A program made the translations under genes and the position numbers. The notes under the pieces are model-generated. The model did not search any database and had not been told where the DNA came from. It worked only from the letters and a program-made list of their open reading frames with translations. Below are positions 1-64,000 of a stretch of 64,000 nucleotides of DNA, one piece after another (positions within the stretch are counted from its first letter, which is position 1; each line of letters starts with the position of its first letter). This DNA is from Octopus vulgaris (taxonomy: Eukaryota). The stretch lies in contig OX597815.1 of the NCBI GenBank assembly GCA_951406725.2, forward strand, positions 72,106,001 to 72,170,000. The letters are read 5' to 3'.

Positions 1-63
1 GATAACACTTCCAATCAGTTAAGATCAGAAGCCATGAGAGCCACTGCCTGGTACTGCATCAGG
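1..63 (-). mobile_element. End of a copy of the ~555-bp (TAA)n-associated non-autonomous element (window edge)
   Basis: Near-identical to 2179-2242 and followed by (TTA)n. Confidence 0.85.
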
Positions 64-90
64 ATTATTATTATTATTATTATCATCATC

Positions 91-1690
<1,600 letters not shown>

Positions 1691-2245
1691 GAGTGAGAGA
1701 GCAGTGCATGCCAACAAAGTGACACTGGGGTAAAATATACGAAGCCCAGTATACCCATCATGACTACCCGTCTGATAAGGGTACACTAGGCACATGCATC
1801 ACAACCATATGTGCGCGACATGGTGATCTCATATCAAGATAAACAGCGCATGACCTTGCAATGGGGCCCAGTTAGAATTTTCTTCTGGTCGAGTAACCCA
1901 TCCCGCTCAAAAGGTCCCTAAATAAAGGTTGTTTAAAGATGTTGAGCGAAACACCCATGTTTCCAGAGGTGAATTATCCAAACCCCAAAAGATCCCTCTC
2001 AACACATGGCTATGATGTTCCCCCACTACTTCTGCTCGTGATCAGAGATGTACATATCGTCAGCCACTAAGGGACATGCTCAACTGGTTAAGGTCAAACA
2101 ACTGACAAGCAAATCTATGCTATTGAGCAGAATATTTGCTGTAGCCCATCTTTTATACCAAGACAAAACAAAATACATGATAACACTTCCAATCAGTTAA
2201 GATCAGAAGCCATGAGAGTCACTGCCTGGTACTGCATCAGGGCAT
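1691..2245 (-). mobile_element. ~555-bp non-coding interspersed element embedded in (TAA)n (apparently full-length copy)
   Basis: Homologous copies at 1-63, 39467-39998 and 53916-54053. The end reads CTCTCTCACTC(AAT)n wherever present. No tRNA-like head is seen. Confidence 0.85.
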
Positions 2246-2301
2246 TTATTATTATTATTATTATTGTTATTGTTGTTGTTGTTGTTGTTATTATTATTAT
2301 T

Positions 2302-2554
2302 AAGGCAGCGAGCTGGCAGAATCGTTAGCACGCTGGACAAAATGCTTAGCGGTATTTCGTCCATCGCTATGTTCTGGGTTCTAATTCCGCCGAGGTCGAC
2401 TTGGCTTTTCATGCTTTCGGGGTTGATGAAATAAGTACCAGTTACGCACTGTGGTCGATCAAATCGACTATTTCCCTCCCCCAAATTTCAGTCCTTGTGC
2501 CTATAGTAGAAAGGATTATTATTATTATTATTATTATTATTATCATCATCATCA

Positions 2555-2615
<61 letters not shown>

Positions 2616-2965
2616 GATGGCAAGCTGGCAGAATCGTTAGCACGCTGGGCGAAATGCTTAGCGGCATTTCGTCCGACTTTACGGATCTGAGCTCAAATTC
2701 TGTCAAGGTTGACTTTACCCTTCATCTTTTTGGGGTTGATAAATTAAGTACCAGTGAAACACTGGTAGAAAGGATTATTATTATTATTATGGCAGCGAGT
2801 TGGCAAATCGTTAGCATGCCGGGCAAAATGCTTAGTGATATTTATGTTCTTTACGTTCTGAGTTCAAATTCTGCCGAAGTCGACTTTGTCTTTTATCCTT
2901 TAGGGGTCGATAATATAAGTACCAGCTGAACAGTGGGTCGATGTAATCGACAAACCTCTCCCTCG
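2302..2965 (+). mobile_element. Cluster of three tRNA-headed SINEs (family with core GCCTTTCATCCTTTCGGGGTCGATAAAATAAGTACCAG, Meta-domain-like)
   Basis: Repeated head GGCGGCGAGCTGGCAGAATCGTTAGC, B-box-like GAGTTCAAATTC and conserved core. Copies are separated by (TTA)n. Confidence 0.85.
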
Positions 2966-3049
2966 CCTTTCCAGCAATAGGAGGATGATTTACTAAACCA
3001 GGGTAAATCCCACCTTCGGTCATGAATGACCAAAACATTGCACCTAGAA

Positions 3050-3330
3050 AGTTCTCCTCAAAGACACAAGTCCGGGCAATGTTGTTTATGGAAGACCAAC
3101 AGTCGTCTATGCATACCAGCCTCAACTCTCCATGCCACCGATGTTACCCAAGGGAAAGGTAAAAGCCGATACAGCTTGGCACCAGTGATATCGCAACTCA
3201 TTTATACAGCTGAGTGAACTGGAGCAACGTGAAATAAAGTGTCTTGGTCAAGAACACAACACAGCCCGGTTAGAGCGTCGGCACATGCTTATGAGCCCGA
3301 CGCTCAAACCACTGAGTCCATGCGCCTTAA
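3050..3330 (-). mobile_element. tRNA-derived SINE (TCTTGAGCAAGACACTTTATTTCACGTTGCTCCAGT family)
   Basis: Shares its core with 6870-7100, 7210-7355, 30075-30165 and 30305-30420. Confidence 0.7.
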
Positions 3331-3741
3331 CAACTCCCCCACCAATCATTATTTGGTCATAATGTCATCAAGAAATAGATCGGAAAATTTCATATGTCGA
3401 TTTTCAGGAACCTTTCATTCCAAAGTCTTTCAGGGTTTCCGGTTTTTCCGAAGTAGGGTAGTCACCTTGGCTAGCACTCTCTAAATTGAACAAGTATTTT
3501 ATCTTTCACATGTTTCAGTTATTAAACTACGGCCATGCCGGTACACAACTTTGATGAATTTTAGCCGAACGAATCGACCACAGTTCTTGTTTTTAAATTC
3601 TGGTACTTATTCTATTGGTCTTTATTGCGGAACCGCTAAGTTACGGGAACATAAAAACTGTGACACAGAACTTGGAACCATGTGGTTGTCAAACGGTGGT
3701 AGGCAACACGCAAAGGCACAAGCACACACACACACATACAC

Positions 3742-3772
<31 letters not shown>

Positions 3773-3821
3773 ACGCACAAACACACACACACACACACAT
3801 TATATATATTATATTATATTG

Positions 3822-3860
<39 letters not shown>

Positions 3861-3958
3861 ATAAAACGGTAAGATAACAAAAGATATAGAAAGAGACCTC
3901 AATATTATGTAAATAGAGGAAATTTATCTATACAATATGTTACATTACTCAGTAGTCA

Positions 3959-4020
3959 AGATTAAACTCTGAGTTTCAGATGCCGAAGTGAAATCCACAA
4001 CACCATCTCTTCGGTTATCT
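3959..4020 (-). ncRNA. Type I hammerhead ribozyme motif (U4C variant), mirror copy
   Basis: Reverse complement reads AGATAA CCGAAGA GATG...CATC T GAAAC TCAGA GTT TAATCT. Confidence 0.55.
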
Positions 4021-4055
4021 GGCTATTTGAAAACGTTATCCGTTTTCAAATAGCC

Positions 4056-4124
4056 AGATAACCGAAGAGATGGTGTTGTGGATTTCTTCCATTCACTTCG
4101 GCATTGAAACTCAGAGTTTTATCT
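4056..4124 (+). ncRNA. Type I hammerhead ribozyme motif (U4C variant)
   Basis: Stem I AGATAA/TTATCT, core CCGAAGA, stem II GATG/CATT, GAAA, stem III ACTC-A-GAGT, cleavage triplet GUU. Confidence 0.65.
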
Positions 4125-4146
4125 TGACTACCGAGTAATGTAACAT

Positions 4147-4227
<81 letters not shown>

Positions 4228-4252
4228 GTCTGTATATATATATATATATATA

Positions 4253-4392
4253 GTGAGAATTTACAAAAAAAAACAACAAAAAAGACGAAGATGGGTGTGT
4301 AAACAACAAACAGATGTATGAGTTTAACGCTCGGGAAGGTGAGAAAGTGTTTTGCGTTTCGAGCTTATGCTCTTCGGCAGAAAGGAACACAG

Positions 4393-4396
<4 letters not shown>
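4253..4396 (-). mobile_element. Short pseudo-LTR-like insert in (TA)n with a degenerate hammerhead-like motif
   Basis: Flanked by (TA)n. Minus strand reads CTGCCGA-A-GAGC ATAA GCTC-GAAAC-GCA. Confidence 0.45.
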
Positions 4397-4450
<54 letters not shown>

Positions 4451-4722
4451 GACGGACTTCTTTCAGTTTCCGTTTACCAAATTCACTCACAAGGCTCTGA
4501 TCAGCCTGAAGTTATAGTAGAAAACACCAGCCCAAGGTACTACGTAGTGTGACAGAACCCGGGACCATATGGTTGGGAAGCAAGTTTCTTACCACACAGC
4601 CACGCCTGTGCCTATCTAAAGTTACTTAAGTAATTAAATGAATTACCAGTGCTTCTGCAACTGTAGGTTATAAGAAGTTCCGGATCATCAGTGTCCGGAA
4701 AATAAGTGTTATATCTGTATTA

Positions 4723-5147
4723 TTTTTACTTGTTTCAATCATTTGACTGTGGCCATGCTGGAGCACTAGCGTAGAAGATTTTTAGTCGAAGAAATCTACC
4801 CTAGGACTTATTCTTTGTAAGCCTAGTACTTATTCTATCGGATCTCTTTTTTGCCGAACTATTAAGTTACGGGATGTAAACACACTAACATTGATTGTCA
4901 AACGATGGTGGGGGGACAAACACAGGCACAAAGACACACACACATATAAACACACACACACACACATGTATACACATATTTATACGACGAGCTTCTTTCA
5001 GTTTCCGTCTACAAAACTCACTCACAAGGCTTTGGTCGGCCCGAGGCTATAGTAAAAGACACTTACCCAAGGTGCCACGCAGTGGGACTGAACTCGGAAC
5101 TATGTGGTTGGTAAGCAAGCTTTTTACCACATAGCCACGCCTGCGCC
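4723..5147 (-). mobile_element. tRNA-derived SINE with internal (TG)/(TA) microsatellite
   Basis: Reverse complement of the family at 28008-28488. Partial copies lie at ~3500-3720 and 4449-4612. Confidence 0.88.
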
Positions 5148-5833
5148 TATGTTTTGCCATAATTATTTTTGGTCTTCCGTTTTTGGTATTAGCTGGGTCC
5201 TACATCTCAGTGAGTTCTAACTTTACAAATAGTTCACACGATAAAAAAGCTTTCAAGTATCTACTTTGTAAGGAAAGCATTGAATTCTAAAAATATTTAC
5301 TCGAAATTCTTGGAGTTCTTTTTGAGATATATTTGTTGTATTTTCTAGAAACATGCTTCTTCAGTGTCACCGGAGAAGAATCCATTAACATTAATTCTAT
5401 CTGTATCGTGAAGTTTCGAAATATTTCTTCTTTGATGAAATTATTGAGAATCCCTTTTAATCTATTAATAGAATTCCAGAATTTATAGAATCAAAATGTT
5501 TTCTGCTTGAAATTCCAAATTAAACTTATTAATTCCAGCTAAAATATTAGCGAAGAAAGCCATATAGATTTTTTTTTTTTACACAGGATTTTATAATGCT
5601 TCAAAAATTGTTAAAGCCATAGCAATACCATCTTCTAAGGCAGCAGATATAAATATTATTATAAAATTCTTTTCGCCATTTGTTCAAGGCAAAGCTATCT
5701 TGTGCAGTTAATAGGAAGGATTTTTTTTCGAAAATCGGTATTATTAAATTTTGGAAATACCTCATATTCATTTAGGTTGTTAGGATTATTACATAAAAAT
5801 ATTATGAAATACTTCCGGCTAACTTTTGTAAAT

Positions 5834-6032
5834 AGGCGGCGAACTGACAGAATCGCTTGCATGTCGGACAAAATGCTTAGCGGCATTTCCTCCGGCTCTT
5901 TATGTTCCCATGTTCAAATCCCGCCGAAGTCGACTTTGCCTTTCATCCCTTCGGAGTGGACAAAATAAGTACCAGTCAAGAACTGGAGTTGATGTAATCG
6001 GCTTCTCCCCTCCTCCTCCAAATTGCTGGCCT
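5834..6032 (+). mobile_element. Meta-domain-like SINE
   Basis: Head and core match 26907-27135. Confidence 0.8.
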
Positions 6033-6227
6033 TAAACTTTGCAATGGACCAGTGTCTCATTCAGAGGGAATGGTGTACTCTCAGTCACTTATACGCCATG
6101 GAAACCATGCCTTATGTGTCCGAGGGTTCAAGAAAATAAAAATACTCTTGTAAGTAAGATGTTAGTTCAGTGCAGACGTTAGCAGTAAGGAGGTAAGTAC
6201 ACTGAATGCAAGTACACTGGATACATG

Positions 6228-6449
6228 TCCAGTATCTTCGCCGTCATCAGTTCACTGCAAACAAAGTTCACTGTCATCAATTCACTGTTTTTCTTGGTGG
6301 TGGGGTTCTCAATAAAATAGTTTTTAACTATTAATGGTGAAATACTACGGATATATTTTTCTCTGTAAACTTTCCTTGCGGTGAATTAATAGTGGCGAAC
6401 TTTCCCTGCGGTGCACTGATGGCGGGGAGTTTATCTGTGACCCACTGGA
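6228..6449. mobile_element. Degenerate MITE with internal TTCACTG/CGGTGAA subrepeats
   Basis: CGTCATCAGTTCACTGCA is imperfectly inverted as TGCGGTGCACTGATGGCG. Confidence 0.45.
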
Positions 6450-6869
6450 TGACAAAACCCGAGGCTGTATAAAGATGTGGAGATTTTTTTTTCTGCTTCA
6501 AGAAATGTTGAACTTCTCTCTTGTGTTCCATCACTTTAGCATTATCGCCAGCAAATCCTCTTAGGTTTTACAAAGGTGATTTTATTGTCATTATAAAACG
6601 CGGGGAAGGGCTTGCTAGGTGCAAAGGCGTCTTCAGTTTCTTAAAAGCTACTTGTCCATTTTATTTCGAAGTTTAGTATCATAGTGTCTAGTTACCAGAG
6701 CAAATTGGTTTTAAGAAAGGTCTGATGTCTCATCAACTGCGTTTTGTTGCCGTCAACTTACAAAAACAAAGTCCTTGAAAACATACTTCCTGATCATATT
6801 CATCAGCATGAACCCCTGAACATTACTGTTTAGAGTCCTGGGACTCCCAGAGCTAGTTACCCGGTTTGT

Positions 6870-7100
6870 GGAGGCGCGTGACTTTATGGTTGGACTCATC
6901 ATCGTAAGATTGTGGTTTCGATTCCTGGAACGGGCAACACATTGTGCTCTTGAGCAAACCACTTCATTTCACGTTGCATCAGTCCACGCAGCTGGCAAAA
7001 ATGAATAATCCTGCGATGGATCGGCGTCCCGTCCAAGTGGAGGATTTATACGTCATGGAAACCAGGAAACCGGCCCCTATGTGTCGGTATGACTTGAGAA
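6870..7100 (+). mobile_element. tRNA-headed SINE with V-domain-like 3' part
   Basis: Head GGAGGCGCGTG...GGTTTCGATTCC and motif CCTGCGATGGATCGGCGTCCCGTCCA shared with 51249-51570. Confidence 0.75.
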
Positions 7101-7749
7101 TGTAACCATACATTTTTAGTTACCCGGTTTCCATGATCTATAAGTGCCCAAGATCACACTCTCACCACCCACCAACCTACATACGAAGCGCTAGTCTCTT
7201 CCAGGATTTACTCATTTACAGCTGAGTGGACTGGAGCAACGTGAAATGATGTGTTTTGCTCAAGATTACAAAGCATCACCCGATTCGGGAATCGAAACCA
7301 CATTCTTGCGATCATGAGTACAACACCTTGACCACTAGGTCACACGCCTTCACCCCGATCACATTAGGATAAGAAAATGTTCCTTCCTTTGGTTCGAACC
7401 CACTTGGTGTATCTTTTGCAATTTTAGAATCTGGACAAACATAGTCAATGACGTTAGATAAGGGTCTAAAACGGGGGAGTAATAAGTAAACTATATTCTG
7501 TAAATAGCCGTAACTGAGCAGTTCAGCAAAAGATACCGATAGAATAAGTACGAGGCTTCAAAACATAAGTTCTGGGGTCGATTCGTTCGACTAAAATTCT
7601 TCAAGGCGGTTCCCCAGCATGGTCGCAAGTCCAATGACTGAAACAAGTAAAAGAAAAAATAAAAGAACAAAATATACAGGATTTAAATTGGATGGTTGCT
7701 ACTCGTATTGAGTGAGTAGAATATGAATTTTGTTTTACTTGCTGAGAGT

Positions 7750-8112
7750 GAAGAGAAGGGATAATTCTCATGAACTTTGTAGCCCTTTCGAGATGGGCGA
7801 GTTTGATGTCATTAAAAGTGTGTTTAAATTGTTGTAGGAAAGGCGTGGAGAGGGAAGATTCGAGAAGATCGATGATTTGGAGAGGGAGGACTGAGAATAA
7901 TGGTCAGTACGAGGCCAGCGATAGGGAGAGTGGATACAGCAAGAGTGATGAGAAGTGGATAGACGAGTAGGTCAGAGGTGCGTGAGTAGAGAGAGGTAGA
8001 GTATGAGACTAGCTAGCTCTGAGGAAAGGAGGATATTATAGTAACGATAGAAAAGACCAGAGAGAAGAGACAGCAAGTCTTTGGGTAAAAGGCTGGAACA
8101 GATCAGTCAGTC
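7750..8112 (-). mobile_element. Old CR1/L2-like LINE 3' fragment
   Basis: Degenerate FQPFTQRLAVSSL motif resembling the post-RT LQPLSHRR.VASL region of CR1-group LINEs. Confidence 0.5.
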
Positions 8113-8419
8113 AGTAGTCTTTCTCTTCGTGCGTTCTGGGATGTTTTTGTGCTCTAGCATGACTTGGTGGGTAACGAGACGGTTTGCCCTGGGTGACACT
8201 TTTGGAACTGCTGCATAAGCTTGTGTAGGCTTGAAGGCTTGGAGGGAGGCGCAAACTCACGGACTGCTCAGGACGGCACACATACTAACTATGCCTCTGC
8301 CTGTGTGTGTTACAGCAACACCCCAAATATGATGGCAGTACTTCATTGTAGTTCTCACTTGAGCCTTGCAGTGAGGACAGCTTTCACAAAATAAATTACT
8401 TTTGAAGAACGATTTGTCA

Positions 8420-8788
8420 AAAGGAACCGATAGAATAAGTACTAGGCTTAAAAATAATAAGTCCTGGGGTCGAACTGTTCGACTAAAAGTCCTTCAAGGC
8501 ATGGTCGCAGTCAAATGACTAAAACAAGTGAAAAATAAGAGCCGAACCGCGAGGTTACGGGGACGTGAACACACCAACACCAGTTGTCAAGAGGTAATGG
8601 ACACACATACACACACACGCGCGCGCTCACACACACAAACACATTCTTTTAGTTTCCGTCTACCAAATCCACTCATAAGGCTTTGGTCGGCCCGAGGCTA
8701 TAGTAGAAGACACTTGCCGAAGGTGCCACGCGGTGGGACTGAACGCGGAACCATGTAGTTGGGAAGCAAGCTTCTTACCACGCCAGCG
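8420..8788. mobile_element. Rearranged fragments of the microsatellite-containing SINE (both orientations)
   Basis: 3' part on + at 8420-8535, then a minus-strand copy at 8540-8788. Confidence 0.75.
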
Positions 8789-9534
8789 TATGTATGTATG
8801 TATGTATGCATGAATGCATGAATGTATGTATGTATGTATGTATGTATGTATGTATGTATGTATGTATGTATGTATTCACCCACTAGATACTAGTATTAAT
8901 TAAACGATGTTGATAAACTGAAAGAAAACTTATTCAACATCCGCAGCAATACAGATGAGACCGCGTTTCTAGACGAACGTTTTTCTTTCTTCCTAAGTTT
9001 CTTTTGCTCTTTACTTCGTATTTATTTCATTCCTGCTTTCTATTTTCTTTATTTCATTTTCCACTTTCTTTTGCTTTCCTTTCTTTTTAACTTTCTTTCT
9101 TTCTTTTTTACATTTCCTATCGTTTTTTTATATCCTTCTAAATTGGTTTTCTTTCTCCCGTTTTCTTTGTTTCGTTCTTTCTTTCGTTTTACTCTTTTTT
9201 CCTTTCGCTTTCCTTTCTTCCAAGCCATTTTTCCTTTCGTTCTTTTATTCGCTTTAGCCCTTTGTTTTTTTAAGTTTTCCTATCCTGTATAACTTAAATT
9301 TTACTCTTTCTGTCTATTTTCTTTCTCGTTTTCTATCTTTACCTTTTCCATCTTATACGTTTTGTTTTCACTTCATACCTTTGTCTACAAATTATCTTTG
9401 TTTTCATTTCATACAAGTTTTTATACTGTTTGTATGGGTGTATCTATGTATGTGTATGTGCGTATAAATGTATGCATGTGTGTATGTGTGTAGAAATGTA
9501 TTTGCGTGTATCTGTGTGTGTTGTGTGTGTGTAT

Positions 9535-9593
<59 letters not shown>

Positions 9594-10179
9594 ACTTTAA
9601 ACTGCATCCAGTAGTGGGGTTCTGGGGCGGGAATTCCAGGGTTTGAGGAGTGGGGAACCACCTCTTAGCCACTAATGTTCCCAGATATTCTCTGATTCGG
9701 AAAAGGGGCATCTTTCAGGATCCCATCTCTGGGTTAACTAGCATATGTAATGACAAGCCATCTGAGCGTGGGGACGTAGTAATCTACTTGGCTTGTGTAA
9801 AGACGCACAGTAAAACCATCGCAAGTGAGGAACTCCTAGCCGTTGACCCTTAGCATCCTTCTAGGAAGACACTCTGATGTAAAACCTGTGGTTTCACGTG
9901 ATTATTGGCTATCTCTTATGGTCTGTCACTAAGTTGCTAATCACAGAGACTCAGAGACTGGTACTCATAGTGTACAAGCGTTCATCATTATAATCCAATG
10001 CCATCTATTTATGATGACCTCATTTATCATTGCATCTGCTGAAAGTCCTATACCGATGGAAGAGTCCTGATGTGTGTAGGCCTAACTAGTTCGATGCTCA
10101 CATTAAGTTACAACTTTCAACAGTTACATATACTTTAAACCATGCAGATCTGCAGCGGGATTGAATAGTCGCCCGAAAA

Positions 10180-10745
10180 GGTCTTTCCACTCCATGCTCT
10201 GCCTTTTGGATTCTGGCTGAAAACGATGGATCCAGGTTTCATCTCCTGTGACTATTCTCTCCAAAACAGCTTCGCTGTCATCGTTGTAGAGCAACCGAGT
10301 AAGCGTTGGCAGATCTCCACACGATTGTGCTTTTGCGCTTCGGTAAGCTCTCTTGGCAATCATCTCGGACAGACTTTACGGAAGCAAAGCTTGTCGTGGG
10401 TGATTTCGTATGTAGAATCATGAAACATTTTCAGAGAACATGCCAACTTATCGATGGTCACTTATCGGTTCGTCAGAACCATCTCCCAAGCTTGTTGAAT
10501 CTTCACATCAGTGATGGAGGCTGATGGGCGTCCTTGCTCCCTCTTCATGCTTCAGGCTTGTCCTGCCATTTCTAAACTCTTGATCCACTCATACACACTT
10601 CTACGCGGTAGAGCGTAGTCCTCGTATTGTACTGAAAGCCTGCGATGAATTTTAGCCCCTGACAAACCTTCATTCAAACAAGACAAATCGGATCAGCGAT
10701 CTCTGTTCTTCCTTGGTGCACACTGCCGGCGGAGTGGCCATGTTT
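10180..10745 (-). pseudogene. Mariner (Tc1/mariner) transposase remnant
   Basis: LERIVTGDETWIHRFQPESKRQSMEWK (first catalytic D motif) with a disrupted HTH region upstream. Stops and frameshifts are present. Confidence 0.85.
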
Positions 10746-10855
10746 AGTTTGAAAACTGGAGCGATCAAGGTTAAACCTTTAGAACTTGAGTGCTGAAGGC
10801 AGCGCAGCCAATACTAAAGAAAGGTTTGGTGAAAGCGCGAATAACTTTTGACTTC

Positions 10856-10926
<71 letters not shown>

Positions 10927-10934
10927 ATAAGAAT

Positions 10935-11160
10935 TTTCAGTCAAAATAAACACACCAACACCGATTGTCAAGTAGTAGAGTGGGACAAACGCAAACACAC
11001 ACACACGAGCTTCTTTCAATTTCTGTTTGCCAAATCCCCTCACAAGGATTTGTTCGGTCCCAGACTATGGTAGCAGACACTGGCCCAAGGTGTCACGCAG
11101 TGGGATTGAACCTGAATCCATGTGATCGGGAAGCAAACTTCTTACCACACATCCACGCCA
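10935..11160 (-). mobile_element. Microsatellite-containing SINE, partial
   Basis: Matches the 5' half of 28008-28488. Confidence 0.8.
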
Positions 11161-11169
11161 ATAACACCT

Positions 11170-18565
<7,396 letters not shown>

Positions 18566-18570
18566 AAAAT

Positions 18571-18760
18571 GTATTAACACGTTTTAGGGGATCGATTTAT
18601 TTTGCTACTTAAAGTTTCATAAGATGAATGACATAATATTCAGGAATGATTCCTGCAAGGAAAATCTTATATTGTGTAATAATTATTAGGTATTATTATG
18701 CCATTCATATAGTGAAACTTTAAGTAGCAATTATATTTACCCCGGAGACTGTATTAATAT
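18571..18760. mobile_element. Palindromic MITE
   Basis: Inverted pairs TTGCTACTTAAAGTTTCA / TGAAACTTTAAGTAGCAA and ATGAATGACATAATA / TATTATGCCATTCAT. Confidence 0.65.
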
Positions 18761-19202
18761 AATGTAATTACTCAACATTGTATTATATTTCAAGGTGATT
18801 TATAGCGAATTTATAGCGAAACACACCGCCACATCCTACACACATATAAAGCTTGATAGTACGATGGCGCTAAGGTTTGAAGTTATATAGGTATTAAAAG
18901 AGATTCTCATCAGCAGAGTGTGATCTTCAATGTTATGATGGGTAATTCAGTTCGCAAATTATGAATGGCCACACGATAAGGTCTGTTAGGAAGGGCCTAC
19001 GTTTAAAGATTATGGCAGCTAGAGTATAGACGTAGTTTATTTTTGACATATAACTTTAGATTTAGTCGTAGCCGTTGGTGTGTGGTTAAACTATTTGCTT
19101 CCCAACGTCATCGTTTCGAGTTCAGTTCCACTGCATGGCACCTTGGGCAAGTGTCTTCAACTATAGTCCCAGCTCTCTCTCTCTCTTTCTCTTCCTCTCT
19201 CC

Positions 19203-19237
<35 letters not shown>

Positions 19238-19799
19238 TGTATGTATGTATGTATGTATCCGTGTGAATGTGTGTGCGTGCATGTCTGTGTATGAGTGTGT
19301 GCATGTTGCGCCCCCTTCTCTTACATCGCTTGATAGTTGTAAATGAGTACCACTGTCACATAAGCAGTGTCATTTATTTCTATTATTCTACGAAAGCATG
19401 TCTAGGTATGGGTAGATATTACCTTGCTTGAAAACAAGCGAGGGTTAGCGAGAGGAAAAGCATCCAACTGAAGAAAATCTGTCTCAATATACTCCATTCA
19501 ACCCATGTAAGTATTGGAGATGATGATGATGATGATGACGGTGTTGGTGGTGGTGGTGGTGGTGGTAATGATGATGATAATGAGACGGCGCATTCAGATA
19601 TTAGCATTGCTTTTATAGTAAACCTAACGAGGAATTTCGCTTTATTCTTATAATTTCGAGCTATTCCCAATAAAGATTTTAAACATTCTTAATAAAATGA
19701 ATATGTGCATACCTAGCTGATGTCCTGGCGAGGAATCCTTTAAGAGTGCTGTTTGTTATTACAATGAAGAATGAAAAGATAGTAAATTGAAAGGTGATA

Positions 19800-20196
19800 A
19801 CTTTATATATAAAACAGAAGTTGTGTGTCTGTCTCCTACGATTTAGATTCCTAACTACTCCCACATTTTGCGGTGCAGTTTAACCAAAACCGGGTATCTT
19901 ATAGTCGTGATTCATATCAAGCCCTTCTGGGTATTAGCGCGCGTCTACGATGAGTCTACGATTTAAAAAAAAATTTACCGTCATTTTTTTCCATTTTAAT
20001 GCATTTTTTCGCTATTATATAAGGGAAGTAACTCTCTAAAAATGTCTACCACGAGTCAACGATTTAAAAAAAAATTACCATAATTTTTTTTCCATTTTTA
20101 ATGCATTTTTTTGCTATTTTTTGGCTATAACTCTCTAAAAATGCTTATATAGTTATTTCCCTTACAAACCCGAGCAACGCCGGGCGATACTGCTAG
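19800..20196 (+). mobile_element. Non-autonomous Helitron
   Basis: 5' CTTTATATATAAAA, an internal ~100-bp tandem duplication, and a 3' GC hairpin CCCGAGCAACGCCGGG followed by CTAG|T. Confidence 0.85.
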
Positions 20197-20218
20197 TTCA
20201 CTATATAAGAACAATATT

Positions 20219-20432
20219 CTTTTCTACTCTAAGCACAAGGCCCGAAATTTTTGGGGAGGGAGCAAGTCGATTAGATCGACTCCAGTATGCAACTGATATT
20301 TAATTAAGGGAACCCGAAAAGATGAACGGCAAAGTCGACCTCGACGGAATTTGAATTCAGAACGTAAAGACAGACGAAACACCTTTAAGCATTTCGCCCG
20401 GCGTGCTAACGGTTCTGCCAGCTCACCGCCTT
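20219..20432 (-). mobile_element. Meta-domain-like SINE with 17-bp target site duplication
   Basis: TSD TATATAAGAACAATATT at 20202-20218 and 20433-20449. Confidence 0.9.
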
Positions 20433-20434
20433 TA

Positions 20435-20692
20435 TATAAGAACAATATTAATATTATCGAACATATATTCATTGTATGTAGTTTGCTCGATCGCCAGTCG
20501 CCGGCGAATCAGCGCGATGGAGATGACTCTCTCAAATCGCCAAGTATTAAAACACCTAAAAGTCATAGACATGGAGTCATCTCCATCGCGCTAATTTGCA
20601 GCCGACCGGCGAACAAGTAAAGCACATACATTGAGTATATTTACAACGCTAGCTCTTCTTAAAATTCAAATTTGAACATTAATATTGTTATA
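20435..20692. mobile_element. Palindromic MITE
   Basis: Perfect inverted core AGCGCGATGGAGATGACTC / GAGTCATCTCCATCGCGCT with imperfect outer arms. Confidence 0.7.
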
Positions 20693-20794
20693 TTTAATTC
20701 ATAAAGAGGAAACCAAATATTAAATGGTATAATGGTCTCCACAGTTTTAAATGTTAGTTTCGATGTTGTCAGGATTTTTTAAAAAGTAGATATA

Positions 20795-20944
20795 GGCGCA
20801 GGCGTGGCTGTGTGATTCCGGGTTCAGTCCCACTGCGTGGCACCTTCGGCAAGTATCTTCTACTATAGCCTCACACCGACCAAAGCCTTGTGAGTAGATA
20901 TGGCAGACGGAAACTGAAAGAAGCCCGTCGTATATATATATATA

Positions 20945-21020
<76 letters not shown>

Positions 21021-21225
21021 TTTGTATCCATTTTTGTCCCCCGCCATCGCTTGACAACTGATGTTGGTGTGTTTACGTCCCCGTAACTTAGCGGTTCGAC
21101 AAAAATAAACCGATAGAATAAGTACTAGGCTTGCAAAGAATAAGTGCTAGGGTTGATTTCTTCTACTAAAACCATGGCCGTAGTCAAATGACTGAAACAA
21201 GTAAAAGAATAAACGAATAAAAGAG
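20795..21225 (+). mobile_element. Microsatellite-containing SINE
   Basis: Colinear with 28008-28488 with an internal (TA)(TG)n tract. Confidence 0.9.
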
Positions 21226-21332
21226 CATAATAAAAGCAACGGAATGGTTTATCTGGTACCGCTACAATTGTTTCATTAAGTGTCTTTATTGGGACAGTTT
21301 GGTGTGTAGTATGCACAACATCAATACGGTTA

Positions 21333-21369
21333 TGTAATACGTTACGCAACCCTCACTTCATCAGGCTAC
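21333..21369 (-). ncRNA. Degenerate minimal hammerhead motif
   Basis: GTAGC CTGATGA AGTGAGGGTTGC GTAAC GTA TTAC, with AATAAA ~45 nt downstream. GAAAC is mutated to GTAAC. Confidence 0.4.
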
Positions 21370-23659
21370 TAAATAAACAAGAGAGCAGGGACATGTTGAT
21401 TAATCAACTGATCATCAACAAGTGAAATTTCTAATCAGTATAACCAACATTTAAGAAATGTAATGTGGGTGGGACTAGAATCTGTCGATCACGAGAATAG
21501 TTGAAATAAAAGAATAATTAAGAGACGGTAGCAGCGGTGATGGAGGCAGTATTTAGCCTAATATCAACTCGTGTCGAAAAGATTTATGATCAAAGGTATT
21601 CCAGTCACGACCACCATGTCTTTTTTGAGGGTATCCATAGACTAGAATATCTAGTGCGTTCTTTCTATTTTCAACACAGTAGATTAAATTTTAGAAGAGA
21701 TTCGGTTACTATTTCTAGCAGGTCGAGCAACCATGAAGAAGGTCCAACAGTTGTTGTCGGCAGAGGGTTGTTGTTGTTTAGTCCCAGGCAGTAATCATAA
21801 AGCAGATCTACGATCAAGGGCGTTCCAGTCCAGACAATCTTATCTTTTATTTAAGCATAGTTTATCTCTTTTGAGTTTCATTGGAAAGACAACAGTTAGG
21901 TGCTCAACCCCAACAGTAAACTGGAGTCGAAGAGAATTCGGGAACTACCGACCTTATATATTTCAAAGAGAGCTGTGACGTAGCCTGGGCTGCCTGCGCT
22001 CGGAGCAAGGCAATTATTACGAGAAGGGGCACAACTTCTACTTATTTATTTATTTATTTATTTATTACTACTCTATTTTTTCACAATGGCAGACATATTT
22101 ATTCTTAATATGGTCCAGTTGATTCGAACGTGAATGTGCTAATTGCTGTCGTATTTCGTTACTAGGGAACAATTCCTTTCAGGCGAATATGTGTTCATAG
22201 CACACTCGATTCACGAGCGTAAGCGGATTTTGGAACATCCGGTATTTTGACATAGTTGCGTCTCCTCAATGAAAGTTACACCTAACTAATAAATCTAACC
22301 AGAGTTTTTAGCTCTTGCTTATAGTATTCAGCAAATTATTTGCTGATGTCTGCCAAACCATAATAAACCGTCAAATGCAGGGTAGATTGTAAGAATCTAA
22401 AAAAATGACAAAAATATTAATTCTAAATACGTTGTGGCAGATTCGAACATGAAAATGCTAATCGCTATTGTATATCTGTGAATACGAATGTCAACATTCT
22501 GATTTTCGCTATTCATCATACATATGATTTCTTCATTTGAAATTTTGTGCCTGTAAGAACTCAGCATCCAGGGCAACTTGCCCCAGTGGATCCGACCACG
22601 CCACACCACTAGAAGAGAACAAGACGATGCAAAGAATGGATAAGAACGATGACTGTGTATTGGGTATGAGGACGAGAATATTCATTTATTCAATATCTAA
22701 GATTACATTATCAGACATAACTCCTTTAATATGTTCTTCCGTTTTTCAGACAGTAGGTTTGTGATATGTGGAAGATTTGGCTGATATTTTTAGCAGGTCC
22801 TCTGACCACATCGGGATTCGCTCGTTAATCGTGGTCGGATGGTTACGGTAGGAGTGGCGAGCGAGTTGGATGTGACACGAGATTTTGATGATGATTGTGA
22901 TGGTAACGGTGTCGATGATAACAGCGCCGGTAGCGGTGGCGGTGGCGTTAACGGTTGTGGTGAAGATTGTGTTTGCGGTGGCAGCAGCAATAGTTGTAGC
23001 CATGAACGTTTGCGATTTTGGAGATGCCTTTGAAATGATAATCTATCGTCATCATTATCATTATCCTCATCTTCATCAGTAGTAACACACCACCACCACC
23101 ACCACAACAACCATCACTACCACCACCACTATCACAACTATGACTATAACCACCAACCATTATCATCATCATCATCAACAATAGCAACACCATCTACTCC
23201 ACCACCTACATCACCATAATCATTATCTTTTCCTATTACCACTACCATCAGCCTTACCACGACAACCACGAATCATCACTACCACCACCACCACCACCTT
23301 AGTTTCCCTAACTCACACTATCATCATCATCTTCATCATCATCATCACATTTATCATCGTCGTCGTCGTCATTAAGATGTGCCCTCCCTTCTCACCGGCC
23401 ACCCGGATTATTGATTCAGCTGAAAGTGCTCAGTAAACAGTGGGGTTGGGGTAGATACCGTTTCTCGTAAATTGTTTCTAAGCAATTAAAAATGGTAAGA
23501 ATCACAAAAGAGAGATGACAGCGGTGGTAGGATGTGTTGATGGAGGGGGGATTCTGAAAGGAGAGGAGGGCGAGGTGACAGCTGATGGGAGAGCAGTGGG
23601 TCCTACAGGTGAAGCGTTGGTGGCTGATATGTAAACTAAGGATTAGTGTTAATCTTCAA

Positions 23660-23715
<56 letters not shown>

Positions 23716-23789
23716 TAATAATAATAATGAAATAATGATAGATTCAAGGCCAACAAGTTCAGGGGTGGGCTAAGTCGATTACATTGGCT

Positions 23790-24407
23790 CCAGAGTTCAA
23801 AGTCAAGAAGACACGACAGCATTACCAGGTTAGTCATTGGAAGTTCTGTCATAAGTCGTAAGTTGTCATAAGTTCTGTCATGAGCAGAAGTGAGAAATGG
23901 TAAGAACACCAGCCGAAAAGGGTCGCTGAAAACGAACAATTTAAGATGTTGTGAGCTATAACCATCCAGTGTGATCATTTCATTGTGGTTAGAAAATCCG
24001 ACATTGTTATCGTAGAGTTGAGAAGAGCAAAGCAGTTACTGTGGATATTGCTTCACCCTGGAGCACAGGCTGAATAAGAAAGAAAGTGAGAAACTGAAGA
24101 AATATCAAGAGCTAAAGTGGGGAATCAGGAACCTATGGAGAATCAAGCACGTAGAAATGTTGCCGATTGTAGTTGGTGCATTCGGAGCAGTTAGTAAGAG
24201 GTTTGATGCATGGCTTGAGGAGCTAGGGATTATTACCAGAACGGGGATGATGCAAAAAATAGCCTTTTTAGGAACATCAAAGATTCTAAGGATAATGTTA
24301 GAAAGTTGAAGGAGAAAGAATGACCCAAAGGACCTTTGACCATAGGATTTGGCTCGCTCTTTTGGTAAAGTGTCGGTATAACATCTGTCAGAGCAAAAGC
24401 GTCACGG

Positions 24408-24408
<1 letters not shown>
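23790..24408 (+). mobile_element. R4/Dong-type LINE 3' fragment (restriction-like endonuclease and 3' UTR), second family
   Basis: Reads RRHD...HWKFC, SDIVIV...VDIASPWE...EKLKKYQELK...PIVVGAFG...QKIAFLGTSKILR and ends directly in (TAA)n. Confidence 0.85.
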
Positions 24409-24474
<66 letters not shown>

Positions 24475-24476
24475 CA

Positions 24477-24553
<77 letters not shown>

Positions 24554-24554
24554 T

Positions 24555-26125
24555 TATTCTTTTTATTGGCCACAAGGGCGAAGGATGAGGGGACAATACA
24601 AAGACAGACATAAAGTGTGGGGATTTTACATATAATGGAATGATAAAATAAAAAGTATACACGGTATACATTAAAAGATGGGAAGTATACAAAGTAAATG
24701 ACACTAGAAAAAATTGGGGGAAAAGTGATAATGATGGTGTCTCCCTGATATAGGAGGACCTCTAGTGATAATCAAGGAGCCCCACCATCAAAGTTCACCC
24801 TGGATACCAAGGACGAGAGCCCTTTCCAACTTCTTTCTTCCGACTCACAAGGTCTACATTTTTGCAACTTTCACCCACCTTTCAATAAATTCACTCAAGG
24901 ACAGTACCTCCCTCTCTACCCTCACTTTCCTTTTCAAGTGAAACTGGAAAAAGTCGATGAGGGCTTTACCAAAGAGGAATGTTTCTGTCCTCATTCCTTT
25001 CAGCCTCGCCCAGCAGATAACCTCTTTCGCTACAGCCACCAGACAAAGGAAAACTGCCTTGCCAGCCCAATTAAAGGAGGGCGACAAGGCAATCATCATT
25101 ATGGACTCGGTTGACAGACGGATTTGTCCTACACGCGACAGTAGCTGTTCGACATAATTCCACAAGTCAGCAATGCCCGGAAACGGAACGAGTGCATGCA
25201 GAACGGTTTCGTCGCTCTGTGAGCACCTCGGACAAGCCCGTCTGACAGCACGTCCGAACCTGTAGAGTTTATCTCGAAACGGCAGCGCCCTCCAGTAGCA
25301 CTGCCAGGCCAAAGACATCTGAAAATTATCCATAACAGTCCCCGACGGGAAGTCCTCCAGAAAAGACTTGCCAATTCATCTTTGTCGACGCCCAGAGTCT
25401 CGCCGAGGACACCATCGAACTTCCCCGCTACTAATCCTCAGTAAATATTTAAAGTGGAACATCCATCGATCCTATTGCCTGTAGAGGACAGTGAGCGCTT
25501 GACGACATTCTAAGTGCCAGGCGCCTAATATCGGCCTATTCTTTACCCAGGACTGCAGCTCCGTCACGGAGACGAGCTGCAGAAAGGCGTGTCTCACAAA
25601 CGGAACCCGCACATGTTCATCTTCTAGAAATCGCAGCCTGAGTGCGTGTCTGCGCATTAAAAGCCATGGCAGCCCTAAGCCGCCACGCAAAGGACGTTGG
25701 CAGCAAACCTTCCGCCTGACCATTGGAACGCCTCCCTTTTACAAGAAAATAAACAGGATACGCTCCAATCTAATCAAGCAGTAACTGGGGCAAGGCACAA
25801 CTGTCAGGTGATAAATAATGAGAGAGGTGATGTAGGCATTCGCCACATCAGTCCGACCTTTCAGGGAGAACTTTCTCTCTGCCCATTTCTGAGTAAGAGA
25901 GGTCATCCTGTTCGTCACCTCTTCCTAATTGATATCCACCTAGAGGTCGGGACCAAACCAGATCCCGAGAAGTTTAACCATCAGCTGGGCCCCACATATG
26001 TGCTACTACTTCGAATCAGAGTAAACCTAAGACCTAAGTGGCTGAGGAGGAGTTCTACATTCCTAAAAACACCGGGACTTCCCCTGCAGGGTCCCACTGC
26101 CGACTGTAATTTAAAGTCCTATTCA
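24555..26125 (-). mobile_element. Tx1/L1-clade LINE 3' fragment (RT C-terminus, zinc knuckle, 3' UTR)
   Basis: Reads CQRPLRGGLGLP and ALPFRDKL...CPRCSQSDETVLHAL. The 3' end AATAAAAGAATAA runs into (TTA)n. Frameshifted. Confidence 0.85.
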
Positions 26126-26193
26126 GGAGACACGCGCATGCGCGCACGCACGCACGCACACATATATTGCTTGCTTTTATGTCGCATTATATA

Positions 26194-26239
<46 letters not shown>

Positions 26240-26316
26240 TATATAAAAGCAACACAACTAAATTGAAGGATTACATAATAATTTTTTGTGAAGTTCATGT
26301 TAACTTTCAGAAGGAA

Positions 26317-26409
26317 ATACTTGACATTGACTTCGAAGTTACAACTTGCTCGGCTTCGTCAAGCAGTCTGATAAAGGAGAGCAGGCCGAAACTTCAAAGT
26401 CACTGTCAA
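26317..26409. ncRNA. Back-to-back pair of type I hammerhead motifs
   Basis: Plus strand 26364-26405: CAGT CTGATAA AGG..CC GAAAC TTCAAA GTC ACTG. Minus strand: TTGACGA AGC..GTT GTAAC TTCGAA GTC AATG (more degenerate). Confidence 0.65.
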
Positions 26410-26459
26410 TGTTTTTTCCCTTCAAAAAGTGTATGTATGTATGTATATACACATACACA

Positions 26460-26510
<51 letters not shown>

Positions 26511-26720
26511 ACACAGTTGCACACGCACACATATATACAGGAATATATATACGTGTGTATGTTCATAAGTTCTTCGCATTTTGGTATTTACTATATATAT
26601 ATATATATATAGGATATATATGTATATACACACACACACGCATATAGACATACATACATACAGACACACACACACGCATGTGTGTGTGTCTACATACATA
26701 TACTTTTACAAGGACAAGAC

Positions 26721-26812
26721 TGATAGTGACTTTGAAGTTTCGGCCTGCTCACCTACATCAGGCTGTCTGATGAAGGTGCGCGATTTGAATCCTTGAAGTC
26801 ACTATCAAGTAT
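26721..26812. ncRNA. Second back-to-back hammerhead pair, inverted copy of 26317-26409
   Basis: Minus strand: CTGATGT AGG TGAGCAGG CC GAAAC TTCAAA GTC ACTA. Plus strand: CTGATGA AGG..TTT GAAT CCTTGAA GTC ACTA. Confidence 0.65.
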
Positions 26813-26906
26813 CATCATCATCATCATCATCACTGTCATCATCAGCATTATCATCATTTAACATCTGTTTTTCATGCTGGCATGGGTTGGCCAGTATTTG
26901 TATACC

Positions 26907-27135
26907 AGGCGGCGAGCTGGTAGAAACGTTAGCATGCCGGGCGAAATTCGTAGCCGTATTTCGTCTGTCGTTACGTTCCGAGTTCAAATTCCGCCGAGGT
27001 CGACTTTGCCTTTCATCCTTTCGGGGTCGATAAATTAAGTACCAGTTACGCACTGGGGTCGATGTAGTCGACTTAATCCCTTTGTCCGTCCTTGTTTGTC
27101 CCCTCTGTGTTTAGCCCCTTCTGGGTAGTAAAGAA
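26907..27135 (+). mobile_element. Meta-domain-like SINE, near full-length
   Basis: Highly similar to 52740-52982 including the 3' tail. Confidence 0.9.
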
Positions 27136-27271
27136 AAAATATATATATATATATACATACATACATACATACATGCATGCATACATACATACATGCATAT
27201 ACATATACATATATATATATATATATTTACACACACACACATATACATACATACATATATACATATATATA

Positions 27272-27331
<60 letters not shown>

Positions 27332-27866
27332 ACATATATACACATATTTATATATACATACATAGGCACACACACACACACACGAACACACACACACACA
27401 CATGAACACACACACACACACATGAACACACACACATGAACACACACACACACACATGAACACACACACACACACTCAAACATCCTTCAAAGCACAAAGA
27501 AAGCGAATAACAAATACAAACAAAATTAATCCAATCATTGATAATTCTAGTAAAGATCAAAGGACGCGAGATTTACAATAGACGTTCAGTCGGAACACTC
27601 ATAACTTGTGTATTAAAGAAGTTAGACTTATTAGACGTTTAATGACCACAAATTATCAATCGACTGGAGCTTGTTGATAAGTCACAAGTTTTTCACTTCT
27701 CTCGACTACATATGGGAGATCTTACCCTATTTTATGTTTAGTATTTGGAGTACTCTACTCAAGTAGTTTTTCCGTCGGCCGTATGGCTGAAATTCATCAG
27801 CATCATTACATTCCATATGTGTGTGCGCGCGCGTGTGTGTATAAATACATATATGCAGACATACAG

Positions 27867-27899
<33 letters not shown>

Positions 27900-27943
27900 C
27901 ATACACATACATACAGACACACATATATATGTATATATGTATG

Positions 27944-28527
<584 letters not shown>

Positions 28528-28532
<5 letters not shown>

Positions 28533-29183
28533 CAATAAGATGTAACGATAAATTAATATTATATTAAATACGTTATAATATAGATGGCTAAAGCAATTAA
28601 AGACCAAAAAGGTAGAATACATAATTAAGAGTGGAAAATAGCACCTACAATTGCCGGAAATAAGAGCTAAAAAATATAACTTTAATGGCCATACGAAATC
28701 ACCAACCTCATGAGATGTTCAAAGGAACTGCGAGCGACAAGCTACATCTTTCTCGAGCGAGATAAAAACTGAATGAAGTAATTTGATAAGACCCTATCAT
28801 ATGATTTCGAAATTTAATCAGTATGGTTTCGTTTCTCCTCAGGGGAATCCACAAATTACTCCGGGTTAAAGAGATGGCTTGCTTGCTTCCCATTAGCTCA
28901 TGAAGGAAAATAACCGTTGAACAGCGAGCGTCAAAATCTAAAGCGGTTTGAGCGTATATAAACATACAATAAAATATTATAACAGTAAATCAATATGATG
29001 ATATATCAAATACGTCATAATATAGGTGGTTAAAGCAATTAAAAACCAAAAAGGTAGATCATATAATTAAGGGTGCAAAGTAGCACTTACAATTGCTAGA
29101 AATAAGAGCTAAAAATTATAACTCGAATAGCCACACAAAATCACCAACCTCATGAAATGTTCAAAGGGACTGCGAGCGGCAAA
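28528..29183 (-). mobile_element. ~1.5 units of a 442-bp hammerhead-containing direct repeat (retrozyme or Penelope pseudo-LTR-like)
   Basis: 28528-28742 recurs, diverged, at ~28964-29183. It abuts (TA)n and has a hammerhead inside the unit. Confidence 0.75.
28789..28850 (-). ncRNA. Type I hammerhead ribozyme with intact core
   Basis: GGATTCCC CTGAGGA GAAA...TTTC GAA ATCATATGAT A GGGTCT. Stem I CCC/GGG, palindromic stem III, AUA triplet. Confidence 0.75.
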
Positions 29184-29220
29184 GGACGCATAAAACCACA
29201 CACAGACACCACAGACTCAG

Positions 29221-29279
<59 letters not shown>

Positions 29280-29280
<1 letters not shown>

Positions 29281-29757
29281 TGCTGTTTAGTTAATAAGCT
29301 AGTTTTGCAACCATGGGTTCAGTCTCACTGCGTGATAGCAAAGGCAAATGTCTTATTTTAACCCTGGCCGACCAATGCGCTTTGTGAGTGAATTTAATAG
29401 ATACTTTTCCTTAACGTATATTCCATGCTTGTCCCACCGCCGCTTGACAACTGACTTTGGTTTGTTTCGGTCTGCATGAAATAGCGGTTCAGCAAAAGAG
29501 ACCCATAAAATAAGTACCTGACTTGAAAACAATGGCCACTGGGTTCGATTCGTTCGATCATTACCGCGCCGGACAAAATGCTTAGCTGCATTTCATCTGT
29601 CTTTATGTTCTGAGTTCAAATTCCGCCGATGTCGACTTTCATCCTTTCGTGGTCGATAAATTAAGTACCAGTTGAATACCAGGGTCGATATATTCGACTT
29701 GTTCTCCTCCCCAACAAAATTTCAGGCCTTGTGTTTTTATAGTAGAATGGATTATTA
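29280..29757 (+). mobile_element. Two fused degenerate SINEs (microsatellite-type then Meta-like)
   Basis: Both family cores are recognisable. Confidence 0.7.
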
Positions 29758-30979
29758 ACTTTACAAACTCTCTTTGAGAGTAAATGTATGTTATGACTAA
29801 TGAATTAATAGATTGATGAAGCAATATTCTCAGATATAAAGAGACAAAAAGAACGCATAAAACCACGAGCGAATATGAAGTGATAAGAGGCACCATGGTT
29901 TCACTAATTGTTTTATGTGTCAAAGTAGTTGCGAGCGGACACAGGCACCATCTATCCTTGACTCAGTGGAATATCAAGGATGAGGCAGCTGGAGGAAGAG
30001 AACGGGATAGCGAGAGAGGTAGAGAGAGAAGGAAAGAAAGAGAAAGATAGTGATAAAGAGGACTGCTTTATGTCTTAGCTCATTTTCAGCTGAGTAGACT
30101 GGAGCAGTATAAAATGTAATGTCCAGCTCAAGGACACAACCTAACCCAGGAATCGAACTCATGAGCTTTATGAATCGAACTCATGAGCTTTATGCCTTCA
30201 CAGTGTATAAAGTAAGTACTGTCTCAAATCCTATGATTCACAAACCCAGTTACCTGGTGTCCATGATGTACGTGTGACCCCTTGAACAGGTTCCCTGTTT
30301 ACATATAGAGTCAACTGGAGCAACGTGAACTGAAGTGTTTAGCTCAAAACCGCAACGCACAATTCAGTCCGGGAATGGAAGTCATGATCTTGCGATCGTG
30401 AGTGCAGCATCTTAGCGACTAGATCAGTGTTAAAAATGAAAGTAAATCCTGACTCAGCAAAAGAATATAAAAAGCAGAGTGACTTAAAATGCCGAGTCTA
30501 ACGAAAAGAAACATTGAGCAGAATCCGGAAAATTAGTAAGCGAGTGATAATGTCTGTGTTGTTTTAATTTTTTATTCAGGAGGAAGGGCAGAACCCAACA
30601 CCCTTTTAGAGCCACCAAGATTGGAGGGCGGTTAGAAGGAGGTTGTCGTTAAACCGGAAACTTAGGCTTAATACTTGGAAAATAATTGATTTCGTTAGAG
30701 GCATCCAAGGTTCCAGGTTGTGATGTGAAACCAGGACGACGGATTAAGTCAGCCTTGTCTACTCACCCCAAGTAGGTCAAAGTGGGATTTGAAATAAGAA
30801 CGGAGAGGACTGGAAAAAAAACGCCGCAGAGGAATCTTATCCGACGTTCTTACATTTCCGCAAATCCACCATTCTGGAGTTAGTACTTTTGTTTTACCGA
30901 CCTTCAAATTTCTGGCCCTGTGTTTTTCGTAAGAAACATTATCATTATGAGAAAATAATAAAAGCAAGTAGCTGCTTGC

Positions 30980-31497
30980 CTTTTACGTTCTGAGTTCAAA
31001 TCCCGCACAGATCAGCTTTGTCTTTCATCCTTTCGGAGTCGATAAAATAAAGTACCAGTCAATTACTGGTGTCAATGGCATTAATTAATCCATCCTCCAA
31101 ATTTCTAGCTCACATAATCTTTAGTACGTTGGACAAATTCGTTAGCAGCATTTCTTCTGGCTTTTTACGTGCAAGCTCATATTCTGCCGAAGTTGATTTG
31201 GCCTTTCACCCTCTTAGGGTCGATAAAATAAGTACCAGTTGAACACTGGGTTCGATGAAATTGACTAACCGACTCCATGCAAAATTTCAGGCCCTGAAAT
31301 AATTCAGGAATTATCGTTAGCACGCTTAACGGTATTTTGACTTCTTTTACGTTCTCAGTTCAAATTCCGCCGAGGTCGACATTGCTTTTCATCCTTTCAG
31401 AGACGATAAAATAAGTACCAGTTGATCACTGGAGTCGATGTAATTGACTTACCCCCTCTCTCGAAATTACTGGCCTTGTGCCAATATTTGAAACCAT
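30980..31497 (+). mobile_element. Tandem cluster of three Meta-domain-like SINE fragments
   Basis: The core TTTCATCCTTTCGGAGTCGATAAAAT..GTACCAGT recurs three times. Confidence 0.8.
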
Positions 31498-31936
31498 TAT
31501 TATTATTATTATTATGATAATGCCCATAAACACAAGTGGATGCCGTCTGTTGTTGTCTATATAAGCGAAGATAAAGATAAAAAGATAAAAAAATTGTGTT
31601 AGAAAAATATCATAGAGAGGACGGTCATGCTAGCCGCCGTATTGATGTTGGTAGTGAAGATGTGTTGATAGGATTGGAAGAGGAAGAGTATGCTGATGAT
31701 GACACGACGACGACGACGACAACGTCGACGATGATGATGGCGATGATGATGATGATGATGATGAGGTGGTAGTGGTGGGTGGGTAGGTGGTAGTGTTAGC
31801 GGTCTGACTTAGGAGATAACGATCTTGTGATGGTTACGATTAAAGAATCAAATAGCAGACGATACGTCATTGTCGTCTGAAAGTAAATGGAGCGCTACGT
31901 TTCTTTATATGTATAATATATATATGTATGTATGTG

Positions 31937-31984
<48 letters not shown>

Positions 31985-32011
31985 AATATACACACACATA
32001 TATCTATATAC

Positions 32012-32051
<40 letters not shown>

Positions 32052-32147
32052 TTATATATATATGTATATATATCGATATACATACACATATATATACATA
32101 TATAATATGTATGTATATGGATATATATATATATATATACATGTATT

Positions 32148-32181
<34 letters not shown>

Positions 32182-32221
32182 GATATACATACACATATTT
32201 ATACATATATAATATGTATAT

Positions 32222-32260
<39 letters not shown>

Positions 32261-32769
32261 TATTTATGTATATATGTATATATATATATATAGATATACA
32301 TACACATATATACATATATAATATGTATGTATATGTATATGCATATATATATACACACATATATCTCTCTATATATGTTTGTATGTATATGTATCTATGT
32401 AAATGTATATGCATATGAATATAGATTTACATGTGTGTGTGTGTGCGAATGTATGTGTATGTATATATTTATACATTATATGTGTGTGTATCTATGTATA
32501 TGTATATACGTGTGTGATTGTATATTTGTATCATAAACACACACACACATACTGACACTCACATATATTTACGCATGTGTGTGTGTGTGTGTGTGTATGT
32601 GTAGCTATGTACATGTATATATGCGTGTGTATGTAGATTTGTATCACACATATATATATATATACATTATATTTATGTATATGTGTATGTATGTGTATAT
32701 ACATACATGTATATATGTGTATCTAAGTATTTATATGCCTGTATGTGCGCGCGCGTATTCTTATAGTGA

Positions 32770-32808
<39 letters not shown>

Positions 32809-33617
32809 ATATTGTTCTTATCTTGGAACCGTCAGCTCTCTCATCTCTCTCTCTCTCTCTCTCTCCCTCTCAACGTTACTTAATGTCTTTCTGTCTTTTT
32901 CTCTCTCTTAAGCATTTCTCTTCCTTTCACGCTTCTGTTATTCATTCATTCAATTTCCTTCTTCCAAAATTTCCATCCATTTTAAGGGTTAGAATCCATC
33001 TTTTTTAATCTTTCGCATTATCTGCCTTGTTATTCTTTCTTTCTCCTTTAATTTCCATCTAATTCGTACCTCCTTCACTTCCAAAAGGTCTATCGTTCCA
33101 ACTCTTTCACGCTCATTCCAATATCCCATTTCCAATATCTCAATTCCTGCTCCAGTCTTTCCTTCCATATTTCCTTCTAAATTCTTCCCTTCCTTCTCCT
33201 CACCACCCCTCATTTCCTTACTCATATTTTTTCGAATTCCTCTTCCTCTTCCTCTTTATTTCCTTATTAAATAGCCTTTGATCTCTCATTCCCTCCCTCT
33301 TCCTTACTCCTACTCTCTTTTTCTTCGCCATTCTTTTTCTTTCTTTTTTTTCTCCTTTGCTTTTTTTTAATTCTGTGACCGATTTTTCTCTTCTTTACTC
33401 ATTGCCCATCTTTCTCCAACTCTCCCCCTCTTTCCCCACCTCTTTCTCCCACTCGTCTTTTTCTATAGCATTGGATTAACCAACGCCTTGTGATTAGAAA
33501 TTGGTAGAGATAGTGTGCAAAAACCTATCACACACGCGCGCACGTACGCACGCACGCACGCACGGACGCATCGTGCGTGCACGCAGCCCCCTCACACACG
33601 CACACAGTTGTAAGCTA

Positions 33618-33932
33618 GTAGAAGGCGCGTGGATAAGTGGCTTGGGTATACATCTTTCAATCGTAAGGTCGTGAGTTCGATTCCCGACTGCGCATTGTGT
33701 CCATGAGCAAGATGCTTTATTTCTCGTTGCGCCACTCCACTCAGCTGACAAAAAAGATGAGATGTACCCGTAATTCAAAGGGCTGGTCTTGTCACGCTCT
33801 GTGTCACACTGAATCTCCCTGAGACACGTTAAGGGTACGCGTGTTTATGGAGTGCACGTTAATTTCACGAGCAGGCCATTCGATTGATCAGATCAACTTT
33901 AGCCCTCGTCGTCATAAGCGGCGGAATGTCAG
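33618..33932 (+). mobile_element. Diverged tRNA-headed SINE with the GTTAAGGGTAC...CCCTCGTCGTC tail
   Basis: 3' half matches 34970-35147. Confidence 0.75.
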
Positions 33933-34767
33933 TTTAAGCTTGTAGAATAGTTAGACTGCCGAAAAAATTACTTTGTGGTATTTCTTTCGGTTTTTAACGT
34001 CCCGGGTTCAAATATGCCTTTGATCCTTCCGGGATTAATAAACTAAAATACCAACCAGTTTAGTGACGGGGTCGATGGCATCGATTAACTCCCTTCCTTT
34101 CAAAATTGCAGGCCTTGTCTCTAAACCAGAAACCAATGTTGTTGTAACGATTGTTGCCTTGCCAACTGTTTTCTTCTTTTACTTTTTACAATATTACTAT
34201 GACAACTTGTGATGTTTGAGATAATTAAGAACACAGCAGTAAATTAAAATATTCTGATATCTTTTATAACTGAGTATCATAATTCACCAACTTTATTCAA
34301 GAGGTACATAGACGCGCTTGCGCGCGCACACACACACTCTGATTCAAGATGGAAAGGACACGTTTTATTTACACCCTTTCGATTATTGAGCATGCGTATA
34401 TATTTATATTGGATAAGCTACTGTTTTGTCACACTTACGCATTCCTGATATGCATGTTGATTTGAAAGAATATAACGACGGTTCGCCGTTCGTGCTCGTG
34501 TTGATTTTTCTAAATACCTTTCTTTCGAAAATTAATATTCATTTCATTCTTTTGTATAAGCACCAAGAAATTTAATAAAAAGTTAATTTATTTTTATTGA
34601 ATGTCTGCCATATTTACTGCTATTACCCATGGTGGCAAAAGTACACTGTCAACATTGTGGATAACATTGTAGTTAATAGTATAATTCTCTATCAGCATGT
34701 TATGCTTATCTTTGAAATAATCCAGAACAAAATAAATTAGCGAGAGAACACAGTTATTGGTAGACTG

Positions 34768-35152
34768 TGGAGGCGCAATGGCCCAGTGGTTAGGGCAGCG
34801 GACTCGCGGTCGGAGGATCGCGGTTTCGATTCCCAGACCGGGCATTGTGAGTGTTTATTGAGCGAAAACACCTAAAGCTCCACGAGGCTCCGGCAGGGGT
34901 TGGTGGTGAACCCTGTTGTACTCTTTCACCACAACTTTCTCTCGCTCTTTCTTCCTATTTCTATAGTACCTGTATTTCAAAGGGCCAGTCTTGTCACACT
35001 CTGTGTCACGCTGAATCTCTTCGAGAACTACGTTAAGGGTACACGTGTCTGTGGAGTGCTCAGCCACTTGCACGTTAATATCACGAGCAAGCTGTTCCGT
35101 TGATCGTATCAGCTGGGACCCTCATCGTCGCAACCGACGGAGCGCTCCTATA
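34768..35152 (+). mobile_element. Full-length tRNA(Arg-like)-headed SINE (resembles octopus OR-type SINEs) with 13-bp TSD
   Basis: A box TGGCCCAGTGG, B box GGTTTCGATTCC, TSD TATTGGTAGACTG at 34755-34767 and 35153-35165. Near-identical to 51632-52012. Confidence 0.92.
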
Positions 35153-35196
35153 TATTGGTAGACTGAAAAGTGTTAATGTATCTATTCTTCAAAATG

Positions 35197-35342
35197 ATTG
35201 ATGAAGGAAACGGAAGATGGATTTAGTACGAATCTTTATTCAGCATGACAATCGCTTCGACCCATCCTGCAGCTCCCTTACACCTAAGGGACAGCTGCAG
35301 GATGGGTCGAAACGAAATCCATTTTCCGTTTCCTTCATCAAT
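35197..35342. repeat. Nested inverted repeat with a GC-rich hairpin and hammerhead 3' halves on both strands
   Basis: Inner stem TTCGACCCATCCTGCAGCT / AGCTGCAGGATGGGTCGAA. Outer arms ATTGATGAAGGAAACGGAAGATGGATTT / AAATCCATTTTCCGTTTCCTTCATCAAT. Confidence 0.85.
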
Positions 35343-35580
35343 TATAAACTCAACAAACACTACGGATTCCCTGACGTAGATCCAGAGAAAACAATATAAC
35401 TGTGGATTACATCAAGTAACCCAACCGGTGAATGTACTTTAATCGATATACTAATTTATATATACCCAAAGTCCAAATAGTTACATATTCTCCAAAATAT
35501 ATGCAGCAGACATGCATCTTCTGTTTGACTAATGCAGACAATGTTGTTACAGTGGCGTACACACATCTTGCCTTATATAT

Positions 35581-35642
<62 letters not shown>

Positions 35643-35684
35643 GAAAGAATGGAGTCGAACGAAGATTTTAACAAAATTCCTTTA

Positions 35685-35767
35685 CTCTCAACACATGTTT
35701 CGAAGACTGCATACTCTTAATTCCGAAGGAATAAAGGGTGCATTATGCCGTCTTCTCATCAGGAAAG
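35685..35767 (-). ncRNA. Type I hammerhead ribozyme in the Penelope 3' pseudo-LTR
   Basis: CTTTC CTGATGA GAAGAC.GCATA...TATGC.GTCTTC GAAAC ATGT GTT GAGAG. Intact core, long stem II, palindromic ACATGT, GUU triplet. Confidence 0.8.
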
Positions 35768-36768
35768 ACAAGGAACCTCTATCAGCCTCAAGACGAACAA
35801 AACTTTTTGATGACTGCCTACATGGTGTCCACAGTGATAATGAGTGTTTTTTTAAATAATCCGTTATAAGCAATGACGTCAAAATTGGTTGGAAGGAGGA
35901 AGTTCTAAGAATAGGAAGGGGACAGTATGTATGCTGTATGTATGGGGATGCGCGGGTGTTTGCTTTTGTTAATGAGTTTGAGTGTTTATGTGTGTGTATG
36001 AGTGTGTGTATATAACTGCATTTGTGTCTGTGTGTGTAATTGTGTGTGTGTGGGGGGACAATAGTCAAATATATTTAGTAGTGAGGTGACAAATTTGTGT
36101 CTGTGTGTTTGATTGTGCGTATGATAGAGAGAGAGGGGGGGGAAGAGGTAGAGAGAAAGAGATAAACATACGCCAACGATATTTAGTAGTAATGTTTCAT
36201 GCAACAGAGTAGGCAGAAAGAATTTGTCTATGGCAGTGGTGTAGACGTGAAACTAATTATTAAAACCAAAGAGGTTATCTATATTATTTATCATTTATAT
36301 AAGTGGAAAGTGTGCTTCTGCCAATGCTTACCATTATATGATTTTTCTATTAGTGTGTTTACCAAGGGGAACTTGGTGAAAAGGATATAGAAGAGTTCAG
36401 AATTACAAATGCCACAATATTTCCTGCCCTTATCAAAAGGAAAGGATACAGACAATATGGACCAATCTAGCTTGAAAGTTATATTGTTGTCCTTAAGACG
36501 CCAAACTAATTTACTTAGTCCTGTACTTTGTTGTTTTCTCTTATCTTGGAAAGTTGAATAATGATTGGAAATTCTCTGGGACAATCGAGAAGTTTCGCAC
36601 CAATATAGAAGAAGACATCAGTGCCGGAAGAAATTTTACACTGGTAAATGGAATTTTTAATTTTGGAATTACTGGACAAGAACTTTAATCTGTTAGGGTT
36701 TTCCTCCGAGATCAAGACGGAGTTTTTATTGTTATGATTGCTGTTTATATTACTGCTAGCATTAATCA

Positions 36769-37962
36769 CTACACTATTTCTATTATTGTTATTATTATTA
36801 ATTGTACTATAACCGGCAATATCCCTGACAATAGAAATGTTGTACCATCAACACTACCACTGTTATTAACCCGACTAATGCTATTATTAATATTATCATT
36901 GCTAACACTAACGCTGCTACGAATGTTGCTACTATCAATACTATTTCTATTATTATTATTGTATGTTTGGTTGGAATTGGTAAGAATAGTGTTGGAACTC
37001 TCGGGTAAAGAATCTTTGTTTAGCAGCTTATTATTATGGGAAGCAATAATTTGCGAAAGATTTCTAGGGTTAGAGAATGCAATTCTTACTTTATGTGAAT
37101 TGATAATAGAATAATACCTAGAATTCCTGGGAAAGTTCCTAGCCACGGCTTCACGGAACTGTAAAGGAAGGTTCGATTTGATTTGTTTTCCGAAAGGTAT
37201 AACAAACCAGATATAGTTTTTTGTGGACTTAGAATTGCTCATAGCGTTACTAGTGACAGTAAAGGGAAAATTTCTGTGCTGGAAATTTGGGGTTGGGTGT
37301 CGATTGCCTCCCCTGGTCCGTAAATTATTTCTCTTACGTACAGGGGTGCCGACGTTGTTAGAACTGAAATCATTATTCTCACTATTTCTATTATTATTAG
37401 TTTTCTTATCCTGAGAAGTATATATTGGTTTAGAATGGGCTGGGTCGATGTATGATACTTTATCTCTATAACCGGCTTTTGACAAGGCGGCGTTATAAAA
37501 TTCCGCTTTTTGGTTAAAGATGTCGACATTAGTAGATAATTTTGACAGTCTTAAAGAAATGTTTTTAACTAAATTATCGGTAATTGTTATGGTATGATTA
37601 CTGAAAATGCTGATATATTTAAGATTAGTAGAAGGTTTATGATAAGGGAAGTACGAATTATTCTTCAGATTTAGGGTAATGTCTAAGAAGTTGGCTTTAG
37701 TTAATTCATCGTAAAAAACTATGCTCAAGCTCATTCTACTAAAAAATCTAGCTAATCTGTTCTTAACCTTCTGTATTTTTTGGTTCGAAGCATTCTGGAG
37801 GTAAAGCAGACAATCGTCTCGATACAGTCCGCCACAGATGTCCGGGAATTGGTCGGCTAATTCATAGAGAATATAAATTCCGACCAAATCGGCTATCTGG
37901 GCGCTGTCTGTACTTCCCATTAGCACATCGAACGCGTTAGGGGTGTCTCTGCGGACCCACAA
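36769..37962 (-). pseudogene. Longest open segment of the Penelope-like RT ORF
   Basis: 397-aa ORF with YRDD. Neighbouring ORFs 38514-38732, 38216-38470, 36515-36769 and 36291-36584 are frameshifted pieces of the same gene. Confidence 0.9.
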
Positions 37963-38765
37963 CTTATTATCGAACTGTATGAAAGATTTTCTAGCTGCTA
38001 ATATTACATTAATTTCCTCCCTGGAGAGGCCTGCCTTATTGTGCGCGTACCATAGGGCCTTATTAAGTACACTAGGGTTGATTGAAGGGTAGAAACTAGA
38101 TATATCGAATTGTATAAATTTTGTGTTGGCCTTATCATTAATAGAAGTAAACCACTCTACGACTTGAGCAGAGTTAGACCATAAGCTAAGTTTTAACTTA
38201 TTGATTAATATAGGTTTATTTTTTATCTAAAATGTACTTACTAAGGGTACCGATGTCGGAACTAGAAGGGCATATGAGCCGCAATGCCGGGTTGGTATGA
38301 AAGTTCTGTTTATGGTCCTTAAGGATGAATCTTGGTTGTCTGGGGTTCAACGGTTGCGTTTTCATTTGTAATCCATACGTCTCCATGATTTTCTTAATTT
38401 CTAAGTTGGCCTGTCTGAGTGTATTCCTACTTGTTGTCCTGTAATTCTTATGTATCTCTCTTTTGAGCAATTCTAAATAATGGTTCTTTGCAAGCTTATA
38501 TATGTTCCCGGTTTTATCCGATTGGACCAGGATAGCGTCTAATCTGTTTGTTCCTTAGGGGTGATTTATGAAATTTAATGTTCCTTACGATGTCCCACAG
38601 ATCATCTTCGAATTTCTTCCACACAAGAACACGGGGTTTCTGCCCTTGGCATGTAGCTTCAACCGTGTTTTCTGACGTGAATTTGCTACCCAGGTATCGA
38701 TTAACCGAATTATCCATACTAGGATAATTCATTCACCTACTTAAATATATATATATATATATATA

Positions 38766-39160
38766 CGCACAAAATGGGACAAGAACGCAAAATATCCAGA
38801 TAGACGATACAAAAAACACGGACGGGTCATTCAAAGCCTTTAATCTTCAGTCAAGAACCGGATCATCCTCGCAATTTCGGCTGATTAATCTTGAGATTGT
38901 TCCAATCTGGCCAGCCCCAAGGAAAAACTAAGCTAAGAGCATTAGATTTCTTGGAAAAAGGATCGAATGTATACGAAACAAGGATGGAAAAACGGACGAT
39001 GTTACACGAATATAAATACAAAAATAATACAAAAAAAACAATAATAATAATAATAACAGGACATAACAACAGGCATCTTTCGACTGGAGACGAATTGAAT
39101 TCAGCTGGCGTGTTGGGAATTAGGCCTTACGGCAGAGGAAAAGTATCGATGTGGCAGTAA
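38766..39160 (-). mobile_element. Possible second pseudo-LTR-like fragment adjoining the same (TA)n
   Basis: Abuts (TA)n. Minus strand CTGAAGA...GAA TGACCC GTC is only loosely hammerhead-like. Confidence 0.3.
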
Positions 39161-39275
39161 CCGTGGTATTTGGAAACAGTAACGCCGCCATTACTTACAT
39201 GAAAACCATGAGCGTGCTTTCAAGGCTTGAAAGTCAAGGTAAAATCGTAATATTTCATGTAAAGTAGATATAACA

Positions 39276-39465
39276 AATAATCCAAAATCCTTGTCCGGTA
39301 CCGGATCGATTCCAATATCTAATTAGTTCGTGCCAGTCATGAGCCCAAACATCCCCGAAAGTTTCATCCGAATCCATCCAGCGGTTCTCGAGATATCTTG
39401 TCCACAGACAAATAAACAAACACGACTGAAAATAATATCTCCGCCTTCGCCAAGGCGGAGATAAC
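39276..39465 (+). mobile_element. Helentron/HINE-like element 3' part
   Basis: Homologous to 42007-42191, with terminal hairpin TATCTCCGCCTT CGCC AAGGCGGAGATA. Confidence 0.75.
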
Positions 39466-39466
39466 A

Positions 39467-39998
39467 GGCAGTGGTTCTCATGGCTTCTGACCATAACTAA
39501 TTGGAAGTGTTATCATGTACATTGTTTTGTCTGGGTGTAAAAGATGGGCTACAGGAAATTTTCTGCACAATACCACAGACTTGCTTGTCAGTTGTTTGAC
39601 CATAACCAGTTGAGTATGAACCTTGGTGGCTGACGATATATGCATCTCTGAAAACGAGCAGAAGTAGTAGGGGAACATCATAGCCATGTGTTAAGAGGAA
39701 TTCTTTGGGGGTTTGAACGATTCACCTCTGAAAATATGAGTGTTTTGTTCATCATCCTTAAACAAAACTTATTCAGGGATCTTTTGAGCGGAATGGGCTA
39801 CTCAGCCTGAAGAAAATTCTAACTGGGCCCCCTCCTGCAAGATCATGCACTGTTTATCTTGATATAAGACCACCATGCTGCGCACATATGGTTGTGATGC
39901 ATGTACCTGGTGTACCCTTATTAGTCATGATGGGTATATAGTGGTTTGTATAATTGTACTCCATTGTCACTTTGATGGCATGCGCTGCTCTCTCACTC
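39467..39998 (+). mobile_element. ~555-bp (TAA)n-associated element, diverged copy
   Basis: Reverse complement of 1691-2230, ending CTCTCTCACTC(AAT)n. Confidence 0.85.
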
Positions 39999-40030
<32 letters not shown>

Positions 40031-40033
40031 TAA

Positions 40034-41751
40034 TGTTAGTTAGTTAGTTAATTTGGCTCAAAAGCAAATAGCAAGGCCATGTAGGGGGACATGGAGTTAA
40101 GTACAGGGTGGTGTTCATGTAAAGAGTTCAGGCCACTTGAGGTCCAGGGAGGCTTTGAACAAAGCGATCGTCGGCATCTTCACCATCTCGTCTGGCAGCT
40201 TGTTCCACGGATCCGCAACCCGGACGGAGAAAGCTCCTCTCCTTCGATTGAGATGAAATCGTCGCAGGTAGAGCTTTTCGGAATGACCCCGCAGCCGACG
40301 CTCCGGAGCAGGAGTGAAGAACAGCTCTTTCGAGAGGTTACACTTCCCGCTTATGATGTTGTGGGCGAGAATGAGATCACCACGGCGGCGGCGTTTTTCA
40401 AGAGAATAAAGGTCGAGCGTCCTCAGCCTTTCTTCGTAGGACAAATTTTTGAGACCATGAACCATGCGGGTAGCCAGCCTCTGGACTCTTTCGAGGTGCT
40501 GTATGTCTTTGAGGAGATAAGGAGAAGAGGCTTGAATCCCATACTCCAATATGGGTCTCACCAGCGTGACATAGAGTGGCAGGAATATGGCTGCTGTGAG
40601 CATTCCGAATGACCGTCGAATCAAAAACAGAATTCCGCGCGCTTTGTTGGCAGCATGGACGCACTGGGCCGAAGGCGAAAAGGAGGAATCCACCAAGATA
40701 CCCAGGTCCTTTACCTGATCGGTCCTCTCCAGCAGCAGACGACCCGGCTCGAAATCAAGTTGAGTTGCAGGAGTAGAGCCGACAGGCAGATGACAGCACT
40801 TTGACACGTTCAGACACAGGTCCCAATCGTTAGACCACTTCCAAATTTGGTGGAGGCATCGACGAAGATCCTCTATACTACCGCGAGGAGCGACCAGTTT
40901 GATATCGTCGGCAAATAGAAGGGTGTGTTGCGTGAGGTCGTCGGGCAAGTCATTTATGAAGACTAAGAACAACAAGGGCCCAAGCACTGAACCTTGAGGC
41001 ACGCCACTGCTCGCACTGGAGACGTCGGACCGCGAACCATTAACTTGAACTTGGAAGGAGCGATCTGAGAGGAAGGCACCAACCCATCGTACAATATCCG
41101 GATGGAAACTATATGCTTGAAGCTTGACAAGTAGTAGGCGGTGGTTTACCGAGTCAAAAGCTTTGGCAAAGTCCAATAAAACGATGTCAACAGCATCACT
41201 ATCATCGAGGATGCGCGTCACCAATTCTTCCATTACTAGTAAGTTGGTCAAGCATGATCTCTTCGGCACGAAGCCGTGTTGGGAATCAGTGATCGAGGCT
41301 GTGTTTAGGAGGTGGAGCATCATACTTTTCTTAAGGATGGTTTCGAACATCTTGCTGATTATTGATGTAAGGGAAACCGGTCGGTAGTTAAGCGGGTCTT
41401 CGCGGCTCCCTTTCTTGAAAATTGGGCAGATTATCGCTGTTCTCCAGTCTGCAGGTATAACACCCGTCGCCAATGACATATTGAATAGTCGTGTTAAGGG
41501 CTCGCAGATGACCGGAGCCAACGCTTTGATAACCCGTGGGTGTATGCCGTCAGGGCCGTGACCCTTGTTGACATCGAGGCCTTGAATAACACGTTTGACT
41601 TGGTCCCGCGTGATGATCAATCGAAGCATTGGAGGTACCGATCTATCAAATGGAGGGGGTTCACGACCATCATCTTGTTTGAAAATAGTTGAAAAAGCCT
41701 CGGCAAATAATTGACTCTGTTGATAAGGGTCCTCAATCGATACGCCTGTTG
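40034..41751 (-). mobile_element. CR1-clade LINE, 5'-truncated, with (TAAC)n tail, inserted in (TAA)n
   Basis: Uninterrupted RT frame, ~65-nt 3' UTR, TAAC repeats at 40034-40050 and (TAA)n on both sides. Confidence 0.93.
40115..41629 (-). CDS. Non-LTR reverse transcriptase (CR1 ORF2 C-terminal half, endonuclease missing)
   Basis: Motifs GPDGIHPRV, PIFKKG, NYRPVSLTS, QHGF, LDFAKAFDSV, GVPQGSVLGPLLF and FADD. The frame stays open upstream to the truncation point near 41750. Confidence 0.9.
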   Translation of the reverse strand: MLRLIITRDQVKRVIQGLDVNKGHGPDGIHPRVIKALAPVICEPLTRLFNMSLATGVIPADWRTAIICPIFKKGSREDPLNYRPVSLTSIISKMFETILKKSMMLHLLNTASITDSQHGFVPKRSCLTNLLVMEELVTRILDDSDAVDIVLLDFAKAFDSVNHRLLLVKLQAYSFHPDIVRWVGAFLSDRSFQVQVNGSRSDVSSASSGVPQGSVLGPLLFLVFINDLPDDLTQHTLLFADDIKLVAPRGSIEDLRRCLHQIWKWSNDWDLCLNVSKCCHLPVGSTPATQLDFEPGRLLLERTDQVKDLGILVDSSFSPSAQCVHAANKARGILFLIRRSFGMLTAAIFLPLYVTLVRPILEYGIQASSPYLLKDIQHLERVQRLATRMVHGLKNLSYEERLRTLDLYSLEKRRRRGDLILAHNIISGKCNLSKELFFTPAPERRLRGHSEKLYLRRFHLNRRRGAFSVRVADPWNKLPDEMVKMPTIALFKASLDLKWPELFT

Positions 41752-41831
<80 letters not shown>

Positions 41832-42191
41832 TAGAGCACTCAGAGAGCGCAAGCCTCCCCCAAGGCAAAACTAACGTCCTCTCAACAATTAGCCAGAGAT
41901 TCTTTTTAAAACGAGAATATCTGAAGTAAACTCGACTGCTCTCACAAACGATAATACTATAAATGAACCAGATAGCTCTCAAAAATTAAGTAAAAAAACA
42001 AGAAAAATAATCCAGAATCCTTGTTCTGTAACCGATTGATCCCAAAATCGTGTCAGTCACGGGGCCAAACATCCGTGAAAGTTTCATCCGAATCTATACA
42101 GCGGTTCCTGAAATATCTTGTCCACGGACAACAAACAAACAAGCAAACACGACTGACAACAATACCTCCGCCTTCGCTAAGGCGGAAGTAA
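41832..42191 (+). mobile_element. Helentron/HINE-like non-autonomous element, apparently complete
   Basis: 5' TAGAGCACTCAGAGAGCGCAAGCCTCCCCCAAGGC and 3' hairpin TACCTCCGCCTT CGCT AAGGCGGAAGTA give asymmetric subterminal inverted repeats. (CAAA)n lies near the 3' end. Confidence 0.75.
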
Positions 42192-42196
42192 TAATA

Positions 42197-42405
42197 ATCC
42201 TTTCTACTGGAGGCACAAAGCCTCTAATTTGGGTGAGGAGACTAGTTGATTACATCGACCCCAGTATTTCACTGGTACTTAATTTATCGACCTCGAAAGG
42301 ATGAAAGGCAAAGTCGACATCAGCGGAATTTTAACTCTGAACGCAGCAACAGGCTAAGCATTTCGTCCAGCGCACTAATGATTCTGCCAGCTCGCCGTCT
42401 AACAC

Positions 42406-42477
<72 letters not shown>

Positions 42478-42895
42478 ATAATAATGGTTTCAATTTTTGG
42501 CACAAGGCCAAAATTTTAAGGGGAGAGGTAAGTCGATTACATCGTCCGTAGTGCTTATCTGGTACTTATTTTATCGACCCCGAAAACAACACCGGCGGAA
42601 TTTGAAGTCGGAATCTAAAGAAATGCCGCTAAGCGTTTTGTCTGACGCGCTAACGATTCTGCCAGCTCGCAGACTTAACTGCAACAGCAACAACAATGAT
42701 TATAATGATTTCGAATTTTGGCACAACACCAGCAATTTCGGGGAGGAGCAAGTCGATTATATCTTATTTTATCGACCACCCTGGTAGGATAAAAGGCAAA
42801 GCCGACCTCGGCGGAATTTGAACTCAGAATATATAGAGCCGAAAGAAATGTAAAAGCCGCTAAGCATTTTACCTGGCGTGTTAACGATTCTACGC
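42197..42895 (-). mobile_element. Three tandem Meta-domain-like SINEs separated by (TAA)n/(CAA)n
   Basis: Head and core are recognisable in each copy. Confidence 0.82.
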
Positions 42896-43424
42896 AGGCT
42901 TGAAAACAGCAACAACAACAACAGGAATAATAGTAACGCAACTGTAGACAAAATAATTGGTGATAAATATACAAGAGGTGATAAACAAAGAGAATAATAA
43001 TAATAGCAACTAAAAAATTGGTGCGATAAATTTTCTGCGCATGCGCAGATATATCTCAAAATTTATCTTTCATTCTAAAATTAAATAAAGAAGTAAACGT
43101 ACAAGAGAAGATGAAGAGATAGTCTGTCTAAGCTGCAGTAATAAACCCTACCGCTTTTTTGCACATTTTCAAATATGGTGGTAATTATTTAATGTGGTTT
43201 TTATGGTTACTGTGGTTAATTAAGGTGGTGTTGTGGTTACTGCTGCCAAAGTTATTGCGAAACAGTTTTGATTCTCAATCGAATCTAAGTTCGCAACAAT
43301 ATCATCTGGAAAGACATTAACACCACTGCTACTTGCATTCACGTACGATTCTGCTGTTTCAAAGGAAGTTTACAACGTTGATTAAAAATTAAACAAATTC
43401 ATTGCCTTTGAAACGAGGAAGAAA

Positions 43425-44250
43425 AAATAGTTGCTAATGTTGTAGCTGTTGTTGCTAATGTCGCTGTTAGTTGTTAGCTGTTAATGTTGTTTGCAATTAC
43501 TCTTGTAAATTCTGTTGTGTCTACAGTTGCTAACTAACTCTGTCGCATCTATGGTTGCTATGTTCTTACAGCTTGCTCATGTTGCGATTACTGTTATTAA
43601 TTTTGTGGTAACATTTGCTAACGCCATTGTGATTACTGTCTGCGGTTGTGGTTACTGTTGCTAATGTTGTGACTACTGTTGTTGATGTGACTACAACTGC
43701 CTTGCTGTAGCAACTACTACTGCTAACTCATATTGTTTGAAGATGTTGTAGTCTCTGTAACTACTGTTGTGGGTGATATTGCTAACGTGGTTGTGAGTAC
43801 AGCTGCTGCTGCTAATGCCGATGTGGCTATTGTTGTTAATGATGTGACCATTATTGCGAATATTGTTGTGACAACTACTGTTCATGTTGCTATAGCCACT
43901 GTTGTTAATGTTATTGTTGTTACTATTTCTAACATGGTGGATGTTGTTGCTAATGTTGCAGATGTTGCAAAGTTGTTGTAACTGGTGATGCTAATGTTGT
44001 TCTTGTGACTGCCGTTATTAATGCTGTGACTGCTTATGCTGTTGTAATGTTGTTGTTACTGCTGTGACTGCGAATGTTGTTGTAGCTGGTGTTGCTAATG
44101 TTATTTTTGTGACTGCAGTTGTTAATATTGTGACTGCTGTTACTAACGTTGTTGTTACTAGTGTTAATGTGGTGACTACTGTTGATAAGGCTCTCAATGA
44201 AACCATCCTTTAAATAGTTTTCCCGCCATCACTTCATCATCATCATCGTC

Positions 44251-44281
<31 letters not shown>

Positions 44282-44640
44282 TTAACATCATCATTATCAA
44301 CATGGTCATATCATCATCGACGTCGCCATCGATATCATCATCATCATCATCATCATCGTCATCATCATCATCATCATCATCATCAACATCGTTGTCGTCG
44401 TCGTCGTCCTCATGCGTCATCGTTTGTCGTCTTCTGTTAATGTGACCGAAAACGGAAAGCCCTATGATGTTATTATCGATGTTTGTTGAGGTTATTACTG
44501 CTGTCGTTTTTGTTGTGGTTGTTGTTGTTGTTGTCGGTGATTGACGATGATGATGGTGGTGGCGGTGGCGGTGGAGGTGGTGGTGGCGGTGGTGTTAGTG
44601 ATGGTAGTGGTGGTGGAGGTGGTGGTAGCGGAACTGGCTC
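43425..44640. repeat. Degenerate GTT/GCT/ACT trinucleotide low-complexity region followed by (CAT)n/(GGT)n
   Basis: Recurring GTTGCTAATGTTGTGACTACT-like words. Confidence 0.85.
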
Positions 44641-45079
44641 TGGTGATAATACATTTAATACATGTCGCATTAATAACGATGAATTCCGTATTTTTTTTTC
44701 GTTACCTATGTTATTGTTCTATGTGCTAATTCCCTAAATGTTGTTGTTGTTATTGCCTTTGAACACAGTTATCACCACACACCACCACCCTCTTATCTTC
44801 CTTCTTCTTCTTCTTCTTCTTCTTCTTCTTCTTCTTCTTCTTCTTCTTCTTCTTCTTCTTCTTCTTCTTCTTCTTCTTCTTCTTCTTCTTCTTCTTCTTC
44901 TTCTTTCTCCCCCCCACTCACAGATACATGCACAAACGTCAAAGACTCCGCACACGCACGTTCACACGCGCGTTCACATACGAATATGCATGTACCTTCC
45001 ACGACATATATACACATATATGCATATTACAAATGTATATACTTGTATGTGCGTGTGTATACACATGCATCTATCTATG

Positions 45080-45148
<69 letters not shown>

Positions 45149-45336
45149 TTATATTACCCTATATAAATATATATATGAATGCCTGTCTCTAAAAATGCAT
45201 GTGCGTGTGAATGAGAGAGAGAGAGAGAGAGAAAGGGAGAAAGAGAGAATGAGTGAGAGTGTGTGTGTGTGTGGAAAGCAAACACGTACACTTTGACAGA
45301 GATGAATGAAAAAGCCTACGCACGCATGTATACACA

Positions 45337-45373
<37 letters not shown>

Positions 45374-45434
45374 ACGCGCGCAAATAAACACCCACATATA
45401 TGATACATGCATGCACACATATGCACTCCCTCCC

Positions 45435-45479
<45 letters not shown>

Positions 45480-45821
45480 CATATATATATATGTGTGTGT
45501 GTTTGTGTGTGTATATGTATATATACATATATACACATAAAAACAAACATACTACTCCCGATACACACCCCCTTCACACATTCTACGCATGCCCCTCCAC
45601 ATACACACACAGTATATATTCTACGCAGATCAGTTGCAGCGATGGGAGTACCCCTCTATTGCCCGGAAGAAATGAAATATTTTCTTGCCAACATCAAACG
45701 ATGTGAATGCAATCAACAAAACCCATTTTCATTAGAACACAGTAAATATTTTATTTGAGTCCCCGAGTCGTTTCATTTGACGCCATTTCACAAACAAACA
45801 GCCAATCACGTTTATAATTGC

Positions 45822-45901
<80 letters not shown>

Positions 45902-45949
45902 GCCTTATTTTTTTCATAAATTCAGCTTTAAAAAAGAATAATTCAGGTC

Positions 45950-46038
<89 letters not shown>

Positions 46039-46575
46039 CACAGTAATAATAATAAAGGTGAAAACAATAAGTTATGTTGAAACAACTGTAGACAAAATGA
46101 AATGTAACATATTGCTATGTTGAGGTGATAAATAAACAAAGAGAATAGAAATAGTAACTAAAAATAAACAAACAGGCAAAAAAGGAAAGGAAAACAATTG
46201 GCGTGTTTAAGTTTCTGCGCATGTGCAGGTGTATCGCAAAATTTCTCTCACTCTTCTCTCTCCCCACCTCTCTCTCTCTCACTAAATGAATAAATGTATA
46301 AATAAAAGCGGAAGGAAAAGAAAATTCTGTAATAAACACTCCAACTCCGTTCGCTACTTCCTTGCATATTTTCTAGCGTGGTTGATAACTACTTCGGCGA
46401 ATGAAGTTCGCGACCCAGTTTCGATTTCAAGCTTAGACATGGAAATGTATACTCTTCACCGCCGCCCCAACAATTTTTGCCCTCCAATAAAATCTATGAG
46501 GGTTTGTAACAACTTGAAATAAATCAGGAATATTTACAATTTTCAGTAGCCATTATATATAGAAAGAGGAACAAT

Positions 46576-46931
46576 TATTGTCATATTTGGGGAGGGTCAT
46601 ATTTTTGCCAATTAACCACGCAGACTATATATTTGGTCTTTATTTCGGCTTTATTATTATTCTTATTTTAGTGTCCCTTGTCTGGAAATCTTTCATCACA
46701 TATCTTGTGAGCAATTCAGCAAAACAGAATGGACTAAAGAGAAAAGGAGGAGGCACACGGGATGGAGAGTCGCTGAAGAGGTCACAGGATGTCGTGACGA
46801 AATATTTCCAGACAAGGGATACTAAAAAGAGAATAATAATAATAAAACTCAAGTGAAGACCAAGCATATAGTGTGTGTGATTAATCTGCAAAAAAAATAA
46901 ATAAAAAATTACCATCCCCAAATATAACAAT
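46576..46931. mobile_element. Palindromic MITE (~355 bp)
   Basis: Arms of ~135 bp, e.g. TTTTAGTGTCCCTTGTCTGGAAAT / ATTTCCAGACAAGGGATACTAAAA and TATTTGGGGA / TCCCCAAATA. Confidence 0.8.
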
Positions 46932-47399
46932 ATCTGTTTCAACAGACAATTTCAGATCAGGAATCTTGCAAAACAAACGCATAAAAGGAGAAACAATTAT
47001 GTTATTGCCTTTAATGAGGTCGGTGGAAGGATTGTTAAAGTTAGGTGAACCGTTGAGCACGATTAGGTTTCTTTCTGCTTATCTCTTCGGTAGGTCTTAA
47101 TTCTTTCCAAAGAAGATATGAAAAGACTTTTTAATGATTTTCTATTGTAATTCAAAACACTTCAACAACAACAACAACAACAACGAGTTTGGTTTTCGAA
47201 GAACTATGGATCTTAGTTTCTTTTCTTTCTGTCCATTTTCTTTGTTATTTGGCTGGGAAAGGATTTTATTGTTTTACGCTAAGTCTTCTTTTTCTGTGAT
47301 TTCCAATCCTTTCCTTTCGTATTTTGACCGAGCGCTTCAGAATTTTCATCCGCAACTATATTTCTTCCTTATCGCATGGTGAAAGTATAACGCATCCCT

Positions 47400-47734
47400 G
47401 GAAGGATAAAAGGCAAAGTCAACTTCGACAGAATTTGAACCCAGAACGTTGAAATGCCGCTAAGCATTTTGTCTAGCATGTTAACGATTCTGCCAGCTCG
47501 CCACTTTATATAAAGTCAATAATCCTTTCTAATATAGGCATAAAGCCTGAAATTTTGGGGAAGAGGGCTAGTTGATTACACCGACTCCATGTGTAACTGG
47601 TACTTATTTCATCGACTCCGAAAAGATGAAGGCAAAGTTGACCTCGCTGGGATTTGATTTCTGAATATAAGGACGGACGAAATGCCGCTAAGCATTTTGC
47701 CCGACGTGCTTACGATTCTACCAGCTCGCCGCCT
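47400..47734 (-). mobile_element. Two Meta-domain-like SINE copies
   Basis: Head and core motifs present. The second copy has a TATATAAAGTYAATAAT TSD. Confidence 0.82.
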
Positions 47735-47738
47735 TTTA

Positions 47739-48302
47739 TTGGGTTGTCCGGATAGTTCGTGCCGATTTTTAAAGAAAAGAAAAAGGTCAATAAATACATG
47801 CCATTACATTTTTAATCAACCAAATATGAACCATTTTGTTGCACAATACGTCTCCATCCTTCCTTTAACTTGAAAATACCCTCTTCCCAGAATTGAGGTA
47901 GTTTCATGGCAAAGAATTCATCAAGGTATCTTTTTACGTCACCCGAGGAATTCAAATTTTTACCATTAAGACTATTCTGCAGACCTGAATAAGTGGAAAT
48001 CCGAAGGAGCAATATCTAGTGAATATGGAGGGTGGGGTAACACATCGCAGCCAAGCTGGAGCAATTTTTATCTGGTTCCCAAAGCATCAAGTGCCGAAAA
48101 TGAACTTTCTTATCTTCCATTTTAAAGGGTTACAAAATTAACACAGGTTTTAGGAACATAAACCTTCTTCCACGAAAAGATAGCTTAAACTGTGCTCTAA
48201 ATGGAGGTGTAGCCAAATCCTATTTTATGGACTCAACCATGTTCTAAAATAAATCGAAAGGTAAGCTACTATTAATCGGCACGAACTTTCTGGACAACCC
48301 AA
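47739..48302 (-). mobile_element. Internally deleted mariner element with TIRs and TA TSD
   Basis: TIRs TTGGGTTGTCCGGATAGTTCGTGCCGATT / AATCGGCACGAACTTTCTGGACAACCCAA, TA on both sides, and transposase C-terminus VLPHPPYSLDIAPSDFHLF...WRRIVQQNGSY. Confidence 0.93.
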
Positions 48303-48459
48303 TATATAAAGTTAATAATGACTGATTTTACCAGGTGGCCGCCTTACTTCCAAATATAGTAATTAACATATTTGACATCATGAAGTATTTTTTCCTTTAT
48401 AAATACTATTTACTAAATTTGAGGGAGCATTATTAAAAATTAGGTTTATCTTTTTTTTT

Positions 48460-48893
48460 TTCTTTTACTTGTTTCAGTCATTGGACTGCAGCCAAGCTGG
48501 GACACCGCCTTGGCGGGTTTAGACGAACAAACAGACCCCAGGAATTATCTCGTTTTCAGACTGGCACCTATTCGATAGGTCTCTTTCGACGACGTGCTAA
48601 GTTACAGAACTAAATAAACCAACACCGGTTGTTAAGAGGTGGGGGAGTCAAACAGAAAGACCTACAGACAAAAACATACATTCTCTCTGTCTCTCTTACA
48701 CACATACACACACACACACATATATACACGACGGGATTTCACATAGTTTCCGTCAATCAAATTCACCCTCAAGGCATTTGTCAAACCGGGTCTATAGTAG
48801 ACGACACTTTCCCAAGGTGTCGCGCAGTAGGACTGAACCCGAAACCGCGTGGTTGCAAAGCGAGATTCTTAACTACACGGCCATGCCTGAGCC
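48460..48893 (-). mobile_element. Microsatellite-containing SINE, diverged
   Basis: Colinear with the reverse complement of 28008-28488. Confidence 0.8.
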
Positions 48894-49077
48894 TACTTTG
48901 TTGTGATTCTAGTAAGTATTTTTTGTCTTTTTGTACTTTTACAAATGCTGCATATCCTAGTAATTTTTCTAGCATACCCTTAGGGGTACGCATATCTTGG
49001 TCTGAGTACCCCTAACTCTACACGTATTCACACGCAGATACGTACGCACACACCTGCACACGTACACACATTTTCCC

Positions 49078-49155
<78 letters not shown>

Positions 49156-49752
49156 TACACACGCACATACATGCTTCTGTCTTTCTCACTCTCTCTTAGA
49201 CACAAATACGCATTCTTTCTCACACATACGCATACATAGACACTCATACACACACTCACACATTGTATCTCACACTTATGCACACACATACTGTCCCACC
49301 CTTAACCCACACACTCACACATACTCTCTCTCCCTTTCTCTCTCACTCCGTTCCCCCTCACACACTGACATACCGGCTAACAGGATGTGTTTTGTCTGAG
49401 GAGGTCTTCAGTAGAAAATGGCCTTCCAGAGGATCAAGGCTATGGTAACGCTATAAGACGATAGGAAACACTTTTGAAAAATGGAACTTTGTCAGAATTG
49501 CACTTTTGATATCAAATACAAGATTAGTTTTCCTTTGCAAGTTGATAACATCCGATAATGATATCAAACGGCATGGGAGAGCTTATCAAATATGTCTCGT
49601 TTTTTTTTACTTTCGCTCTCTCCTTTTCTTTCTCTCTCTCTTTTTCCCTCCCTTCCTCTGTCTCTCTCTCTGTCTGTCTGTCTCTGTCTCTGTCTCTGTC
49701 TGTCTGTCTCTCTGTCTCTCTGTCTCTCTGTCTCTCTCTCTCTGTCTCTGTC

Positions 49753-49809
<57 letters not shown>

Positions 49810-49990
49810 ATCTCTCTCCCTCTCTCTCTTTCACCCCTTCAGATTGCTCATATTATTGTATTCTCGAAACGGAACATTTGCTCATGTATGTATGTATGTA
49901 TGTATTATGTATGTATGTATGTATGTATGTATGTATGAATGTATGTGTGTGTGTTTGTTGTATGTGTGTGTAAGTACGTGTTTATTTGTA

Positions 49991-50021
<31 letters not shown>

Positions 50022-51248
50022 GTGTGTTTGTATGTATGCATGTGAGTGTATATGTGTGTGTGTCTGTCTGTATGCATGCACGCGTGTATGTATGTATGTA
50101 TGTATGTATGTGTGTGTGTGTGTGTGTATGTATGTGTCTGTCTGTATGTATGTGTGCATGTATGTGTGTTTGAATGTGTGTTTGTATGTGTGTATACATG
50201 TATGTGTGTCTGTTTGTCTGTATATATGCGTGTATGTATGTATTTATGTACGTGTGTGTGTCTGTATGTATGTATATATATATATATATATATTGTGTAT
50301 GTATGTTTGCATGGGTGTATATATATATATATATATATGTGTGTGTATACATATATACATGTACGTATGTATGTACGAATATATGTATATATATACACAC
50401 ACACGCATTTATCTCTCTCTTTCTCTCTATCTATCTATCTATCTATCTATCAATCTATCTATCTATATATATATATATATATGCATGTACGTATGAATGT
50501 ACGTGTGAGTGTACGTGTGAGGGAAGAGGCTGTCTGTTAACGAGTATGTTAATATGTGAATGTGTTTAAGGAAGAGAGGGAGAGAAAGAGAGAGAGAGAA
50601 AGAGAAAGAGTAAGAGAGAGAGAGTGTGTGTGTGTGCGTGTTTGTGTGAGAGGGAGAAAGAGAGAGAGATTATAAAATCTTTTCATTTCACCACAAATTT
50701 CTACCCCTGCATCATCGCCACCCCCACCCGCCATCACTCGTTTCCTCCTGAAACTGATCTTTGTCGAGCTAGTTGATTCTTCATTAAGTTTGGTTTCCAT
50801 TTGTGTGTGTGTGTGTGTGTGTGTATGTGTGTATTGTGTCTGCGCGCGCGCTAGTAGTGTGGTATGGCAGTAGGAGGTTGGGGAGCGGAGGTGAGAGGGG
50901 ATAAATAAAAATAGTGAAGTCTTTTGTGTTAGTTTAATACGGTGGTTATAGGAAGGCGGTGGTGGCGGTGGTGGTGGGCGTAATTCCCAGCAGTGTTGTA
51001 GTTGTCGGTGTTTCATTTGGGTCAGTCCTGATCGGGAACAGATTAAAGGCTTTCCAGCCGTGACTATCATGCCTTTTTAAATTCAGAAACATCCCATGTA
51101 TTCTTCATTTTGAAAGACACGAGAGTTGAAATTACAGGGATATATGGTTTTTACTTCCAGTAAGTAAAGAAACCGCTTAGGAGTTTTCTGTATTACTGGC
51201 TTTGTTGTTGTTGTTGTTGTTGTTTAATTCAGGGGTCAGTCCTGAGGT

Positions 51249-51570
51249 TTTATTCTTTATTTATTTATGCGCCCTTTTCAAGCCTAGCCAGGCTCATGGG
51301 CCCGGTTTCCCGGTTTCTGTGGTGTATGTGTTCCCCCAGCTGGACGGGACGCCAGTCCATCGCAGGGTTACTCAAGAAACAGGAAGAAAGAGTGAGAGAA
51401 AGTTGGGGTGAAAGAGTACAACAGGGGTCGCCACCATCCCCTGCTGGAGCCTCGTGGAGCTTTAGGTGTTTTCGCTCAATAAACACACACAACGCCCAGT
51501 CTGAGAATCGAAACCGCGATCCTTCGACCGTGAGTCCGCTGCCCTAACCACTGGGCCATTGCGCCTTCAC
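51249..51570 (-). mobile_element. tRNA(Arg-like)-headed SINE with V-domain-like tail and 12-bp TSD
   Basis: TSD CAGTCCTGAGGT at 51237-51248 and 51571-51582. Same head as 34768 but a different 3' part. Confidence 0.92.
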
Positions 51571-51631
51571 CAGTCCTGAGGTAGTAGATTAAAAACTTTC
51601 CAGCTGTGAACATCATAATTCTCTTTTTTAG

Positions 51632-52012
51632 TGGAGGGGCAATGGCCCAGTGGTTAGGGCAGCGGACTCGCGGTCATAGGATCGCGGTTTCGATTCCCAG
51701 ACCGGGTGTTGTGAGTGTTTATTGAGCGAAAACACTAAAGCTCCACGAGGCTCCGGCAGGGATGGTGGTGATCCCTGCTGTACTCTTTCACCACAACTTT
51801 CCCTCACTCTTACTTCCTGTTTTTGTTGTACCTGTATTTCAAAGGGCCGGCCTTGTCACTCTCTGTGTCACGCTGAATATCCCCGAGAACTACGTTAAGG
51901 GTACACGTGTCTGTGGAGTGCTCAGCCACTTACACGTTAATTTCACGAGCAGGCTGTTCCGTTGATTCGGATCTACCGGAACCCTCGTCGTCGTAACCGA
52001 CGGAGTGCTTCC
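51632..52012 (+). mobile_element. Full-length tRNA(Arg-like)-headed SINE
   Basis: Near-identical to 34768-35152 and flanked by a TTCTCTTTTTTA duplication. Confidence 0.92.
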
Positions 52013-52739
52013 ACTTCTCTTTTTTAAATTCAAAAACGTCCTGTGTATCCTTCACTTTTGAAACACAAAAGTTGCGATTACAGGGAGATATGGTTGTTAT
52101 TTCATGTAGGTTAAGAAACCACACAGGAGCTTCATCAGTTATGGCTTTGTTGTTGTTGTTGTTTAATTCAGGAGTCAGTCCAGATAGAGTAGATTAAAAG
52201 GCTTTCCGGGCGTGATCATCTTGCCTTTTTTACAATTCAGAAACATCCGATGTCTCTTTCATTTTTAAACACGGAGTTGCGATTACTGGAGGATTTGATT
52301 ATTTTTTTCAGCAGATTAAGAAACGATATTGGGGCTTCCTCTCTTAATGGCGTTTGTTGTTGTAGTTTTGCCCCACGTCAGCCTTGATCGGACAGACCTG
52401 AGAAGGTAGGCGTTCCAGCCATGGCAATCCATTTTATTTTGACTTCCTTTGGTGTGTATGTATCAGCCTAGTGTGTGTGCGCGCGCGTGGTATGGCAGCA
52501 GAAGATTGGAGAGGTAGTGAGGGATGGAAATTATGAAGACAATTCTAACTGAACCTATAGATATGTTTTTTGCACTGCACCTACACTCTGATTAAGATCA
52601 AGTTTTCTAAAGTTTGCTCTCAAATTCTTTGTTATTGTTCCCAAGGCTTCAATAATAATCAGCATCATTATGACTTTGTTAACTTCTCTGTTCCAGCACC
52701 TGAGGATTTCATATTTCAAGTCAATATAATAATTTTTTA

Positions 52740-53065
52740 AGGTAGCCAGCTGGCAGAATCATTAGTAAGCCAGGCAAAATGCTTAACGGTATTTCGTCTG
52801 CCGCTACGTTCTGAGTTCAAATTCCGCCGAGGTCGACTTTGCCTTTCATCCTTTCGGAGTCGATTAAATAAGTACCAGTTACGCACTGAGGTCGATATAA
52901 TCGACTTAATCCGTTTGTCTGTCCTTGTTTGTCCTCTCTGTGTTTAGTCCCTTGTGGGTAGTAAAGAAATAGGTATTTCGTCTGGGGTCGATAAAACAAG
53001 TACCAGTTGAACATTGGGATCGATGTAATCGATTTGCCTCTCCTTGTTCCAAAATTTCAAACCAA
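52740..53065 (+). mobile_element. Meta-domain-like SINE(s), young copy nested in an older one
   Basis: GGTATTTCGTCTG is duplicated at ~52788 and ~52972 around a copy matching 26955-27135. Confidence 0.8.
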
Positions 53066-53670
53066 TATAATACTATACCTTTTCTTTTTCCTTTCATTTT
53101 ACTCCGGTATCTAATAGGCATGGCCACGTCGGTTACAATTCATAATTATTCTTGTCTACATCTACAATATGCGGTCTGTTGTGTTCTAGTCTTTTTTGTT
53201 TAGGAAAGTCCAACAATCCCACTTCAATTGTTTTCAAAGTCATGCATTTCTATTCCTACAAAATGGTTATAGTTTTTCTTATCCACACAGAGTCAAATTT
53301 CCTAAAAGAAAAATTCCATTGATTTTTGCGGTACTCTTATCATGCCTGCACTTGTTGTATTCATTCTGAACTCACTGAGAATATTCCGATATATATTGTG
53401 AGCTAGAGTCTCATATGAATCATTGTACATTTTACAACTGGGCGACGGCCTGTGAGCTTGGTGGTCGAGATGATCCTGGACCTGTGGGGTTTCTTGATTG
53501 CCCCTTCCGTCCACATATTTTCTATACTATGCCTACTCTTATCCCATTTTACACTCTTTTTCCCTTCATTTCTCATCTTTTCATGCAAACCCCCAGCACA
53601 AATTGTAAACTGTTTTTGTAATATTGCCCTCATTTATTGTTCCTGTGGCAAATAAAAGAAATCCTCCTCC

Positions 53671-53747
<77 letters not shown>

Positions 53748-53915
53748 TTTCATCTGTTTCTACGTTCTGAGTTCAAACGACGCCGAGGTCGACTTTGCGT
53801 TTCATCCTTTCAGGGTCGATAAAATAAGTACCACTTGAGCACAGGGGACAGTGAAATCGGCGAAATTGCTGGCCTTGTGCAAAAATGTGAAACTGTTGTT
53901 ATTTATTATTATTAT

Positions 53916-55995
<2,080 letters not shown>

Positions 55996-56010
55996 TTTGT
56001 ATTGTCTATT

Positions 56011-56149
<139 letters not shown>

Positions 56150-57990
56150 TGCTAAAATATGAACCAGATGTTTTTTTTATCGTTCTGTAGAATTAATATT
56201 TTTGCTGTCGACATTATTCTTTCAAGGACTCTTTTGTAACTGTGCTCCATTTTGTAGCTAATCTGGCCAACGGTATGAGGTACTATTTTTGGTTTGTTGT
56301 TTTGACCCTAATCGGGGTTACGTTTTCGTTTTTTAAATTTTCATAAACTACACATTAAAAAAGAACCCCCAATTCATTTGAATGTGGCGTCTTTTGTTTC
56401 TAACAAAAATGACAACGAAAGATACTGAATAACAAAAGCAACATAAAAAACAACAAAAACAAAAGAGTAAACTAAGTTTAGAAGAAGAAAGTTAGCACTT
56501 CAAGAAAATTACGCTGTTTTCTCTTCGTCACTCCAACAATATCTATATATGTTGGTGGACTTGGTTGCCGGCTGTAGCATAGCTGTAACAGTCAATAACA
56601 CTAGCATAACATTTATGAAGGGCCGTTTGCCCTTCCACCACCATATCGAGCAACACTGTACATATTATTGCTCAAGGTGGAGCCGGCGGTGATAGCAGAA
56701 AAAGAAGAAAAAGAAAACCAATACCAGTAATTAAGCTCTTCAACACATGACACCTCCAGCAGCGAAAACACCACCAACATCAACAATAACAATACATTTA
56801 CAATAAATATCTGTCAATCTTCCCTCAAAGATCAATTATTTTCCATAAAGAATGACCCCAGAATTATTTCCCTAACGAATCGAAGGCCAAGCTGAAGGAG
56901 AAGTACGTGGGCATAGTGGTTGGAATGAGTCCAATATGCCTAAAGAACTAATGAATGAGGAGAATGGGGAAGAGTGTATTCTCCCATTGACTGTGACACG
57001 GTACAAGGAAGCGTATGTTTGTTCTTTGAAAATACGACAGCATCTAGTGAGATAGGCTAAGTTGGTGCCTTACACAGCAGATACCCAGGGAAAAAAGACA
57101 CTAGCGCCACTACTAGAGATATTTGTAGTGACGTTTACCTTTGGAATGTCGTCACTTTTGCGATACATCGAGTAAAGATTATGCACGGAAGTGAACTGTA
57201 TAACATGTAGCCATGTGGGTTTTGCATGGATCTAAAGGTTCTGTGTTCTGTTCTAATGTTCCCTGGGGAATACCTCACTGCTATTCCTGAACTGTAACAC
57301 ATATGGGTTAAGAAGAAGGAAGGTCATTCAAATTGATGGTGCAATTCAAATTGATGGCCCAGTTGCTCCAAACGTGGTAGGAAAGACCACCTGAGTGACT
57401 TGTGCATTCGAACAAAAACTCTAGTAATTGGTATACATGTCGTTCGCCAGCACAGTACAGATCCACAGATTTTCTGTTTTCACAATTTATCTGTCCTAAT
57501 GCTACTACAATGTCCTCTGTTCCTTGCCCGTGATTTTCCCAGCTACAGACAATTTGCAGCTCTTCAAAAATAAACATCAATGACAGTGTAAGCGGTCCTG
57601 CGAAGGTCAAGATCACAATCGCTTTCCCCGAACGCAACAATATAAATATCTCGACATTGTTTTCGCACAAATATCTTTTGCTACTGAACTGATTTATTAT
57701 CACAGCAGCTTTTACTCTCAATTCTTTCTCTCAAAAGGGTCTAAAAAGACTAGAAACCAGTCAGATAGAGCCATTTTTTCTTGTCACATCAAAATATAAT
57801 CTGTGGTGTAACTACTTCGTTGACTTTTCATAACGAGGCTAAATTCTATGTTTATTAACAAAAGAATACTTTACATTTCGAAACCAAAAACAAAAAGAAG
57901 AAGAAAAGTGTGTCGTGTACTATTAATTAATAAATGTGTGTGAGTGTGTGCCTGTGCATATGTAAGTATACATATGTACATAGACACACA

Positions 57991-58030
<40 letters not shown>

Positions 58031-58337
58031 TATATATATATATATATACACACACAAACACACACACATACGTGTGTGTGTGTATATATGAACATACAGA
58101 CACATACACGCACATACAAGAGGGGGAAATGAGAGAGAAACATGATTTGATATTTCATTTGATATTTACGTTAAAAACAACAAAATCACCAAAGAAATAC
58201 GAAAACCAAAAAATATAAATAGGAACACAAAACCAAAACAAAACATTCTTTTTCTAATTCTGTCTCTTCTTCTCTTTCCTCTACCTTTCAACTCTCTCTT
58301 TCTTCTTTTCCCTCTCCCTTCTTTCTCTCTATATCTA

Positions 58338-58387
<50 letters not shown>

Positions 58388-58453
58388 TATACATACATAC
58401 ATACACATATATATATACATACATGCATACATATATATACATATATGTATATG

Positions 58454-58533
<80 letters not shown>

Positions 58534-58547
58534 CATATATATGTATG

Positions 58548-58598
<51 letters not shown>

Positions 58599-60036
58599 CT
58601 CCTCCTTTCGTCATCCTTTTCCCCATCATTTCAAATTAAACAGCAGTTTTGTTTAAAACAACACTCTATTGCCATTTTATAAATTTACAAACAAAAAAAT
58701 CACACATTTTCTCACCACCTCTGCTTCTCTCTCTCTCTCTTTCTCACATTCTCTTTCATTTTCTCTCATTTTCGTCAAATATCTATTTTAATATTGTTGC
58801 TGCTCTTGTTGTTGTCATATAATACAAATTTTCTTTTCTTTTTGTCGATTTTTTGTTCAGTTTTGGCTTGTTTTGTTTTGTTTTAAGCTATTTTTTCGCC
58901 TTTATATCGCTTTTATTTCAAACTTCAGACAATTCTCCTTCTACCCCCCCACAACCACCTCCCACTCCCTCTCACTTTTATTTCTCTCTATAAAGTATAA
59001 ACACACAAGCAGACGACATACATACGCATCTACACACGCTCTCTCCTCTCTCTCTCTCTCTCTCGCACTATCTTACCCGCTCTCCCTCTATCTCTTCGTC
59101 TCTGCTTCTCTTTCTCTTACCATTTGGAAACTAAAACAACACAGAAAGATATTTTATCTTTTTCTTCGCTCTTTTATTTTTAATTCCACACCTCTCTCTT
59201 TGTAGTTATGGGTACATATTGTATGTATATGTGTACATATGTATGTATGTATGTATGTTTGTAAATATGTGTGAATGAATGTATGTATTGCTTTTACCCT
59301 CACTTTCATGATATATGTAGAATATATATATTTTTGGATGTATGTTTGAGTGTCTTTTTCTACGTGTGTGTTTGTGTAAGTATGTGCATAATATATATGT
59401 GTATATAACGATGTGTGTGTGTGTGTGCGTGTATGCATACACATATACGTATGAGCATATATCTATAGTTAAATAGATAGATAAATGGATATATAGATGT
59501 TTTCCCTCCCTCTCTGTCTCACATACACACTCATAAAAAAATATATACAGATATACACATATACACACAAATACAAATATGCATACACACACACACACAC
59601 ACACACATATAAATATATCCATAAACAAAAACACACACACATACATAAACACATACACTCATATATATTCTTATTTTTGTTTAGTCGTCTGCGGTCTCTT
59701 TGAAATACAACTATATTTCCACTTAACACGTCATTCTCATGTCTGCAACCAGAAACTATACATATATACCATATATATATATATATATATACATATACAG
59801 ACATACACATATGCATATATTTCCTTTTATATGTATGTATTTAAATACATTTCTTAGGTTTTACTTTTTCGGAGGTGTTTTTTTTGTATTTTATCTATTC
59901 TTATTTTTGTTGTTTTTTTCTTTTTATTTAATCCGCCTTTGTTTTGTTTTGTGCTTGTTATTCATTGTTGTTATATTTCTGGCTCTGATTCAAAAGTCAA
60001 GAGGCATTTTCTCTATATTTACATTAGTTTACACTC

Positions 60037-60159
60037 CCGCCATCTTTCCTCTCGCCTCCGCCATCTTTCCTCTCGCCTCCGCCATCTTTCCTCTCGCCTC
60101 CGCCATCTTTCCTCTCGCCTCCGCCATCTTTCCTCTCGCCTCCGCCATCTTCCCTCGCT
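60037..60159 (+). repeat. Perfect 21-bp minisatellite (CCGCCATCTTTCCTCTCGCCT)x5 plus a partial unit, containing six YY1-type motifs
   Basis: Directly visible. CCGCCATCTT matches the YY1/Pho consensus CGCCATNTT. Confidence 0.9.
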
Positions 60160-60211
60160 ATGGACTTATAACACTTCGCGGCTCAATCGCCTCGTTATTA
60201 CACGTTCACAC

Positions 60212-60242
<31 letters not shown>

Positions 60243-60935
60243 TGTATGTATGTATGTATGTATGTATGTATGTATGTATGTATGTATGTATGTATGTATG
60301 TTTATGTATGTATGTTGTATGAAAGTGTGTATTTAGATATATATGTAGGTGTATAGGCATGCGAGCGCGCACACACACACACACATAAACACACGCACAC
60401 ACAACACACACACATATACACACATAAAAAGGTATATGCTTATATCTACATATACTGTATATACATGCACATGTGCACATACACGTAAGTATAAGTATAC
60501 ACGCACAAACATATGTTCATATATATATATACATACATATATATTCATGTATATATACATATATGTATATATATATATGTATGTATGCATATATATACAT
60601 ATATAAACATTATATGTATAGATATATATGCATATACATGGATATGTATATACATACATATATATGTATATACATACATGTATATGTATATATATACGTG
60701 TATGTATATATATTATATGTATATACTCAAATATATGATAGTGTATGTGTTGTTAGTTAATACCAAGTCAATGATAAAGAGAACTCCGTACAGGTTAATT
60801 ATAGAGAAAAGTGAATGGAATTGCATGCGTGTATATGTATATACTCATGCATACAATATATATGTTCTTTTATTCCTTTATGTTTCATCCCGAAGGCTGT
60901 GGTCATATGTGTGCGTGTGTGTTTGTGTGTGAGTG

Positions 60936-61010
<75 letters not shown>

Positions 61011-61014
61011 ATAT

Positions 61015-61230
61015 ATTCTTTTACTTGCTTTAGTCATTAGATTGATGTCATGCTAGGGTACCGACTTGAAGGATTTTAGTGAAACGAGTCGAGCCCACTA
61101 CTTATTTTATAAACCTGGTTTTTACTCTCTTGGTCTGTCGGAGTCTTTTGCCGAAACGCTTGAATACGATGAAGTAAACTTAGCAACACGGCTGTCAAGC
61201 GGGGAAGGGAAAAAAGGAGACACGCACATG

Positions 61231-61307
<77 letters not shown>

Positions 61308-61400
61308 TCATCGGGCTTCTTTCAGTTTCCGTCTACCAAATTCATTGACAAGGCTTTTGGTCTCTCCGAAGAAGAAGACACCTGTCCAAGGTGCTACGAA
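61015..61400 (-). mobile_element. Microsatellite-containing SINE, degenerate, internal (CT)n
   Basis: GGGCTTCTTTCAGTTTCCGTCTACCAAATTC core. Confidence 0.72.
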
Positions 61401-61571
61401 GCGAACTTCTTTTCCCACAGGTATGCTTTCGTTGATATATATATGTAAGAGGTGAGGACCAAAATCCTTAAAGGGATGTCAAACATCCAAGTCCGCCGGA
61501 TTATGAATTAAAGAAAGATCGTCTACACCTACAATTTTTCTATTCCACACACACATACACACACACACACA

Positions 61572-61667
<96 letters not shown>

Positions 61668-61725
61668 TGTATGTATATGTATATGTATATATATACATAT
61701 ATATATATACATACATACATATATA

Positions 61726-61770
<45 letters not shown>

Positions 61771-61800
61771 CAAAATAAGCAACAGGATATCAAGAAATGA

Positions 61801-61886
61801 TGCAGTACGACCGTTTCAAACGGCTCCATTTAATTGAACAATGCAATCATTACGTCAATTTAAATGCAGGGCTATCCTCAGCTGCA
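61801..61886 (-). ncRNA. Type I hammerhead ribozyme, intact core
   Basis: TGCAG CTGAGGA [long stem II CATTTAAAATTGA..TCAATTAAATG] GAAAC GGTC GTA CTGCA, GUA triplet. Confidence 0.78.
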
Positions 61887-62968
61887 CAGATATAATTTTT
61901 TTAATCAGTTGGACACATTAATTTTACTTAAATTCTCTAGAGCAAGAAGAGGGGGAAATTCCATGTTGCAACTAATGTAGCTCAAAATATACTTCACTTC
62001 TAAGAACTGTATGAGGTTTGTTAGGGTCAAAGCTTGTAAAGGATTGTGGTTCATTTTTAATTTATTAGTCTATTTTATCAACTACCGAATTTAAGGCTAG
62101 AGGACAGTGTCTGTTTAGAATGGATAGACGGAGTGAGTTGATAGTTTATAGTTGGGTATAGTCATAAATATTGTCAGGATTTTCGGAAATGTGTAAATAA
62201 TTGTCTATAAAGGAGGCTGGGTAGGGGAAGACCCTAAATCAAGATGTTAATTACCAGTTAAAGAGGCAAGACGCTAATAAAACCTATGATGTTAATACAG
62301 AGGAAATTATCATGGGGTACAATGGATGATTGCATATTAACAATATTATTATGTTGTATGAAGATAAAATTTAAGATTACTAAAAATGGTATTATAACCA
62401 GAATAGATAAACTGTATATATACCAATTTTCAACATTAGAAAGGGAAGATTACATAGAATTAGTTTAATATTCATTCATGTATTTACTTATAAGGTGGTT
62501 TCTATAAAGATTACTCTGGGTATTTACTTGTGGAATACTGGGGCGATAAATCATGCTATCTTTATTTTAATTGTAAGCTAAGAATCAGAAAAAATCGGAA
62601 AAATAAGTTGTGTACAGATACATACACATATTTAGCTATGTGCACACATGTAAATATATACAAAAATTTGTACTTTATTATGAGTATGTTATAATCAACT
62701 CTTCTAGACTTAAGTATCCAGAAAATTTACATTTCTCTTAAAGAACATTAATAACTTATAAGAGATAAGAAAGAGGTAAATAGGTAAAGGTATCAAAATA
62801 AGCAAACATAATAATAAGAAATTATAGAGAATAGTAAGAAAATATATATAACTTACTAATGAGCTACATTGGTAGCAACATGGACCTTTTCCCCCTTCTT
62901 GCTCTATTAGAGAATTTAAGTAAAATTATATTAATGTGTCCAACTGATTGAAACAATTCTATTTGTTT

Positions 62969-63056
62969 ATGCAGCTGAGGATAGCCCTGCATTTAAATTG
63001 ACGTAATGATTGCATTGTTCAATTAAATGGAGCCGCTTGAAACGGTCGTGCTGCAT
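62969..63056 (+). ncRNA. Type I hammerhead motif with non-cleavable GUG triplet
   Basis: ATGCAG CTGAGGA TAGC...GCTT GAAAC GGTC GTG CTGCAT. Confidence 0.7.
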
Positions 63057-63170
63057 CACCTCTTGATATCCTGTTGCTTATTTTGATTTTATTCACTTTA
63101 CTTTGGGTTGTACAGACAATACAACACTGACTTGGTGCTTCAATTTAAGTACCTAATTCAACTGAATCTC

Positions 63171-63235
<65 letters not shown>

Positions 63236-64000
63236 CATACATACATACATACATACATACATACATACATACATACATACATACATACATACATACATAC
63301 ATACATACATACATACATACATACAGACAGACATGCATACATACATACATATAAATGTGTGCATAATACTCACATACATACAACCACATACACACACACA
63401 TACATATCTAGCTATGTATATATGAGTAATACATACTCTGTCTTCCAAAACTGTGTTCCATATTCTATAAGTCAGGCTGTGACCCAAGTCAAAATGTATT
63501 TTGTTTGTCAAAAATTCTTTATGAAGCACTTTTCTAGTAACATCTCGCAAGTTTAGACGGCTTGTAAAAATGCTCCAGGCGTATAAGACACACGTATTTG
63601 ATTTTTTAAAATCGCCACGCGTCTAATGCAGCCACATTAAGGATAGGAAACGAAACACCATAGTGAAGGGAGCAGGTTGAGCCGAAATCCATTTGGTCTT
63701 GATAATTGTTACCAATAAATGTAATTGGGGACAAGCCAGAATATTACTGGCTATTGGCTTGCAATATTATATGATTCGTATGCTGTTATATGGGGACGTC
63801 ATATCGTCTCATTATTCTTCCTTCTCCAGCATGTATAATCCATCTCTGATGTATGTTTTACATTATTCAATGGCTACGTTACATTTAATAAACATTTTTT
63901 TTTATTGTCGCGGACCAGTACCGGGTCGCGGACTAGTACCAGGCCGTGTGTCATTTTGTACCGAGTCGTAGAGAAAGAATAAACTTTTAGGTTTTATTTC

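Follow-up and report, generated by a model that had tools for sequence, protein, structure and literature searches.

Four hammerhead-like motifs around an Octopus vulgaris microsatellite are likely decayed head-to-head copies of a dispersed repeat module

Four hammerhead-like motifs lie close together in a 64,000-nucleotide stretch of the Octopus vulgaris genome (assembly GCA_951406725.2, contig OX597815.1, positions 72,106,001 to 72,170,000; hereafter the window, whose own numbering is used for the locus). They are likely two decayed head-to-head pairs of the 3'-end module of a dispersed non-coding repeat, which would have spread into microsatellite DNA in the manner of Penelope-like elements (PLEs), and none of the four is expected to cleave. 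The locus is probably an ordinary old insertion scar of this hammerhead-bearing, probably PLE-dependent repeat family. A pattern of four hammerheads on both strands can arise without function, its source in this reading being the insertion of a Penelope-type hammerhead retroelement, truncated and mirrored, into microsatellites.

Results

Two quasi-palindromic units flank a compound microsatellite

Repeat analysis of the window delimited two units of 97 nt each, at 26317-26413 and 26716-26812, which form the arms of an inverted repeat (I1) with 78% complementarity. Within the right unit, arms of 41 nt make a further quasi-palindrome at 73% (I2), and the quasi-palindromy of the left unit is visible from the alignment and fold of its two arms. 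Each unit carries one hammerhead-like motif per strand, both reading outward from the unit centre in the order CUGAnGA...GAAAC...UUCRAA...GUC, and on this arrangement the sequence, the repeat analysis and the arm alignment all agree with the initial annotation of the locus. That annotation had put the unit at ~93 bp; 97-nt arms were found, but the repeat is longer than either figure, with the family tail of the left arm reaching down to ~26233.

Sequence and arm alignment placed motif L- at 26323..26369 on the minus strand (box from 26363 to 26356, GUAAC from 26342 to 26338, GUC from 26331 to 26329). Its plus-strand neighbor L+ occupies 26362..26407 (CUGAUAA at 26368-26374, GAAAC at 26388-26392, GUC at 26399-26401) and is also among the genome pattern matches described below, as C2:72132368-72132403. 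The same two lines of evidence define the motifs of the right unit, R- at 26722..26767 on the minus strand (CUGAUGU from 26761 to 26755, GAAAC from 26741 to 26737, GUC from 26730 to 26728) and R+ at 26761..26806 on the plus strand (CUGAUGA at 26767-26773, GAAU at 26787-26790, GUC at 26798-26800).

The left unit is asymmetric, its left arm being long and its right arm short and ending in microsatellite. The 3' part of the long arm, a tail at 26237..26322 on the minus strand, was identified both by alignment and by nhmmer: a local alignment with the full arm of locus L018 spans the window from 26361 down to 26233, and an nhmmer profile of family tails matches 26240-26366 on the minus strand. Judged by eye, this tail probably goes on past a (CT)19 array (26198-26235) to ~26165. 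Arm L+ retains a short tail remnant at 26408..26427 on the plus strand, recognized by alignment and by the family tail motif CCTTGTAAAAGT, which ends in microsatellite and has an nhmmer envelope reaching 26436. Both arms of the right unit are short, with a tail remnant of arm R- at 26701..26721 on the minus strand (by alignment; nhmmer match at 26699-26764, minus strand) and an (ATC)n array adjoining the unit on its right side.

Between the units, at 26428..26700, lies a compound microsatellite of the form (TGTA)n/(AC)n/(TA)n/(AC)n, composed of (TGTA)4, (AC)33, (TA)18 and (AC)24, which is likely the insertion target and lies outside the repeat family. The would-be cleavage sites on the plus strand would fall between 26401 and 26402 for L+ and between 26800 and 26801 for R+. 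Same-sense GUC sites are spaced 399 nt apart on both strands, matching the earlier description of sites ~400 nt apart with microsatellite sequence between them.

Every local motif carries a core lesion

The arm alignment revealed a core-position mutation in each of the local copies (4/4), leaving none with a complete hammerhead core. In its full form this core reads C3 U4 G5 A6 N7 G8 A9, then G12 A13 A14 and an N-U-H cleavage triplet, with self-cleavage 3' of C17. L+ has G8 changed to A (CUGAUAA), and L- combines C3 to U in the box with A13 to U (GUAAC) and weakened helices I and II. In R-, A9 is changed to U (CUGAUGU) and two of the five helix I pairs are lost, while R+ keeps an intact CUGAUGA box and has A15.1 changed to U (GAAU) and a collapsed helix II. 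These are the lesions read earlier from the DNA as CTGATAA, GTAAC, CTGATGT and GAAT, all of which are present in the alignment, and the local copies show ~20-30% divergence. Because every copy has a core lesion, none of the four motifs is expected to cleave.

Folding gave a similar picture on either strand, where the unit forms a long hairpin at -37 to -43 kcal/mol in which each catalytic box pairs with its mirror copy. Isolated arms reach only -7 to -11 kcal/mol and do not fold as hammerheads.

The two units are not sister copies and are no more similar to one another than to further members of their family. Identity between their inner arms is 84%, which ranks 33rd among 1540 pairs, and for both of these arms another locus supplies a match at least as good; between their outer arms it is 69%, ranking 778th of the 1540. 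The layout of two units around a microsatellite occurred at none of the 26 other double-headed loci when ±1.5 kb was searched around each.

The units belong to a large dispersed repeat family

The pattern CTGATGA-N11-16-GAAACTTYRAAGTCAC has 113 matches in the 2.8-Gb genome, compared with 0 for the reversed pattern, and the same pattern with CYRAYRA as the box has 436 compared with 0 for the reversed control. A 22-nt core pattern covering the GAAAC...GUC...helix I stretch has 641 genome matches and again 0 in the reversed control. The motif is more than a chance match. When the left unit was used as a genome query, it returned 56 matches at 71-81% identity, many of them on both strands of one place, with the double-headed unit present at at least 26 other loci in the same identity range.

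Alignment of the double-headed loci showed that similarity runs beyond the 97-nt unit into a ~150-nt tail, so that the 3' module of the family consists of the hammerhead-like motif plus this tail, and the double-headed unit is a head-to-head junction of two such modules from a large dispersed repeat family. At most of the 26 loci and the two window units, the distal tail is detectable on only one arm and the other arm ends 10-30 nt past GUC, frequently against a microsatellite. A microsatellite 10-45 nt after GUC truncates many arms on the 3' side, and junction details vary between copies.

Among the motif-pattern loci, many family members are single-headed, with one motif, shared unique sequence upstream and the common tail downstream. 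Walking upstream from the motif led to a non-coding element of ~0.9-1 kb with a defined 5' end, none of the 40 scored matches starting before query position 250. The copies form a graded 5'-truncation series up to this ~1-kb element, and no stop-free frame (stop to stop) of at least 150 aa was found in 12 family loci. Two identical motifs 3,242 bp apart (C7) were considered as a pseudo-LTR pair and rejected, as they belong to a 290-nt local duplication that includes non-family flank; between them there is no stop-free frame of at least 120 aa.

Inverted partners and microsatellites accompany many copies

An inverted partner scoring above every control window was found for 15 of 46 sampled family copies, and for 21 of the 46 the partner score lay above the 95th percentile of the controls. 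Of the 15 partnered copies, 13 have a partner that stops 0-10 nt upstream of the CUGA box, producing a double-headed palindrome of ~95 nt. Counting by eye within the window's own subtype, with weak and deleted partners included, gave 15 of 22 partnered, 2 ambiguous and 5 single. At locus L081, a full copy is directly adjoined at its 5' end by an inverted copy that is 5' truncated, and matches to the upstream sequence included several head-to-head pairs and one possible same-strand pair. The initial annotation had raised the question of whether the double-headed layout recurs in the genome; the unit does recur (at least 26 other loci, with an inverted partner in 15/46 sampled copies), but the arrangement of two units does not (0/26).

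Of 56 loci, 28 had a dinucleotide run of at least 16 nt no more than 450 nt from the motif, compared with 23 of 112 control windows placed ~1 kb away from family loci (odds ratio 3.9, p = 1.6e-4).

To see whether the mirror half is made at insertion, arm identity within loci was compared with identity across loci, and the difference was not significant (0.641 vs 0.609, p = 0.11). The partner arm of the same unit ranks first or second for 6 of 28 units, and private variants common to both arms occur in several units (L004, L008, L011, L026). The own-partner ranks and the private variants hint that the two halves of a unit may have been made together. The presence of motifs on both strands is a trivial consequence of DNA having been duplicated in inverted orientation.

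The family motif follows a hammerhead-type design

At the family level, the motif begins with the 5' strand of helix I, ACAGU (GACAGU in palindromic copies), followed by the CUGAYGA box, one unpaired base, helix II as GGC(U)...(G)GCC, and GAAAC. The palindrome UUCGAA, GUC and the 3' strand of helix I, ACUGUC, complete the order. Helix I has 5-6 bp, and the stem III loop UUCGAA decays at its CpG to UUCAAA or UUUGAA. Between A9 and 10.1, every one of the first 100 matches out of 436 carries an extra base, most often T (69), less often A (23), and rarely C (7) or G (1). At 10.1-11.1, 26 of 34 arms have a G-C or G-U pair (G-U 19, G-C 7, A-U 2, other 6), G-U being the decayed form, since the C sits in a CpG. 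Stem III is paired in 98% of cells: 15.1-16.1 and 15.3-16.3 each form in all but one of the arms (33/34), and 15.2-16.2 is C-G in every arm (34/34), around the palindromic TTCGAA.

The hammerhead register pairs 77.4% of 429 cells, compared with 13-36% in slid registers. Covariation did not go beyond shuffles, with the observed values reached by 310 of 500 and 216 of 500 shuffles, the second score being equal to the shuffled mean, and because of this the hammerhead fold is best read as a property of the inherited consensus, as would be expected for neutrally decaying copies. Taken together, the sequence comparisons support assigning the motif, at the family level, to a hammerhead-type design of the retrozyme/Penelope kind.

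With the Rfam hammerhead families, neither the window nor 20 family loci produced a hit at gathering score, and relaxing the threshold to E≤10 brought up none for 26200-26900 or for a copy whose core is intact (L039:1420-1640). The RF00163 model detected 6 unrelated canonical hammerheads elsewhere in the genome, indicating that the Rfam search works on this genome. At gathering and permissive thresholds, the Rfam output consisted only of hairpin/miRNA-like and microsatellite noise. For annotation, the gain is a large repeat family with a hammerhead module that the Rfam models miss.

Box sequences suggest different ancestral cores in two subfamilies

Box starts were tallied by hand in the first 100 of the 436 CYRAYRA-pattern matches. 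In the extra-T subfamily (69 of these 100), the box starts with CCG in 29, CTG in 21, CCA in 16 and CTA in 3, which suggests CCGACGA as its ancestor, core position U4 being C, and makes CTG and CCA likely products of CpG decay. The same mix of CCG, CTG and CCA was present in an unbiased sample found through the upstream sequence. Members of the extra-A subfamily (23 of the 100), which include the window's arms, have CTG in 17, CCG in 2, CCA in 3 and CTA in 1, which points to the canonical CUGACGA as their ancestor.

Many CTGATGA boxes thus appear to be products of CpG decay. Changes at U4 strongly lower hammerhead activity. Because the extra-T ancestor appears to be CCGACGA, the most abundant subfamily appears to have spread without a canonical core. 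The consensus reconstructed earlier from the four local copies is a fair one for the extra-A subtype (CTG in 17/23), but the most abundant relatives point instead to CCGACGA.

Motif type and insertion pattern resemble those of Penelope-like elements

As described by Cervera & de la Pena (2014, PMC4209133), the marks of minimal PLE hammerheads are a base left unpaired after A9, G10.1 paired with C11.1, and palindromy of both the 15.2-16.2 pair and loop 3. The family motif has the unpaired base, G10.1-C11.1 and the palindromic 15.2-16.2 pair and loop 3, so that all four traits of that description coincide in its consensus sequence. The same source places PLE min-hammerheads in the terminal repeats of elements that encode a reverse transcriptase and a GIY-YIG endonuclease, attributes low in vitro activity and probable action as dimers to them, and reports them mostly as solitary truncated copies, with dual motifs 100-700 bp apart on opposite strands; a review (PMC6765202) agrees on their stem III and on dimers.

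Compared with the PLE min-hammerheads of these accounts, the family motif shares the type I topology and short helix I (5-6 bp), the unpaired base between A9 and 10.1 with the G10.1-C11.1 pair, and a very short stem III whose palindromic TTCGAA loop suggests action as a dimer. Further likenesses are the hundreds to thousands of heterogeneous, mostly solitary copies, with opposite-strand duals reported there too, and the weak or absent score from standard hammerhead models. Unlike the reported PLE motifs, the family has a stem III of 2-3 bp with a 4-6-nt loop and a helix II of only 3-4 bp, whereas helix II has 6-8 bp in several families of PMC4209133. Its opposite-strand motifs stand back to back, 0-10 nt apart, rather than 100-700 bp apart, its largest subfamily seems to descend from CCGA rather than CUGA, and an element bearing both the motif and a reverse transcriptase/endonuclease was not found among 30 GIY-YIG loci.

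The insertion pattern also has its counterpart among PLEs. According to Craig et al. (2021, PMC8557442), PLE insertions are heavily 5' truncated, often with an inverted 5'-truncated copy adjoining the 5' end; they are biased to (TA)n/(CA)n targets, and the hammerhead lies near the 3' end. The truncation series, the inverted copy at the 5' end and the microsatellite bias are all seen in the octopus family, which resembles the endonuclease-positive PLEs of that study in its strong 5' truncation, in the adjacent inverted 5'-truncated copy forming inverted repeats, in the bias to (TA)n/(CA)n microsatellites and in the position of the hammerhead near the 3' end. It differs from what is described there in that head-to-tail partial tandems (pseudo-LTRs) are hardly seen, distal tails are missing from many arms, which end in microsatellite, and the elements are non-coding and about 0.2-1 kb long.

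PLE-type GIY-YIG domains are abundant in the genome, with 148 of 150 scored candidates matching, out of 6136 candidates, and many of them lying within 781-aa open frames. Searches by BLAST, regular expression and nhmmer tail profile found the motif or tail as the element's own 3' end in none of 30 GIY-YIG loci drawn from the 6136 candidates. Among these 30 loci, the nhmmer tail profile hit only L110, at a distance of 1.3 kb, on the opposite strand and with a strong compositional bias. By tblastn, 11 element copies showed no similarity to the 597-aa open frame of a PLE. Because the autonomous partner was not found in these searches, the link to PLEs rests on resemblance, and we infer PLE-type mobilisation from the type of motif and the pattern of insertion.

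Discussion

If PLEs mobilised the family, copies would have been made through target-primed reverse transcription by a PLE reverse transcriptase/GIY-YIG enzyme at (CA)n/(TA)n nicks. Synthesis would often stop at the 5' edge of the motif, where a small native inverted repeat, CATCA..TGATG, lies, and a template switch or cDNA fold-back at this repeat could produce the mirror half at insertion. Arms that end in microsatellite 10-45 nt after GUC are not predicted by plain target-primed reverse transcription; they could arise if priming took place internally, on the AU-rich sequence with which the tail starts. In the source elements, dimers of the motif may have processed transcripts. The pair of units in the window could stem from a single, old and complex insertion or from two insertions that entered one microsatellite separately.

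A speculative variant, which we hold to be improbable, is that ribozyme function is not what maintains the module. In this variant, the inverted repeat at the 5' edge would serve as a fold-back or priming point that builds the mirror half, and the ~200-nt motif plus tail would be a self-standing mini-element. A non-ribozyme role is consistent with CCGA, that is, C at core position 4, in the most successful subfamily and with the stereotyped junction 0-10 nt from the box; if it were true, the ~45-bp hairpins could also feed small-RNA pathways. The CCGA ancestry and the fixed mirror junction at the motif's 5' edge, both tentative here, may bear on the role of the hammerhead in PLEs.

Mobilisation by a LINE instead of a PLE appears unlikely to us. 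The family would then be a SINE-like non-autonomous hammerhead element whose inverted halves came from twin or hairpin priming, and schistosome Sm-alpha type elements are a proposed precedent for SINE-like hammerhead elements moved by LINEs. Such a route would agree with the PLE partner not being found among 30 GIY-YIG loci, with 5' truncation and microsatellite-like 3' ends, which are also typical of LINE-dependent elements, and with the existence of SINE-like hammerhead elements as covered in PMC6765202. The stereotyped head-to-head pairs at the 5' end and the layout of L081, however, follow the PLE pattern given in PMC8557442, the extra base and palindromic stem III are of the PLE type in PMC4209133, and GIY-YIG PLEs are very abundant in this genome.

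The long palindrome made by unit and tails could also suggest a palindromic DNA transposon (MITE or foldback element) with an accidental likeness to the hammerhead, which would account for the lack of score from Rfam hammerhead models, for covariation no stronger than in shuffles and for the non-canonical CCGA box of the major subfamily. The terminal inverted repeats of such transposons are constant and accompanied by target-site duplication, and a truncation series is lacking. An origin of this kind is very unlikely given that many members are single-headed, with unique upstream sequence and graded 5' truncation up to ~1 kb, and that the distal tail is detectable on only one arm at most of the 26 double-headed loci and the two window units. 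Junction details that differ between copies likewise speak against a fixed palindromic element, as does the coincidence in one motif of four independent traits described for PLE min-hammerheads in PMC4209133.

PLE-type spread would also place the family close to the animal retrozymes, argued in a preprint by Li, Clavereau & Pollet (2026, 10.64898/2026.07.22.740005) to be non-autonomous PLE derivatives. Non-LTR retrozymes are described as head-to-tail tandem arrays of 170-400-nt monomers that express circular RNA (Cervera & de la Pena 2020, PMC7229834; 10.64898/2026.07.22.740005). Like the animal non-LTR retrozymes of these reports, the octopus family is non-autonomous and non-coding, with a type I hammerhead that possibly needs dimerisation, and the origin proposed for those retrozymes, from PLE terminal regions, parallels the link suggested here. 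Unlike them, it has no second family unit within ±1.5 kb at any of the 26 loci. The family thus fits the PLE-derivative idea of Li et al. in being non-coding, without the tandem arrays that define retrozymes.

The initial annotation had proposed a functional ambisense cassette, in which two hammerheads of the same sense, ~400 nt apart on the transcript of whichever strand, could excise, and possibly circularise, a microsatellite-containing RNA in both polarities. The same-sense GUC spacing on both strands, the hammerhead-like motif at the family level and the recurrence of double-headed units speak for such a cassette, but it is scarcely credible in view of the core lesions in all four copies (G8A in L+; C3U and A13U in L-; A9U in R-; A15.1U with loss of helix II in R+), the -37 to -43 kcal/mol hairpin that buries both boxes on either strand and the weak, non-hammerhead folds of single arms (-7 to -11 kcal/mol), the absence of the two-unit layout at 26 other loci (0/26), the lack of sister relationship between the units, the plain microsatellite in the interior, and the origin of both-strand motifs in a DNA palindrome rather than in two distinct, polarity-specific ribozymes.

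The accompanying comparison with ambisense viroid-like RNAs is not supported either. A hammerhead motif readable on both strands is a feature shared with Avsunviroidae-type RNAs (e.g. PMC7461866), but those are described as circular RNA replicons whose plus and minus ribozymes have different sequences, whereas the octopus motifs are mirror copies in chromosomal DNA, produced by inverted duplication, decayed, and part of a dispersed repeat. When contigs from four RNA runs were compared with 26237-26427, the matches were only pieces from other family copies, at 90-99%, over 26364-26417 and the tail region.

Mirrored junctions and neighboring repeats

At G000:C1:107465244-107465323 in the O. vulgaris genome lies a double-headed unit that is comparatively well preserved: each of its arms retains a full match to the pattern of the family's hammerhead-like motif. 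Each arm carries a CCGACGA box, the two arms being on opposite strands and 6 nt apart, and this unit provides an example of the mirrored junction. Single-headed copies of the family, which have no inverted partner, often end just upstream of the CUGA box that begins the core, no more than a few bases away from it (family loci L036-L038, L060, L144, L145 and L051). This preferred 5' end falls at the same spot as the join of mirrored copies.

In the window, a minus-strand SINE-like repeat (26811-27050) adjoins the right double-headed unit; its tail is (ATG)n, which reads (ATC)15.7 on the plus strand. The start of this repeat, 'catcat..tttaa..gtttt.catgct.gcatgggttgg', was also seen next to family copies at two other loci (L034, L068). 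A perfect (CT)19 array at 26198-26235 lies within the tail of the long arm of the left unit and appears to be a microsatellite that grew or was inserted inside the family repeat.

At a further locus (L141, G000:C7:54767500-54776500), a 290-nt direct repeat occurs as two 98% identical copies (2528-2817 and 5770-6059) that are 3,242 bp apart. Each contains a truncated family copy together with non-family flank; because the flank is included, the repeat is a local duplication, and its reading as a pseudo-LTR pair was rejected.

Other elements in the genome and window

The genome also holds six canonical type I hammerheads with scores that exceed the RF00163 threshold (top score 45.5 bits), one at G000:C5:6546758-6546804 (L085) and the others at five further places (L086-L090). 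Their sequences are unrelated to the hammerhead-like family of the window units, and three of the six are 108 nt long with a large insertion common to all three.

A Penelope-like family found at L097, L102 and many further places is apparently young, and its open frames of 781 aa are intact and end in a GIY-YIG domain at the C-terminus. Its 3' region contains tandem repeats of ~70 nt, and a loose pattern search of that region found no CUGA...GAAA motif.

The window also contains a mir-9/mir-79 precursor hairpin (3999-4077) on both strands, scoring 62.1 and 61.8 bits against an Rfam gathering threshold of 58.6 bits. The hairpin is a near-perfect palindrome.
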